The notes beneath the pieces are model-generated. The model searched no databases, was not told where the DNA came from, and was given only the letters and a program-made list of their open reading frames with translations. A stretch of DNA of 64,000 nt, taken from Coraliomargarita sp. (lineage in GTDB: Bacteria; Verrucomicrobiota; Verrucomicrobiia; Opitutales; Coraliomargaritaceae). A program made the position numbers and the translations under genes. Shown one piece after another: positions 1 to 64,000 of the stretch. How positions within the stretch are numbered: the stretch's first letter is position 1; each line of letters opens with the position of its first letter. The stretch covers positions 2,208,001 to 2,272,000 of the forward strand of contig OZ244160.1 of NCBI GenBank assembly GCA_965216325.1, read 5' to 3'.

Positions 1-126
1 ATGCTTTGGGATGTTCAGTCTCAAACATTGGTAGGAGAAAAGGTTTATAATCTGAGCGACACTCCCGCATCTGGCGAGACACTTGATTTTGGTGATTTGC
101 AAGATGCAATGTTTCTCGATTCCTAG
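1..126 (+). CDS. Probable 3' end of a gene entering from the left (hypothetical)
   Basis: Open frame 1 (MLWDVQSQTLVGEKVYNLSDTPASG...) ending at TAG 124-126, convergent with the next gene. Confidence 0.35.
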   Translation: MLWDVQSQTLVGEKVYNLSDTPASGETLDFGDLQDAMFLDS

Positions 127-148
127 CTAAGCTCTTAGCTTATCGCCT

Positions 149-817
149 TTAGATCGATAAAGTATCTGGGGCAGGTGCTGTATGCTCCGACGGTGAAAGA
201 CTTTCTAGCTCCTGAGTTAGCCATACTTTCTCAAGGCCTCCCATGTTGGCCATATGTTCTGCGAATTCTTCCTCGATAGTAAGAGGTCTATCATTGCTGG
301 AATCTGCATGTGCTCGTTTTGATCCATCAATTTCAGCTTCGGTTGTTCCCATTGCTTTGTAAATAAGTCTTCTGTCTCGGACTGATAGGTCTTTGAGGTA
401 GGCTTGCAGTTCTTCTTCAACAGGCTTCTGAGCATGGTTTGTTTGAGTGTCTTGCCTGCTGTTTTCTATGATATTGCACATCACTGAGATTTGTCGGCTT
501 GCACTTATAATATCGTTGAGATTCTGGGGTAGGCTCTCGCTGCTTTCATACAAAGCGCCAAATTGCTCACTTAAATTTTCTCGAATTTCGTTCGTTATAT
601 TTGGATATGTAGACTCAAAGTTGGAGGCCGTCATAAGGCAAACAGTGTTCCCTTGGTTATCTTCTCCATGAATGAGAATTGCTTCATCACTGTCTGGTGC
701 ATGATTTTGATCGATGCTTATTTGGCTAACCAGATCATTCTCGAATGCCATCGAGATGGGTAAAACCTCTCGTGAAGTGTATGCTTTACTGGGCGGATTA
801 GTAGAATATTGTGCCAT
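149..817 (-). CDS. Hypothetical protein
   Basis: 222-aa ATG ORF with a GGA-containing leader; no recognised motif. Confidence 0.65.
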   Translation of the reverse strand: MAQYSTNPPSKAYTSREVLPISMAFENDLVSQISIDQNHAPDSDEAILIHGEDNQGNTVCLMTASNFESTYPNITNEIRENLSEQFGALYESSESLPQNLNDIISASRQISVMCNIIENSRQDTQTNHAQKPVEEELQAYLKDLSVRDRRLIYKAMGTTEAEIDGSKRAHADSSNDRPLTIEEEFAEHMANMGGLEKVWLTQELESLSPSEHTAPAPDTLSI

Positions 818-931
818 TGATTTTTATCCTATTTTTTAGTTTTCTTGTTAACAGGATATCAGTGAGTGGTTAAGATTCTCTTAAATCCACTGGCCGTTTC
901 TGATTTGCTGGAGTTGTAACGGTAGAGTCTT

Positions 932-1507
932 ATGGGAGATAAGGCGCTAAGCCGTTTAGCGGGAGGCTTGGATGCGTCGCAGCGTGTGCTATTGGGGCAA
1001 CTGGATGAGCTTCAGGGCGGCTTAGCTGAGTATCGGCTGAAGTTGAATGAGACTTTGAGTGATGCTCACGTGCCTGCTCAGGAATTACAGCTGACTCTTT
1101 CTGCGATTACTGAAAAGATGCAGCGATTTGAGGAAGGATTCTCAAAGTTTTCGCCAGAGCGCATCGGTCAGGGAGTGGATGCCTTGCAGCGTCATACTGA
1201 TCTATTGTTAGGGCGCTCCGAGCAGCAGTTGCGCTTGATGGAGCTTGGTAATGGGGCGCAAGTGCAGGTTGCTGAGAGCACGTGTGCTTTGGACGAGCAA
1301 ATCGAACGCCTGTCGTTAACGCTATCGCGCTTGAATGAGGGGATAGAGAAATCATTTCATCAGCATGCAGAAGCGCGTAATCAGCAGGATGAGAAAATGC
1401 ATGCGATCCTCGACCGGCTTGATCGCTGGACTGAACGAATAAGTCAGGAGGAAGTTCGTAAGCGCTCATGGTGGTGCTTCGGGAGCCCGAATGGGGATGC
1501 GGCATAA
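932..1507 (+). CDS. Coiled-coil hypothetical protein with KRSWW C-terminal tail
   Basis: 191 aa, heptad-like L/E/Q-rich composition. Confidence 0.65.
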   Translation: MGDKALSRLAGGLDASQRVLLGQLDELQGGLAEYRLKLNETLSDAHVPAQELQLTLSAITEKMQRFEEGFSKFSPERIGQGVDALQRHTDLLLGRSEQQLRLMELGNGAQVQVAESTCALDEQIERLSLTLSRLNEGIEKSFHQHAEARNQQDEKMHAILDRLDRWTERISQEEVRKRSWWCFGSPNGDAA

Positions 1508-2247
1508 TTCACGGGAGGCCTATCATTATGAAATGTGGAAATTCGAGTATGCCGTCGATTGTCATGATGTCTCTGGGAGAGATGGGATGGTTGCTGATGG
1601 TCCTTGTTATGGTCGCTCATCATATCAGCTATCAGAAGGCGGCTGTATTGTTTGGTCGTTCTGGAAGCATGGCCCTGAGGGAAATTAAGGGGAGACCTGT
1701 CAGTGAGTGGCCGCGTGATTGGAGCAAGTGGCGCCTGGCGCAGCGCGAGATACGACTTTGGCTGGCGCACCTTCCAATCGAAGAGATCGCGTTGCTCGAC
1801 TTTAACAATGAGGTGTCCGCCTTCCCGAATTCAAGTGGACGTCCTTCTCGTTTGCTTAGAATCCGGGACGACAATCAGGAGATCATTGCTGACCACTATG
1901 GCGCGCTGCTGGATCGATTTGATCGCACTGAGGATATTGAAGGGGCCACCAATACCCGAGCGGCATTGGAAGCGGCGAGGGGATACGAGAATCTCTCTTT
2001 GATCATCCTCTTTACGGACGGTAAATCAATCCACGCTTGGCTTCCTGTGCCTGTTTCGACGTTCGAGAGCTGGCGAAAGGTAACTGATCGGTTGTTGCAC
2101 CCGAAGGGGGGCTTTTTTGGCGTCTTAGGGGCTGATCATGTTGGGCGAGTCCCGTCACAAGGTTTTCGTCTGCCTGGCCACGTCCGTGCCGACACAGGTA
2201 GGTTGCAGCGTCTGCTATATTTTAATCCCGAAAATGTTCGCGGTTAG
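1468..2247 (+). CDS. Putative primase/replication-initiation protein (RepB/AEP-like C-terminal motifs); true start uncertain
   Basis: Motifs LFTDGKSIHAW and GAD...Q.FRLPG...R...QRLLYFNP resemble the AEP/RepB primase xSGGKSxHxW ... RLPG pattern. Confidence 0.5.
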   Translation: MVVLREPEWGCGIIHGRPIIMKCGNSSMPSIVMMSLGEMGWLLMVLVMVAHHISYQKAAVLFGRSGSMALREIKGRPVSEWPRDWSKWRLAQREIRLWLAHLPIEEIALLDFNNEVSAFPNSSGRPSRLLRIRDDNQEIIADHYGALLDRFDRTEDIEGATNTRAALEAARGYENLSLIILFTDGKSIHAWLPVPVSTFESWRKVTDRLLHPKGGFFGVLGADHVGRVPSQGFRLPGHVRADTGRLQRLLYFNPENVRG

Positions 2248-2469
2248 TCTGATTCTGTAATGTGTAGGGCTATACGTAAGCTGGGTCTTTATTTTTGGGT
2301 GATCGAGGGCATCATTGATGCTCACGACCTAGCTTCTAATTGCTGTAGTTGCAGTTTGCCGCAGCATGATGACTTCTAGCACCTTGTTGCTCTCCCCCTC
2401 ACCCCCTCGCGCGGATTTTGTTGTTTTTAATAGAGCTGAAATTTCGTGACTTCCTACGGTTCAGCATGC

Positions 2470-3018
2470 CTACTTCTTGATCATTCGAACACGAAAAAAC
2501 TTCGCTGCTCCATCCGCATCATAGTCCCCAGGGATCACTCGAACCCATGTCTCAAGATCCGTGCTGGCTTCCATAAATACCTCAAAAGTGGCATTGGGAT
2601 CGTCGTCAGGAACCATGATCGAGCCCTCGGGCGAGTCAGCTCTAGTGACTTTGAAGAGTGCGATGAATTTTGTGGGGTATACAGTGGAATCGTAATGCTT
2701 CTGATTGGTCAGGCAAATAGTAGAGGGGCCTATGAATTTAGAGTGTGCAAGATGGGGGGAGGATTCGGATGGTGCTGGTGCTAAGTGATTGATAAGTGTA
2801 GCACCATTGTAAGTTATCTGGAGACCACATTCTGAGTTAGTGCCGCTATAAGATAATAATTCCGCGAAATCGCCCTCTGCTAGTGTAATTGTTGCAGAGT
2901 TTTCTACGACGCCAGATGCTTGGTCTCCCTTCAGGAGCAATTGTATATGCTCTGCCTTCAGAAAGGATGGGAGTAGGAGTGCCGTTAGTAATACGATTAG
3001 AATTTTTCGCTGTTTCAT
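2470..3018 (-). CDS. Secreted hypothetical protein
   Basis: Signal peptide MKQRKILIVLLTALLLPSFLKA; C-terminal STDLETW...KFFRV motif. Confidence 0.75.
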   Translation of the reverse strand: MKQRKILIVLLTALLLPSFLKAEHIQLLLKGDQASGVVENSATITLAEGDFAELLSYSGTNSECGLQITYNGATLINHLAPAPSESSPHLAHSKFIGPSTICLTNQKHYDSTVYPTKFIALFKVTRADSPEGSIMVPDDDPNATFEVFMEASTDLETWVRVIPGDYDADGAAKFFRVRMIKK

Positions 3019-3824
3019 AACGGAGTAAGGTAAGGAAAGTAATTGTGGGGTAAAGGCTCTTTGTGCTTATGGTGTGAACCTACTGGCTGGTATAACAAAA
3101 GTTTATGTTGGACTCGGGTCCTCCTGACTCTCTCGGGGCGCGAGTTCCCCCATGCCCCCCCCCCCCATGTCTAGAAATGCAAAAAGGTTACCGAGTCCTT
3201 CACGGTTCGCTGGAACAGCTGGCCCTGCGGCCCACCTGCTCACATTGAATCGAGCTTCGTAGGGCTCGATTCAATGTCGCGAACCTCAAGAACTCGCGAC
3301 CGATTCTCAACAGGCTGCCGCCCGTAAGGTCTTGGCTGGCATTGATCCGAAGACGCTGCCGCGTTGCGACACCGACTTCTACGCTTCGGGCGTATTGGGC
3401 CGCCTGAGTGCGGCTTTTCGCCCCGTTGTTTCGTTGGTCGCCCCCATGGGCTCCCGTTGAAACAACCGCGCTCCTGCGCCGCTGAGTCACCTCGCTTCGC
3501 TCGCAGCAATCCGAGCCTAGCGTTCCGCAGCGACAGGGCAGGGGATCATCGGTCCGGGACCCGAAGCCTCGCGCACAATGTTGGATTATGCCGAATGGAG
3601 CTGCGAGCACTCGCTCACGGCTGCGCCTTATTGCGACATAATCAGACATTGTGCGCTACGTTTCCCCGTCCCTCTGCTCCCGCGCCCTGTCACAGCTCCA
3701 CGCCCCCGTTGCGGCGGCCTAGCCCCGCCGCTTCTTGTTCGAGAGCTCGTTCGCGTTAGCAAAGTATCCGTGTTAAAAAAAAAAGACTATTGCGTTTCAG
3801 ATAGTAGTGAATATCTATTTTTAA

Positions 3825-4844
3825 ATGAGCGATTTAATCGTGAGGATCCTGCGTTTCGGTGCTTTAGTTTTAGTCCTACATCAGCTCCCACTGTTGGGAC
3901 GTTCAGCTGATGTTTCAACTCAGCTGATACAAACGTATAAGTATGTTCTCACTCAGGATGCACTGTTAGATGCATTCGTAGATAAGCATTCCGACTTGGC
4001 TTTGCGGAGCCGTGCTGCTCAAGCGCGCTTTCACCAATCATCGCTAGGTCGAGGATATCTGGGTGTTCTTGAGGCTCTTGATGATCTGTGTGGAGGTAGG
4101 TCTGATGAATATATGGCTCCGATGAAGCAGCGTTTAGAGGAGCAGATTCAAAAAACGAACTTTTCACTCTCGTATGCAGAAGCGTTGGTTGAGCAGGTCT
4201 ATCAGCTTGATATTTCAAGCGTGGATCAATTTGCGGTTACCATACCGGCTGAAGAGGTCTTAGCTACCCTTTTGCTATATAGTCCCGATTATAAATCTAA
4301 TACATTAAAAGAGTATCTAGATGGTTGGGCCCATTCATACTCATCAAAGGGGAATCTTAAGGCGAAGGGGGCGAAATTTCAGATTCTATTTCCTGCAAGT
4401 TGGAAGGTCGAGGTGAACACGGATACTCCTAATGTTGTCTGTGTAGCAACTAATGAGTTTGGTGAAGGTTTTGTTAGTTGCAATATTTTGGTATTTGACG
4501 TCGGTAGCGGCGTGTCCGAGGCGAAAATGAGGGAGATGTTTGATGAAAAAGTCCTATGGGATACCGCTCAATCACTGGGTCGAGCTGTCGAGGCGAAATC
4601 AATTACCATGGTGGGCAGACCGGCTGGACTAATTGTCGTCGATGCAAAGCAGCAGATTATTGATGAGACTGTATCTATTAGAATGTCTCGCTTTGCTGTG
4701 GTTCTTGGTGATCAATTCATTGCTTTAGATTTTATGGAATCTTCTGTTTCAGGAGTCGATACCTACTCTGATCAGGAGCACTCTGACAACCACGAGCTAT
4801 TTAAACTTATTGCTGGTAGCTTAGTGAGTTTAAAGGATTTCTAG
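3825..4844 (+). CDS. Secreted hypothetical protein
   Basis: 339-aa ORF with an N-terminal hydrophobic signal-like segment. Confidence 0.75.
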   Translation: MSDLIVRILRFGALVLVLHQLPLLGRSADVSTQLIQTYKYVLTQDALLDAFVDKHSDLALRSRAAQARFHQSSLGRGYLGVLEALDDLCGGRSDEYMAPMKQRLEEQIQKTNFSLSYAEALVEQVYQLDISSVDQFAVTIPAEEVLATLLLYSPDYKSNTLKEYLDGWAHSYSSKGNLKAKGAKFQILFPASWKVEVNTDTPNVVCVATNEFGEGFVSCNILVFDVGSGVSEAKMREMFDEKVLWDTAQSLGRAVEAKSITMVGRPAGLIVVDAKQQIIDETVSIRMSRFAVVLGDQFIALDFMESSVSGVDTYSDQEHSDNHELFKLIAGSLVSLKDF

Positions 4845-4847
4845 GTT

Positions 4848-5339
4848 GTGGATATGGAGGATAAGGAAATCAGGTATTTAGTCAGGCTTAAAGAAAGCAG
4901 TGTGGTGCTTGGAGAGCGTTTTACAAAGGATGAAGTTGATAGTATTCGTGCCGCAACAAATGGCGCCATTGACGTAGAGCCATGCTCTTCTTCGGTTTGT
5001 GCGGTCGCTTCCGATGTGGACGGGTGGGATGTTGATTCTGAGTGTTCTGAAGATGATGTTACTTTGGCGGAGAGTATTGGGCAAATATTTGGAGAGAAAG
5101 AAAAACCTCTCGACGATGGCAAGCTCTCTAGTCGGGGTTGTGTGGATACTCCGCGAAATGCTAAACCTATAAAGATTGTTATAGCTCTAGTTTTCGGTAT
5201 CCCCTTGCTTTTTGTATTTAAGCTGGTCTTCGAGGAAGTATTGTTTCCGGCTCTTGCAGAACTAATCTGGGTTGGCGTTCCAGTCGTCTGTTTTACCTTT
5301 GCGGTTTTTTACGCATTTGACTGGATCAATAAGCGCTAA
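4848..5339 (+). CDS. Hypothetical membrane protein (2 C-terminal TM helices)
   Basis: Starts 3 bp after the previous stop; two hydrophobic stretches at the C-terminus. Confidence 0.6.
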   Translation: MDMEDKEIRYLVRLKESSVVLGERFTKDEVDSIRAATNGAIDVEPCSSSVCAVASDVDGWDVDSECSEDDVTLAESIGQIFGEKEKPLDDGKLSSRGCVDTPRNAKPIKIVIALVFGIPLLFVFKLVFEEVLFPALAELIWVGVPVVCFTFAVFYAFDWINKR

Positions 5340-5402
5340 TTATGCGGCATTTTCTTGTTGTTGTCGTTGGCCCGCGATGTTGCTCGATCTAGTGCTGCCG
5401 TT

Positions 5403-5975
5403 CTATTTTGCATTCCAGTCGATTTTGGGTGCATCAGTATTGTCAATTAAGTTTGCTAATCGATCGCCTGAGATTTCGTTCAGCCTATTGTCTGGCGCAC
5501 CCCACTTGAAACCAGCTTCGATTTCGACTGCTTCCTTAGCTTCTTGGGCGGTTCGATACCGACACGAGCCGCCGTATTCTACGTTGTCCACGAAGTAAAT
5601 GCCGCTGTAGCATCTTAGCTCAAAAGTAGAAGTGCTTGAGTAGCTGGTCAGATACTCGATTTCATGGCTGTCGATGTAATCTCCTTCATTCGCCATTAGC
5701 TCCAGAAGGTCGTCGACAAGGTATTGCATGGATTCGCATTCCAGTGGGTTCTCTTTAGTCAGCTCCGCTCGAACTTGTTCGACACTTCCCATCCTTTTGT
5801 TTGCGAGCTTTTCAAATTTCTCATCGTTGAGAAGTAACTCAATGCACTCTTCTTCGTGTAATGCTCTGGGTGCTTCTTTCGGCATTGTCACAGTGTTTCC
5901 ATTCAGGATGGTTGGGCAATCAATATCTTTGTCATAGACTATGACACAAAAACTGCTCGACTCATCTATCCGCAT
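5403..5975 (-). CDS. Acidic hypothetical protein (start chosen at MRIDE; uncertain)
   Basis: C-terminal ~190 aa of the 300-aa ORF look protein-like; the N-terminal extension overlaps a structured leader and a plus-strand gene. Confidence 0.55.
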   Translation of the reverse strand: MRIDESSSFCVIVYDKDIDCPTILNGNTVTMPKEAPRALHEEECIELLLNDEKFEKLANKRMGSVEQVRAELTKENPLECESMQYLVDDLLELMANEGDYIDSHEIEYLTSYSSTSTFELRCYSGIYFVDNVEYGGSCRYRTAQEAKEAVEIEAGFKWGAPDNRLNEISGDRLANLIDNTDAPKIDWNAK

Positions 5976-6020
5976 CGTTTTGCATGCCGATAGTTCTTTT
6001 TTTAACTCCTTGTCGTAAAA

Positions 6021-6185
6021 CGAATCACTAGATGTGTCCCCCCAACGGGATAACGCCAACCGGGCTTCGAGAGTCGCCACGGTGGTCCAGAGATTCGCTC
6101 GTCTGACAAACCTGAATCCAAGCACTCTCCCGCACGTAGATCGTTCCCCGCGGGGTCGATCTTTTTTTGTGCCCGGGAGGAGTGC
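6021..6185 (+). ncRNA. Candidate structured leader RNA (3-way junction plus attenuator hairpin)
   Basis: CGAATC(6021)/GATTCG(6096) stalk enclosing two hairpins; AGATCG-TTCCCCGCGGGGT-CGATCT plus T7 nested in an outer stem that pairs with GGAGGAG. Confidence 0.45.
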
Positions 6186-6446
6186 GTGAACCAAGTAACA
6201 CGCACACAAATGACCATAAAGAAAAACCAACACGCTTCGGTGCGGATCTGGGCACAAAACCCAGACCATCACCTGTATAATAATAACGGAACCTGGTGGA
6301 TACACTACACCGCGTATCCAACCGCCAGCACAAGCAAGCGGATCCGCCGTTCGCTGGCCACACGCGACATTCTAGTTGCTAGGGAACGACGCGACGCTTT
6401 TCTCGCCCAGCTTTTCTTTGAGCAAGCAAAGGGGGTGGCTGCATGA
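6186..6446 (+). CDS. Small basic putative DNA-binding protein (integrase N-terminal-like, RRSLxTRD...ARERRD)
   Basis: GTG start 5 nt after GGAGG; stop overlaps the next ATG (ATGA). Confidence 0.7.
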   Translation: MNQVTRTQMTIKKNQHASVRIWAQNPDHHLYNNNGTWWIHYTAYPTASTSKRIRRSLATRDILVARERRDAFLAQLFFEQAKGVAA

Positions 6447-7120
6447 GCAAGGATATCTACCACTTCGAGACTGCTGAATCTCCGGAGGCAGGGCATAGCC
6501 TAAAAGAAAAGGTGACAGCAGTTTATAAACTGGCGGGCTTTATTGAGCGACGTTTTCGCAATGCGCCCAATGGCTCAAAGGAGCCCTATTGGGCCTATGT
6601 CGAGCGCGGAGGTAAAGAAACGGGTATTGAAAGCCATGAGTCTTCGGAGGCCCTTGAATCATTACTCTCCGGTGAATTTCCGGAAAAATCTGAAGTGAAC
6701 AGGATCGGATCCACTCAGCGTCTCTTCATCGGATTGCATCGTCCGAATGGAAGCTCCGTAGATCGAGAAGCGGTTCTCAAGATTCTTGCCAGTAAACTGC
6801 AGGCATTTACCGTATCGGATGTTCTTGGTTATTATCAGGGTGCGCCGGAGCCCACTCTAGTCATAGAGGTTGCCCAAAATGGACCTGCGAACTTGGAGTG
6901 TCTGGCCCGTGATATCGCTGACGCCTTTGATCAAGACGCAGTGGGATTAGAAAAAGACGGTGTCTATTCCCGTGTGTTCGGTGAGAGGTCGCGGAAGCAT
7001 GTAAAATTGGTGGCCGAGGATAGAAATAAACTAAATCAGTTTACTCAAGCACTGAACCAAGGCGAAGAGTTCGACGAACTCGATGCTGAGTTACAAGCAT
7101 GGTGGTTGAGCCGTTATTGA
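6443..7120 (+). CDS. Hypothetical protein with a central SAM-lyase/DUF3574-like domain
   Basis: G129-Y-Y131, E136 (PEPTLVI) and Q164-D165-A-V resemble T3 SAMase GCYRE...EEKTVRV...EQDCV; similarity judged by eye. Confidence 0.7.
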   Translation: MSKDIYHFETAESPEAGHSLKEKVTAVYKLAGFIERRFRNAPNGSKEPYWAYVERGGKETGIESHESSEALESLLSGEFPEKSEVNRIGSTQRLFIGLHRPNGSSVDREAVLKILASKLQAFTVSDVLGYYQGAPEPTLVIEVAQNGPANLECLARDIADAFDQDAVGLEKDGVYSRVFGERSRKHVKLVAEDRNKLNQFTQALNQGEEFDELDAELQAWWLSRY

Positions 7121-7129
7121 GGAGGGGAA

Positions 7130-7630
7130 ATGGATAGCAGATACCAAGGTTTAAATAGCTACGAAATCGGGTCTAAAATAACCATAGAGTTCGAGCAGGA
7201 ATATCCGAATCCGCCTGACTCGCTCCCACCTGAAGACGTTGAAAGACTTAATCTCAGGCACTGTGTAACTACTGATAAGTTTTGGCGTATGTTCTCTGGT
7301 AGTAGTTCGGATATTCTGTCGTATGAGAACGGGATCGTTGAGATTGAAATTACGACTTCCAGTAAAGTCATAAGGGCAGAGGGGAAGCCTAAGTGGACCT
7401 TACACAATCAAATCAAGTCTTGGGGACAAGAGCGCCTGCTTTCAAAGGCGAGTGGCTATGTTGCGCACATTATGCTCAGAGAGAAGGCTCTAGGATTCGC
7501 TTTTTCGCAAAGCGAATTAAAGGATCTGGGGCTCCAACAGATCATTGATGAAATTAAAGAACCTGATCCCGATATCAAGGTGCTTCAATGGCAGGGCTTA
7601 TTTGACGAGTTGCCAGGTGGAGCGCGATAA
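7130..7630 (+). CDS. Hypothetical protein
   Basis: Strong SD GAGGAGG before the ATG; operonic spacing. Confidence 0.7.
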   Translation: MDSRYQGLNSYEIGSKITIEFEQEYPNPPDSLPPEDVERLNLRHCVTTDKFWRMFSGSSSDILSYENGIVEIEITTSSKVIRAEGKPKWTLHNQIKSWGQERLLSKASGYVAHIMLREKALGFAFSQSELKDLGLQQIIDEIKEPDPDIKVLQWQGLFDELPGGAR

Positions 7631-7643
7631 CTATTAATGTGGG

Positions 7644-8027
7644 ATGATGAATCCTGTTTGCAGTAATTTACTTTACCTTGGATCGGCAAATGAAAACCTA
7701 TTCGTTATGAGGGAATTTAACTATCATGTTTGGTTTAAGACACGTAGTAAAGATGAAGTGAGCCGACTTCACCTTGAGCAGTCAAACCGGTTAGAGAAAA
7801 GAAAATCTAAAATCCTCGTCTCGTCATGTCTCTGCATTGGGCTGGTCGTTATTTGCACTATTCTTATGGAGCAAAGTAATGGTCAGCTTGCCGGTGTATT
7901 TGGTGTGCTAACAATCGCTGCATATTTTGCAGGTTATTTCTACTGTAAGACACTGTGGGATATTGAGAGGAATCGTGCTGAGTATTTTGAGGCTTTGCGT
8001 GGGTTCGAGGATGGCGAGCAAATCTAA
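7644..8027 (+). CDS. Hypothetical membrane protein (2 TM)
   Basis: Two hydrophobic helices; operonic spacing. Confidence 0.55.
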   Translation: MMNPVCSNLLYLGSANENLFVMREFNYHVWFKTRSKDEVSRLHLEQSNRLEKRKSKILVSSCLCIGLVVICTILMEQSNGQLAGVFGVLTIAAYFAGYFYCKTLWDIERNRAEYFEALRGFEDGEQI

Positions 8028-8037
8028 GTTTCAGGAA

Positions 8038-8253
8038 CTATATGCTGTATTCTGAAAGCCGGTTTTCTACGTATAGATCTAGATCTTTGCGCCGCAATAT
8101 TATGCGACCGCCTAGCTTGGCGAAGCGTATGTTACGCTCTGCGATTTGGTTCCTGAGAAATCGCTCTGAGATTGTTAAGTAGGCTGCAGCTTCAGTTACA
8201 TTCATGTAGACTGGCGGCAGGGCCCGTAATTCAGAGGGGTTATTCGTTTTCAT
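8038..8253 (-). CDS. Excisionase-family helix-turn-helix protein
   Basis: YMNVTEAAAYLTISERFLRNQIAERNIRFAKLGGRIILRRKDLD is the typical Xis/HTH_17 pattern; overlaps the integrase stop. Confidence 0.85.
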   Translation of the reverse strand: MKTNNPSELRALPPVYMNVTEAAAYLTISERFLRNQIAERNIRFAKLGGRIILRRKDLDLYVENRLSEYSI

Positions 8254-9523
8254 CAGACGTTTCGAGGATGATATAGCGCCCGTCCTTCTTTTCCATTGCT
8301 GGCAATTTCTCGCTTTCAGGCACAATTCCCCAGAAGGTGTCCGCCTCTTCGACGCTCTTGAGGTCGAGGTAGTGTTTGCGGATAACCGCTTCGGAGTTGC
8401 CAGCCTGCAGCGCGGCATCTCCGACGGAGCGGAAGGCGCCTACTGTCATCGAAATGAATGTGTGACGCATCACGTCATGTGTCAGCTTTCGTTGCTCGCG
8501 AACATCGGCCCACATGTCGCGGAAGCGACGTGGCGGGATGATCGGATATTCGTCGAGTGGATACTTTTTGAGCCATTCGATTAGATTAGGCTGCATTTTG
8601 ATCGTGCGCTTCTCGTTCACCTTCGAGGCCTCGGGCTCAATGAGGATCACTTCGGTATCGAAGCGGAAATCCTTCGCCTTGAGCTTTTTAATTTCGCCAT
8701 CTTTCCAGTCCGGGCGGATGCCGGCAAACAATGTTAGCGCGTAGTAGGGAACCATGCAGCCGGGCTTGCCCCAATAAGTGCCGTCCTTGTTTTGTGGGCC
8801 TTGGTAAGTTTCGAGCCACTTCATGAAGTCGGCAGTCTCTTGGGCGCTGAGCGTGTCGGCGGTGCCGCGCGCTTGTTTCACTCGGAACTTGGGCACCTCG
8901 AGGATGATATCCGAGGCCACATACTTCTTAGAGAGGCAGAATTTGAAGAAGGTGCTCAAGTAACCTCTGCGATTGTTCCAAGTCTTGAGTGAAGGCACAG
9001 CCTTCGATCGACCGAGTGGAGAATCCAGATAGGTTTTGATTTCGTCGGCCTGAATTTCGCCAACGATGCGCTCTGTGAAGTAGCCTTTGAGCTTCTTCAT
9101 CTCAATCCGGATCGCACGTTCCTGTCGGCTGGAGATCAGCCCGCGCTCACATTCCTTCGATTTCTCGTTGATGTATTCGGTGACCGCCGCGTCGACGGTC
9201 ATCGTCTCGGCTGCCTCTTTGTAGTGCTCAAGGAAATATCTCACCGCAAAGGTGAGCGACTTCGAGAGCCCGGAATTTTTGAGGAGCGCCGTGGCCGCAA
9301 TCGCGTCACGGTTCTGATCATGGGTGAGGGTGGTCCAGACGGTCTGACCTTCGGACTCGCCATTGAGGTGCTCAATTTCGAGGCCTTGACGTTCGGACAC
9401 CGCCTCGGCACGTGTCGCGAAATTTTTGCGGATACGCTTACCATTAAGCGTGCCCGAAAGCCGCCAGACTTCCTGGCCGCTTGGGTTGGTGAACTTGGAG
9501 AGTTTGAATCGATGATTTGCCAT
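8240..9523 (-). CDS. Tyrosine recombinase/integrase
   Basis: Catalytic pattern FAGIR...SK...HDVMRH...AGNS...HY; adjacent to the tmRNA 3' end. Confidence 0.92.
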   Translation of the reverse strand: MANHRFKLSKFTNPSGQEVWRLSGTLNGKRIRKNFATRAEAVSERQGLEIEHLNGESEGQTVWTTLTHDQNRDAIAATALLKNSGLSKSLTFAVRYFLEHYKEAAETMTVDAAVTEYINEKSKECERGLISSRQERAIRIEMKKLKGYFTERIVGEIQADEIKTYLDSPLGRSKAVPSLKTWNNRRGYLSTFFKFCLSKKYVASDIILEVPKFRVKQARGTADTLSAQETADFMKWLETYQGPQNKDGTYWGKPGCMVPYYALTLFAGIRPDWKDGEIKKLKAKDFRFDTEVILIEPEASKVNEKRTIKMQPNLIEWLKKYPLDEYPIIPPRRFRDMWADVREQRKLTHDVMRHTFISMTVGAFRSVGDAALQAGNSEAVIRKHYLDLKSVEEADTFWGIVPESEKLPAMEKKDGRYIILETSDENE

Positions 9524-9570
9524 GCTGTATTTGAGATTTGCCAATTAGTATTGGCAAATCGTGGCAAATG
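9514..9570. repeat. Four copies of TGGCAAAT (two inverted, two direct); candidate integrase arm sites
   Basis: ATTTGCCA at ~9515 and ~9536, TGGCAAAT at ~9552 and ~9562, between the tmRNA end and the integrase start. Confidence 0.5.
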
Positions 9571-9574
9571 TCGA

Positions 9575-9928
<354 letters not shown>

Positions 9929-10085
9929 GTTGGAAATTCTGAAATGCTGAAAGGTGAAACCTGATAGCGCCGATTTCGCGGAATGCCGGAAAGAACTCGT
10001 TTTGTCATTACAGAGGTTCTTTCAAAGAGCGTCGTCTACTCTCTGACTTGAGGCTCTCGGCTGCAAGCAAATCTTATGGGTGTTT

Positions 10086-10544
10086 TTAGCCCCAGTCCTC
10101 CATGCGGAAGAGGTAGATGAGGCCTGTGCCGCTCACTGCGACGCGTATCTTGCCATCGCTGATGTTGCCGTCGTCAATCATTTGGTCTAGCTGCACGGCT
10201 TGCTCTGCAGTGAACTTTAAGTTGTAGACGTAAATATAGGTGTAGCGGCTGGAGTTGATGTAAAACCAGCTGTAGTTGCCGTTGAGCCAAGCTTTGGGGA
10301 GGTATTCGGCAACTAGCTCTGGCACACGTGAGTAAGTCATCGTGTTGGGGTAGGCGCCGCTTTCTGTGCTGTAGAATTCAACAGCTTCCCCGAATTTCTT
10401 GAGGTCGTTTGCGGTGACGGTCGCTTTGGCTCTATCTGTTGCGTAGCGTATGCTCGGCATGCTCATGAGTGCGAGAATGCCGATTACGCCAACGACGACC
10501 ATTATCTCGAGGATGGTAAAGCCGGACTGGGTCTTGGACTTCAT
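10086..10544 (-). CDS. Prepilin-type N-terminal cleavage/methylation protein (pseudopilin)
   Basis: G|FTILE motif followed by a hydrophobic helix. Confidence 0.9.
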   Translation of the reverse strand: MKSKTQSGFTILEIMVVVGVIGILALMSMPSIRYATDRAKATVTANDLKKFGEAVEFYSTESGAYPNTMTYSRVPELVAEYLPKAWLNGNYSWFYINSSRYTYIYVYNLKFTAEQAVQLDQMIDDGNISDGKIRVAVSGTGLIYLFRMEDWG

Positions 10545-10669
10545 GATTTTTTAGGGTTTACGGCCCATTTCCTGTGGAATGCTCTCAGACCAATGTAAGG
10601 AAGTCAATAGAGTGTATTATGCGAAGGGACTTGCTGATTTGCAAGGATTTTACATTTGAAGTGGTTTGG

Positions 10670-11629
10670 CTAGAGGTTGAATAGATGCTCAAAGTAGGCT
10701 CGTTTGGCTTTCGGGTCGTAGATGGCGATCGATTTGTTCGGGCCTTTGGCGATGAGCCCATCGCTGATTTTTGCGCTGATCTCGTTCTGCCATTCTTGAA
10801 ATGCTTCGAATGGGATGTCTCCGTCCGGGGTGATGGGCTGTCCGCCTTTACCTTCGCTGGTAGGAATGTAGGCTTTGTAGCGACTGACGATTTCCTGATT
10901 CATCATGCGGCGTATGGTCATATCATTGTTTTCGGCCCAAATTTTAAAGTTCTCTGCACTGATGTCGAATTCGTAGACCTGCACTTGCTTGGATTTGTAG
11001 TAGGAGATGTTGCTGGCGCTCTTCGGCAGCCAGTTCACTCGCTTGACGTTTTCGGCGTAGTCAGGAGCGCTGCTCATGAAGAAAAAGACTGCGAGCGGTA
11101 GTGCGATGAAACATGCAATTAGGCCATATAGAGCGCGAACGTCGCGACGTGTCTTTGGTTTGAAGGATTCGAGCGCGTCTTCGTAGAAGCGGAGTGTGAT
11201 GTTTGCTCGGGTCTTTGTCTTGCCTTCGCGGGCAATGAGTTCTTCGTAGGAACTGAGGCGCCAGCGTTTTTGTAGCTTGTTGTAGTGCTCCAGTGCCTCT
11301 TTTTCGAGGGCCTGTTCGGCTGCGTGGGTGGTGTCGATGCGAAGGACGCTGATGTAGCCTTCGTGGGTTACGGAGGTCCAGCCAGAGCTTTCGTTGCGGA
11401 AGTAGCCGCCGAGTTGGAAGCTGTCCATATTCCAGCGGCGATGGCCTGCGTAGATGACTTTGGTATCATCGTCGAAGGGGCCATTGTAAAAGTCCAAGCG
11501 GACTTGGTTGTCCTTGAGCCCAGCGTCTTTTTGGTAAGTCTTTTGCTTATCTTTGCTGGTAAATGCGCCTAAAGCATGTAGTGAGCCGTCGGAGTCGACT
11601 CGCACTAGGATATGCAGATAGGGTAGCAT
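10670..11629 (-). CDS. Hypothetical single-pass membrane protein
   Basis: 319 aa with one central TM helix. Confidence 0.75.
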   Translation of the reverse strand: MLPYLHILVRVDSDGSLHALGAFTSKDKQKTYQKDAGLKDNQVRLDFYNGPFDDDTKVIYAGHRRWNMDSFQLGGYFRNESSGWTSVTHEGYISVLRIDTTHAAEQALEKEALEHYNKLQKRWRLSSYEELIAREGKTKTRANITLRFYEDALESFKPKTRRDVRALYGLIACFIALPLAVFFFMSSAPDYAENVKRVNWLPKSASNISYYKSKQVQVYEFDISAENFKIWAENNDMTIRRMMNQEIVSRYKAYIPTSEGKGGQPITPDGDIPFEAFQEWQNEISAKISDGLIAKGPNKSIAIYDPKAKRAYFEHLFNL

Positions 11630-11929
11630 TGGAGGTTATTTAGGCGGTTTAGCGATCGGGGGAAGTTGCTAATAGTGATGTTTTTTCTGAGATGTTGACG
11701 TCAGAGTCAACACTGGAGGGGTGTATCGAATCTGCGGATACTCCAGGACTCAATCGTTTTATTGGTTAAATATGTATCCCTCGCTTTGATAGAAGTGTTG
11801 AAGATGGGCTGGATCGTAACAGCGTTTGTTGCTTGAGGGGTATTGTTACTCTTTCAGTGGTATGGTAAGACTGTCCGTTGAGCTCAGGGCTATAACCTTT
11901 GCTGGTCTTGAGGGATTTGTGTTGAACCC

Positions 11930-11966
11930 AAAAAAAGCCCGACCTCTATTCGGAGGGGCCGGGCGG
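11930..11966 (-). terminator. Rho-independent terminator of mdh
   Basis: GCCCGGCCCCT...AGAGGTCGGGC followed by a T-run on the minus strand. Confidence 0.75.
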
Positions 11967-11990
11967 TGGGTTTGAGCTAGTTTGCGTTGC

Positions 11991-12974
<984 letters not shown>

Positions 12975-13085
12975 AATCTTATACTCGATTTAGGTTTTAG
13001 GTGAATACGGAAGAGTTAAGAGCGCTCGCCCATGAAAGCAAATCTAATATTGCCTTGAGTTTTAATTAGATCCGCTAACTGGTTG

Positions 13086-14138
13086 CTAGCTGAACAGTGG
13101 AGCCAATTCGGTGTGTGCCTGCTTGATGATCTGCTCGGTGGTCTCCCAGTCGATACAGCCATCGGTGATGGAGACGCCATACTTGAGGTCTTCAACGGGT
13201 TGTGGGAAGCTTTGGTTGCCTGCATTGATGTTGCCTTCGATCATGGCGCCGATGACGCTCTTGTCGGTGAGGCTTTGACGGACCAGTTCTTGGAAAACTG
13301 CAGGCTGGCGCGCGGGGTCTTTGGAGCTGTTGGCGTGGCTGCAGTCGATCATGATGGCCGGAGTGAGGCCTGCGGACGCGAGTTTTTCACGCGCTTCAGC
13401 AACGTCATCGGCGCCGTAGTTCGGGCCCTTGGAGCCACCGCGGAGCACGATGTGGCAGTTTGGATTGCCGCTTGTGGTGATTGCGTTGGCTTGGCCCTGG
13501 TTGTCGATGCCGAGGAAGGTTTGTTCTTGGCTGGCAGCCTTGATCGCGTTGATCGCGACGCCAAGGCCGCCATCGGTGCCATTTTTAAAGCCGAGCGGCA
13601 TGGAGAGGCCGGAGGCCATTTGTCGGTGGGTCTGGCTCTCGGTGGTGCGGGCGCCAATTGCGGACCAGCATACCAAGTCGGCAATGTATTGCGGTGTAAT
13701 GGGGTCGAGGAGCTCGGTCGCGGTTGGCACGCCGAGGTCAATGACTTCCTTGAGAAAGCTGCGTGCGATACGCAAACCGGCTGGGATGTCGCTGGTGCCG
13801 TCGAGCTTTGGATCCATGATTAGCCCCTTCCAGCCTACTGTGGTACGTGGCTTTTCGAAGTAAACGCGCATTACCAAAAGCATGCGGTCTTTAACCTCTT
13901 CGGCGAGCTTCGCGATTTTTTGGGCGTATTCGCGTCCAGCTTCGAGATCATGGATGGAGCATGGGCCGACTACAACCAGCAGGCGACGGTCGTCACCAAA
14001 AATGATCTTGTTGATCGCTTCGCGGCTTTCGGCGACAAATTTTTGGGCGGCTTCTGTTTTTTGAATCTCCTCGCAGAGCGCAATTGGAGAGGGAAGCAGC
14101 GTCTTGGATGTAATATTGATATCGGTGACAGTTTTCAC
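13086..14138 (-). CDS. aroG: 3-deoxy-7-phosphoheptulonate (DAHP) synthase, class I
   Basis: GPCSIHD, KPRTTVGWKG, IGARTTESQTHR, DCSHANS; probable GTG start at 14138; aroG/aroF subtype not resolvable. Confidence 0.93.
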   Translation of the reverse strand: MKTVTDINITSKTLLPSPIALCEEIQKTEAAQKFVAESREAINKIIFGDDRRLLVVVGPCSIHDLEAGREYAQKIAKLAEEVKDRMLLVMRVYFEKPRTTVGWKGLIMDPKLDGTSDIPAGLRIARSFLKEVIDLGVPTATELLDPITPQYIADLVCWSAIGARTTESQTHRQMASGLSMPLGFKNGTDGGLGVAINAIKAASQEQTFLGIDNQGQANAITTSGNPNCHIVLRGGSKGPNYGADDVAEAREKLASAGLTPAIMIDCSHANSSKDPARQPAVFQELVRQSLTDKSVIGAMIEGNINAGNQSFPQPVEDLKYGVSITDGCIDWETTEQIIKQAHTELAPLFS

Positions 14139-14204
14139 AGTGCGCGATCTGTAAGGCACAGATAGTGAGGGAACAAGGCAGAAGTTTGCTCTTCTTTGGG
14201 GGTG

Positions 14205-14224
14205 AGTGGTCAAATTTGACCACT
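14205..14224. promoter_or_regulatory. Perfect 20-bp palindrome, candidate regulator site
   Basis: AGTGGTCAAA|TTTGACCACT between the divergent aroG and amtB genes. Confidence 0.5.
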
Positions 14225-14272
14225 TGTCATGCCAGAGTCATATTTTTCATAAAATCTCGGGATATTTCAAAT

Positions 14273-14288
14273 TGGCATGGTGGGTGCT
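14273..14288 (+). promoter_or_regulatory. Sigma-54 (-24/-12) promoter of amtB-glnK
   Basis: TGGCATGGTGGGTGCT has GG-N10-GC spacing upstream of a nitrogen-regulated operon. Confidence 0.65.
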
Positions 14289-14383
14289 TGGGTGGACCCA
14301 GATTCGTATTTAGTCGAATCACCAATCGAGCCGCAAGGCTCAGGACTCAACAACACATATATAAAAACCTAACACAACTAATC

Positions 14384-15826
14384 ATGAAGATTAAACAATA
14401 TCTACTCGCGCTGCTGCTAGGCTGTGTCGCTCTATTTAGTGCGTCGCCTGCAGTTGCAGAAGAAGAGGTCGATGAAGCGGCTGTTGCTGCTGCGATTGAA
14501 CTGTCGCTTGCGCCTGCGAAGGCTGCAGCTGCAGCTGGTGACGGTAACGCTGCCGATTATATCGCAATGGTCGAAGAGCAAGGTTTGGGTGCATACGCAT
14601 TCGACTTCTTTACGATCTCGATGCTCTGGACAGTGATCGCTGCTGCTTTGGTGTTCGTTATGCACCTTGGTTTCGCAACGCTTGAGGCTGGTCTGACGCA
14701 GTCCAAGAACACTGTTAACATTCTGTTCAAGAATGTATTCATTATCTGCATCGGTCTGCTTACATACGCTGCGGTTGGTTTTAACACTCACTACCCATGT
14801 GGCTCTTGGATCATCGAGAACGTGCTCGCTCTTAATGGACCACTTGGTGCTGGCAATGTGGACGACACTTGGGGCTACGGTGGCCTTAGCTTGGCAATGA
14901 CCGGCTATGGTGACTTCATCTTCCAGGCGATGTTCGCTGCAACTGCGGCTACGATCGTTTCCGGTGCGGTTGCTGAGCGTGTTAAGCTTACAAGCTTCAT
15001 GATTTTCGCTACGCTTCTTGTAGCATTTGCTTACCCAATGGTTGGTGCATGGCACTGGGGTGAAGGCTGGTTGAACCAAATGGAAAACCCATTCTACGAC
15101 TTCGCTGGTTCGACTGTGGTTCACGCGTTCGGTGGTTTTGCCGCTCTCGCTTGTGTGATCGTTCTCGGTCCACGTGCTGGCAAGTATGTTGACGGTCGCA
15201 TCAAGCCGATCCTCGGCCACAGCATGCCGCTTGCAACTATCGGTGTATTCCTCCTTTTCCTCGGTTGGTTCGGTTTCAATGGTGGTTCCGTTCTTTCCGC
15301 GAACCCAGCTGGTGTTGGTCTTGTATTTGTAACAACTGCTCTCGCGGCAGCTGCTGGTGGTCTTGCTTCCATTATCGTATCCTGGAGTTTCCTCAAGAAG
15401 CCTGACCTCTCCATGGCATTGAATGGTATTCTTGCCGGTCTGGTTGGTATCACAGCTGGTGCTGACGCAATGGGCCCATGGGCTTCTGTGATCGTCGGTG
15501 CAATCGCCGGTGCGATCGTTGTTTTCTCCATCATCTTCTTCGACAAGATCAAGATCGACGATCCAGTCGGTGCGATCTCTGTTCACGGTGTATGTGGTAT
15601 CTGGGGCACACTTGCAGTCGCGTTCTTCGGCGGTGCTAGCTTTATGTCTCAGCTTATCGGTGTGGTTGCTGTTTCTCTTGCAGCTTTCATCTTCTCCATC
15701 GTCGTATTCGGCCTGCTCAAGGTTGTCATGGGTGTGCGTGTCTCTCCTGAGGAAGAAGCTGAAGGCCTCGATATCGGTGAGCACGGTCAAGAAGCATATC
15801 CTGACTTCGCTGGTAGCGCTCGCTAA
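14384..15826 (+). CDS. amtB: Ammonium transporter
   Basis: FQAMFA, SGAVAER, DFAGSTVVH, WFGFNGGS, DDPVGAISVHG; signal peptide from ATG 14384. Confidence 0.97.
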   Translation: MKIKQYLLALLLGCVALFSASPAVAEEEVDEAAVAAAIELSLAPAKAAAAAGDGNAADYIAMVEEQGLGAYAFDFFTISMLWTVIAAALVFVMHLGFATLEAGLTQSKNTVNILFKNVFIICIGLLTYAAVGFNTHYPCGSWIIENVLALNGPLGAGNVDDTWGYGGLSLAMTGYGDFIFQAMFAATAATIVSGAVAERVKLTSFMIFATLLVAFAYPMVGAWHWGEGWLNQMENPFYDFAGSTVVHAFGGFAALACVIVLGPRAGKYVDGRIKPILGHSMPLATIGVFLLFLGWFGFNGGSVLSANPAGVGLVFVTTALAAAAGGLASIIVSWSFLKKPDLSMALNGILAGLVGITAGADAMGPWASVIVGAIAGAIVVFSIIFFDKIKIDDPVGAISVHGVCGIWGTLAVAFFGGASFMSQLIGVVAVSLAAFIFSIVVFGLLKVVMGVRVSPEEEAEGLDIGEHGQEAYPDFAGSAR

Positions 15827-15858
15827 TCCGCCAAGCCAATTAACCATCAACCATCTAA

Positions 15859-16209
<351 letters not shown>

Positions 16210-16248
16210 GCTTCTCGGACTCAAACATTACTCTCTTCTGAGTCCACT

Positions 16249-16282
16249 GCGGTCATCCCTTCGGGGGTGGCCGCTTCTTTTT
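16249..16282 (+). terminator. Terminator of amtB-glnK
   Basis: GCGGTCATCCC-TTCG-GGGTGGCCGC followed by T-rich tail. Confidence 0.8.
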
Positions 16283-16446
16283 GCAGGCCATCTTGCTCCT
16301 ACTCAAAATGGCGGAGGGGATTACGATTAAGAGTAGGATTATGATTAAGATGTGAGTGCAGGCGCATCTGCGCTACACCTTGAATTGTTTACCTGAATTT
16401 TTTTCAAAAAGGTGGAACTCTTCTTGGGGAGTGCTGACTACCATAG

Positions 16447-16548
16447 CATCAACCGTGGGTTGAATCATTTTTTCATATGAGTTAGTTAGGGTAACTAAGG
16501 TTAGCAGTGAGCCTCGTCTTCAATAGGAGTCGGGGCTCTTTGTTTTTT
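16447..16548 (+). ncRNA. Candidate sRNA, GUUAG family copy 1
   Basis: GGAAC-N17-GACTA upstream, 5' hairpin TCAACC/GGTTGA, GTTAGTTAGGGT core, AAUA-loop terminator with U-tract; no ORF. Confidence 0.6.
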
Positions 16549-16662
16549 GTGAGCTCGCTTGATGGTTGGCGGTCAATGCATAGCGCTTGTGGGCTGGATG
16601 TATGTCCTTCGAGTTTGTGTAGAATTTTTGGAACTCTTTTGCTGGGGCGCTGACTACCGTCG

Positions 16663-16764
16663 TATCAACCGTGGGTTGAATCATTTTTTCATATGAGTTA
16701 GTTAGGGTAACTAAGGTTAGCAGTGAGCCCCGTCTTCAATAGGAGTCGGGGCTCTTTGTTTTTT
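16663..16764 (+). ncRNA. Candidate sRNA, GUUAG family copy 2
   Basis: Same architecture as copy 1. Confidence 0.6.
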
Positions 16765-16830
16765 ATGAGCTCGCTTGATGGTTGGCGGTCAATGCATAGC
16801 GCTTGTGGGCTGGATGTTGGGCTTCTATGT

Positions 16831-16910
16831 GAATAAACGCGCTCCTCGATTTGAGAAACGCGTTATTGGGGTGGACCGGGGGATAGCCGATCCGAGGACT
16901 AAGAAGTTGC
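16831..16910 (-). ncRNA. Candidate C-rich sRNA, convergent with the tandem pair
   Basis: GGAAC(16942-38)-N17-GTCTA(16920-16) promoter; two stems pair fully (using G-U) only on the minus strand. Confidence 0.5.
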
Positions 16911-17210
16911 TAATGTAGACCATTAGCTGAGGCTAAGGTTCCATATTCGAATACGAAAATGCCCTCGAGGGGCGGGGCGATTAAGGGGCTTGAAGCTGTA
17001 TTAAAGCTATATGTTTGGTGTCATTAGGTTGGCGGGCAGGTTCCTGTCGATCTGTGGACTGCCGATGCCTGAGTTGAGTTTAATGTCGACGGGGCTGAGT
17101 TCGATGTGTGGCTCATTGGCCGCCAGTTCGGATGTCTCTATTGGCTCGTCGACGACTGCTTCTGGGCTAAAGGAAAATTCAATTACCACGGGTGCTTTGG
17201 AGAGTGTGCT

Positions 17211-17879
17211 CTATAGGCGCTTGAGGTATTTTTTATCGTTCTTGTCGATGAAGAGCACGCGCTTGTCTTGGATGATATAAACTTTAAGTCCAAGGCTGTA
17301 GTTGACGGTGTCACCCACGCTGTAGGCGTCGTCGTTGAGCAGGACTTTACTTTCGGTGCCTGAGAGGCGCACGCCGGAGATGCTGACCTTGCTGAGCCAG
17401 TCGATGATTTTTGGGTCGGGCTGGGCGGCGGCTTTGCGTGCAGCTTCCTCTTCGGCTGCTTTCTTGGCGGCGGCTGCGGCGAGTTCGGCTTCTCGTTGGC
17501 GTGCCGCTTCTGCCTCTGCCGCTTCACGTGCGCGCTGGAGTTCAGCGAGCACCTTGGGCGATTCTGCGGGGGTGAGTGGTGCGCTGATGGTTGCTGCGGG
17601 TTCTGCGGGTGCGCTCTCTTGTGGCTTGGCTTGCGCGGTGTTGATTGCTGGTGCCGGTTCGGCAATGGGCTCTTCCTTGAGTAGCATGACCGCAAGGACG
17701 GCGATCAGTCCGAGCATGACGGCGAAAGCCGCGACGAGTCCAAGTGTCAGTCCCATGTTCGGGCCTCGCTTAGGGCTGGGCGGTGTTGAAATGGTGTTGC
17801 TGCCGGAAAGCGATGGTGATGAGGGCGCACTGCTGCGGTCGCGTTGGGCCTTTTTGAGGGCTTGGTTGATCAGGCTCAT
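17211..17879 (-). CDS. GspB/ExeB-like membrane-anchored protein
   Basis: [12 protein letters not shown] start, TM helix, Pro/Ala linker, C-terminal VLLN...VGD domain; follows an ExeA-like ATPase. Confidence 0.8.
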
Positions 17880-17936
17880 ACTGGGAGTGAGAGTAAAAGT
17901 GGTCGTGAGGGTGGTTCAGGGTGTTGGCTGTTGGTG

Positions 17937-17998
17937 GAGTAGCAGTCTCGCCTGAGCCTTCTCTGTTGCTGTGAACACAGGCGGGGCGCCTGTGCTAC

Positions 17999-18000
<2 letters not shown>
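17937..18000. repeat. Degenerate GTAG REP doublet
   Basis: GAGTAGCA...CACAGGCGGGGCGCCTGTGCTACTC. Confidence 0.6.
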
Positions 18001-18823
<823 letters not shown>

Positions 18824-18900
18824 GGTGAGACGGAATCTTCTGAGCTTATTGGGAGATTACCCTTTTCAAGTGTGTGGAAATGGCTTCTTTATCGGTGCGA

Positions 18901-19206
18901 ATGCCGAAGGATTCTGCACAGAAAAAAGAGCGCGTGCTCCTGCTGATGATGCTGGGGGTGTTGATTGTGTTGGTAGTGTTTTTTAGCAGTCTCATTTTGC
19001 AGACGCATCGTGAATACAAGCACTTTAAGGAACGAGAAGCTAGGATTGAGGCTAAGCTCACTCAAGCCCGAAAAGAGTTCGAACAGAAAGAGGCTTATTT
19101 GGCGAGTATGTTGGAAGATCCTGAGTTTCTCGAGCGTGTGGCTCGCGAGCGGCTTGGATACTCACGTCCGGATGAAATGCTTTTTCGCTTCGAGGACGAA
19201 CCCTGA
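18901..19206 (+). CDS. Septum formation initiator (FtsB/DivIC family)
   Basis: TM helix plus coiled coil plus LERVARERLGY.RPDE. Confidence 0.85.
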   Translation: MPKDSAQKKERVLLLMMLGVLIVLVVFFSSLILQTHREYKHFKEREARIEAKLTQARKEFEQKEAYLASMLEDPEFLERVARERLGYSRPDEMLFRFEDEP

Positions 19207-19315
19207 TTTACTTGTGGGGTGTTTGCCTCGGTGAGCTTTAACTAGGATTTTACGTGCTCCAGTGTTCGGGGTTTGCATTTTCTGTGTCTGAGGCTAGGCA
19301 AGTGGGCTCCTAGTT

Positions 19316-20746
19316 ATGAAGACAACTGTAGAATCCCTGATCTCGACTTTTGAACAGGCCGGCCAAGGCCAGGTATTTCGCTACTTTGCTGAACTTGGCG
19401 AGGACGCGAAGGCGAAGCTAATTGCTCAGGCGGAGACGATTGATCTGGTAGAGATCAATGCCCTCGTGGATGAGCATATCAAAGGCGAGCGCCATAGTGG
19501 TGTAAATTTGGATGGTTTGGAGCCTGCTCCGTTCGTGCCGTTGCCGGGAAATGGTGGTGATGCAGGGCAGTGGGCTGCGGCAACTGAGGCTGGCGAAGAG
19601 GCGATTCGTGCGGGCCGAGTGGCTGCTTTCTGTGTGGCTGGTGGTCAAGGCACGCGCCTCGGCTATGATGGACCAAAGGGCACCTACCCGGTGACGCCGC
19701 TGACGCAGAAGACGCTCTTCCAAGTGTTTGCTGAGAAGATTGGGCGCAGTAGTGCACGCTATGGCACAACGATTCACTGGTTCATTTTGACTAGTGAGAT
19801 TAACAACGCTGCGACCGTCGCGGCGTTCGAGGAGAATGACTATTTTGGCCTGCCAAAGGATAGCGTGCATTTTATCGTGCAGGGTTTGATTGCTGCGGTC
19901 GACAAGGAGGGTAAGATTCTGCTTTCGGACAAGGATTTGGTCGCGCGCACCCCGGACGGTCACGGCGGTTCGCTGCGTGCGCTGGTGCGCAGCGGTGCGA
20001 TTGCAAAGATGGAAGCGCTCGGCGTGGATTGTGTGAGCTATTTTCAGGTGGATAACCCGCTCATCCGTATCATTGATCCGGCCTTTATCGGCTTCCACGT
20101 TCAAGGAGAGTCCGAGCTGTCTTCAAAGATGATTCCAAAGGCGTATCCGTTGGAGAAGGTGGGCCACTTCTGTGCGCAGAATGGGAGCAATGTGGTTGTC
20201 GAATACAGCGACATGCCGAATGAAATGCAGGAAGAGACCAACGAGGATGGCAGCTTGCGCTTCATTGCGGGGAGCGTTGCGATTCATGTGTTCGACCGTG
20301 ACTTTATTGCGCGTGCGGGTGGTGACTCTGCGGATGTGCAGCTTCCATTCCATCGCGCGGATAAGAAGATTCCGTTTGTCGATGCAGATGGTTCGGTGGT
20401 GACGCCTGATGCCGCGAATGGTGTGAAGTTTGAGATGTTTGTCTTCGATGCGCTGCCTCTGGCAAAGAATCCAGTCATCATCGAGTCGGCGCGTGAAGAC
20501 GACTTTAGCCCAGTAAAGAATGCCGAGGGCGTTGACTCGCCGAAGTCCTGCGCGGACGACCAGCTGCGCATGTTTGCACGTTGGCTCAAGGCTGCGGGCG
20601 AAACGCTTGAGACGGACGCGTCGGGCCTCCCTGCAATCCGGTTTGAGATTAGCCATACGTTTGCGGCTGACGAAGCCGATTTCGTGGCTCAATGGAGTGC
20701 GCTTGGCACAAAGCCTGCAATCGCTGAAGGTCTCATTATTGAATAA
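19316..20746 (+). CDS. UDPGP-family pyrophosphorylase (UDP-GlcNAc pyrophosphorylase, UAP1-like)
   Basis: AGGQGTRLG...PKG, PDGHGG, QVDNPL, VEYSD, KFEMFVFD, FSPVKN. Confidence 0.92.
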   Translation: MKTTVESLISTFEQAGQGQVFRYFAELGEDAKAKLIAQAETIDLVEINALVDEHIKGERHSGVNLDGLEPAPFVPLPGNGGDAGQWAAATEAGEEAIRAGRVAAFCVAGGQGTRLGYDGPKGTYPVTPLTQKTLFQVFAEKIGRSSARYGTTIHWFILTSEINNAATVAAFEENDYFGLPKDSVHFIVQGLIAAVDKEGKILLSDKDLVARTPDGHGGSLRALVRSGAIAKMEALGVDCVSYFQVDNPLIRIIDPAFIGFHVQGESELSSKMIPKAYPLEKVGHFCAQNGSNVVVEYSDMPNEMQEETNEDGSLRFIAGSVAIHVFDRDFIARAGGDSADVQLPFHRADKKIPFVDADGSVVTPDAANGVKFEMFVFDALPLAKNPVIIESAREDDFSPVKNAEGVDSPKSCADDQLRMFARWLKAAGETLETDASGLPAIRFEISHTFAADEADFVAQWSALGTKPAIAEGLIIE

Positions 20747-20773
20747 TTACCGTTTAACTCTAATCTAGGAACT

Positions 20774-22741
20774 ATGAGCATAATCGCACAAATCGAAGCC
20801 GCTGAAAAAGACGGCACTCTTCTCGAAAGCACGGTTGCCAACCTGAAGGTTTGGGCCAACGCCGATTTCCTGCCCGAGTGGGCGGGGCAAAGTATCGCTG
20901 AGCTTGTTGAGCAAGGTGCTTGGGAAGAGCTCAATGATCGCTTCTATCAGAATCTGGCCTTTGGCACGGGTGGTATGCGTGGCCGCACGATCGGTCGTGT
21001 TTCCAGCTCGGTTGAGTCCGGTGATTTGGACGCGCAAAATGGCTCTCCCGCGCATGCAGCGGTCGGCACTAATGTGTTGAACGACTTTAACATCGTTCGC
21101 GCGACGATTGGACTCTTTCGCTATGTGAAGGCTTACCTCGAGGCGGAAGGGCGACATGATTTGCCGCGTTTCGTGATTGCGCACGATGTGCGTCACTTCT
21201 CGCGTCACTTCTGTGAGTTGGCTGCTTCCACATGGACGCAGCTTGGTGGTCAGGCGCTGATTTTTGAAGGTCCGCGTTCGACTCCTCAGTTGAGCTTTGC
21301 GGTGCGTCAAGCTAAGGCAACTTGTGGGGCGGTGATTACTGCCAGCCATAATCCGCCGCACGACAACGGTTTCAAGGTCTACTTTGAAGATGGTGCCCAG
21401 GTCGTTTCACCGCACGCAGAGACGATCGTTGCTGAAGTGAACAAGGTCGCGCTTGAAGAGTTGCCCGCCTATTTGGATATCAAGCTCGATGGTGTGGTGA
21501 CACTGGGCTCGGAAGCGGATGAGGACTATCTGAGTCTGCTTGATGAGATGGTGCTCGATCGTGAGGTGATGGAAGAGCAAAAGGCGAAGGTGGTCTTTAC
21601 GCCAATCCATGGAACTGGTGCAATCAGCAGTATTCCAGCGCTGAAGAAGCTTGGTCTCGATGTGATCGAAGTGGAGGAGCAGATGGTAATCGATTCCCGT
21701 TTTCCAACGGTGAAGTCACCAAATCCGGAAAACGCAGAGGCGCTCGCAATGGGGATCGCCAAGGCTAATGAAACCGGTGCTGATGTGGTCATTGCTACCG
21801 ACCCGGATGCCGACCGCATGGGGGTTGCTGTGCGCAATGCCGATGGCGAGATGGTGCTGCTTACCGGAAATCAGATTGGTACTCTGTTGGCCGAATACCG
21901 TATCTCCACGTTGAAGGATGCAGATATTCTTCCGGAGGAAGGGAGCGAGAATGCCTGCCTCATTAAGACTTTCGTGACCAGCCCGATGCAGGAGGCAGTT
22001 GCGGATTGGCATGGTATCAAGACCATCAATACGCTGACAGGCTTCAAGTGGATTGGCGAGAAGTTGGCCGACTATCAAGCTCAGATGGAGGAAGCGCTTT
22101 TCGAGAAGGAAGGGATGGCGCTCGATTACGATGCAACCGACGTTTGGACGCGTGCCGACCTGTTGCTCGATTACTCCACTTACTTCGTCTTTGGCGGAGA
22201 GGAAAGCTATGGTTATCTGGCGAGCGATGCGGTTCGCGACAAGGATGCCAATGCCGCGGTTGTGATGTTCTGCGAGCTTGCTGCCTATCTGAAGTCGCAG
22301 GATATGACCTTTCCTGAGATGCTGGATTCCCTGTATTTGCAGCATGGATACTACGAGGAAAAGAACATCAATATTTACTACGAAGGCGCTGCGGGTAGCC
22401 AGAAGATCAAAAATATCCTGAGCTCCTATCGCGAGGATGCGCCTAAGGCCTTCGGCGATGTAACCGTGACGGGCTTTACTGATTTCGGTAAGGACGAGAT
22501 TATCGATGCCGACGGTAAGAAGATTCCGCCACAGGACTTTTACTTCCTCGAGTTGAGCAATGGTTACAGCTTTGCGGTTCGCGGTTCTGGCACGGAGCCA
22601 AAGATTAAGTTCTATGTGTTTGGCCGCAGTGACGTGACTGAGCCTGAAGAACTCGCTGCAGTTAAGGCTGCTGGTGGCGAGGTGATGGAGTCGATGCTTG
22701 CTGCGATCGAAGCCGATGCGCGTCAACGTGCGGAAGGCTAG
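20774..22741 (+). CDS. Phosphoglucomutase/phosphomannomutase
   Basis: FGTGGMRG, TASHNP, DPDADR, GEESYG, RGSGTEPKIK. Confidence 0.95.
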   Translation: MSIIAQIEAAEKDGTLLESTVANLKVWANADFLPEWAGQSIAELVEQGAWEELNDRFYQNLAFGTGGMRGRTIGRVSSSVESGDLDAQNGSPAHAAVGTNVLNDFNIVRATIGLFRYVKAYLEAEGRHDLPRFVIAHDVRHFSRHFCELAASTWTQLGGQALIFEGPRSTPQLSFAVRQAKATCGAVITASHNPPHDNGFKVYFEDGAQVVSPHAETIVAEVNKVALEELPAYLDIKLDGVVTLGSEADEDYLSLLDEMVLDREVMEEQKAKVVFTPIHGTGAISSIPALKKLGLDVIEVEEQMVIDSRFPTVKSPNPENAEALAMGIAKANETGADVVIATDPDADRMGVAVRNADGEMVLLTGNQIGTLLAEYRISTLKDADILPEEGSENACLIKTFVTSPMQEAVADWHGIKTINTLTGFKWIGEKLADYQAQMEEALFEKEGMALDYDATDVWTRADLLLDYSTYFVFGGEESYGYLASDAVRDKDANAAVVMFCELAAYLKSQDMTFPEMLDSLYLQHGYYEEKNINIYYEGAAGSQKIKNILSSYREDAPKAFGDVTVTGFTDFGKDEIIDADGKKIPPQDFYFLELSNGYSFAVRGSGTEPKIKFYVFGRSDVTEPEELAAVKAAGGEVMESMLAAIEADARQRAEG

Positions 22742-22763
22742 AGTGGCTTATTATTGATCGAGG

Positions 22764-22795
22764 AAAAAGGCACCCCCGCGTGGGGTGCCTTTTTT
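22764..22795. terminator. Bidirectional terminator
   Basis: AAAAAGGCACCCC-CGCGT-GGGGTGCCTTTTT. Confidence 0.85.
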
Positions 22796-22858
22796 GTCGA
22801 TTGTTCTCGTCTGAGTGTTGAGTGGGTGCGTCCGTTTTTAAGTTAAGTGTATATAACG

Positions 22859-23012
22859 GGTAGGGCAGTCTCGCCGAGGCTGCCGTTCGCTAGGGTTACG
22901 TGAACTGAAATGCGCTCATATATGGTGGGTTGTTGCTGTTGAACTATCCACGTTATCTGGTGGGGTGTTTCCTTCTTCTGGCGAACGGTCGTCTCGGCGA
23001 GACGACCCTACC
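22859..23012. repeat. GTAG REP doublet (REPIN-like)
   Basis: GGTAGGGCAGTCTCGCCGAGGCTGCCGTTCGC ... GCGAACGGTCGTCTCGGCGAGACGACCCTACC. Confidence 0.8.
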
Positions 23013-23115
23013 ATCAGGAAGCCTCGGCTTTGTCGGAGTGGCGCCGCATTGGTTCCTGTGCTCGAATCCGTCCAGTTTTGATCGCCTCGGGGCAGGGAAT
23101 GTGGGGCCCTAGCTT

Positions 23116-24075
23116 CTATCCGAGCTTGGCGGCGACAATATCGCGCACCTTGAGCATGTCTTGTCCAAAGACTCGAATGCCTTGGGCGAGTTTTTCAGTG
23201 GCCATGGCGTCTTCGTTGAGGAGCCAACGGAAAGATTTTTCGGAGACGTCGAGTGGCTCAATGTCCGCAGACTTTGCGGCAGCTGCGCTGAGCTTTTGTT
23301 CGACTTCACCATCCATGTTTTGCAACTCCTCGAGGAGGGCAGGGCTAATGGTGAGCAGGTCGCAGCCGGCAAGTTCGAGGATTTCGCCAATGTTGCGGAA
23401 GCTGGCACCCATGACTTCGGTTTTGTGGCCGAATTTTTTGTAGTAGGTATAGATTTCCTGAACGCTGAGCACGCCGGGGTCGTTCTCGGCGGTATACTCG
23501 ACCTCGGTGTTGGCCTTGTACCAGTCGAGGATTCTGCCTACAAAGGGTGAGATCAGCTGCGCGCCGGCTTCGGCGCAGGCCACCGCTTGTGCGAGGCAGA
23601 AGAGTAGGGTCATGTTGCAGCGGATGCCTTCCTTTTGGAGGATCTCGGCGGCGCGAATGCCTTCCCATGTGGAGGCGATTTTGATCAGAATGCGCTCGCG
23701 CGGGGTGCCCTTCGCCTCGTAGAGGGCGATGAGCTCGCGCGCCTTGGTGATGGTTGCCTCGGTGTCGAAGGACAGTCGGGCGTCGACTTCTGTGGAGACT
23801 CGGCCGGGTACGATCTCGAGGATCTTTTGACCGAAGCCGACGAGCATGTGGTCGATGACGAGGTCGATGCGTGCTTCGCCGTTGACGCTTGAATTGGCGG
23901 TTTCAGCGATTGCTGCGTCGAGCACGGGCAGGTAGGCTTCTTGTTGAAGGGCCTTGAGGATGAGCGAAGGGTTGGTTGTCGCATCCTGTGGCGTGTAGGC
24001 CGCCAGTGTTTCAAAGTCGCCGGTATCGGCGACTACGGTTGTCATGGATTTTAGGGACTCGAGTGTATTTGGCAT
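23116..24075 (-). CDS. tal: Transaldolase
   Basis: [39 protein letters not shown]. Confidence 0.97.
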
Positions 24076-24140
24076 TTTCGTATGACTGCCTTTAAACTGA
24101 TGAGGTTCAAGGTTCTAAAACGACTGTTACCTGAATGTAA

Positions 24141-24281
24141 TTAATTCCACTTTGTTAAACTGGTAGCGCAGGCGCGTCTCGCGCCGCACCAAGACCTAAA
24201 ATATGCACTATCAAACTGTCGATGCGCACCGAGGACGGTGCTGCGCTACCCCAAAAACTGAGTTTAACAAAGTAGAATTAA
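24141..24281. repeat. GTAG REP doublet with extended 21-bp flanking inverted repeat
   Basis: TTAATTCCACTTTGTTAAACT-GGTAGCGCAG ... CTGCGCTACC...AGTTTAACAAAGTAGAATTAA. Confidence 0.7.
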
Positions 24282-24673
24282 TCCTTTGGATCAGTTTCGT
24301 GCTTGGAGAACAGTAGGCAGCCCCAGCCAATGAGTAAGCAGAGCCCGCCGAGTGGGGTGATCGGCCCGAGCCACGGGGCCTCCACGAGGCTGAGCCCATA
24401 GAGCGACCCGGAGAATAGGCAGATTCCGACTACGAAGAAATTTCCCGTGAAAATGTAGGGGCGCTGCTTGCGGCGCCCGCTCTTGCCTAGGCCAAATACG
24501 AGAATGAGAGCTAAGGCGTGCCACATTTGATAGCGGACCGCGGTTTCCCAGGTTGCGACATGCCCTCGCTCAGTTAACAGGTTTTTGAGGCCATGTGCGC
24601 CAAAGGCTCCGAGCGAAACGGCGAGCAGTGCGAAGAGAATGCCGAGGCGGAGATGGAGCGTTGGGTTCTTCAT
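24278..24673 (-). CDS. DUF423 membrane protein
   Basis: LGAFGAHGL, TAVRYQMWH, FSGSLY, GPITPLGG. Confidence 0.92.
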   Translation of the reverse strand: MKNPTLHLRLGILFALLAVSLGAFGAHGLKNLLTERGHVATWETAVRYQMWHALALILVFGLGKSGRRKQRPYIFTGNFFVVGICLFSGSLYGLSLVEAPWLGPITPLGGLCLLIGWGCLLFSKHETDPKD

Positions 24674-24774
24674 TGGCAGTAGGTTAGGTTATTGTCGTAT
24701 TGCACGGCTGTTTTATGCGATTTGCGGGCCGCTGGCTGATGTAAAAATAACTTGCATTAAGCTCAGTTAGGCAC

Positions 24775-25377
24775 ATGTATGGACGTGAATATATGCGAAT
24801 CAAGACCCTTCTAACTGGTGCCCTTGCAGTAACTGCGGGCGTATTCTCCATATCCTCACTCTCTGCTGAAACGGATGCAGAGGTAGTTGCTCTGCTCAAG
24901 AAGATGGAGCAGCGAATTGCTGAATTGGAGGCAAAGGAAGCATCTGAAGCGCAATCTGGCGACGATGCCATGGCTAAGCGTATTGCAGAGTTGGAAGCGC
25001 GCCTAGCGGAACAGGAGCAGGAAACCAAGGAGGTCAAGGTGCTGGCATCCAGTGGCGCTGGCTCTGAAAACGGCATTCTTGGTAATGCCGCGACTTTTGA
25101 TATCTTGGCAAATAGCGCATGGCGCAATCTCCGCTGGACTGAGGAAGATCAGTGGGTTGACATCAAAAAGGGGATCTCTCAGGAGCGCGTAGTTGAGTTG
25201 CTCGGTGCACCGCCGCGCACGGTTAAGTCGCTTAAGCCTCGTGTTGATGAGGTTTATTACTACGAGACGAGTATCCGCGACCACGCGAATTCGTTGAAAG
25301 GCAAAATTTCTTTCAAAAAAGGCAAGGTTATTGCTTTTACGAAACCTGACTTTAGTGCGCTTAAGAGTGGTCAGTAA
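24775..25377 (+). CDS. Secreted coiled-coil protein with a small C-terminal BamE/SmpA-like domain
   Basis: Signal peptide, twice-repeated RIAELEA, IKKGIS...V.ELLG.P motif. Confidence 0.75.
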   Translation: MYGREYMRIKTLLTGALAVTAGVFSISSLSAETDAEVVALLKKMEQRIAELEAKEASEAQSGDDAMAKRIAELEARLAEQEQETKEVKVLASSGAGSENGILGNAATFDILANSAWRNLRWTEEDQWVDIKKGISQERVVELLGAPPRTVKSLKPRVDEVYYYETSIRDHANSLKGKISFKKGKVIAFTKPDFSALKSGQ

Positions 25378-25431
25378 TGATCATTTTTTTGGTAGCTAAA
25401 AAACAAACAAAACAAAATAACAACACATACT

Positions 25432-26526
25432 ATGAAAAACAAAATCGCACTCGCATCCGCTTTCGTAGCGGCTTCCGGTCTCGCGACAGCGGAAATCGTC
25501 ATCAACGATTTCCTCTCTTTCGAAGGCTTCATCGATATGTCCTACAGCCACACTGACGTTGACAGTGACAACGTTGCTGTTGCTTCCGGTTCTGATAACA
25601 GCTTCGACATCGATCAGGTTGAAATCGACTGGTTGTTCGATTTCGACACAGTAACTGCTCAAATCGACCTCGCATACGAAGGTTCCGATGGTGATCAGGA
25701 AACTGCTGTTGAGCAGGCATTCGCTACTTACCACTTCGACAACGGTGGTGCGATCACAGCTGGTCGTTTCGCTTCCATGCTTGGTTTTGAAGCATTCGAG
25801 CCAACTGGTCTTTACCAGTTCTCCTTCGCTTACGACTACAGCATCCTTCCTGGTTATGCTCAAGGTGTGAAGTTCACCCACGAAAGCGACAACACTTTCT
25901 TCGGTATCTCCCTTCTTGATAGCTACACTGAGCGTTCCGACGATGATCCTTACAATGGTCGTCTTGGTGGCTCTGATGATTCCGACTGGGCTGTTGAAAT
26001 TGCGGGTGCCTACTACATGGACAATGGTCTGTCCTTCTTCCTGGGTGGTTACTATGAAGATACTGAAGGTCCATCTGTTGACGGTTCTGTTTACGCGATC
26101 AATGGTTATGTAACTTACGAAACAGGTGCATGGATTTTCGCAGCTGAGCTCAACTACGGTGACTCTGAAGTTGGCGCATACGGTCTTTCTGCTGAAGAAG
26201 GCACTCTGTATGATGGGTTCTCCATCTTCAGTGACGACGAAGAAGCGCTCTCTGGTTTGCTCATGGCTAACTACGCTTACAGCGACCAAGGCTCCATCAC
26301 TGCTCGTTTCAGCTATGAAGAACGCACTCTTGACGACACTGCTTTCGGTGACGCAGACGCAGAGCAATACAAGCTGACGCTTGCACACGGCTGGGCATTC
26401 ACAGACAACCTCTCCCTCGTAACTGAAATCAGCTATGTTGATGGTGAAGTTGACCTTGACGGTGGTCTTGAGGACGAAGACTTCGATAGCCTTACTGGTG
26501 CAATCGAAGTTATCTTCGCATTCTAA
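25432..26526 (+). CDS. Outer-membrane beta-barrel porin, paralog 1
   Basis: Signal peptide, amphipathic beta pattern, C-terminal Phe (IFAF), strongly biased codons. Confidence 0.88.
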   Translation: MKNKIALASAFVAASGLATAEIVINDFLSFEGFIDMSYSHTDVDSDNVAVASGSDNSFDIDQVEIDWLFDFDTVTAQIDLAYEGSDGDQETAVEQAFATYHFDNGGAITAGRFASMLGFEAFEPTGLYQFSFAYDYSILPGYAQGVKFTHESDNTFFGISLLDSYTERSDDDPYNGRLGGSDDSDWAVEIAGAYYMDNGLSFFLGGYYEDTEGPSVDGSVYAINGYVTYETGAWIFAAELNYGDSEVGAYGLSAEEGTLYDGFSIFSDDEEALSGLLMANYAYSDQGSITARFSYEERTLDDTAFGDADAEQYKLTLAHGWAFTDNLSLVTEISYVDGEVDLDGGLEDEDFDSLTGAIEVIFAF

Positions 26527-26552
26527 TCTGATTCGGATCTAGAATTCTCTTT

Positions 26553-26586
26553 GACGTCCTTCGGCTTCGGCTGGAGGGCGTTTTTT
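26553..26586 (+). terminator. Terminator of porin 1
   Basis: GACGTCCTTCGGC-TTCG-GCTGGAGGGCGTT followed by T-run. Confidence 0.85.
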
Positions 26587-26716
26587 GTGTGTAAACAAGC
26601 GTTCACTTGCCTGTTGTATAAAAAGCTTCACATTTTAACGTAATTTGGTCACTTTTGATCGTGGAAATAGGCGCTTGTACTTATTTTCGACAAACAAAAA
26701 CAAATACAGCTACACT

Positions 26717-27808
26717 ATGAAAAACAAAATCGCACTAGCATCCGCTTTTGTAGCGGCTTCCGGCCTCGCGACTGCGGAAATCGTAATCAACGATTTCCTC
26801 TCTTTCGAAGGCTTCATCGATATGTCTTACAGCCACACTGATGTAGATTCTGATATCAGCATCCTTGACGGTTCTGACAACAGCTTCGACATCGACCAGG
26901 TTGAAATCGACTGGTTGTTCGACTTCGACACAGTAACTGCACAGATCGACCTTGCATACGAAGGTTCTGATGGTGACCAAGAAACTGCTGTTGAGCAGGC
27001 ATTCGCAACTTACCACTTCGACAATGGTGGCGCGATCACAGCTGGTCGTTTCGCTTCCATGCTCGGTTTTGAAGCTTTCGAGCCAACTGGTCTCTACCAG
27101 TTCTCCTTTGCTTACGACATGAGCATCCTTCCAGGCTATGCACAAGGTGTGAAGTTCACTCACGAGTCTGACAACACATTCTTCGGTCTCTCTCTTCTCG
27201 ACAGCTATGTTGAGCGTGATCTGGACGATCCTTACAATGGTCGTCTTGGTGGTTCTGATGACTCCAGCTATGCATTTGAAATTGCTGGTGCATACTACAT
27301 GGACAATGGCCTTGGCTTCTTCCTTGGCGGTTACTACGAAGACATCGATGGTGACGGAGTAACTTCTGCTGATGGTGACAACTATGCAATCAATGCATAC
27401 GTGACCTTCGAAACTGGTGCTTGGATCTTCGCAGCTGAGCTTAACTACGGTGAAACCGAAGCAAACGCTTATGGTGTCGACTACGGTGTTGATCCTGTCT
27501 TCGGTAACTTGGAAATCGTTGGCACTGACGACGAGGCTGTGTCTGGTCTTCTTATGGCTAACTACGCATATAGCGACAAGGGATCTATCACAGGTCGTAT
27601 CAGCTATGAGTCCTTCGATTATGACAATGCGTTCGACGACGAAATCGAGCAAATCAAGTTCACTATCGCGCACGGCTACGCGTTCACAGACAACCTCTCT
27701 TTGGTAACTGAAATCAGCTACTCTGAGGCAACTGTTGAGAACAACCTCGGCCTTGACGAAGACATCGACACCCTTCTCGGTGCTGTTGAGCTTATCTTCG
27801 CATTCTAA
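26717..27808 (+). CDS. Outer-membrane beta-barrel porin, paralog 2
   Basis: Identical N-terminus to paralog 1 (MKNKIALASAF...); C-terminal IFAF. Confidence 0.88.
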   Translation: MKNKIALASAFVAASGLATAEIVINDFLSFEGFIDMSYSHTDVDSDISILDGSDNSFDIDQVEIDWLFDFDTVTAQIDLAYEGSDGDQETAVEQAFATYHFDNGGAITAGRFASMLGFEAFEPTGLYQFSFAYDMSILPGYAQGVKFTHESDNTFFGLSLLDSYVERDLDDPYNGRLGGSDDSSYAFEIAGAYYMDNGLGFFLGGYYEDIDGDGVTSADGDNYAINAYVTFETGAWIFAAELNYGETEANAYGVDYGVDPVFGNLEIVGTDDEAVSGLLMANYAYSDKGSITGRISYESFDYDNAFDDEIEQIKFTIAHGYAFTDNLSLVTEISYSEATVENNLGLDEDIDTLLGAVELIFAF

Positions 27809-27834
27809 TCTGATTCAGATTTAGAATTTTCTTT

Positions 27835-27865
27835 AAAGCCCCCCGGTTCGCCGGGGGGCTTTTTT
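27835..27865 (+). terminator. Terminator of porin 2; target hairpin of the intron
   Basis: AAAGCCCCCCGG-TTCG-CCGGGGGGCTTT followed by T-run. Confidence 0.9.
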
Positions 27866-27867
27866 GT

Positions 27868-29781
27868 GTGCGCCCGGCAGGGCGCACTTACTCGACAGTG
27901 ATTATTAATGGAAATTGATGAAAGTCTGTTACTCGCCCGGCAAGGGGAAGAGTTAGCCGAAGGGCAACTGCGGCATCGCGAGGTGTTCGTGGGAAGGAAG
28001 CCTATGGCAAAGCACTGGCCTGACGAACAGGAATCGCATAAGAGGCGTTTGCGTTGGATGAGGAGGCACAGAACTTCAAAGTCCGAAACTTGCCCGGAAA
28101 GCGCAGGCGTATATGCGGCAGGCATAAGTGTGACGGTAAGTGCGCATTACCCGGGGAGGTCTCTGAACATGCTACTGGCTACCAGTGTCGCGAGGCACTG
28201 GGATGTGTTTAGAGAAGTCAGCCGAGATCATAGTAGCCTGCACAGGTCGCGGGCGAAGGATCGAACCGAAGAACGACAACAAGGACTGAGACCATGAGCG
28301 AGAGCAGGGAAGCAGAAGCTGGCGGCACCACCCGTCAGACCCGCGTGGAAGGAACCGGACGGCATCTGGGGCGAGTCCATGCGGGCGCATCAAGCGCGCC
28401 ATCGGCCTTGGAGAACCGAGTTGCTCACCAATACGACCTGATTCGACAGGTGACCGAGCGCGGCAATATCAAAGCCGCGTGGAAGAAAGTGCGCCGCAAC
28501 GGCGGCAGAGCGGGCATCGACGAGCGCGACATGGAAGCCAGCCTGGCGTATCTAAATGCGCACTGGGAGCAGATCGAATCGCAGTTGCTGACCGGGAGGT
28601 ATCGTCCCCCGGCAGTGCTGCGTCTGGAGATCAAAAAGCCGGGCGGGGGCACCCGCAAGCTGGGCGTTCCCACGATCGTTGACCGTGTGCTGCAACAAGC
28701 GGCCTTGCAGATACTCAGCCCGATCTTCGACCCCCTGTTCAGCGAACACAGCTACGGGTTCCGCCCCGGACGCAGCGCAGGACAAGCGGTCGAACAGGCG
28801 CAAAAGTATCAGCACGAAGGCAAGAACTGGGTCGTGGACATGGACTTGAAGGCCTTCTTCGACGAAGTGAACCACGACCTGCTGATGGCGCGGGTGCGCC
28901 GTCATGTGAAAGACAAAGCCATGCTCAAACTGATCCGCTCCTGGCTTAAAGCTGGAGTGATGATCGGCGGGCTGGTTCAACCCATGGAGAAAGGCACGCC
29001 TCAGGGTGGGCCGCTCTCTCCACTGCTGTCCAACATCATGTTGGACGATCTGGATAAGGAACTGGAGAAGCGCGGCCATAGCTTCTGCCGCTACGCGGAC
29101 GACTGTAACATTTACGTCGCCACGCAGCGCAGCGGCGAGCGTGTGCTCGCTTCGATCACGAACTATTTGGAGACCAAACTGAAGCTGAAGGTCAACCACC
29201 TCAAAAGCGCGGTGGATCGTCCGAGCCGCCGGATCTTCCTCGGCTACAGCTTCACTGGGGGCAAGCATAGCCGCATTCGCGTGCCCAAACAGACGACTCA
29301 AAAGATGAAGTCCAAGCTGCGGAAACTCTGCCGCAAAGGGCGCGGGCGCAACCTGCGCCGCTTCATCGCTGAGACGCTCAATCCAGTGCTACGCGGCTGG
29401 ACGAACTACTTCCGCCTGAGTCAGACGAAAACCTTCGCCGGGGAACTGGACGAATGGTTGCGACATCGCTTGCGGTGCATCCTCTGGCGACAGTGGAAAC
29501 GTCCCCACACCCGCTACAGGAAGCTGGTGCAGCTTGGGCTCAGCCCCGAATGTGCCCGCAAAAGCAGCTACAACGGACGCGGGGCGTGGTTTAACAGCGG
29601 AGCCTCTCACATGAACCAAGCCCTCCCACGCAAAGCCTTCACGCAAATGAAGCTCCTATCTGTCTATGATTTGCTCGAATTGATGAGAGCCGAAATCCTT
29701 CTTCGGAACCGCCGTGATACGTGAACCGTACGTCCGGTGGTGTGAGAGCTTGGAGCGGGCAACCGCTCCCGGCTACTCGAT
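27868..29781 (+). mobile_element. Group II intron, class IIC
   Basis: 5' GTGCGCCCGGC directly after a terminator; D5 GAACCGCCGTGATACGTGAACCGTACGTCCGGTGGTGT with CGC triad; D6 ending CTACTCGAT. Confidence 0.93.
28294..29724 (+). CDS. ltrA: Group II intron reverse transcriptase/maturase (no endonuclease domain)
   Basis: R.LGVPT..DR, SYGFRPGRS, DLKAFFD, GTPQGGPLSPLL, RYADD, maturase GWTNYF. Confidence 0.96.
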   Translation: MSESREAEAGGTTRQTRVEGTGRHLGRVHAGASSAPSALENRVAHQYDLIRQVTERGNIKAAWKKVRRNGGRAGIDERDMEASLAYLNAHWEQIESQLLTGRYRPPAVLRLEIKKPGGGTRKLGVPTIVDRVLQQAALQILSPIFDPLFSEHSYGFRPGRSAGQAVEQAQKYQHEGKNWVVDMDLKAFFDEVNHDLLMARVRRHVKDKAMLKLIRSWLKAGVMIGGLVQPMEKGTPQGGPLSPLLSNIMLDDLDKELEKRGHSFCRYADDCNIYVATQRSGERVLASITNYLETKLKLKVNHLKSAVDRPSRRIFLGYSFTGGKHSRIRVPKQTTQKMKSKLRKLCRKGRGRNLRRFIAETLNPVLRGWTNYFRLSQTKTFAGELDEWLRHRLRCILWRQWKRPHTRYRKLVQLGLSPECARKSSYNGRGAWFNSGASHMNQALPRKAFTQMKLLSVYDLLELMRAEILLRNRRDT

Positions 29782-29848
29782 GTCCGGAAGTCGACAGCAC
29801 GGGCATTGGCGTCTATCCGTTGTGAGGTATCTTAAATTACTCTTTATT

Positions 29849-30634
29849 ATGAAGGCTCAAAAATTTTCTGCTGGTGAATTGATTGTTCGTGAGGGTGATG
29901 CTGCCGAGTCGGCATTCTATTTAGCCTCTGGGGTTGTGGAGGTGTTTGTGGGCGCTTCGGATGGCGAGAAGTTTGTGGCGGAACAGTTTGCTGGGGATTT
30001 TTTTGGGGAAATGGGAATGATTTTGGAGCAACCGCGTATGGCATCGGTTCGTGCGAAGACCGATGTCGAGGTTGAGGAATATGATATCGAAAGCTTTGAG
30101 GAGGATGTAATCAATAATGCCGACCGTAGGAATGTGTATCTGCCGAATCTGTTTGAGCGTATTCGGGTGATTTCGAGCCTCTTGCGAAATGCGATTGATG
30201 GCGAGGTCGGCTCGACCGTGTGTCGCCTTGAGGCGGACGGTGGTGAGGTTCCTGTGCCTGTATCGGAGGAGGTTCTCCCCCTTAGGCTTCGGAGTGTCGA
30301 GCCGCTCGATGGCGCATCTGCATGCCTGGATCTAACTATTAAGCGCTTCCCGTTTAATATCGGACGCAGCTCGCGGAGTAAGGTTTTGGTTGAGAATGAT
30401 TACTATCTGGATGATAAGCGTCCGCATCAGGTGTCGCGTGGGCACTGTGTCATTGAGAGGCGTGGAGCTTCCTATGTGGTTCGAGATCGTTATAGTTCCT
30501 GTGGCACGATTTTGAACGGTGAGCGCTTGGGCAGGGAGGGGGCTGCCTTTGTGGGAGTCCTCAAGGCTGGTCAGAATCAGCTTATTTTGGGGGACGAGGG
30601 GAGCTCATTTAAATTCGAGCTCATCCTTGGGTAG
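29849..30634 (+). CDS. Cyclic-nucleotide-binding plus FHA domain protein
   Basis: GDFFGEMG...PRMASVRA (cNMP) and IGR...VSRGHC...S.CGT.LNG (FHA). Confidence 0.88.
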   Translation: MKAQKFSAGELIVREGDAAESAFYLASGVVEVFVGASDGEKFVAEQFAGDFFGEMGMILEQPRMASVRAKTDVEVEEYDIESFEEDVINNADRRNVYLPNLFERIRVISSLLRNAIDGEVGSTVCRLEADGGEVPVPVSEEVLPLRLRSVEPLDGASACLDLTIKRFPFNIGRSSRSKVLVENDYYLDDKRPHQVSRGHCVIERRGASYVVRDRYSSCGTILNGERLGREGAAFVGVLKAGQNQLILGDEGSSFKFELILG

Positions 30635-30651
30635 TCGCTGTTGAGGGCAAT

Positions 30652-32316
30652 TTAACTCTGCTGATCTATGATCTGCGGTGTCTGGGCATTTTCGCGGAGT
30701 AGGGCGCTGAGCTCGAGTAGTAAGCTCTCTCTGTCCGGGGTGAAAATGAAGCGGTCGCTTCCGAGCTTTCTGTAGGCTTCTACGAGTAAGTCGGTTTGTG
30801 GGCGGCGCATTTGTAGGAATCGAGTGAGTAGTCGGTTCAGGTTTTCCGTGTTGCCGAGTTCGAGTTCGATGCGGATGAGTTCCGATAGAATTTTCTGGTT
30901 GCTTGGTGCCAGTTGGTAGGCGGTGAGTAGGATTTTACGGGCTTGAGGGGCGCGATCGATGTTTGTGAAGCGGCGAGCGACTGCGAGGTAGGTCTGTGCT
31001 GGGGTGCCGACTTCATCGACAAAGTCTTGTAGGTAAATCTCGCCCTCATCCGGCCTGTTGATTCCGTAGGATGCTACGGCTCTTAGGCTTTGGAAGATTG
31101 CGCGTCGCTTGGTCAGCCACTCGGGGTTTTCTTTGATTAGTTCCTCGGCGAAGCTAAGGGCGCCGCTGTAGTCTTTTGAGACGAGGTGGGCTTCGATGAG
31201 TAGGAGTGCGAAGCTGTCGATATCGAATTCGTTCTCCAAGGCTTCTTCGTAGGTCCGACGGGCCAGTTCGATGTTGCCAGTGTCGGCCCCAAAGTTTGCG
31301 AGGGCTTGTAGTGCGCCTTCATCATCGCGAAACTGCTTGAGCATGTTCTTTGTTTCGCGGTTTTCTCGTTCAGTGTCGCCGGTTTTGTTGTAAATATACA
31401 GGAGTTCGATGCGTGGTGCGGAGCTCAGGGGGGCGGCAACATTCCTTAAAATGGCGTATTGCCGTGCTTGCTCGAGATTGCCGAGTTCGCGGTTGTAGCG
31501 GCTGAGTTGCATCAGTAGTGCTTCGGATCCGGGGAACTTGTTCAGGGATTGCTCCATTTTGGTGATGGCCGCCACCTGATTGCCTCGGTCCCAGCTGATT
31601 TGAGCGGATAGGAGCACTCCCTCGCTAGTGTCGGTCATGTGGTATGCCAGGATGTAGTCGTCTGCGAGATCGTAGTTGCCTCTGAGGTAGTTTGCATTTG
31701 CAGCGCCAAAGGCTAGCAGGCGGTTGCGGTCGCTTAGTTCGGGCTCTGCGGGTAGGTATTGGTCGGCAAGCGCTTGGATTTCGCTGTCCATTTGGTGGCG
31801 CAAGAGCAGTTGGAGGGTTTGTTTTAGGTAGCGAGTGTCTTCGACGCCTCCGTAGTCTAGTCCGCCGAGGAGCATTTCGGCGGCTCGGTCTGGCCGTTTG
31901 AGGGCTAATTCAAACAATGATGCAACGATTAAGCGGCCTTCGAGATTGCTGGGTGCGCGGGCGACCCCCAAGCGGATGAGTCTGAGTCCGTCACGAACTT
32001 CACCTTGATTCAGCAGTTCAATGCCCTTGCTGACATGGAAGTTGCCCATTTTTTCGCGAATTTCCGCTCGTTTTAGCAGCACCACGTCTGAGTAGGAGAC
32101 TTCGTCGAACTCTTTCTTGTATTTATACACCAAGAAGAGGCCGCTGGAGAAAATGAGCCAGCTTGCGAGGCTGAGCGCTACGAAGGCTGCTGTGAGGCGC
32201 CCCCAGCGCATCGAGATCTCGATGCGTCCGTCCGGTCGCTTCCTCTGTAGTGCGAATCCAAATAATACGGTTTTTTCTCTGGTGAATGGAGGGGTGCTTT
32301 TGCCGCGACTTGTCAT
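30652..32316 (-). CDS. Membrane-anchored TPR-like helical protein
   Basis: N-terminal TM helix followed by repeated TPR-like helices. Confidence 0.75.
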   Translation of the reverse strand: MTSRGKSTPPFTREKTVLFGFALQRKRPDGRIEISMRWGRLTAAFVALSLASWLIFSSGLFLVYKYKKEFDEVSYSDVVLLKRAEIREKMGNFHVSKGIELLNQGEVRDGLRLIRLGVARAPSNLEGRLIVASLFELALKRPDRAAEMLLGGLDYGGVEDTRYLKQTLQLLLRHQMDSEIQALADQYLPAEPELSDRNRLLAFGAANANYLRGNYDLADDYILAYHMTDTSEGVLLSAQISWDRGNQVAAITKMEQSLNKFPGSEALLMQLSRYNRELGNLEQARQYAILRNVAAPLSSAPRIELLYIYNKTGDTERENRETKNMLKQFRDDEGALQALANFGADTGNIELARRTYEEALENEFDIDSFALLLIEAHLVSKDYSGALSFAEELIKENPEWLTKRRAIFQSLRAVASYGINRPDEGEIYLQDFVDEVGTPAQTYLAVARRFTNIDRAPQARKILLTAYQLAPSNQKILSELIRIELELGNTENLNRLLTRFLQMRRPQTDLLVEAYRKLGSDRFIFTPDRESLLLELSALLRENAQTPQIIDQQS

Positions 32317-32520
32317 TGGGTCTGTGTAGATGGTTTGCTAATTATGTTGCGACTTGTTTTTGGCGATATTATTGATGAACGCCAAGCTCAAAGACTCCTT
32401 TCATCTGCAGCTGGGGGGTGTTACGCTTGCGTCACGGAAATAGAATGAAAAATAGCATTGATATCCACGGAATCCCTCAGTACCAAAGAGTGTTTAAAAG
32501 GGAAAATACCCACTAACGAA

Positions 32521-33735
32521 ATGACTACAGTATCTCGACTTCTCTTGGCGGCTGCCCCATGCCTGATGTTTACCCCAACTCTGGTTCATGCATCGCCATT
32601 GGTTTCTATTGGGGATAACGCGGATTTATTTTTCAACGGTTCCAGTAGTGTGCGCTGGACGTCCAATTTGTTCCGAGACGAACGCGACGAGGAGGAGGAT
32701 ATTGTCTACACCTTCCGCCCGGGAGTTGAGCTGAATATCGGTCGTGGTTTGAGCACGACTGATTTTAGCATCATTACGAGTTACGAGGTGCGCCGCTACG
32801 ACGACAATACCGATTTGGACACGGAGCTGTTTCACATTGCCGGCTTTGGTAGCTATAAGGGGAGTCGTCTCGATTTGAGCGGGCGTGCTTCGTTTGATGA
32901 GCGCCAGACGACTTCGGGTGATGCGAATCGGACGGGTGATTTGATCGAGTCGGAAGTGTCTGCGGGGAGTTTAAATGGCGAGTATCGCTTCTCGCCTAAA
33001 TTCAGCTTCGGTTCCGGGGTTAGCTACAGTCAAACTGAGTACCAGAACTTTCAGGAGAGTTTTAGTGATAAGGAGTCGTTTTCTGTTCCTGTTGATTTGT
33101 TTTACGAGTTGACGCCCAAGGTGGATCTGAGTGTGGGCTACGTGTATCGGAATCTGGATGATGACGGGCGCGTAGACTCAAGTGGCAATGTTTTTGATAG
33201 CTATGACTACGATTCGCACTTTTTCAATGTCGGTGCGCGCGGTCAGTTATTGCCGAAGTTGAGCGGCTTCTTTAAGGTAGGGTATCGCTATCGCGATTCC
33301 TATGACCGTGATGCATTGATAGATGGTGGTGTGACTCCTAAGGATCTTGGTCAGGACTCCAGTGGCATGTTGGGTGTGGATGCGGATTTGACTTGGGCGA
33401 TTTCGCCGAAATTGACGTCTACTATTGGTCTTTCGCGTGATTTTGGTGCTTCGGGGGAGGGGCAGTCGACGGAGAATACTTCGGTGAATGTTTCTGCAAG
33501 CTACTCAATCAGCCCTTATTGGTCGGCGAGTTCTTATGCTCGTTACACCTTGCGTGAGTATGACGTTTCGAATCGCGAAGATGATCAGTATGCCTTGGGC
33601 TTGCGTGCAAACTATACGCCCAACCGTTACTGGCGCTTCAGTGGTGGTTATCGCTATGACGAGAATGATTCTGACGCGACAAACCAAAGCTACGAGCAGC
33701 ACAATTTTGACATTACCGCGACTCTGCGCTACTAA
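32521..33735 (+). CDS. Outer-membrane beta-barrel associated with polysaccharide export
   Basis: Signal peptide, beta-strand pattern, terminal aromatic (LRY); upstream of wza/wzc. Confidence 0.8.
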   Translation: MTTVSRLLLAAAPCLMFTPTLVHASPLVSIGDNADLFFNGSSSVRWTSNLFRDERDEEEDIVYTFRPGVELNIGRGLSTTDFSIITSYEVRRYDDNTDLDTELFHIAGFGSYKGSRLDLSGRASFDERQTTSGDANRTGDLIESEVSAGSLNGEYRFSPKFSFGSGVSYSQTEYQNFQESFSDKESFSVPVDLFYELTPKVDLSVGYVYRNLDDDGRVDSSGNVFDSYDYDSHFFNVGARGQLLPKLSGFFKVGYRYRDSYDRDALIDGGVTPKDLGQDSSGMLGVDADLTWAISPKLTSTIGLSRDFGASGEGQSTENTSVNVSASYSISPYWSASSYARYTLREYDVSNREDDQYALGLRANYTPNRYWRFSGGYRYDENDSDATNQSYEQHNFDITATLRY

Positions 33736-33800
33736 CTCAATGATAACAAAATCCCTTTGTTTGGGTCGGAAATGCCTCTAGATGGGGCATTTTTTAGTTT

Positions 33801-34454
33801 ATGAAAGCATTTAGCTATACCCTGTTTTTACTACTGACTTTCTGTGTGGCAGCATTTGCGCAGGATACTGCCTCTAGTGACTCCGGCTCTGCGTCGCGCT
33901 TGAGCTCGACATCGTCTGTTTCGATGGGTGTTGGGGTCGGCTTGGCTGTGGGGTCTAATTATGTCCTGAAGGCCTCGGATGTCATCGATGTGTCGGTTTA
34001 TCAGGAGGACGACCTGTCGAAGCAGGCTCGAATTGAGGGGGATGGCACGGTATCGCTAGCGTTGATCGGCAAGGTTAAAGTTGCGGGGATGACGGTGGCG
34101 GAGTCTCAGTCTTTAATTACGGATTTGTATAATCGTGATTATATTGTAGATCCGCAGGTCTCGGTCTTGGTGGTTTCGTTCTCACCAAAATTTGTGCGCG
34201 TGCTGGGGCATGTTGGCTCGCCCGGGCAAGTTCAGATCCCGCCGGATCAAGATCTAACGCTGATTGATGCAATTACGCAGTGTCGAGGTGTCACGCGCTT
34301 GGGGAATGATAAGAATATTACGATTTCCAGAGTCCGGGAAGATGGGCGGACGCAGTCATTTGAGGTCAACTTTAAGAAGATCAAGTTGGGAGAGGCAAAA
34401 GACTATGTTCTCCAAGAGGGGGACACGATTTATGTGCCTGAGCGTGTCATTTAA
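33801..34454 (+). CDS. wza: Polysaccharide export protein (Poly_export plus SLBB)
   Basis: Y.L...D.I.VSVYQE.DL, DG.VSL.LIG.V.VAG.T, GDTIYVPE. Confidence 0.88.
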   Translation: MKAFSYTLFLLLTFCVAAFAQDTASSDSGSASRLSSTSSVSMGVGVGLAVGSNYVLKASDVIDVSVYQEDDLSKQARIEGDGTVSLALIGKVKVAGMTVAESQSLITDLYNRDYIVDPQVSVLVVSFSPKFVRVLGHVGSPGQVQIPPDQDLTLIDAITQCRGVTRLGNDKNITISRVREDGRTQSFEVNFKKIKLGEAKDYVLQEGDTIYVPERVI

Positions 34455-34474
34455 TTGTATAAGATTTTGAGAGA

Positions 34475-36742
34475 ATGAAGAACGACTATATTCGCGGTGG
34501 GCCTGATCCGAGTTCTGGTGGTTATGGCTATGGTTATGGTGCCGGTGGCTACAGCTATGGTGGGGGTAATTATGGTTATGGTAGTTATGGGGGCGGTGGC
34601 TATGAACAGGGCCCCCAGCGCTCCTTGAAGGATTACATGTTGATCTTTCGTGAGCGTATCTGGTGGTTGATTGTTGCGTTCTTCATTATTTTTTCAGGTG
34701 CGATCCTGTATACGTTTAATAAAACAAAGGTGTATACGGCTGCGGCGCAGGTGCGCATGTTGCGTGATGACCCGACTCCGATCGCGGAGAACCAGGGCTT
34801 GTCGGATGAGAATATTATCCGTGGTGCTGAGGATTTGAATACGCAAATCAGTCTTCTCGAGAGTCTTAAGGTAATTAAGGGGGTCGAGCAGCGTCTGTCT
34901 GAGGATGAGCTGAAGAAGTTTATGCTTCCTTATGAGGGGGGCTATACCGGGGCGCTGACTCCTTCTGAAATCCTAATCCGGAATCGTAAGATTATTCCGC
35001 GCCGCATGAGTCTGATGATTAATGTGGCTTATTCGCATCCGGATCCTGATTTGGCTGCCCGGGTTGCTAATTTATTTGCGGAAGAGTTTATTAATTTCAA
35101 TGTCTCTCAGAATATTGATTCGGGAATGGGCGCCGTTGAGGGCTTGCGCATTAAGGTTGATCAGCAGAAAGAGCGCGTTGAAGAGTTGGAGCTCAAGCTT
35201 GCTGAATATCGTGAGCGACATGATGCGGTATCTTTGAGTGCGGACGAGGACATTGATCGTGAGCAGCTTGCAAGTTTGAATGCGATTAAGACTGGAGCTA
35301 AGAACACATTCGACCTGATCGAGACGAAGTGGAATCTGGTCGAGACGTTTAAGCGTGAAGGTCGTGACTTGTGGGAGTTGTCTTTTGTAGCCGAGCAGGC
35401 GCAGGTCGCCTCTTTGCTGGAGCGAATTTCGAGTACTAAGATCAATATTTCTGCGCTGAGCAAGCGTTACCGGGAAAAGCATCCTACGATGATTCAGCAG
35501 CTACAGACCTTGCAGGAGTCTGAGGTTGAACTCGCGGCTGCCGTTGAGAATTCGGTGAACAAGTTGGAGGCTTCTTTTGTTGAGGCAAAGAGTAATTTTG
35601 AGTTAGCCAGTAAACGACTTGCTGAAAAGTCTTCTGAGCTGATTGAGTTAAGTAAAACGCGTATTGAATACAACACTCTGCTGCGTGAGCTTGCGGTGGA
35701 GCAGGAGTCCCTGCAGCTCTGGGAGAGTAACATGATTCAGAAGAAGGCTGCGATTGGCCTGACTGAAGCCAGTGCACGTATCGTCGACCAGGCGTTTCCT
35801 CCCATTAAGCATTCGTCGCCAAATATTATTATGAACTTATTGGCGGGTGCCTTCGCCGGTCTCGCGGTGGGTGGCGGTTTGGTCTTTCTGGTGGCTTTCT
35901 TGGATGACCGTGTTAAGAGTGCCTTTGACGTTGAGGGCACGATTGGCTTGCCGCTGCTAGGTGTAATTCCTCGGATTAAGAAGCTGGACTCCAGTTCGAA
36001 GGCGCAGGCCGTGGCCTCGAATGTTGACCGTCACGTGACTGAGACGTTCCGATCGATTCATTCCTCAATGAAGCTGAATGATGAGAGTAAGAATGCAAAG
36101 ATCATTGTTTCTACCAGCACGGTGCCAGGTGAGGGGAAGTCTTTTGTTAGCTCTAATCTTGCGCTGACTTTCTCGAACCACGGTGAAAAGACTCTGCTCT
36201 TGGATGGTGACCTTCGTTTGTCGAATGTTGCTGCATCGTTGCAGTTGGAGAATGAGATTGGCGTGCTTGATCATGTTGAGAAGGCCAAGGATCTCGACGA
36301 TGTTATCATGAAGGAGGTTTATCCGAACCTCGACGTCATGCCTTCTGGTGGTAAATCCAAGAATCCGACTCAGGTTTTGGCTAGTGCTAAGTTTGAGGCC
36401 ATGTTGGCTGATTTACGCGACCGCTATGATCGTATCGTGATCGACTCACCGCCGCTTGCTGCGGTGAGTGACGCGCTCAATTTGCTGCCATATGTCGATG
36501 GTGTGGTTTACGTGATCAAGTTCAATACGGTGAAGCGTAAGGCTGCAGTTGCCAATGTTCGCCGCCTCTGGGAGGCGAATACACCTGTCTTTGGTGCAAT
36601 CTTGAACAATATCACTACATCGCTTTCTAGCTACTACTACTCGCAATACTCCGATAAGGCATATCAGGATTACTATATCCGCCAAGAGGAAGAGCTTGAG
36701 GAGGAGTTGGCAGGCTCAGCTGAGCCTGAAGTTCGCGCGTAG
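34475..36742 (+). CDS. wzc: Polysaccharide co-polymerase / BY-kinase
   Basis: Two TMs with periplasmic coiled coil, Walker A PGEGKS, DGDLR, IDSPP, C-terminal Tyr cluster. Confidence 0.92.
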   Translation: MKNDYIRGGPDPSSGGYGYGYGAGGYSYGGGNYGYGSYGGGGYEQGPQRSLKDYMLIFRERIWWLIVAFFIIFSGAILYTFNKTKVYTAAAQVRMLRDDPTPIAENQGLSDENIIRGAEDLNTQISLLESLKVIKGVEQRLSEDELKKFMLPYEGGYTGALTPSEILIRNRKIIPRRMSLMINVAYSHPDPDLAARVANLFAEEFINFNVSQNIDSGMGAVEGLRIKVDQQKERVEELELKLAEYRERHDAVSLSADEDIDREQLASLNAIKTGAKNTFDLIETKWNLVETFKREGRDLWELSFVAEQAQVASLLERISSTKINISALSKRYREKHPTMIQQLQTLQESEVELAAAVENSVNKLEASFVEAKSNFELASKRLAEKSSELIELSKTRIEYNTLLRELAVEQESLQLWESNMIQKKAAIGLTEASARIVDQAFPPIKHSSPNIIMNLLAGAFAGLAVGGGLVFLVAFLDDRVKSAFDVEGTIGLPLLGVIPRIKKLDSSSKAQAVASNVDRHVTETFRSIHSSMKLNDESKNAKIIVSTSTVPGEGKSFVSSNLALTFSNHGEKTLLLDGDLRLSNVAASLQLENEIGVLDHVEKAKDLDDVIMKEVYPNLDVMPSGGKSKNPTQVLASAKFEAMLADLRDRYDRIVIDSPPLAAVSDALNLLPYVDGVVYVIKFNTVKRKAAVANVRRLWEANTPVFGAILNNITTSLSSYYYSQYSDKAYQDYYIRQEEELEEELAGSAEPEVRA

Positions 36743-36847
36743 GATAATTTTATAAAATATTCGATCGAATGCTTGACAGCTAAGTTTCGAATAGCAGGAT
36801 ACGCGCTTCCTCTTCGTCACCAGGCGTCGAGTTACAGTTTAAATTCT

Positions 36848-36920
<73 letters not shown>

Positions 36921-36926
36921 GAAACC

Positions 36927-37039
<113 letters not shown>

Positions 37040-37082
37040 AGTGTGAATTGAATCTGCTGTGGAAACTCGCCGTTTTGCAGCA

Positions 37083-37637
37083 CTAGCTCTCGTCTGTACT
37101 TTTATTGGGGCGCTCGCGACTACCCTTGGGCCCTTTGCCATTCTTGTCTCCTTGCTGTGGGCCTTTGGGGCGCGGAGGTATGATGCCAGACTCTTTCATG
37201 AATTCATGGCGTTCTTCGGGAGGTAGGCTGCGAAGTTTCTCTCTAAGGGCGCGGCGCTCTTCAGGGCTCATGTTTTGCCAGCGCTGGCGCATCTCATCTC
37301 GCTTTTCCTTGGGTATTGCTTCGAAGCGCTCGCGCATGGCGTCGACCTCCTCTCTTGGCATTTTGTTGAGTGCCTTAAGGCGCTGCTTCATTGCTGTTTT
37401 CTCCTCGGGGCTCATTCCTTGGATGCGCTCAATAGTGGTTCTCAGTTCGCTCAATTGGGCGTCATCCATTTCCAGTAGGTGCTGCAGCATACGTGATTGG
37501 TTGTTGCCGCCCTTGCCTGTGGGGGCTTTGCGCTCGATTCCTTGCCGCACTGTGTCGCTACCACTGACTTGGGCAAATCCAGATAGGCTAAGTAGTAGGC
37601 TTAGCGCCACTAGGCTGGCTGTTTTCAGGTATTTCAT
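37083..37637 (-). CDS. Periplasmic helical-repeat protein (DUF3106/Spy-like)
   Basis: Signal peptide; repeated (M/L)(S/P)PEE(K/R) helices; third gene of the ECF operon. Confidence 0.8.
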   Translation of the reverse strand: MKYLKTASLVALSLLLSLSGFAQVSGSDTVRQGIERKAPTGKGGNNQSRMLQHLLEMDDAQLSELRTTIERIQGMSPEEKTAMKQRLKALNKMPREEVDAMRERFEAIPKEKRDEMRQRWQNMSPEERRALREKLRSLPPEERHEFMKESGIIPPRPKGPQQGDKNGKGPKGSRERPNKSTDES

Positions 37638-38086
37638 GATTGGATTTCGTAAAGCAGTGCGTCAAAGGTCGCGAGCAGTTCGCCGTTCCCGAGTTCGGTG
37701 GTTTCATCGGCTAGTGCTAGGCTTGTTAAGCTGTCCTCGATGAGAAAGATCTCTTGGGCATCAATTTCATTAACGGTGGCTGGCGCGATGTCATTTTCGC
37801 TGGCCTGGGAGATGGTCGTTGCCTTGGTAAAGCCTGCGTCTGGTTGGGTGGTCTCTTGCCTGAGTATAGTTGCTGACACCAGGGCGATGGCAATTGCCGC
37901 GGCGAGTGAGAGCGCGAAGCGAAGCACGTTTGAGCGTTCACTCTTTTCATTTGATGGACTCGGGGTCTCCTTCTCGCATGCTTCGAGCACGTGGCGGGCA
38001 AAGTCATCGCTCGGCTGGAGGGGGCGAGCCTTTAGTAATGCGTCGATCTGTTGATCTAGTGGATCGCGTGGGTCGGTGGTTTTCAT
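37634..38086 (-). CDS. Putative anti-sigma factor
   Basis: Single TM helix, PSDDF..HVL motif, directly after the ECF sigma. Confidence 0.7.
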   Translation of the reverse strand: MKTTDPRDPLDQQIDALLKARPLQPSDDFARHVLEACEKETPSPSNEKSERSNVLRFALSLAAAIAIALVSATILRQETTQPDAGFTKATTISQASENDIAPATVNEIDAQEIFLIEDSLTSLALADETTELGNGELLATFDALLYEIQS

Positions 38087-38104
38087 TGGTGGTGTTTGGC
38101 AAGT

Positions 38105-38749
38105 CTATGCTTGGTGGAAGTCTTTCAGTTCGTTGCGCAGATGGGTGCGTGCGCGGTGGATCCAAGTTTTAACTGCGCTGAGGCTGGCGCCCAGGGCTTC
38201 GGCAATTTCATCGTAGCTGAGGCCCTGTTGCTGGAGCATGAGAATTGCGTCGCGCTGATTGTCTGGCAGTGTGGCAAGCGCGCGGTGAAAGGCTTCTTCG
38301 ATTTCTCTCGTATGGTTGCTTTCCTCGGCCTGCTGTTGCATGACAAAGTCGGTTGGGTCGATGAAGTCGAGTGGTCGGCGGGAGCTTTTGCGGTAGCTGT
38401 CGATGAGTCGTCGGCGTGCGACCGTAAATATGTAGGCGTTGAAGGTGCCTCGAGCTTGGTAGCGCCCGGCTGCTCGGTAGAGTTCTAGGAAGGTTTCTTG
38501 GGCGAGATCCTCTGCGTCGGCTCGGTTACCGACAGATCGATAGAAGAAGTTGATTAGGCGTGCCTGCCAGCGCTCGACGATGCTCGCGAAGGCGCTGCGG
38601 TCGCCGGCCGCGATCGCTCTTAGGCAAGCGCTATCAATGTCTTCTACGTTTGTAATTGAGGGTGCCGGAGTGGTCGCTGTCATGCCGGGGCGTGCTTCAG
38701 TGGATGTGTTCCATTGAAAGGCTGCTGATGTGGTCGAGTCTGCATTCAT
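38105..38749 (-). CDS. ECF RNA polymerase sigma factor
   Basis: GDRSAF, AEDLAQETF, LP..QR, SYDEIAE.LG....VK..IHRAR. Confidence 0.95.
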   Translation of the reverse strand: MNADSTTSAAFQWNTSTEARPGMTATTPAPSITNVEDIDSACLRAIAAGDRSAFASIVERWQARLINFFYRSVGNRADAEDLAQETFLELYRAAGRYQARGTFNAYIFTVARRRLIDSYRKSSRRPLDFIDPTDFVMQQQAEESNHTREIEEAFHRALATLPDNQRDAILMLQQQGLSYDEIAEALGASLSAVKTWIHRARTHLRNELKDFHQA

Positions 38750-38762
38750 TTTGTGTAGATGA

Positions 38763-38788
38763 AATCGACATTTGGCAAAGAAAGTTGC
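38763..38788 (-). promoter_or_regulatory. Candidate autoregulatory ECF promoter GCAAC-N16-CGATT
   Basis: AAC-type -35 and CG-type -10 just upstream of the sigma start codon. Confidence 0.4.
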
Positions 38789-38874
38789 GGAAAATGTTGG
38801 TTTTCAACGAGTCGGTTGTAGCGCTTCGATTTTTTACAAAAAATGTTTCTCGTTTGCGTTATTTGGCCTGAAAG

Positions 38875-38909
38875 TTGTTCACAGTTGATTGTGAGTAACT
38901 TGTGTATAA
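38875..38909. promoter_or_regulatory. Three DnaA-box-like sites
   Basis: TTGTTCACA (38875), TGTGAGTAA (38890), TGTGTATAA (38901) versus TTATNCACA. Confidence 0.55.
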
Positions 38910-38956
38910 TTACTAGATATAGTGGTTGGGGTGGTTATTTTTACGATATATTGTGT
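38910..38956 (+). promoter_or_regulatory. Tandem NrdR boxes
   Basis: TTACTAGATATAGTGG (38910) and TTACGATATATTGTGT (38941), 31-bp offset, upstream of nrdB. Confidence 0.85.
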
Positions 38957-39133
38957 TCTCCTGTTGACACTACGGTATTTTCTGAGCAACCTTCGCAACC
39001 ACTACCAAGCGTTCTGTTGACCCTCTGAAGTAAGCTATCTGCCTGTTTTTCAAGGTCTTCTTGGGCTCTGCGTCCAAGGGAGTGCTCAAATTTTAAACAC
39101 CACGACACCCATCAACCAAACTTAACGACCACT

Positions 39134-40216
<1,083 letters not shown>

Positions 40217-40324
40217 GCCGGGTTCTAAACACTTTCCAAGTTGCGGACCGTCTACCACCGCAACTTGTGCTGACTGCCCCCTCCGCATCGAAAACAACAA
40301 AACTCTACCAGAAACAACTAACTA

Positions 40325-43567
<3,243 letters not shown>

Positions 43568-43712
43568 GAATGAGGGCTGAAAGCTGAAACTTGAAACCTG
43601 AGTGGTAAAACTTACTCAGCTTTCAAACTCAAGTCTCCGCCTTCTCTGTGATAACTCTCCTTAGTGTTTAGTGCCGCGTGTGTTGAGCGCGGGATTAATA
43701 AACAACAACTAC

Positions 43713-43747
43713 AGAGGCCGCCTCCGATTTTTTGGGGGCGGTCTTTT
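43713..43747 (+). terminator. Terminator of nrdBA
   Basis: AGAGGCCGCCTCC...GGGGGCGGTCTTTT. Confidence 0.75.
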
Positions 43748-43750
43748 CGT

Positions 43751-43829
43751 GTAGGGGCGCGACTTGACGCGCCCGTTTCAGGTTGAGGGGTCCTGTTTTT
43801 GGACGGGCGTGCGAAACGCTCGCCCCTAC
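43751..43829. repeat. GTAG REP doublet
   Basis: GTAGGGGCGCGACTTGACGCGCCCG ... CGGGCGTGCGAAACGCTCGCCCCTAC. Confidence 0.8.
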
Positions 43830-43871
43830 AATATTGCGTTTCTTAAATCCTGTGGTCTTCTTTAGCCAGCG

Positions 43872-44720
43872 ATGAATCCCGTTGATATCCGTATTCTGTA
43901 TCAAGACGTTGATGGCTGTCTAAATCCCGAAGATGGCGAGCCGTTTGGTGTCGAACTTGACTGGCGGCCATCCGCAACACAGATCGCGATGTTGAACAAA
44001 CTGAGTGCTGCAGTCGATGCGTCTCCACTGCAGCATTGGGTGATTAATACCGGCCGACACTGGGACATGTTTCACTACCTTGCTGAGCATTTGAAGACTC
44101 CCAAATTGCGCTACTTCCTGCTGGAGCATGCCTGTGTCCTCTATGATCGAGAGGCCGGGGCATATGTTGATATTGAGGCGATTTTGAAGGACGCGGGTCT
44201 GGTCAGTTTATCGAAGCGCTATGAGAAACTACATACCATTGAGGCTTTGCTTGATTGGTATGACACTGTTGGGCGGCCTAAGTTGGAGGAGCAGTTTAAG
44301 GTCGAACTGCCGCGACTGAACAAAAAGGCAAATTTGAGTTTTGCGGTTCCTGATGGGGTCGATGGCGATGACTTGTTAAGTGCAACCGAAGCTGAAATCC
44401 GTAGTGATTTCTCGGATACAGAATGTGCCTGCATTGAGTTCTTCCGCTCGGATCGCTTTATTGATATCATTCCCGGTATCCATAAGCTGGACGGGATTGA
44501 GTTGATGAGCGCGTATCTACGCATGCAGAAGGAGCAGTCGCTCGCGATGGGCGATTTTCTAAACGACCTTCCAGTGTTTGAAGCTTTTCCGAATGTGCTC
44601 TGCCCTGCGAATGCGCACCCGCGCATTATCGAGCTGACGAAGTCGAAAGGCGCTGGTGGCATTGCTTCTGAGCGTGCTTTTGGGGGGGCGTTGCTGGAGT
44701 TTCTAAGTGCTCAACCGTAG
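43872..44720 (+). CDS. HAD-superfamily hydrolase (IIB-like)
   Basis: DVDGCL, NTGR, K, GDFLND motifs. Confidence 0.88.
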   Translation: MNPVDIRILYQDVDGCLNPEDGEPFGVELDWRPSATQIAMLNKLSAAVDASPLQHWVINTGRHWDMFHYLAEHLKTPKLRYFLLEHACVLYDREAGAYVDIEAILKDAGLVSLSKRYEKLHTIEALLDWYDTVGRPKLEEQFKVELPRLNKKANLSFAVPDGVDGDDLLSATEAEIRSDFSDTECACIEFFRSDRFIDIIPGIHKLDGIELMSAYLRMQKEQSLAMGDFLNDLPVFEAFPNVLCPANAHPRIIELTKSKGAGGIASERAFGGALLEFLSAQP

Positions 44721-44793
44721 GGGCGTGCCTTGGCGCGCCCGCCAGAATGGTAAGTCGCAGTCAATCTGCGGGCGTCGCAAGCGACGCCCCTAC
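44717..44793. repeat. GTAG REP doublet overlapping the HAD stop codon
   Basis: GTAGGGGCGTGCCTTGGCGCGCCCGC ... GCGGGCGTCGCAAGCGACGCCCCTAC. Confidence 0.8.
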
Positions 44794-44796
44794 AAC

Positions 44797-46071
44797 TTAC
44801 GCCTTAATCTGACCCTCGCCGTGGATGACGTATTTGTAGGTGCAGAGCTCGTTGAGGCCCATTGGGCCGCGAGCATGCAGGCGATCCGTTGAAATGCCGA
44901 TCTCGGCGCCGAGGCCGAACTCAAAGCCATCGGAGAAGCGTGTGGTCGCATTGTGAAAGACGGCTGCTGAATCGACGGCAGTCAAAAACTGCTGCGCGGT
45001 TGCCGCATCTTCGGTGACGATGCTTTCTGTGTGGCCGGAACTGTTGGCGTTGATCAAGTCGATGGCCGCCTTTGCGTCGGGTACGACGGCGATGGAGATG
45101 ATCAGATCGGTGTATTCCGTTGCGAAATCTTCGGCCGTTGCATCGACTAGTGGCAGCCCAGTGCCGGTGAGCAGAGCCTTAGCGTGCTCATCGACGCGCA
45201 ACTCGACGCCCTTGTCGTGCAGTGCTTTGGCTAGGCGTGGCAATTGCTCGGCGGCGTCTTGATGAACGATCAGGTTTTCTGCGGCGTTGCACACGCTTGG
45301 GCGCTGGCACTTGGAATTGATGAGGATCGATTCCGCCATGTCAGGATTGGCCTTGGCGTCAATATACACCGAGCAAACACCGGTGTAGTGTTTGATGACA
45401 GGGATACGGCTGTTCTCGACCGTAAAGCGGATCAAGCTCTCGCCTCCACGGGGAATGATGCAGTGGATGGTGTCGTCTTGCTTGAGCAGAACATTAAGCG
45501 CCCAGCGGTCAGTCGTTGGGATGAACTGCACCGCGTCTTCATGAATGCCGGACTCGCGCAGTGCAGCTTGAATAATCTCGGCGAGCTTCATGTTGGAGTG
45601 GAAGGCTTCCTTGCCGCCACGTAGAATCGAGGCGTTGCCGGACTTTAGACACAGCACGGCGCAGTCCACGGTCACATTTGGGCGGGACTCGTAGATGATG
45701 CCGATCACGCCCATCGGCACACGGATCTTGCGTAGGTCAAAGCCGCGGGGTGGACTCAGGCGCTCGATCTCTTCGCCGACAGGGTCGGGCAGGGCAGCAA
45801 CTTGGCGAACGCCCTCAGCCATGGATTCAATGCGCTCGGGCGTGAAGGTGAGGCGCTCGGTCATTGGGCCGGACAGTTCCATTGCCTTGGCTGCTTCAAG
45901 ATCGAGCGCGTTGGCTTCGAGGATCGCGTCGGTGCCTGCGACCAGTTGATCCGCGAGTAAGTTGAGGAACTGGTTCTTGGTTTCGGTCGACAGGGTTGCG
46001 AGCTCCAGCGATGCGGCACGCGCACGCTGGGCGATATCGACGACGAGTTCTGAGATTTGATCGGTGTTCAC
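44797..46071 (-). CDS. proA: Gamma-glutamyl phosphate reductase
   Basis: [36 protein letters not shown]. Confidence 0.97.
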
Positions 46072-46147
46072 TGTAAGTGTTGAGTGAGAGTGAATGTGAG
46101 AGTGGGAACGTGATTTGCAGGCCAGACAGCAGTCTGGCGATCCTAAG

Positions 46148-47128
46148 CTAGAGTTGTTGGAGGATGTCGGACCAGGTTTGTTCTGATATCAGGCTGCCTT
46201 GCACTTGTACGACCGCTGCGCCGAGAATGGAGCCGAGCTTCGCACACTCGGCGAGTGGGCGCTGTTGTGACCAGCCATAGAGAAAGCCCGCTGCCCAGAA
46301 ATCGCCGGCGGCTGTGGTGTCGACGACGTTTTGGGCGAGCACAGGATCGACTTTCTCGACTTTGTTGGCCTGTGCCACGTGGGAGCCACGCGGACCGATT
46401 TTAACGGCGGCGATGTCGCAGAAATCTGCGAGTTGGAGTGCCATGGCTGCGTAATCGTCGCCAAGGCCCGTAAAGGCATCCGCCTCTTCTTCGTTGGCGA
46501 AGACGATGTCGACATAGTCGCGCAGAATTTCGGTGAGGATCGGCTTGGTTGCATTGACGACTTCGAAGGAGGCGAGGTCGAGGCTGATGGTGCAGCCAGC
46601 TTGTTTGGCGGCGTCAAGCACCGCGCGCATGAGTGCCTCATTGAAGAGGAGATAGCCTTCGATGTGCGCGTGGGAACAGCCTGCGAAATCGGCAGCGCTG
46701 ATCTCTTCTGGAGTGAGGGTCATCGCAGCGCCGAGATCGGTGCGCAGGGTGCGTTCGCTATCGGGCGTCACCAGTGAGAGGCAGCGACCATTGGCAATGT
46801 CGCCGATCTTGAAGCGGGAACTGTCGCCGCCGAGCTCAGTGAAGCGGTCACGGTAGTAGCTGCCGTTCTCGCAGTTGCCGGTCTTGCCAATGAAGGCTGT
46901 ATTGGCACCCAGTTTTGCGAGCGCGAAGAGTGTATTTCCAGCGGAGCCTCCGGGCGCCTTGATCGCCTGAGTTGGAATTTGGGCGAGTAGGCCGTCGATG
47001 GTTGTCGTGTCGACGAGGACCATGCCACCCTTGTCGCCGTCGACTTGATCGAGGAAGGCGTCGTCAATTTGTGCGATGGCGTCGACGATTGGGCTGCCGA
47101 CTCCGATGAGTTTGAAATCTGTTGTCAT
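46148..47128 (-). CDS. PfkB-family kinase (adenosine kinase-like)
   Basis: [22 protein letters not shown]. Confidence 0.92.
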
Positions 47129-47214
47129 TCGAAAAGTTGATTGGATGCAGGAGGAGCAAATACAAAAAAACCGCCAATCCAAGAGGAAAGGCGGCTTTGA
47201 GAAAGCTTTGCAGC

Positions 47215-47607
47215 TTACAGTGCGTCGCGAATCGCCGCGTAGATTTGCTGGGACTCTGCGAGGCTGCCGAGCTTGCCGACACGGATACGGATTTCGGTTT
47301 GGCCCTCTGCGAGCTGCTTGAGGCGAATGGTTACCTTCTCGTCGCCAACTTTACGGGCGTAAATCGTGATGGAAGATTCCTTGTGGAGCTCGCCGGTTCG
47401 ATAGTAACCGAGGTCGTCGATCTCTTTAATCGCAGTGCGGAATACGTTCGATGCTTGGCCGTCAACTGGGCCGCGGAAGTAACCTGCTTGATAGGTCGCG
47501 GTTTGTTCGAGTCCGGATTGCGGGTCGATTGCGACAGATGTTTGGCAGCCGGTGAAAACCACCGTGAGGAGCGCGAAGAATGTGACGATTGTTGCTTTTA
47601 CTTTCAT
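47215..47607 (-). CDS. Lipoprotein (DUF3568-like)
   Basis: Lipobox FTGC; T.IRIRVG..G...S..IY motif. Confidence 0.8.
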
Positions 47608-47646
47608 AGTTAGTGGCATTTAGAAACGATTTCTCACAAAGTGCAA

Positions 47647-48606
47647 TCAGAAGCTTTTATGATAAGTCACTTCGTTGCGGTCTTTGAACACCAGTTTGCC
47701 CTCTTGAGTTCCAAGGAAGATCAGACCTGTGCTTGAGTCGACTACATCCCCGATTCGGAAGCTGTCATTGTTGAGCATGACGCGCGCGTTGGCACCTGTG
47801 CGGACCATGCCAATCTGGGCGGATGACAGGAAGCCTGACACACTTGTGCGCAAGTCTCCTGTTGGTGCGGTCGGTTCCGGAGGAGTGCTCACTTTACTTT
47901 CAGTGATTGCGTTCTCGGGAGCATCATCAGCATCGGGAGCATGGGGAGTTGCCGGTTCAGCTGACTCGCCGGTGATCGCTTCGATGTCCGCAACGGGAAC
48001 CTTGTCGATATTGGCCTTGGCGTGCTCAATTGGATTCTTCGGTTGTTCAGGCGTCTCAGTTGCTGTCTGTTGGCTCGTTTCTGGGGCCGCTTCGGCTTGC
48101 ATAAACATTTCCCAGACCGCATAGCCGCCTCCGCCGAGAATCAGCATCAGGACGATGATCAATGCGATACTGGTGCCTACACTGCTACGTGCTTTAGTGG
48201 CTTCCGGTGCTGGCGCGGATGTGGCCTTGAGGCTCTCTTGCAAGTGTTGTTCGACGCCTGCTGGAGGGCGTTCGTCGAGTCGATTCTGTAGTCCGGGCGC
48301 GAGTTCTTGAGTAGGCTTCGTGCTGGGCGCTTTCGGGGCTGGTGGATTTTTGGGGAGTGGCGGCGTGGCTTTGGGGGCCGCTTCCTCGGGCTCAGGGACC
48401 GGAGTTGGAGACGAAATTTCGTTGGCCTTGATACTGTTCTCCTCGATCGGCTTCTTGGGAACTAGTTTGGGCAGTGGCTCGGGTGTGCTTGGCTCGGTTT
48501 TAAGGGGAGGAGTCAACTGAGCTTTGGGTTCATCTGAAGATTCCTTGGTTTGGCTCGGGCGCTGAAGTTTGAGCTTTGGCGGCTTATTGGCAGGGTCGTC
48601 ACTCAT
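47647..48606 (-). CDS. Pro-rich membrane protein with a GspB-like C-terminal domain (paralog of 17211-17879)
   Basis: C-terminal IGMVR.G...RVMLN...IGD.V...GL...VF.D.N...Y.K aligns by eye with the 17211 protein. Confidence 0.75.
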   Translation of the reverse strand: MSDDPANKPPKLKLQRPSQTKESSDEPKAQLTPPLKTEPSTPEPLPKLVPKKPIEENSIKANEISSPTPVPEPEEAAPKATPPLPKNPPAPKAPSTKPTQELAPGLQNRLDERPPAGVEQHLQESLKATSAPAPEATKARSSVGTSIALIIVLMLILGGGGYAVWEMFMQAEAAPETSQQTATETPEQPKNPIEHAKANIDKVPVADIEAITGESAEPATPHAPDADDAPENAITESKVSTPPEPTAPTGDLRTSVSGFLSSAQIGMVRTGANARVMLNNDSFRIGDVVDSSTGLIFLGTQEGKLVFKDRNEVTYHKSF

Positions 48607-48715
48607 AGATAATTGTGGCGAACCCTAAGCGTTGCTTAACTGCAGGCAAACTGAAATCCCCTAGTGTAGGCTGATTTAATAGCCTCTTTACAGGTTTATG
48701 GGCCAAATTGGGGCA

Positions 48716-48805
48716 CAATAAAGCCCGCCTCCCTATTGGAAGACGGGCTACTGCTAACCTTATTAACCCTAACTAACATACAGTGAATACTCACTGAACA
48801 TTGAA
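48716..48805 (-). ncRNA. Candidate sRNA, GUUAG family copy 3
   Basis: Minus strand reads GTTAGTTAGGGTTAATAAGGTTAGCAGTAGCCCGTCTTCC-AATA-GGGAGGCGGGCTTT; own 5' hairpin CAGTGA/TCACTG; GGAAC at 48833-48829. Confidence 0.6.
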
Positions 48806-48900
48806 TAAGAGTATATAAATCGGGCTTTGTTCCTGAGGATTACAGAAAAAATCACTTTTTTTGAAGCGACAGCTACAATTAGCACTGTTTGCATGCTATC

Positions 48901-49494
48901 ATGTTTACCGGAATCGTTGAAGAAACAGGAACAGTCGTCTCTTTTGTCGAGCAGGACAGTGCTTGGCGCTTGGTGTTGGGGGCGCATGTGGTCACGCAAG
49001 GGCTTCAACTGGGCGACAGTGTCGCAGTGAATGGCTGCTGCTTGACTGCGGTCGAATTTTCCGAGGATCGGATTGAGTTCGACCTTCTGGCTGAGAGTGT
49101 TCGTTTGACCTCGATTCAGGGAGTTGGCCCCGGTGGGAAGGTGAACTTGGAGCGCGCTTTGCTTCCGACTACGCGGATGGGCGGACATTTTGTTTCCGGC
49201 CATGTGGACGGCACTGGAGTGATTGAAGCGATTGAGCCGCGTGGGAAGGATTTTTACCTGCGGATCAAACCCGACCCCGGGATGCTCCGCTATATTGTCA
49301 GCAAGGGCTGCATCGCGATCGATGGTATTTCCCTGACCGTTGCTGAGGTGGATGACGCCGGCTTTGCGATTTGGCTGATCCCGCACACGATGGAGGTTAC
49401 CAATCTGCACACCAAGCGGGCTGGAGATCTCGTCAATTTGGAATACGATCTAGTCGCTAAATACGTGGAGAAGCTATTTGCTCCGGGCGCTTAG
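48901..49494 (+). CDS. ribE: Riboflavin synthase
   Basis: [36 protein letters not shown]. Confidence 0.96.
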
Positions 49495-49544
49495 TGACAA
49501 TGATCGCCCTGGAGTGAGGGCGTGTTTTATATGAGGGAGCTCTT

Positions 49545-50255
49545 TTACTGGGACTTCCACTGTTCGGAGCGCGTGATTGCTGCTGGCATCGCCACCTCGT
49601 TCAGGATGCGTCCGTTCTTGTAAACACGAACCCAGCAGCCTGCCAGTTCGTCTTTAGACTGCCTGCTGCCCCCGTTGGTGTAATACCAGCCCTCCTTGAG
49701 TTTACTGGAGGTCATTTGGAATTTCTCCGTTACGTGCTTAAGGGGTTCGTCCACCGCCAAGGTCTTAATGCTAAACTTGTTGGTGTTACGCTTTAACTTG
49801 CCCTGCTCCTTTTCAATCGCGGCGACTGCCTCGTCGAACATGAAAATTATATACTCGACTTCGATATCGCCGACCTCGCCGCGAGTCTCATTGGTAATCG
49901 ATATTTCGTAGCCTTCCATCCATGTCTTGCTGTCTGTGGAAAGGCTACTGCTCTTGCTTCGGTCGCCTGTAACCCGGCGAATCTTGACCTCCAGGGCATC
50001 GCGCTGCGAGAGGCGGTTCATCTCATCCCAGTCTTTGATGAATTGCTGATCCTTGTCGGAGAATGTGCTTAGATTGACTGTAAATTGTCGCCCGTCTGCT
50101 TTACGTTTGATCGTGATTTCATTAGCGCTTACACGTTGGATCGCTGCAACTATCTCGCGACCGTCCATGCTTTTAAATGTGCGGTATTCAGAGCTGCCCC
50201 ATACTGAAAGAGTTAGCCAGAGCCAGCTAAGTATCAATGCGTAAGTGTTTTTCAT
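49545..50255 (-). CDS. Secreted protein with an SHD1-like N-terminal domain
   Basis: Signal peptide; RTF.S.DGR.I.A...FS..DQ.FI motif. Confidence 0.75.
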   Translation of the reverse strand: MKNTYALILSWLWLTLSVWGSSEYRTFKSMDGREIVAAIQRVSANEITIKRKADGRQFTVNLSTFSDKDQQFIKDWDEMNRLSQRDALEVKIRRVTGDRSKSSSLSTDSKTWMEGYEISITNETRGEVGDIEVEYIIFMFDEAVAAIEKEQGKLKRNTNKFSIKTLAVDEPLKHVTEKFQMTSSKLKEGWYYTNGGSRQSKDELAGCWVRVYKNGRILNEVAMPAAITRSEQWKSQ

Positions 50256-50358
50256 GGAACGCATGGGTAATTACGTAGGACGAAATAGGCAATAGGGAAC
50301 AAGGATGACACGTAAGTGTTATCCTGAAGTCTCGACCTGGTGGCTTGCGTGGGCTTGG

Positions 50359-50754
50359 CTAGCGGACCCTTGCAAACCGTGCCAGTGTTTCGCCGTTACG
50401 CTTGATGACAAGTCTGCCACCCATGCTACGCGAGATGTCGCTGTTCTGGAACGCTGAGATGAGCCTAGCCTCCAATTGCTGCACGTCGGTATTCGATGGG
50501 CGTTTTGAATAGACTAGGTTCCCGATGCGTTGGCCGCGGATTTGAGCGGTCCATTGATTGACGAAGGCCTTGCCATAGATGGTGTTCTCACGGATTTGCA
50601 TCGTTGCAAAGGAATCTTCGTCGCTGAGTGAGACGTCGTTCAACTGTACCAACTTGTAATTGCCGTCGAACTTACCCCCAGATTTGTCTGAGGACGCACA
50701 GCCGACAAACAGGCTGACTAGAAGGGCGATAAAAATAGCGTAGGCTCGATTCAT
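50359..50754 (-). CDS. META/HslJ-like lipoprotein
   Basis: Lipobox FVGC; Y.LVQLN...G.A.VN pattern. Confidence 0.7.
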   Translation of the reverse strand: MNRAYAIFIALLVSLFVGCASSDKSGGKFDGNYKLVQLNDVSLSDEDSFATMQIRENTIYGKAFVNQWTAQIRGQRIGNLVYSKRPSNTDVQQLEARLISAFQNSDISRSMGGRLVIKRNGETLARFARVR

Positions 50755-50794
50755 ATGCACCCTCGTAAAGACTGCCTTGCAGTTGCGCAACACT

Positions 50795-51853
50795 CTAACT
50801 GAAGAGTTGCCTGCGGAACCAGAAGGCGACGTTGACCAAGGCGATCATGACTGGAACTTCGACAAGAGGGCCGATGACTGCAGCGAATGCGGCTCCGCTG
50901 CTGATGCCGAACACGGCCACCGCGACGGCGATCGCGAGTTCGAAATTGTTGCTCGCGGCGGTGAAGCTCAAGGTGACGCTTTGTTTATAGTCGGCGCCCA
51001 CCCATTTGCCCATTAGGAAGCTGACGAAGAACATGATCAGGAAGTAGATCGTTAGTGGCACGGCGATACGTAGCACGTCGATCGGTAGTTCGAGGATCTT
51101 CTCTCCCTTGAAGCTGAACATCAGCACGATGGTGAAGAGCAGAGCAATAAGCGTCAGTGGGCTGATCTTTGGAATGAACTTGGACTCATACCAGTCGCGC
51201 CCCTTGAGCTTCACGCCAATATAGCGGGTCAGCATACCACCGAAGAAGGGGATGCCGAGGTAGATGAGGACGCTCATTGCGACTTCACCCATGGTGATGG
51301 CGACCACACTACCTTCGAGGCCAAACACCTCGGGGAGAAATGTCATGAACACCCAGGCGTAGACACTGAAGAAGATGATCTGGAACATGCTGTTGAAGGC
51401 GACGAGTCCTGCTGCATATTCGTTGTCGCCCTCGGCGAGCTCGTTCCAAACGATGACCATCGCGATGCAGCGGGCGAGGCCGATCAGAATCACACCGGTC
51501 ATGTATTCCGGGTAATCGCGTAGGAAGATGATCGCGAGCAGGAACATCAGCACCGGTCCAATAAGCCAGTTCTGAACCAGCGACAGTGTCAGCACTTTTA
51601 CGTTGCGGAAGACGCGGTGCATCTCCTCGTAGCGCACTTTGGCGAGTGGCGGATACATCATCACGATCAGACCAATCGCGATGGGAATATTGGTGGTGCC
51701 GATCTGAAATTTGTTGAGAAATGCTTCGGCCCCTTCGAAGAGGGCGCCGATTGCAACACCAGCCGCCATGGCGAGGAAGATCCAGAGGGTCAGAAAGCGG
51801 TCAAGAAAGCCCAGCTTCTTGCCGCAGGGGGTGCAGTTTGGGTCGTTGTTCAT
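50795..51853 (-). CDS. acr3: Arsenite efflux transporter, ACR3 family
   Basis: [43 protein letters not shown]. Confidence 0.96.
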
Positions 51854-51943
51854 GATCCTCTGAATCTTCGTCGTAATCCTAATCTTACTCTGCGTATGCT
51901 GCGTTTGGGGTTTGGATTAAGACTATAATTACGATTAAGTTTT

Positions 51944-52381
51944 TTATGCGCTGACCGCTTCGCGGTAACCCGCTGCGTAGGCTTCGAAGACGAGTTTGAT
52001 CTCGTCGCGAATGCGGCGGAAGGCGTCGAGCTCGCTTTCGCCCTCGCGTTGTGCGTGTGGGGGGTCTTCGAAGCCCCAGTGGTAGCGGTTGACCATGCCG
52101 GGGAAGGTCGGGCAGGCTTGGTCAGCATTGCCGCACACCGTGATCACGGTGGTGATGCCTTCGTTGAGATAGAGATCGAGGTGATCGGATGTGTGCTCGC
52201 TGGCATCGTAACCGATTTCTTTCAGTGCCTCGATGGCGAGTGGGTGTACGGCGCCCTTAGGCTTGGAGCCAGCGCTGTAGACGTCGAAGAGATCGCCCGC
52301 AGCAGCGCGCAAGATGCCTTCAGCCATGTGGCTGCGGCAGGAGTTACCTGTACAGAGAATGAGAACTTTTGGTTTGGACAT
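51944..52381 (-). CDS. arsC: Arsenate reductase (thioredoxin-coupled, LMW-PTP fold)
   Basis: [16 protein letters not shown]...ACP, HW.F.DP. Confidence 0.95.
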
Positions 52382-52412
52382 GATTGTTTATTAGTTGGGA
52401 AGTGGTTTTGAA

Positions 52413-53405
52413 TTAGAGATAATTGGCCAATGCGTTGAGCAAGTAGCCGGTGAAAATAATCGCGAGGGTGGTGATGCCGAAGTAGATGCCAATTAGCTGC
52501 AGCTTCATGGTGCGGCGTAGCATGATCGCTTCAGGCAGACTCAAGGCAGCCATGGCCATCATGAAGGCGAGGGCAGTGCCGAGTGGAATACCCTTGTTGA
52601 AGAGCACGACGGCAATCGGCACGATCGCAGCGCAGCTGCCATACATGGGCACGCCGAGCACGGTAGCAATGGGCACCGAGAAGATGCCGGTGGCAGCCAT
52701 CAGCGAGTGGATGGTGTCCTGCGGAACATAGTTGTGGATGAAGGCGCCGATGCCCACACCAACCACGACCCATAGCCAGATCTGCTTGATGACACTGACA
52801 GCTTCGTCGACGCCGTAGCGCAAGCGAGTCGCTAAAGTGTGCTGGATCTCATCATCGCCCTCGTGCACGCCATCGGTAATGTCTTTCTCAAGATACTTGC
52901 GTAGGCCCATCTTGCCGAGGATCGCACCAGCCGCGGTGCCGATCAGTAGACCGCTGCAGACATAAGCAACCGTCACCGGCACGCCGAATTCACCTGCCAT
53001 GAGAATCACCAAATATTCATTGATGATCGGCGAAGTGATGAGGAAGGAGAAGGTCACACCCAGCGGGACGCCCGCTTTGAGCAGACTGATGAAGATCGGA
53101 ATCGACGAGCAGGAGCAGAACGGCGTGATCGCACCGAAGAGTGCGGCCACGAAATTGCCCATCATGCCGCCTTTGCTCATCCAGGCTTTCAGGCGCTGTT
53201 GCGGCAGCCAGGTGCGGATGAAGCCGATCACGAAGATCATCACCGCAAGCAGCAGGAAGATCTTGACGGTGTCGTAGAGGAAGAAGTGCAGGGCACCGCC
53301 CAGCTTCGTACTCAGGTCCATGCCCACGCCATCGAGCAGCTTGGTGACGAGCTCCGCGAGGAAATCTCCCTCGTGCTCGCTATGTGGTTCAGTTTCTAGC
53401 AGCAT
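52413..53405 (-). CDS. arsP: ArsP/DUF318 permease
   Basis: [21 protein letters not shown]. Confidence 0.9.
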
Positions 53406-53578
53406 TTTCCGCCCTTACCGTCGCTACCATTGCAGCAACTGTTTTGGGCCTTTTCATCGGCTTTTGCTTTCATGCTGTTGTCCAACTTTGTGAACATGCG
53501 GGCGAAGAAACCGCCCTTGGCCTCTGGTTGCGCATCTGCTGGTTTCAGATCTTTAATTTCTTTGTTTTGATCGCTCAT
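53396..53578 (-). CDS. Small protein with two vicinal Cys pairs (SCC...KCC)
   Basis: 60 aa inside the ars operon; stop overlaps the arsP start. Confidence 0.7.
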
Positions 53579-53623
53579 AATTTGAATGATTGCTCATTGT
53601 GTGACGAAAATCTTGTTCTTGAT

Positions 53624-53695
53624 ATGGAGGGCAACGCTCCGTCGTTGCCATGCCAGTGATCTTAGATGTGGCAATGGCGGAGCATTGCCCTCCAC
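53624..53695. repeat. GTGG-type REP doublet
   Basis: TGGAGGGCAACGCTCCGTCGTTGCCA ... TGGCAATGGCGGAGCATTGCCCTCCAC. Confidence 0.8.
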
Positions 53696-53704
53696 GCGGT
53701 CCGC

Positions 53705-54088
53705 CTAGCAGCAGCCGATGCTTTCGCAGACCGGCTCTGGGCAGTCGAAAGGATTCTTGGTGAGTTGTTGGACGAGTGCTTTGCGCGCCTTGAGGTCTTG
53801 CTGCAGCTGGTTGCAGTCGGCGCAGTCAGCTTGGCGTAGATAGTCGATATTGGACTGAAGTAAGCCGTTCAGCGGCGTGTTCAGGTGGTAAATCATCCAG
53901 GTTCCTTCACGCTTTGAGTCCACGAGGCCAAGTTGTTTCATGCCGGCGAGTTGCTTGGATATCTTAACTTGCTTGGCATCAAGCAGATCCTGCAAATGGC
54001 AGACGCATAAGGGCCCAACTTCCAGTAGGTTGAGGATGCGTAAGCGCTGGGTGTCAGCGATGCACTTGAAGATGTCGGATGCTTCCAT
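53705..54088 (-). CDS. arsR: ArsR/SmtB family repressor
   Basis: [19 protein letters not shown]...REG.W..Y; heads the ars operon. Confidence 0.93.
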
Positions 54089-54095
54089 TGGGTGT

Positions 54096-54119
54096 GTATA
54101 TTCTATTTATAGTATATAC
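54096..54119. promoter_or_regulatory. Candidate ArsR operator
   Basis: GTATATTCTAT-TT-ATAGTATATAC (10 of 11 pairs) between a minus-strand TTGACA and the arsR start. Confidence 0.6.
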
Positions 54120-54207
54120 TGTCAATGGTATATTTGGCCCTGCAGCTACATGAATCCTTGGTTCTGTATAGTTGTAATTGTGCAAAGGATTCTTTCGCTT
54201 GTCGCTT

Positions 54208-55821
54208 ATGCTACTGACCCTGCTGATTCTAACTTCGATTTTCCTGCTGTTAGCTTACCGCTACTATGGTGCATTTCTTGAGCGTCGCTGCCGGATTGAA
54301 GCGGATCGAGAAACACCTGCTTGCGAGGTCAATGATGGAGTGGACTATGTGCCGACGCGTGCCTCGGTGTTGTTCGGGCACCATTTCTCGTCGATTGCGG
54401 GCGCTGGTCCGATCGTGGGGCCGATCATTGCAGCCGCAGTCTTTGGCTGGGGCCCGACTTGGGTTTGGATTCTGATCGGCGCGATCTTTGTCGGTGGCGT
54501 GCATGATTTCGGCAGCACACTGATGTCCCTGCGCTATGGTGGGCGCTCGATCACGTCTACTTGCCGGAAATTAGTCGGGGAGACGACTGGTAAGCTCTTT
54601 CTGATCTTTGTGCTCTTGGCCTTGGTCTACGTGATTGTGGTGTTCTTGGACATCACGGTCACTGGTTTCATGCAAACGCCGGAAGTGGCGACGGCATCGG
54701 GCTGGTTCATTTTGGTTGCCTTGGCCTTTGGCTTGGTGGCGCGCAAGTCGGGTATTTCCTACAAGTTGGTAATTCCATTCTTTGTGGTGCTGACCTATCT
54801 CGGCTTATGGGTCGGGGTGAAGTTTCCTGCGCCAGCGCTGAGTAAGGAGTTTTGGATGGGCGCACTGGTGTTGTATTGTTACTGCGCGGCGATCTTGCCG
54901 GTGAGCACCTTGATGCAGCCACGCGATTTCCTGAGCGCGACCTTCTTGTATGCGATTATGGGCTTGGGCCTACTCGGGCTCGCTGTGCATGGTGGTGGAT
55001 TTGAGCTGCCTGTCTTTACCAGCTTTGAGCCGAAGGATCTGCATTACATGGTGCCGTTTCTATTCATCACGGTCGCTTGTGGTGCCTGCAGTGGCTTTCA
55101 TAGCATTGTGAGTAGTGGCACGACTTCGAAGCAGATCAAGACCGAGCACGATGTGCGGAAGGTTTCGTATGGCGCGATGTTGGTGGAGGGCTTGCTGGCA
55201 GTGTTCGCCTTGGCTTGTGTCGGCGTGGTGGGTGGTTTGGATGGATCTCCGCTGGCTGCGTTTTCGAAGGGCTCTGCGATGTTCTTTGGCGCGTTGGGGG
55301 TGCCTGTTGAGCTGGGGGCGACCTTTGCAACTCTAGCGGTGAGCACTTTCTTGTTAACGACTTTGGATACCTGCACCCGTTTGACGCGTTTTCTCGTTGA
55401 GGAGCTATTTACATGGCGTAATGCAGGGAGTCGTTATCTGGGCACGGCCTTGGTCTTGCTGTTGCCCGCAGCCTGTGCGTTCGGAACTTACACTGACCCA
55501 CAGGGCAATGTATTGCCGGTGTGGAAGGCGATCTGGCCGCTGTTTGGAGCGACAAACCAGTTGTTGGCTGCTCTAGCCTTGATTACTTTTGTGGTGTTCT
55601 TGAAACATCGTCGGATTGCCTTTGGCTTTGTGCTTCTTCCCGCAATCGCAATTGCGATTATGCCGATTATGGCGCTGGTGATGATGGTTTTTCAGCACGG
55701 GCCGCTGAGCCTGCTGGGGGGCATTGCTCTGGGGATGGTCTTGCTGGGGCTATATGTGACGATGATGTCGCTGAAATTTGTGTTGGGTCCAGCTGCCGAC
55801 GGCTTGGGTGCGGAGGCATAA
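54208..55821 (+). CDS. cstA: Carbon starvation protein A family transporter
   Basis: [45 protein letters not shown]. Confidence 0.95.
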
Positions 55822-55895
55822 ATTCAGCCATCTAACACCTTGCTCAGTTGCAGCGGCACATGATGTCCATTGAGAATAGCTTTGTGTTGGGTAGC

Positions 55896-57176
55896 TTAAA
55901 GCAATTCGGCAATGGAGCCGAAGTCAGGGTCAAACAGGCGTTTGTAAGTGCGCACTGCCTGCATATCCGTTAGCCCTGCCGTGTAGTCGCAGAGTCGACG
56001 CAGTCGACTGGAATCCTCCGTCTCATGAGCGAGCAGTTCTTGCACAGCTGAGGGTAAGATGCGTAACCCCTTGGGATCGAGCGCATGTTCTTCTAACGCA
56101 CTGAATAATTTACCGAGGATCTGTCCGCCTTTGAATTCGATTTGTTGGATTTGCGGGGATTTGAAGATCAGATCCAGAGCGATTTTCTTGTAGAGTTTAC
56201 TCTCGGTTTTGACTTCCGCTGCAATCGTCAGGTCGAAGCCATGTCGGTGCGTTTTGTCGGCCAGAAAGCCTGTGCGGGGTGCAAGGGTGCAGCCGTGCAC
56301 AAACTTCCCAATGCGGCTGCCGAAGTAGGGCTCGTAGCGGCTTTCACGAATGACTTCGCAGAGTTTGTCAACGAGTTTGCTTTGTTCGAGGTTGAGGGAT
56401 TGGCTCTCTGCCCATTCGCTTAGGCTACCGACACTGATATAGCGGGCGTGGATGCCGTCGACGATGTCGTGGAGCGAGTAGGCTGTGTCATCGGCCCAAT
56501 CCATGATCTGGCATTCGATGCTCTTGAAGGCATTCAGTGCTTTCGGGCCCGCAAGCGTGGCGGGGAGTTCCTTTTGGTCAAAGATTGCCTTACGCGACGC
56601 GACTTGATCGTTGTAAATAAAGTGATGGGCAGGATGTGCACCGGAGTCGGCAATCCAATCGGCAGGCGTGGCTTTGTATTTCATCACCCCATCGAGAAAA
56701 GCCCGTGTCGGAGCGACGCCCTTGGTGCGGCCGGGGCGTTCGTAGATCAGTTCTGTGAGTATGCGCAAGGTTTGAGCGTTCCCTTCAAAGCCGCCGTGTG
56801 CTTCCATTAACTGGTTGAGCTTCCGCTCGCCAATGTGTCCGAAGGGGGGATGTCCTAAGTCGTGAGCGAGGCAGACGGCTTCTGTGAGGTCGGGGTCGAT
56901 GTAGAATTGATCGGTAAGCGCTGAACTGCTCGCTTTCAGGTATTCGCAAATGGAACGGCCGACTTTGGCGACTTCGATCGAGTGCGTGAGTCGTGTGCGA
57001 TAGAAGTCATATTCGCCGGATTGAAAGACCTGTGTCTTGGATTGGAGGCGTCGAAAGGGATATGAAAAGATGACCCGATCGCGTTCGATTTGAAAGGCGT
57101 TTCGGTAATCATCCTCTGGCGCTGGCGTGTTTGGAAAGCGTTGTAAGTCAAAGGGCTGGTAGAACTCGTTTGTCAT
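55896..57176 (-). CDS. dgt: dGTP triphosphohydrolase
   Basis: [42 protein letters not shown]. Confidence 0.94.
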
Positions 57177-57235
57177 TCGATTCGGGCTTGTGTTTCTGTT
57201 CAACAGTGAGCGTAGTTAACGGAGTTAGCTCAACA

Positions 57236-57868
57236 ATGAAATACCTCAAGCCCCCAACCGTGCTGGCAGCTATCGCTGCTGGGCTTTTATCAACAGTTTT
57301 CGCGCCACAGGCCGAAGCCCGAATCGGTGAATCTGCCTCAACGATTGAGCGGCGCATTTATGCGAACGGTGGAATTAAGTATCGTGATGATGTGATACTC
57401 GAGAGCCGGAGTCGCGGTATGCCATACATGAAGTATATGGATTATATGCCCAATGGTGTCGCAGTGCAGATCTACTTTAAAACGCACGATGGGCGGAAGC
57501 CGAAATCATCCGATATGGAGACGAACCGTATGACCTCTGGCTGGGATTTACATGTGCTCTATCTGGATGGGAAATCGGCGATGGAAGTGTATAAGCGCAG
57601 TCAGGGCATGAGCGAGTTTGAGTTTAACCAGCTAATGCTCTTGCAGGGCGGCAGTGGTTGGCAGCGTGTTAAAAAGCCAGCAGCGGGTGAAGAGCCGCCG
57701 CCGTCTGCCTTCGGCTACACTATGGAAACGCGCGATGGGAGTCTACGCGCCAAGAAATTGGGCGCGGACACAGTGATGTTTTTCATGGCGGATATCGACC
57801 AGACCCTTGCCCTTGAGCAGCTGCGAGACCTTCAGGAGCTTGCGCCGCGCTCGGTGATGGGCTTCTAG
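57236..57868 (+). CDS. Secreted hypothetical protein
   Basis: Signal peptide ending AEA|RIGES. Confidence 0.75.
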   Translation: MKYLKPPTVLAAIAAGLLSTVFAPQAEARIGESASTIERRIYANGGIKYRDDVILESRSRGMPYMKYMDYMPNGVAVQIYFKTHDGRKPKSSDMETNRMTSGWDLHVLYLDGKSAMEVYKRSQGMSEFEFNQLMLLQGGSGWQRVKKPAAGEEPPPSAFGYTMETRDGSLRAKKLGADTVMFFMADIDQTLALEQLRDLQELAPRSVMGF

Positions 57869-57949
57869 CGCCGAGCGCATTTTCTCGGATTGCGGGGTTG
57901 AAAAGTTCTGTAAGCCCCGATGTCCTAGGCCGTTTTACACCCTCAGATT

Positions 57950-59407
57950 ATGGCAAAAGATTGGCTTGAAGGCATTGAAGATGAATACGACGTCGTGGTC
58001 GTCGGCTCCGGCTTGGGCGGACTGACCGGCGCGAACTATTTGGCGAAGAACGGCCACAAGGTGCTCCTGCTGGAGCACCACTACCAATTCGGTGGCCTCG
58101 CGACCTGGTTCAAGCGTCCCGGTGGGCACATTTTCGATATCTCCTTGCATGGTTTTCCCTATGGCATGGTGAAGTCCTGCCGTAAGTATTGGACCAAGGA
58201 GATCGCTGACTCGATTCACCAGCTCAAGGACGTCCGTTTCATCAACCCGCAGATGAATGTTTGGACTACGTTTGATCGTGACGACTTTACCCGAATTCTA
58301 GTCGAAGATTTCAAAATCGAGCGCGAAAAGGTCGAAGCCTTCTACGACCATCTGCGCCAGATGAACTTCTACGATGATAACACCCAGACCACGGGTGAGA
58401 TGTTCGAGGAGTTCTTTCCAGGCCGTTCCGACGTACACCGCTTGCTGATGGAGCCGATCTCTTACGCGAACGGCTCGCACATCGATGATCCGGCGATCAC
58501 TTACGGCATCGTGTTCTCCAACTTCATGAGCAAGGGTGTGTTCACCTTCCAGGGGGGCACGGATACGCTGATCAAGAAGATGGTGAAGGAACTGCAGAGC
58601 AATGGCTGTGAGGTTCGTAAGTGTGCACTGGTGGAGGGTATCGACGTTGAAGACGGCAAGGTCGTTGGCGTGCGTGTTCGCAGCCAAAATACCGGTGGCG
58701 AAGAATTCCCGGTCCGCACGGTCCGTTGTAAGGCGGTTCTTTCCAACGCGAATGTGCGCAACACCATCCAGTATCTCGTCGGTGAGGATAAGTTCAGCGA
58801 AGACTTCGTGAAGGAGGTCAAAGCTGTGCGCAACAACACCAGTTCCTGCCAAGTTTATATGGGCATTAAAAAGGGCGAAACCATCCCGAACATCGGGGAT
58901 CTCGTCTTTACCTCCAAGGCGCCCGAATACACGATCGACGAATTGACTTCGATCAAGACCAGCAGCCATACCTTCTCGGTCTACTATCCGGAGACACGTC
59001 CGCACCTCAAGGAGCCACGCTATACCGTGGTGGCTTCCCTGAATGCGCGCTGGGACGAGTGGAACGATCTGAGCGATGAAGAATACGAAGCGGAGAAGCA
59101 GCGCCTCTGCGACGAGTGTGTTGCCAGCCTCGAAACCTTCATCCCGGGCGTGAGCGAAAAGATCGATCACATCGAAGCAGCGACTCCGCGCACCGTGAAC
59201 TACTACACCAAATCGATGCAGGGCACCTCCTTCGGCACCAAGTTCGAAGGTCTCAAGGTTTCCATGGAATTGTCCGACCAGATCGAAGGTCTGTATCATG
59301 CAGGTTCGGTCGGCATCATCATGTCCGGTTGGTTGGGCACCATGAACTATGGTGTGATTACCGCCAACAAGATGGACAAGTGGCTCTACGAGAAGTCGAA
59401 GTCGTAG
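57950..59407 (+). CDS. FAD-dependent oxidoreductase, phytoene desaturase-like family
   Basis: [16 protein letters not shown]...GG, ATPRT...YT. Confidence 0.88.
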
Positions 59408-59477
59408 GGGCTTCGCTTGCGGAGCCCGCGCAAGGAAGGCGCATGCTCGGGGCGGGCGTCGCAAGCAACGCCCCTGC
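59404..59477. repeat. GTAG REP doublet overlapping the oxidoreductase stop codon
   Basis: GTAGGGGCTTCGCTTGCGGAGCCCGC ... GCGGGCGTCGCAAGCAACGCCCCTGC. Confidence 0.8.
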
Positions 59478-59501
59478 GTTTTTCTGAACTTAACATTTGC
59501 C

Positions 59502-62054
59502 ATGTTGGATTCCCGTTTTCAGCTGCCGATTCACGCTGTTGCCGACCAGATCGTCAACGGTGTGCAGCAGCAGGGGCGCTTAGTGCTCAGTGCGCCGACA
59601 GGTTCGGGTAAGTCGACGCAGGTTCCGCAGATTCTGCTCGATCAGGCCGGTGTCGAGGGCGAGATCGTGGTGCTGCAGCCACGCCGTCTTGCGGCACGTT
59701 TGCTCGCTAAGCGCGTGGCGCACGAACGCGGTGTCCCACTGGGCGAGGAGGTCGGCTATCAAATCCGATTTGAGAATAAGGTTAGTTCCAAGACACGCAT
59801 CCGTTTTGTCACCGAAGCGATCCTGTTGCGACAGATCCTCAGTGATCCGCAGCTGAAAGGTGTCGGTGCAGTTGTCTTCGACGAATTTCACGAGCGCCAT
59901 CTGACCAGTGATCTGAGTCTCGCCTGCGCACTGCAATCGGTGCAGGGGGAGCGACCCGATCTCAAGTTGGTGATCATGTCCGCGACCCTCGATATCGAGA
60001 GTCTGGAAGCCTACGTCCAGCCCTGTGCACGGGTCGAAGCGTCTGGCCGGATGTATCCGGTGGATGTGACTTACGCAGGTGCGGCACTCGGCCGTGAGGC
60101 AGCTCCGGTCTGGGAGCGTGCAGCACAGGCTCTGCGTAAAGCGCTGCGTGATGGCAGCACGGGGGATGTGCTCGTCTTCATGCCGGGAGCCTTTGAGATT
60201 CGTAAGACGATCGAGGCGATTGAAGCGCTACCAGAAGCACGCGCTTATGATGTCTTGCCCTTGCATGGCGAGCTGCCGCCGGATGCACAAGACCGTGCGG
60301 TTGGGCGATGTGATGTGCCGAAGGTGATTGTTTCAACCAATGTGGCTGAAACCTCGATTACCATCGATGGGGTGCGCTTGGTGATCGATGGGGGGCTCGC
60401 GCGCAGTGCACGTTACGACGCCCGACGTGGGATTAATTCGATTTTGGTTGAGCCGATTAGCCGTGCCTCAGCGGAACAGCGCACGGGCCGTGCGGGACGC
60501 ACCGGACCTGGCATATGCGTGCGTTTGTGGAGTGAAGCCGAGCATGTGGCTCGTCCGGAGCGTGATGCGCCGGAAGTGAAGCGAGTGGATTTGTCCGAGA
60601 CGGTCTTACTGCTCGCTGCAGCTGGTATTGAAAATTTGGATACCTTCCCCTGGTTTGAAGTGCCGACGGCGGAAGCTTCGCAACGAGCATCGGTCCTGCT
60701 TCACGATTTGGGAGCCTTGAATCAAGACGGGGCAATTACCGAGCTGGGTGAGCGCATGGCGGCTTTCCCGCTACATCCACGCTTTGCGCGTATGTTGTTT
60801 GAGGGTGCTGAGCGTGGTGTTTTACAGGAAGTTGCGCTGATTGCGGCGATTAGCCAAGGGCGTCCGTTTTATCGTGAGAGCCGTGATAGCCGTGTGCGTA
60901 GAGAGCAGATCCGGCAGATTGAAGACCATGTCGATGAACGCTCGGATTTCTTTGCCAGCTTACGTGCTTGGTCGCTCGCGCAGGCTGCGCGTTTCAATGT
61001 GCCTGCTTGTGGTGATCTTGGCATTCATGCGGGCGCAGCACGTCAGGCAGGGCAGGGTGCACAGCAACTGCTGCAATTGGCCCAGCGGCATGGGTTAGAT
61101 GTGAGCAAGCAAGCGGACGATGTGGAGACTGCTGTGTGCAAGTGCCTGCTCGCGGCATTCTCAGATCATTTGTGCAAGCGCAACGATGCGGGCACGCGGC
61201 GTTGTAAGATGGTACATGGGCGCTCGGGCGAACTGCGCCGCGAGAGCCTGGTGGAGAGCGAATTTTTTGTGGCGGCCGAAATCGAAGAGCGTGAGGTGCG
61301 TCGCGAAGTCACCGTGCTGCTGGGCATGGCGACAGCGGTGGAATTTGCATGGTTGGAAGAGTTGTTTCCGGACGACTTTGAGTCGGGCACCTTCACGGCC
61401 TACGATATACAACTGCGACGTGTGCTTTGCCGCACGGAGCGTCGCTTCCGTGATTTGGTGCTGGAGTCTCGCGACCAGGGGGAGCCGGATTATGACAAAG
61501 CCGCTGAGCTGCTGGCTGCCGAGGTCGTTGCTGGGAATTTGAATTTGAAGCAGTGGGATGCCGGGGTGGAGACTTGGATCCAGCGGGTGAACTTTGTTGC
61601 GAAGCACTGTCCTGAGACAGAAATCGCGCCGATCGATGACGAGGCGCGTCAATTGCTCATCGAGCAGATTTGTCATGGTGCACTCAGTTACAAAGAGATC
61701 AAAGATCGCCCCGTTTTGACAGCAGTGAAGGAATGGATCAGCCCGGAACAGCACTACTATATCGATACCTATGCCCCGGCAGAAATGGACTTGCCGCGCC
61801 GTAAGCGACCAGTGCGCATTCGCTACGAGGCGGATGGTCGTGCCTTCATTGCATCCAAGTTGCAGGACTTTTACGACCTGCCGGGAGCCAGCCTCCGTAT
61901 TGCGAATGGGCAGGTGAGCCTGCTGGTCGAGTTGCTGGCACCCAATGGACGTCCCGCGCATTTAACCGACGATTTGGATGGCTTCTGGGATGGCGCCTAC
62001 GCGCATGTTCGCAAAGACTTGGCGGGCCGTTACCCCAAGCACGAATGGCGGTAG
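59502..62054 (+). CDS. hrpB: ATP-dependent RNA helicase HrpB
   Basis: GSGKST, PRRLAAR, DEFHER, MSAT, QRTGRAGR, C-terminal GRYPKHEW. Confidence 0.95.
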   Translation: MLDSRFQLPIHAVADQIVNGVQQQGRLVLSAPTGSGKSTQVPQILLDQAGVEGEIVVLQPRRLAARLLAKRVAHERGVPLGEEVGYQIRFENKVSSKTRIRFVTEAILLRQILSDPQLKGVGAVVFDEFHERHLTSDLSLACALQSVQGERPDLKLVIMSATLDIESLEAYVQPCARVEASGRMYPVDVTYAGAALGREAAPVWERAAQALRKALRDGSTGDVLVFMPGAFEIRKTIEAIEALPEARAYDVLPLHGELPPDAQDRAVGRCDVPKVIVSTNVAETSITIDGVRLVIDGGLARSARYDARRGINSILVEPISRASAEQRTGRAGRTGPGICVRLWSEAEHVARPERDAPEVKRVDLSETVLLLAAAGIENLDTFPWFEVPTAEASQRASVLLHDLGALNQDGAITELGERMAAFPLHPRFARMLFEGAERGVLQEVALIAAISQGRPFYRESRDSRVRREQIRQIEDHVDERSDFFASLRAWSLAQAARFNVPACGDLGIHAGAARQAGQGAQQLLQLAQRHGLDVSKQADDVETAVCKCLLAAFSDHLCKRNDAGTRRCKMVHGRSGELRRESLVESEFFVAAEIEEREVRREVTVLLGMATAVEFAWLEELFPDDFESGTFTAYDIQLRRVLCRTERRFRDLVLESRDQGEPDYDKAAELLAAEVVAGNLNLKQWDAGVETWIQRVNFVAKHCPETEIAPIDDEARQLLIEQICHGALSYKEIKDRPVLTAVKEWISPEQHYYIDTYAPAEMDLPRRKRPVRIRYEADGRAFIASKLQDFYDLPGASLRIANGQVSLLVELLAPNGRPAHLTDDLDGFWDGAYAHVRKDLAGRYPKHEWR

Positions 62055-62058
62055 CTAA

Positions 62059-62150
62059 GTGGAGGGCAATGTTCCTTCATTGCCATGCTGCGATTTAGTT
62101 GCGGTGGGGCTGTCGCTTTGTAGTGGAAACGGCGGAGCGTTTCCCTCCAG
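62059..62150. repeat. GTGG-type REP doublet
   Basis: GTGGAGGGCAATGTTCCTTCATTGCCA ... GGAAACGGCGGAGCGTTTCCCTCCA. Confidence 0.75.
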
Positions 62151-62201
62151 TTCTCTGATGTCGGGTTTGACCTCGCTGCAAAAATAGTGCGCAGTGTCGG
62201 C

Positions 62202-63314
62202 ATGGAACCTAATTACACTAAGTTGGCGAAAGTTCTGACTGAGTTCTCTACCAATTTGAAGAAGGGCGAGCGCGTCCTGATCGATGTTTACGATATTCCG
62301 GAAGCGATGACGATCGCTTTGGTGCGTGCAGCACGTGCCTTGGGCGCGATCCCCTATGTCAACCTGAACGCGGGCCGCATTGCCCGTGAGTTGGTCAACG
62401 GTTTTGAAGTCGGCCAATACGAGAAACAGGCGGAGTGGGAGCTCAAGCGCATGGAGTCGATGGATGCCTACATCGCGGTGCGTGGCTCGGATAATATTTT
62501 CGAAATGTCGGATGTGGATCCGGAAAAAATGTCGCAGGTGATGCGCTCCATGAAGGTCGTGCTCGACCATCGTGTGAACAAGACCAAGTGGGTAATTCTA
62601 CGTTGGCCAACTCCGGCGATGGCGCAGCAAGCGATGATGAGCTCCGAGAGCTTTGAAGACTTCTTCTTCCGCGTCTGCACGCAGGACTACTCGCGCATGA
62701 TCGAGGGGATGTCCGCGCTCGAAGACCTGATGACGAAAACGGATCGCGTCGAGTTGAAGGGCCCTGGTTGCGACCTGCGCTTCTCGATCAAGGACATCAA
62801 GGCGATTGCCTGTGGTGGACGTCACAACATTCCCGATGGCGAAGTGTTCTCCTGCCCGGTGAAGGACTCTGTGGAAGGTGAGATCACTTACAACGCACCA
62901 ACAGTCTATCAGGGTGTGTCCTTCGATAACATCCACCTGAAGTTTGAGAAGGGGAAGATCGTGCACGCAGAGAGCTCGAATACGCAGCGCTTGAATGAGA
63001 TTCTGGATAGCGATGCGGGCGCACGTTACATCGGTGAATTTGCGATTGGCTTTAATCCGCACATTCTCGAGCCGATGCGCGACATCCTCTTTGATGAAAA
63101 GATCGCGGGTTCTTTCCACTTTACGCCGGGTCAAGCCTACGAGGAAGCGGACAACGGTAACCGCTCGCAAGTGCACTGGGATATGGTCCACATCCAGCGT
63201 CCGGAGTATGGTGGTGGTGAGATCTGGTTCGACGGCGAGCTGATCCGTAAGGACGGCTTGTTCGTGAAGGATGCGCTTAAGAAACTGAACCCCGATTATC
63301 TACTGGGCGCGTAG
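62202..63314 (+). CDS. Aminopeptidase, M29 family
   Basis: [25 protein letters not shown]...G.AY, HWDMV. Confidence 0.93.
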
Positions 63315-63343
63315 CATGTTTTGGAACGAACCCCTTGTTTGCT

Positions 63344-63420
63344 GTAGGGCTCGTGCTTGCACGATGCCGTCATCGTGACTCGGTCATTCACTTGCGGCAT
63401 TCTGCAAGCAGAAGCCCTAC
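63344..63420. repeat. GTAG REP doublet
   Basis: GTAGGGCTCGTGCTTGCACGATGCCG ... CGGCATTCTGCAAGCAGAAGCCCTAC. Confidence 0.8.
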
Positions 63421-63451
63421 GTTAGTATATAATTTTCCAACTTCGTTCATC

Positions 63452-64000
63452 GTGCATCCAAAAGTCGCATCCGAAACCTCAGACTTCATTCGTCGTCTTC
63501 CGAAGACGGAGACGCACCTGCACATTGAGGGAGCCTTGCCGTATCCTTTGCTGCAGTCCTTGGATCCGGTCGCGTTTAAAGATCCGCAGCCTTGTTGGTC
63601 GCCCGATTTTAAGTGGAAGAACTTCGAAGAGTTTGAAGCGCATTTGATCGAGCACGCCATGAAGTGGTTCAACTCGCCCGAGCGTTATTACGAAGCGGCG
63701 AAGATGATCTTCGAAGGCTTGCGCCGTCAGAATGTTCGCTATGTGGAGACCTCCTTTCATGCGGGCATGATCGAGTTCTTAGGCATACCCGGTCCGGAAA
63801 TTCTTGCGGCGATTCGTAGTGCCGCGCCGATGGACATGGAAGTACGCGTGTTTATGGGCATGGCGCGTAACTGTTACAACGAGGTGCTCGCTCCAGTGCT
63901 CGAAAACGCGGTCGAGTGGGAAGGCCTATCCGGCTTTGACCTCCATGGTATCGAATATTTGCCGCTGGAGGAATGGACACCGAAGCTCTGGCAGAAGGCA
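63452..64000 (+). CDS. Adenosine deaminase family protein (partial, runs off the window)
   Basis: Manual translation: [19 protein letters not shown] ... NVRYVETSF ... GFDLHG.E; absent from the ORF track because no stop lies in the window. Confidence 0.88.

Follow-up and report, generated by a model that had tools for sequence, protein, structure and literature searches.

MicA, RybB and MicL are sigma-E-dependent small RNAs (sRNAs) of Proteobacteria and, to our knowledge, every sigma-E regulon has an sRNA arm, a rule that derives from Proteobacteria and Fusobacteria. The Csr/Rsm sponge RNAs carry GGA motifs in hairpin loops and titrate CsrA/RsmA. FoxI and FoxJ of Fusobacterium (PMC11005410) are grouped here with the sigma-E-dependent sRNAs for comparison. 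In Bacteroides thetaiotaomicron the RRM protein RbpB binds the paralogous FopS/GibS sRNAs; according to PMC11697453, the seed of FopS is 5′-terminal, and this sRNA is expressed from housekeeping-sigma promoters and has been deposited in Rfam.

The window analysed here (the whole stretch of 64,000 nt of Coraliomargarita DNA) contains three copies of a predicted sRNA gene, and comparison of sequences among relatives identifies them as members of a real, previously undescribed sRNA family of one marine Opitutales family. Like MicA/RybB/MicL and FoxI/FoxJ, these are predicted short RNAs ending at an intrinsic terminator and preceded by a putative GGAAC ECF-type promoter that resembles the one of the sigma gene itself, and they are a plausible non-coding arm of an envelope-stress regulon, with possible feedback on the sigma factor. 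They differ from the sigma-E sRNAs in that there is no sequence or Rfam relation, the conserved region is central instead of 5′-terminal, the phylum is another one, and here no Hfq gene was found and no outer-membrane-protein target was identified. The likeness to FopS/GibS lies in the presence of multicopy sibling sRNAs in a polysaccharide degrader that lacks Hfq, ProQ and CsrA but has small RRM proteins, and in a conserved single-stranded stretch followed by a terminator. Unlike FopS, the Coraliomargarita family combines a hairpin at the 5′ end with a centrally placed core and a putative ECF-type promoter; it gave no Rfam match that would support homology to FopS/GibS, the only Bacteroides match being BTnc231, whose 15.3 bits are below the gathering score of 80.4. 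As in the Csr/Rsm RNAs, short purine-rich motifs recur within a small non-coding RNA, and protein titration is conceivable, but the motifs of the Coraliomargarita family, GUUAG and UAGG, are located in a stretch that is unpaired, there is no conserved GGA in the core and no CsrA gene was found in the genome. The family is homologous neither to the sigma-E sRNAs nor to FopS, and its central core flanked by two helices sets it apart.

The marine Verrucomicrobia that carry these sRNAs are important in the breakdown of sulfated polysaccharides, and Hfq, ProQ and CsrA appear to be absent from them. A well-conserved sRNA with paralogues, linked to a sigma factor of the envelope-stress type, would provide a concrete entry to post-transcriptional control in the phylum. 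The family offers a defined RNA with a defined promoter motif, a candidate pair of sigma and anti-sigma factors and a feedback target that can be tested, and allows one to examine whether the rule of an sRNA arm in each sigma-E regulon extends to Verrucomicrobiota.

Table 1. Position of the sRNA units, their elements and the neighbouring genes in the window.
Feature	Position	Strand	Evidence
amtB-glnK operon with its own terminator (16249-16274), directly upstream of the tandem pair	14165..16274	+	ammonium transporter and P-II families
UP-like T/A-rich stretch, 5′ of the copy 1 -35 box	16398..16413	+	read from sequence; T-rich before GGAAC in most of 35 homologous promoters
Putative ECF-type promoter, copy 1	16414..16440	+	GGAAC, 17-nt spacer, GACTA; GGAAC kept in 35 distinct family promoters
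Predicted sRNA copy 1, ~100 nt	16447..16548	+	fold -33.5 kcal/mol, z -4.45; covariance model match 16450-16546, 87.8 bits
5′ hairpin, copy 1 (UCAACC GUG GGUUGA, 6 bp), then AUCAUUUUUU	16449..16463	+	folding; relatives keep the hairpin with other arms
Conserved C-poor core, copy 1 (GAGUUAGUUAGGGUAACUAAGGUUAGCAGU), probable functional site	16479..16508	+	exact repeat; near-invariance across genera
Intrinsic terminator, copy 1	16509..16548	+	stem 16509-16538, U-U mismatch, AAUA loop; U-tract 16539-16548
Putative ECF-type promoter, copy 2	16630..16656	+	GGAAC, 17-nt spacer, GACTA; read from sequence
Predicted sRNA copy 2	16663..16764	+	core 16695-16724, terminator 16725-16754, U-tract 16755-16764; fold -36.5 kcal/mol, z -5.12; covariance model match 16666-16762, 90.9 bits
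DUF3568 protein, next in the syntenic block	47215..47619	-	Pfam PF12092, E 3.7e-15
Proline-rich membrane protein of 319 aa with a single pass, ~100 nt downstream of copy 3	47647..48606	-	translation; synteny in most genera
Copy 3, diverged, with promoter	48714..48833	-	GGAAC 48833-48829, hairpin 48796-48781, core 48777-48750, terminator 48749-48722; covariance model match 48712-48808, 87.6 bits

Two of the copies form a tandem repeat at window positions 16413-16817, for which Tandem Repeats Finder gave a period of 216, 1.9 copies, 94% matches and a score of 738; in a repeat search, positions 16413-16601 and 16629-16817 aligned over 189 nt with 94% identity. As detailed in Table 1, each repeat unit is by prediction a complete small transcription unit with its -35 box, 5′ hairpin, core and terminator, and the order of elements is the same in both copies: a T-rich stretch, GGAAC, a 17-nt spacer, GACTA, the hairpin, a U-rich stretch, the core and the terminator. 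GGAAC occupies positions 16414-16418 in copy 1 and 16630-16634 in copy 2, and GACTA follows 17 nt further on, at 16436-16440 and 16652-16656. The original prediction had described the locus as tandem 216-bp ORF-free units with GGAAC-N17-GACTA, hairpin, core and terminator, and both the repeat search and direct reading confirmed it. It had also claimed that the promoter spacers differ while the boxes are kept, and that a C/T change in the stem keeps a G-U pair; we found the spacers to differ at 6 of 17 positions, and the single stem change between the tandem copies (T in copy 1, C in copy 2) to retain the G-U pair.

The 30-nt core GAGTTAGTTAGGGTAACTAAGGTTAGCAGT occurs exactly twice, once in each unit, and did not appear in any of 100 dinucleotide shuffles. 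The terminator of the tandem copies consists of a GC-rich stem of 12-13 bp with an AAUA loop, followed by UUUGUUUUUU. For copy 1, the 5′ start was placed 6-8 nt past the -10 box and the 3′ end in the U-tract. The folding z-scores were -4.45, -5.12 and -4.63 for copies 1, 2 and 3, values equalled by none of 200 shuffles. The only ORFs overlapping the sRNA units are short and unconserved (31-54 aa), and the core varies in length by 1 nt among family members (UAAUAAGG, UAAUAGG, UAUAAGG), so that these indels leave no conserved reading frame. In RNA library X1, a single contig of 181 nt with a depth of 2.5 bridged copy 1, the spacer and copy 2, for which DNA or read-through is a possible origin; runs X6 and X7 gave no contig.

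The third copy, also foreseen as a diverged relative, was recovered on the minus strand by blastn against the whole genome (87.5% identity over 56 nt, window positions 48724-48777, E 1.3e-8); apart from these three, the 3.06 Mb of the genome gave no copy with E below 0.1. Copy 3 has its own GGAAC, core and terminator, and its 5′ hairpin, CAGUGA/UCACUG, is made of other letters that are equally paired. It has orthologues in two congeners (loci L014 and L015), and the tandem state was found only in this genome and in a near relative from sequencing runs. We take the tandem pair for recent duplicates and copy 3 for an older paralogue. A fourth match to the covariance model described below (C1:865439, E 5.3e-4) has neither core nor promoter and was discarded as a non-member.

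The tandem duplication of the unit and its distant copy, in a genome with other GTTAG-rich and GATTAA-type simple repeats, could also be read as MITE-like mobile or repeated DNA without function, or as a chance arrangement of promoter-like and terminator-like sequences. We consider this scarcely credible, as there are only three copies in 3.06 Mb, the sequence as read shows neither terminal inverted repeats nor target duplications, and conservation is strand-specific, with compensatory changes and synteny across genera. The low copy number and the conserved synteny speak against the MITE that would have refuted the original prediction.

The search against Rfam 15 gave no match at gathering level at 16.4-16.8 kb or at 48.7 kb, the five gathering-level matches in the window being a tmRNA, two tRNAs and two group II intron domains. 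Between positions 16200 and 17000, the best match in E-value mode had an E of 2.1 and every score was far below gathering, so the expectation that no known Rfam family is involved was borne out. A covariance model (CM) built from the copies matched 70 of the 101 genomes, belonging to 15 of the 20 genera, of the window's own GTDB family, frequently with 2-5 paralogues per genome at different loci; conservation in relatives within Verrucomicrobiota had been anticipated, and it is located in the order Opitutales. The record titles of genomes of this GTDB family read Coraliomargarita, Lentimonas or Puniceicoccaceae.

Outside the family, the CM matched 4 of 144 genomes of the order and 3 of 136 of the phylum (E 2e-4 to 6e-4 or 4.6e-5), matches that we regard as chance level because the non-member site of this genome scores likewise. 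Of 61 relatives searched at the DNA level, 12 genomes had matches, each of them from the same GTDB family, and an exact pattern scan over 185,579 species genomes returned 27 stretches, 25 of which are titled Verrucomicrobiota or Opitutales (including Coraliomargarita, Lentimonas, Puniceicoccaceae and Coraliomargaritaceae); the stretches from Bacteroidales and Poribacteria did not fit the CM and were rejected. The scan of metagenomes with the pattern found 101 stretches, and 80 loci were scored with the CM: 17 were strong matches (at least 39 bits), nine had 22-25 bits, and the remaining 54 had no match at E up to 1e-4. Some of the metagenome stretches were TTAGGG-like repeats. The sRNA family, as delimited by these searches, is confined to the Coraliomargaritaceae (Puniceicoccaceae in record titles) of the order Opitutales, and in the literature listings and abstracts searched we found no sRNA described for Coraliomargarita, Lentimonas or Opitutales.

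The comparative analysis also establishes the predicted secondary structure. In a model-guided alignment of 31 distinct sequences, 94.1% of the cells of the terminator helix were paired and 7 of its 10 pairs had changed on both sides; none of 500 shuffles scored as high, and registers slid along the alignment had only 47-66% of paired cells. The hairpin directly 5′ of the core, present in most members, had 22 distinct 5′ arms among 28 distinct sequences, with arm pairs such as CACUGA/UCAGUG, CACUU/AAGUG, CUAAUAGGU/ACCUAUUAG and GCAGUGAAU/AUUCAUUGU, and its stem score was at least 5 in 16 of the 28 sequences vs 25% of the shuffles. Covariation thus supports both the terminator and the 5′ hairpin of the structure originally proposed. 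The U-tracts are imperfect in many members of the family.

Between the two helices lies the core, GAGUUAGUUAGGGU...AAGGUUAG, predicted to be single-stranded, almost free of C and unable to pair with itself in most members. In most genera the 26-nt core reads GAGUUAGUUAGGGUUAAUAAGGUUAG, within which GAGTTAGTTAGGGT and AGGTTAG (in the RNA, GAGUUAGUUAGGGU...AGGUUAG) are invariant or nearly so across genera, with variable flanks. The original prediction had given weight to GUUAG as a special counted repeat, a claim that failed: the 13 GTTAG clusters of the genome are in the middle of the range found for permutations of the same letters, so GUUAG was abandoned as an enriched repeat. The special feature is the near-invariance of the entire 26-nt core, and the anatomy of helix, core and helix that emerges from the alignments fits a trans-acting RNA with an exposed functional stretch.

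The promoters of the family were compared for the 35 distinct upstream regions, all of which keep (T/C)GGAAC behind a T-rich tract, with a -10 box containing TCT/CTA around 19 nt further on. The genome has eight genes of the sigma-70 family, and one of them encodes a 200-aa ECF sigma factor (G000, 2063954-2064556; 106 bits on the sigma70-ECF model) whose best named matches are SigW and RpoE; it overlaps the gene for an anti-sigma-like single-pass membrane protein. The promoter of this sigma gene is conserved in orthologues as GGAACAAATCTAAG-N-CGATCTA, and in this genome the gene is preceded by GGAACAAATCTAAGG-N-CGATCTA; the RpoE/SigW-like sigma gene and the sRNAs have the same -35 box and spacing in their promoters. 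For E. coli sigma-E the consensus is GGAACTT-N16-TCNAA, and we take its box and spacing to be those of the sRNA and sigma gene promoters. This likeness, established by the sequence comparison, agrees with the ECF-type promoter that had been proposed for the units.

When searched with the regular expression GGAAC.{16,17}G[AT][ATC]?CT, composed after both promoter sets had been seen, 15 of the 35 sRNA promoters matched vs 111 of the 4706 GGAAC sites of the genome (2.4%). Other descriptions of the promoter were tried and rejected. The first expression, GGAAC-N15-16-TG-N1-2-TC, gave 81 genomic matches against 129 for a reversed control and missed the promoters of the window itself, and a position-weight matrix made from 26 sigma gene promoters, which overfits the orthologous spacer, had none of the sRNA promoters among its 40 best-scoring sites. 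A sigma-54 promoter, suggested by TGGAAC-N5-TTGG in copy 1, was discarded because the -12 GC is missing or mis-spaced and the motif is absent from copy 3 and from relatives.

The distribution of the sigma gene was also compared with that of the RNA. In a sample of 46 genomes the sigma gene was present in 42, of which 34 have the RNA and 8 do not, and the four genomes without the sigma gene (genera g17 and g20) lack the RNA as well, a co-absence with a hypergeometric p of around 0.003 if the genomes were independent, when actually there are only two independent losses. From the promoters and this distribution we infer that the units are transcribed in dependence on the sigma factor, so that a sigma factor of the envelope-stress type would appear to activate the family.

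The neighbourhood of the copies is relevant to whether the RNA acts in cis or in trans. Directly downstream of the tandem pair the genes are on the opposite strand and there is none on the same strand; the arrangement after glnK is found again in a congener (locus L002), and the pair represents a second type of paralogue that in its genus lies after glnK. At 23 of 29 loci, the RNA is located between xseA, accompanied by a small ORF, and a gene on the same strand for a membrane protein of ~320 aa that begins ~100 nt downstream, and at 11 of the 29 loci a DUF3568 gene follows the latter. Copy 3 retains the downstream half of this syntenic block. Its 319-aa membrane protein belongs to no Pfam family, and the NCBIfam model "anti-sigma factor" gave 24.6 bits, below the cut-off of 100. 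The small ORF between xseA and the RNA has 95-105 aa, and its end overlaps the sRNA promoter; the upstream ORF of 105 aa (P0002) had no Pfam or NCBIfam family, and the nearest ESM Atlas clusters are unnamed. Elsewhere, paralogues are found after glnK, after a gene for a ClpB-type AAA+ ATPase, and near genes for UDP-glucose pyrophosphorylase and an HhH-GPD protein.

This synteny, which copy 3 shares, and the imperfect U-tracts of many members are what would be expected if the element were a cis-acting 5′ leader or attenuator that controls read-through from the ECF promoter into the genes for the ~320-aa and DUF3568 proteins, the standalone copies having lost their cargo. We consider such a role quite unlikely, given that the tandem pair has no same-strand gene downstream, paralogues are at unrelated loci, and no conserved alternative anti-terminator pairing was seen. 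Moreover, a conserved aATAGnGTTTGCC located between the terminator and the gene that follows points to a separate promoter for that gene; this element and the orphan tandem copies speak against a pure leader or attenuator, although some read-through may still take place. The lack of a same-strand gene after the tandem pair and the different loci of the paralogues point instead to an independent gene.

Our preferred explanation is that each sRNA gene is an independent unit for a trans-acting regulatory RNA of ~100 nt. The conserved RpoE/SigW-like sigma factor would read its ECF-type promoter (a T-rich region, GGAAC, ~19 nt and a TCTA-like -10 box), and the transcript would carry the 5′ hairpin, the unpaired and almost C-free core of 26 nt and the intrinsic terminator, constituting the non-coding arm of the stress regulon of the sigma factor. 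Most likely, the core would base-pair with mRNAs, at C/U/A-rich sites located at their 5′ ends and with the help of neither Hfq nor ProQ, these sites including the start of the sigma mRNA in at least two genera, so as to produce negative feedback. We infer the action in trans and the pairing mechanism, and we give about an even chance to the full proposal of an sRNA of the ECF sigma regulon that acts by base-pairing, with sigma feedback in some lineages.

Regarding possible partners, the genome had no match for Hfq, ProQ or CsrA (PF02599) in a search that covered all of it except 24,000 bases. It does encode an RRM_1 protein, and proteins of this kind are present in 45 of 46 genomes of the family, including those of genera g17 and g20, where the RNA is absent; consequently their co-occurrence was dismissed as uninformative about a link to the RNA. 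As to targets, sites complementary to the core showed genome-wide no excess over six dinucleotide-shuffled cores at any of four score thresholds, and among those near ORF starts none was convincing as a conserved mRNA target. Nor did a conserved target emerge among envelope proteins, the A/C-rich leader of the porin-like gene of the window giving no good match.

The lack of both an excess of sites and a conserved target is compatible with a core that serves as platform for a single-strand RNA-binding protein, e.g., a small RRM protein, for which the RNA would be a sponge or a partner instead of acting through a seed. The repeated (G/A)GUUA(G/A) and UAGG motifs in an unpaired, almost C-free core also fit such a platform, as does a near-invariant stretch of 26 nt across genera, longer than a usual seed, in a genome with an RRM_1 protein and no Hfq, ProQ or CsrA found; and there is a precedent in RbpB, which binds a paralogous sRNA family according to PMC11697453. 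Against it, the two genera that lack the RNA also have RRM proteins, which leaves no phyletic link, no consistently adjacent gene resembles one for an RNA-binding protein (the 105-aa ORF upstream matched no family), and GTTAG clusters are not enriched in the genome. In addition, the Bacteroides sRNAs that provide the precedent themselves act by base-pairing (PMC11697453). We therefore retain protein binding as a tentative alternative of limited probability, and base-pairing is favoured over protein titration.

Several individual candidates for a site were examined and rejected. The CTAACTAAC 9-mers number 13 in the genome vs around 23 expected, and several of them are sense GUUAG runs on the other strand. 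CTAACTAACC lies just before the ATG of a Tat-signal Fe-S protein, but this is an accessory gene present in 3 of 46 family genomes and hence not a conserved target. A sense copy of GUUAGUUAGGGUU in the rpsD-rpoA spacer, considered as mimic of a protein site, was found only at two loci of genus g1 out of 30 examined.

The best target lead, judged by complementarity, is the start of the sigma mRNA itself. In two genera, g10 and g8, this region contains a perfect complement to the RNA core, of 13 nt in G012 and G074 and of 10 nt in G010, and each of them fits the core variant of its own genome (UAAUAGGUUAGUU in G012 and G074, UAAUAAGGUU in G010). Complementarity of at least 7 nt was detected at the sigma start in 8 of 30 genomes, compared with 1 of 17 for the rpoA start used as control. 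In most genera the complementarity is of 6 nt or less (many with 4-6), and the 8-nt match of G013 is lost in its congener G028. The sigma mRNA target does not account for GAGUUAGUUAGGG, the first half of the core, which is invariant. In a combined scheme, which we regard as unlikely, an ECF-sigma feedback RNA that needs neither Hfq nor ProQ nor CsrA would divide its core between two jobs: UAAUAAGGUUAG would shut off the response by pairing at the 5′ end of the sigma mRNA, GAGUUAGUUAGGG would dock an RRM-type protein or a second set of targets, and the dosage would be tuned by the sibling copies. The sigma mRNA may be near-leaderless, as most genera have an in-frame ATG 6 nt past the -10 box of the sigma gene.

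The sigma factor gene whose promoter shares the GGAAC box and spacing of the small RNA promoters presents an in-frame ATG 6 nt past the -10 box in most genera, suggesting that its mRNA is leaderless. Upstream of another sigma gene, found within the window, the GGAAC...TCTA motif was absent. The small protein encoded upstream of the small RNA belongs to no known family and carries the C-terminus PYK/RxxDITCW; its gene is always located after xseA, and in most genera its final codons overlap the small RNA promoter.

As shown in the table, a further ECF-like promoter was detected beside the tandem pair. Roughly 80 nt rich in hairpins come after it, with AACGCG...CGCGUUUAUU at their end, and the region may constitute a small transcription unit, either convergent or antisense, of which no counterpart was seen in the loci of congeners. 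Inside the tandem pair, the 5' hairpin of each copy and the AUCAUUUUUU that follows it obtained a terminator-like score in a consensus scan, and could pause the polymerase, end transcription early or serve as a protein-binding module particular to this paralogue type. With respect to the simple repeats, a 35-bp stretch of the GATTAA/GATTAG type produced alignments from many unrelated metagenome contigs.

Sequences with motifs that occur in the core of the small RNA, though perhaps unrelated to it in the case of the GUUAG runs, were also found elsewhere in the genome. Two GUUAG runs lack a GGAAC promoter and gave no match to the covariance model of the family; the first lies within the 3' UTR of a gene whose product ends in YEF, as in outer-membrane proteins. 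In addition, a sense copy of GUUAGUUAGGGUU...AGGUUAA was located directly after the rpsD stop codon, in the rpsD-rpoA spacer, and this spacer copy was present in two of the 30 loci examined, which are the only ones from the genus of the window.

As for the remaining features of the window, the leader of the first of the two porin-like genes is A/C-rich and lacks a Shine-Dalgarno sequence.

Features in the window and in its source genome (G000, contig C1); L numbers are homologous small RNA loci from relatives
Feature	Location	Strand	Basis	Remarks
Five GUUAG units in a run	C1 2020533-2020610	+	sequence	then terminator-like hairpin
Five GUUAG units in a run	C1 2694577-2694680	+	sequence	then terminator-like hairpin
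GUUAGUUAGGGUU...AGGUUAA copy	C1 2595190-2595283			
95-105-aa protein gene	C1 2509706-2509990; L005, L011, L068, L070, L073 and others	- (C1)		conserved
ECF sigma gene, RpoE/SigW-like, with anti-sigma-like gene	C1 2063954-2065245			sigma gene conserved; the two genes overlap; ~144 kb before window
Another sigma-70-family gene, ECF-like	window 38375-38581	-		~214 aa
Additional ECF-like promoter (GGAAC, 17 nt, GTCTA) and hairpin-rich stretch	window 16830-16942	-		oriented toward tandem pair
5' hairpin plus AUCAUUUUUU	window 16449-16472, 16665-16688			
GATTAA/GATTAG-type simple repeats	window 16319-16351; C1 around 2694400-2694700			intergenic
Two paralogous porin-like outer-membrane protein genes	window 25432-27808			in tandem; both end IFAF
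Group II intron, D1-D4 domains	window 27972-28261		Rfam	directly after porin-like pair
tmRNA gene	window 9582-9928	-	Rfam	ordinary
Two tRNA genes	window 36848-36999	+	Rfam	ordinary

Follow-up and report, generated by a model that had tools for sequence, protein, structure and literature searches.

The window, that is, the whole 64,000-nt stretch of the Coraliomargarita sp. genome that was analysed, harbors at positions 48716-48833 of its minus strand a GGAAC element, a 6-bp 5' hairpin, a 28-nt core (GTTAGTTAGGGTTAATAAGGTTAGCAGT) and a terminator hairpin of 12 pairs. Read along this strand, a T-rich run is followed by GGAAC, CTCTTA, the 5' hairpin, TAT, the core, the stem-loop and a tail (Table 1). 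This locus, referred to as copy 3 next to two further copies in the window, is flanked by ribE, which is divergent, and by the genes for p319 and a DUF3568 lipoprotein, both of which share its orientation. For p319, the leads from a protein atlas are weak and point to GspB/GspC-like clusters (0.86-0.87). A preliminary description of this DNA had placed all of the parts that it listed for copy 3 on the minus strand, and each of them was indeed found in its place. A correction was required within the core, whose two 12-mers had been described as separated by five nucleotides (N5): the actual spacer is 4 nt long (TAAT), and the N5 pattern has no match even if 3 mismatches are permitted.

Table 1. 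Features of copy 3, its downstream genes and the two further copies in the window.
Feature	Position	Strand	Remarks
GGAAC, -35-like element of ECF-type promoter	48829..48833	-	preceded by T-rich stretch
CTCTTA, -10-like element, 17 nt after GGAAC	48806..48811	-	putative role
Predicted transcription start of copy 3, few bases before 5' hairpin	near 48800	-	prediction
5' hairpin CAGTGA-GTAT-TCACTG	48781..48796	-	from folding
GU-rich core, putative seed, GTTAGTTAGGGTTAATAAGGTTAGCAGT	48750..48777	-	from sequence and conservation
Terminator hairpin AGCCCGTCTTCC / AATA / GGGAGGCGGGCT	48722..48749	-	12 pairs, AATA loop
U-rich tail TTATTGTG	48714..48721	-	U-tract weak, interrupted
TTTGCCT motif between terminator and p319	48644..48650	-	conserved; putative role
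p319	47647..48606	-	single-pass membrane protein, Pro-rich N-terminus (by eye); no Pfam family
DUF3568 lipoprotein gene	47215..47619	-	PF12092, E 3.8e-15
Copy 1, paralogue lineage, downstream of amt + glnB	16413..16601	+	core 16481-16508
Copy 2, tandem repeat of copy 1	16629..16817	+	core 16697-16724

Among the 12 pairs of the terminator stem of copy 3, eight are G-C according to a terminator scan and two are G-U as read by eye. As minus-strand RNA, the segment folds with -31.3 kcal/mol (z -4.74), a value that none of 200 shuffled sequences reaches, compared with -22.1 kcal/mol for the plus strand, in which mismatches occur at the positions of the G-U pairs. Hence, the minus strand forms the better helix, which fits a minus-strand RNA. 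Both the minimum-energy and the centroid fold contain the 5' hairpin and the terminator only, which leaves most of the core unpaired in these predictions. A coding function, suggested by an ATG-led frame of 27 codons identified by eye, was rejected because this ATG is absent or the frame interrupted by TAG in other members of the family described below. A conserved reading frame was not found across these members, most of which read GTG AGT TAG or ATG AGT TAG before the core. A scan with the sigma-70 consensus gave a promoter-like site neither at this locus nor at that of the two other copies. RNA-seq runs that cover positions 48560-48960 were not found, and four runs of the same species label, presumed to be RNA, gave no alignment, which is uninformative about expression. 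Copy 3 probably represents a gene in its own right that encodes a small regulatory RNA of some 85 nt.

Copies in the source genome and distribution of the family

Both 12-mers of the core occur at exactly three sites of the window, i.e. at 16481/16497 and 16697/16713 on the plus strand and at 48766/48750 on the minus strand. The genome-wide motif search that had been proposed in the preliminary description was run with the corrected spacer and likewise returned exactly three sites for the joined core pattern in the whole 3.06-Mb single-contig genome, compared with none for the reversed control. Copies 1 and 2 are arranged head-to-tail with a period of 216 nt, share 94% identity, and possess a promoter and a terminator of their own each. 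They lie 3' of an ammonium transporter gene (amt) and a P-II gene (glnB). In two sister genomes (G007 and G008, loci L006 and L015), the amt-glnB-linked paralogue is single-copy, which marks the tandem duplication as private to the source genome. The lineage to which copies 1 and 2 belong is a genus-level paralogue located 3' of amt-glnB. Tandemly duplicated sRNA genes are also known in the form of PrrF1/PrrF2 of Pseudomonas. Copies 1 and 2 resemble these as head-to-tail duplicates, but there is no sequence relation and the duplication is found in one genome only. According to fold predictions, UUAGUUA-GGG-UAACUAA can form a 7-bp hairpin within the core of copies 1 and 2. An alternative reading of their TGGAAC-N5-TTG as a sigma-54 promoter was dismissed upon inspection, as the GG-N10-GC spacing and the TTGC are not kept across copy 1, copy 2, L006 and L015.

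While copy 3 had originally been regarded as a diverged version of the tandem copies, the polarity has to be reversed. Copy 3 carries the family-consensus core (GGGTTAATAAGG) and resides at the syntenic position upstream of p319/DUF3568, both of which identify it as the ancestral type and, judged by these features, as the ancestral copy. Its flanks are unrelated to the tandem locus, in agreement with the earlier view that it is not merely a recent duplication.

A covariance model was built from 19 copies using a shortened calibration, which renders its E-values rough. Of the 101 genomes of the family that were searched with this model, 70 contain the RNA, including 47 of the 62 high-quality ones, and it occurs in 15 of 20 genera; these counts come from related genomes and not from independent samples. 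The recurrence of the core, the terminator and GGAAC at this scale supports the earlier proposal that core and architecture are under selection. The records of the family are titled Coraliomargarita, Coraliomargaritaceae, Puniceicoccaceae and Opitutales, and the number of copies per genome ranges from 1 to 4 only. A fourth match of the model (G000:865436-865540, 31.5 bits) was discarded; it has no GUUAG core and resembles a G-rich gene end plus a terminator. When the order was sampled evenly, the model detected the RNA (E <= 1e-5) in none of 144 genomes from 40 other families and in all six genomes of its own family plus the source genome. If the core was searched with three mismatches allowed, it was retrieved from 10 of the 101 family genomes. 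An exact scan with the 24-nt core pattern RTTARTTAGGGTNNNNWAGGTTAG across 185,579 species, each represented by one genome, yielded 17 loci. Sixteen of them are located in records titled Coraliomargarita, Coraliomargaritaceae, Puniceicoccaceae, Opitutales, Opitutia or Verrucomicrobiota. The remaining one, from Aquirufa, is a chance match that exhibits neither GGAAC in the 110 nt upstream nor a terminator in the 70 nt downstream.

A search of Rfam 15 gave a gathering-level match at neither sRNA locus, and the best sub-threshold scores of 13.8-18.8 bits (E 0.27-9; FopS, GcvB and FuFi-1) are at chance level. FopS of Bacteroides (RF04319), the sole weak Rfam alignment of full length (1-71 of 71), is comparable in that it is a multi-copy paralogous family of similar length in an Hfq-less lineage. 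However, with 18.8 bits versus a gathering score of 56 and an E-value of 1.5, which corresponds to chance, the RNA is not a member of FopS. In the part of the literature that is accessible to full-text searches, a description of a regulatory small RNA for Opitutales or Coraliomargarita was not found. Judged by the sequences compared, the RNA constitutes a family that is absent from Rfam 15 and restricted to one family of marine Opitutales (Verrucomicrobiota).

Conservation of sequence and structure

In 35 distinct sequences from many genera, the motif GAGTTAGTTAGGGTTAAT(A/T)AGGTTAG is nearly invariant. The terminator, in turn, is conserved as a helix: in an alignment fitted to the covariance model, 97.3% of its cells are paired across the family and 9 of its 12 pairs vary on both sides, values that none of 500 shuffles reach, while a control with a slid 3' partner is paired to 41-65%. 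An independent MAFFT/RNAalifold run also arrived at this helix, with 8 of its 12 pairs being compensatory. The structure-preserving changes that the preliminary description had suspected, and for which it had proposed a covariation analysis, are thus borne out by compensatory changes in the terminator stem. The 5' hairpin behaves differently. Of the 35 distinct members, 18 possess a hairpin directly adjacent to the core, compared with 10.7% of shuffles. Its usual arms, CACTGA/TCAGTG, are swapped in the lineage of copy 3, and further variants include TCACTGG/CCAGTGA, GTTGAT/ATCAAT and CACTT/AAGTG. The 5' hairpin is frequent and not obligatory, with several lineages doing without any hairpin at this place.

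As the locus lies in a divergent intergenic region beside ribE, it could also be conceived as an element acting at the level of DNA instead of an RNA gene, for example, as a binding site of a regulator combined with the terminator of a neighboring gene, or as a dispersed repeat. Next to no credence is given to this explanation. The G-U pairs make the hairpin strand-specific, the compensatory changes preserve an RNA helix, and promoter, core and terminator follow one another in the same order and orientation in all 33 copies for which this was compared. Moreover, the upstream ribE is divergent, so that the hairpin terminates no known gene, and the low copy number per genome is at odds with a dispersed repeat.

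The putative promoter and an ECF sigma factor

In each of the 33 distinct copies with enough upstream sequence, GGAAC is found 47-67 nt upstream of the core, with a chance expectation of ~4%. Throughout the family, it is preceded by a T-rich run, to which TTGGAAaTTTTC is often added ~20 nt farther 5'. In the -10 region, ~17 nt past GGAAC, the copies display tGTTC(T/C)TA or GTCTnnA, and the amt-linked paralogue has ctGACTMC. From these sequence elements, an ECF-type promoter of the sRNA is well supported.

The source genome contains eight genes of the sigma-70 family. A candidate for the recognition of the promoter is an ECF sigma factor of 200 aa (gene at G000:2063954-2064556), whose best NCBIfam matches are the SigW and RpoE models, both under cut-off. 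Its gene carries ttttgctGGAACaaatctaaggtttcaacgATCTAG 49 nt before the start codon and has a 230-aa ORF downstream. Orthologues are encoded in 85 of the 101 family genomes (E <= 1e-71; at least 69% identity in the listed alignments), and GGAAC-N17-G(A/T)TCTA precedes the sigma gene in 29 of 29 fetched loci that have upstream sequence, L075 being cut off. A -10 matrix was built solely from these promoters of the sigma gene, with all 4706 genomic GGAAC sites as background. With this matrix, 14 of 33 sRNA promoters score above the 95th percentile, and their median is at the 89th. Copy 3 reaches the 98.5th percentile, compared with the 53rd-66th for copies 1 and 2, and by this ECF-type yardstick it has the better -10 element, contrary to the weaker match that had been ascribed to it before. 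When a full matrix was applied, the promoter of the sigma gene ranked first and that of copy 3 second among the 4706 GGAAC sites; this matrix had been trained on 52 promoters from other genomes including orthologues of both top sites, and the ranking is to be read as conservation rather than as independent discovery. The next sites of the full matrix precede a 107-aa ORF and a gene for an FHA-domain protein, which are leads only. A genome scan with GGAAC-N17-19-TCYTA gave 16 matches versus 18-26 in controls, i.e. no enrichment.

By hand count, 67 of the 85 genomes that possess a sigma orthologue also contain the RNA, versus 3 of the 16 genomes without it, which lends weak support to a link between RNA and sigma factor, given that the three RNA-positive genomes without orthologue are 83-92% complete and that 8 of the 16 genomes belong to one genus of small genomes. 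GGAAC and a -10 element shared with the autopromoter of the sigma factor, the hallmarks of promoters of ECF/sigmaE-dependent sRNAs, are both found here by sequence resemblance. The RNA is probably switched on by this ECF (stress) sigma factor.

sRNAs of this kind are well known from Enterobacteria and Vibrio. The sigmaE-dependent RybB, MicA, MicL and VrrA are short, are transcribed from an ECF-type promoter (-35 GGAAC), contain a conserved single-stranded seed in their 5' part and end with an intrinsic terminator. Classically, they target mRNAs of outer-membrane proteins. The RNA described here shares with them the predicted short length, the ECF-type GGAAC promoter, a putative single-stranded and conserved seed, the terminator and envelope-related neighbors. 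In contrast to them, its seed is GU-rich and invariant over ~24 nt, it exhibits no sequence or Rfam similarity to them, and it stems from a different phylum and from a genome without Hfq. In this genome, which is 99.98% complete, matches were obtained neither to Hfq (PF17209; control genomes were positive) nor to CsrA or the ProQ family, and the RNA was accordingly rejected as an Hfq-dependent sRNA. A porin mRNA was not seen as a target; the leaders of the tandem porin-like genes in the window are CA-rich and contain no CUAAC site. The kind of element is known; the family, the phylum and the seed are new. Should the RNA turn out to be an ordinary ECF-dependent sRNA, mainly a known principle would be extended to a new phylum.

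Neighboring genes, candidate targets and mode of action

The DUF3568 gene is the most constant neighbor of the RNA. According to a comparison of coordinates by hand, 47 of the 70 positive genomes encode the RNA on the same strand as DUF3568 and at most 2 kb 5' of it. The remaining 23 comprise 6 contig ends, 4 genomes of genus g19, 3 of genus g10, 7 weak matches from g15 and 3 others. By tblastn, homologues of p319 and/or DUF3568 directly follow the RNA at most of the loci fetched from other genera, and ribE adjoins it within the genus only. In genera g9 and g20 and in part of g18, RNA and DUF3568 are separated by a gap of 44-450 nt without p319 in between; some gaps between RNA and gene measure only 44-140 nt, which would suit a cis-acting leader as well. 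In most genera, (A/G)GTTTGCCT is retained between the terminator and p319. TTTGCCT is located ~45-60 nt before the start of p319 in most genera and is followed ~17 nt later by TGCA-nAnTnn in several of them, as judged by eye. This element may be the -35 of a promoter of p319 itself.

The constant arrangement gives rise to the main rival of a separate sRNA gene. ECF-type promoter, GUUAG segment and hairpin could jointly form a cis-acting 5' leader, in which the hairpin serves as an attenuator before the envelope genes p319/DUF3568 and a GUUAG-binding factor sets the extent of read-through. Besides the co-orientation and proximity to DUF3568, the short gaps in g9, g20 and part of g18, and the p319 homologues that come after the RNA in most fetched loci, this would account for the weak, interrupted U-tract; furthermore, the paralogue of G006, G007 and G008 is followed by a gene for a membrane-anchored protein ~70-90 nt past the end of the core. 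Such a leader is nevertheless deemed unlikely. For copies 1 and 2 and those of g10, the next 385-700 nt contain no gene start in the same orientation, the g19 copies occur in another context, and none of these copies adjoins DUF3568, which speaks for independence from the downstream gene. An upstream, C-rich partner for the 5' arm of the terminator that could act as an antiterminator was not seen by inspection. In addition, the conserved promoter-like TTTGCCT-N17-nAnTnn lies between terminator and p319, and DUF3568 is present in 95 of the 101 family genomes including genera without the RNA.

The RNA could also act by binding a protein, which would be titrated or scaffolded via the UUAG/UAGG repeats, instead of employing the core as a base-pairing seed. 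The invariance of ~24 nt over 15 genera is compatible with such a function, as is the finding that none of the candidate targets examined is complementary to the core in a conserved manner. Moreover, GUUAGUUAGGGU is present in sense orientation in the rpsD-rpoA intergenic mRNA, where it is kept in three genomes of the genus, and a GUUAG-repeat element lies 3' of an Hsp20 gene. Yet one extra 12-mer per 3-Mb genome is close to chance (~0.4 expected), no candidate protein partner emerged, matches to Hfq, CsrA and ProQ being absent from the genome, and the motif is devoid of the GGA core that is characteristic of CsrA sites. A protein-binding RNA is therefore regarded as very doubtful. A CsrA sponge of the CsrB/RsmZ type in particular was rejected, as the genome gave no CsrA match and the core has AGGG and AAGG with no GGA in a loop.

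Candidate targets of a base-pairing RNA were sought by scans that relied on k-mers, duplex energy or runs. At a score of at least 20, 22 genes have a 5' region complementary to the core, compared with 10 for the reversed core, and duplex energies of -20 kcal/mol or lower are found in 324 versus 152 cases, so that the excess over the reversed control is modest (~2-fold). The top 20 candidate genes represent a functional mix without a theme. Conserved complementarity is absent for coxB, ptsI, pilM, an FtsL-like gene, a transporter gene and a gene for a 423-aa protein in up to five other genera, and the start region of p319 is not complementary to the core (mean 12.6 versus 13.0 for the control). 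Outside the sRNA genes, the perfect complement of the 12-mer seed occurs 8 times in 101 genomes and is not conserved; the reversed control is several times more common according to a rough tally. A conserved motif of the 16S rRNA 3' end was not found in the sequence searched, which covered the genome except for two stretches of 24 kb in total, and the rRNA operons may lie in these.

A class of sites emerges from the leaders as a whole. CUAAC is ~4-fold enriched at positions -30..-1 of predicted starts, with 2.09 versus about 0.5 per kb in outer bins (-100..-60 and +30..+100), the starts having been taken from crude own gene calls. CUAACU and CUAACC amount to 0.81 and 0.63 per kb at -30..-1, and their densities in the outer bins are about 6-fold lower. 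The complement GUUAG is not comparably enriched (0.81 per kb versus 0.22-0.49 in the outer bins), and the Shine-Dalgarno-like AGGAG is barely enriched (1.17 versus about 0.9 per kb). The abundance of CUAAC leaders makes pairing of a GU-rich seed with C/U/A-rich leaders plausible. A precedent is GcvB, in which a GU-rich seed binds C/A-rich, enhancer-like stretches that precede the start codons of many mRNAs. The RNA resembles GcvB (RF00022) in its GU-rich single-stranded seed and in the leaders of CUAAC type that are enriched before start codons, but it is not a member of this family (13.8 bits versus a gathering score of 42), and promoter type and taxon differ.

With a probability somewhat better than even, the locus is considered to encode a new, family-restricted and Hfq-independent trans-acting sRNA with a GU-rich seed and a promoter of the ECF sigma type. 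The observed sequence features, conservation, covariation, promoter resemblance and synteny suggest the following course, in which transcription, sigma dependence, action in trans and targets are predictions. The RpoE/SigW-like ECF sigma factor would recognize the same kind of promoter as that of its own gene and start transcription ~30 nt after GGAAC. In the resulting RNA, a short 5' hairpin would be followed by a near-invariant GU-rich segment that is for the most part unpaired (GUUAGUUAGGGUUAAUAAGGUUAG) and by an intrinsic terminator. Without the aid of Hfq, the GU-rich segment could then serve as the seed for pairing with other RNAs at C/U/A-rich sites, and the likeliest class of such sites would be the CUAAC-containing 5' leaders, which are unusually common in the source genome. 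With a predicted sigma factor, an envelope lipoprotein operon as fixed genomic partner and a seed that is invariant over an unusual length, this well-delimited, family-wide candidate sRNA gene may serve as an entry point to post-transcriptional regulation in a phylum devoid of Hfq, ProQ and CsrA.

Conceivably, the RNA could even function as a general 'anti-leader', although this is quite improbable. In that case, the GUUAG-repeat segment would pair with the whole class of CUAAC(U/C) leaders, or mimic a ribosomal or protein site that reads these leaders, and thereby throttle the translation of many mRNAs at once under envelope stress signalled by the ECF sigma factor; the GUUAG elements at the Hsp20 gene and in the rpsD-rpoA mRNA would belong to the same code. 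The strand-specific CUAAC motif before start codons may bear on translation initiation in these bacteria. Repeats such as CUAACUUCUAACUUCUCCCUUCUAACUUC precede several housekeeping genes, and the genes with CUAAC repeats resemble, as judged by eye from the N-termini of their products, tsaD, cysS, sufB, surE and a DAHP synthase gene.

Protein genes beside the sRNA loci

The predicted GUUAG sRNA is encoded at two loci of the genome, namely by the tandem copies 1 and 2 and by copy 3, which is followed on its 3' side by p319, the gene of a membrane protein. The gene for a 222-aa protein is convergent with copies 1 and 2, and this protein and p319 have a C-terminal domain in common (~35% identity, tblastn). 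Hence, each sRNA locus of the genome lies beside a member of one protein family. The AAA_22 ATPase encoded next to the 222-aa protein is ExeA-like by our own reading.

Features in the window and in its source genome (G000, contig C1; L, fetched loci)
Feature	Position	Strand	Remarks
222-aa protein gene	window 17211-17879	-	adjoins ATPase gene
AAA_22 ATPase gene	window 17999-18823	-	adjoins 222-aa protein gene
GUUAG-repeat element	G000:C1:2694560-2694660 (L095 2550-2656)	+	outside window
Weak sRNA-model match	G000:C1:865436-865540 (L064 1037-1141)	+	31.5 bits
ECF-type promoter matrix match	G000:C1:1893172	-	47 nt 5' of 107-aa ORF without family; outside window
ECF-type promoter matrix match	G000:C1:2284296	+	37 nt 5' of FHA-domain protein; outside window
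Exact GUUAGUUAGGGU, mRNA sense	G000:C1:2595206-2595217; L096, L100, L102		outside window
CUAAC(U/C) examples	G000:846244, 851576, 2864502, 2054840, 185075		
Tandem paralogous genes	window 25432-26526, 26714-27808	+	1282-nt period
Group II intron domains D1-D4	window 27972-28261	+	RF02001 129.7 bits, RF01998 67.2 bits
tmRNA gene	window 9582-9928	-	163.4 bits; ordinary
Two adjacent tRNA genes	window 36848-36999	+	ordinary

Further matches to the sRNA model and the promoter matrix

Immediately 3' of an Hsp20 gene (PF00011), GUGAGUUAGUUAGGUUAGUUAGCUAGUUAGGGUUGAAGG, a hairpin and CUCUUAAUCUU follow one another. With filters off, the covariance model of the sRNA scores this element at 24.5 bits and its counterpart in a sister genome (L101) at 22.5 bits. 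It possibly represents a diverged GUUAG element, which would be the fourth, or else an element of the hsp20 3'-UTR. Its opposite strand would be the genome's best complement to the putative sRNA seed. No GUUAG core is present in the 31.5-bit match, a G-rich stretch (UUAGUGGUUUGGGUGAUUAGGGGAUAAUGAG) with a terminator at an apparent gene end, and the match is probably unrelated.

The ECF-type promoter matrix places the sigma gene and copy 3 on top, followed by the two tabulated sites, which are both candidates for further regulon members.

CUAAC motifs and the rpsD-rpoA spacer

Across the genome, CUAAC(U/C), frequently repeated, is enriched ~4-6-fold within 30 nt 5' of predicted starts, and AGGAG is barely enriched in the same interval. 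Possibly, CUAAC(U/C) is a leader or enhancer motif specific to the lineage; alternatively, it may be a piece of the promoters of short-leader mRNAs.

The spacer that holds GUUAGUUAGGGU is flanked by the genes for ribosomal protein S4 (rpsD) and rpoA, according to our reading of the flanking translations. The sequence recurs unchanged in two sister genomes; the entire spacer is conserved, not GUUAGUUAGGGU alone, and one such 12-mer per genome approximates chance.

Other features of the window

The two tandem paralogues (71-94% identity across repeat segments) have CA-rich leaders and encode products of ~364 aa with a signal peptide and a C-terminal F, which to us look like porin-type outer-membrane proteins. 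Directly 3' of the second porin-like gene lie the group II intron domains.
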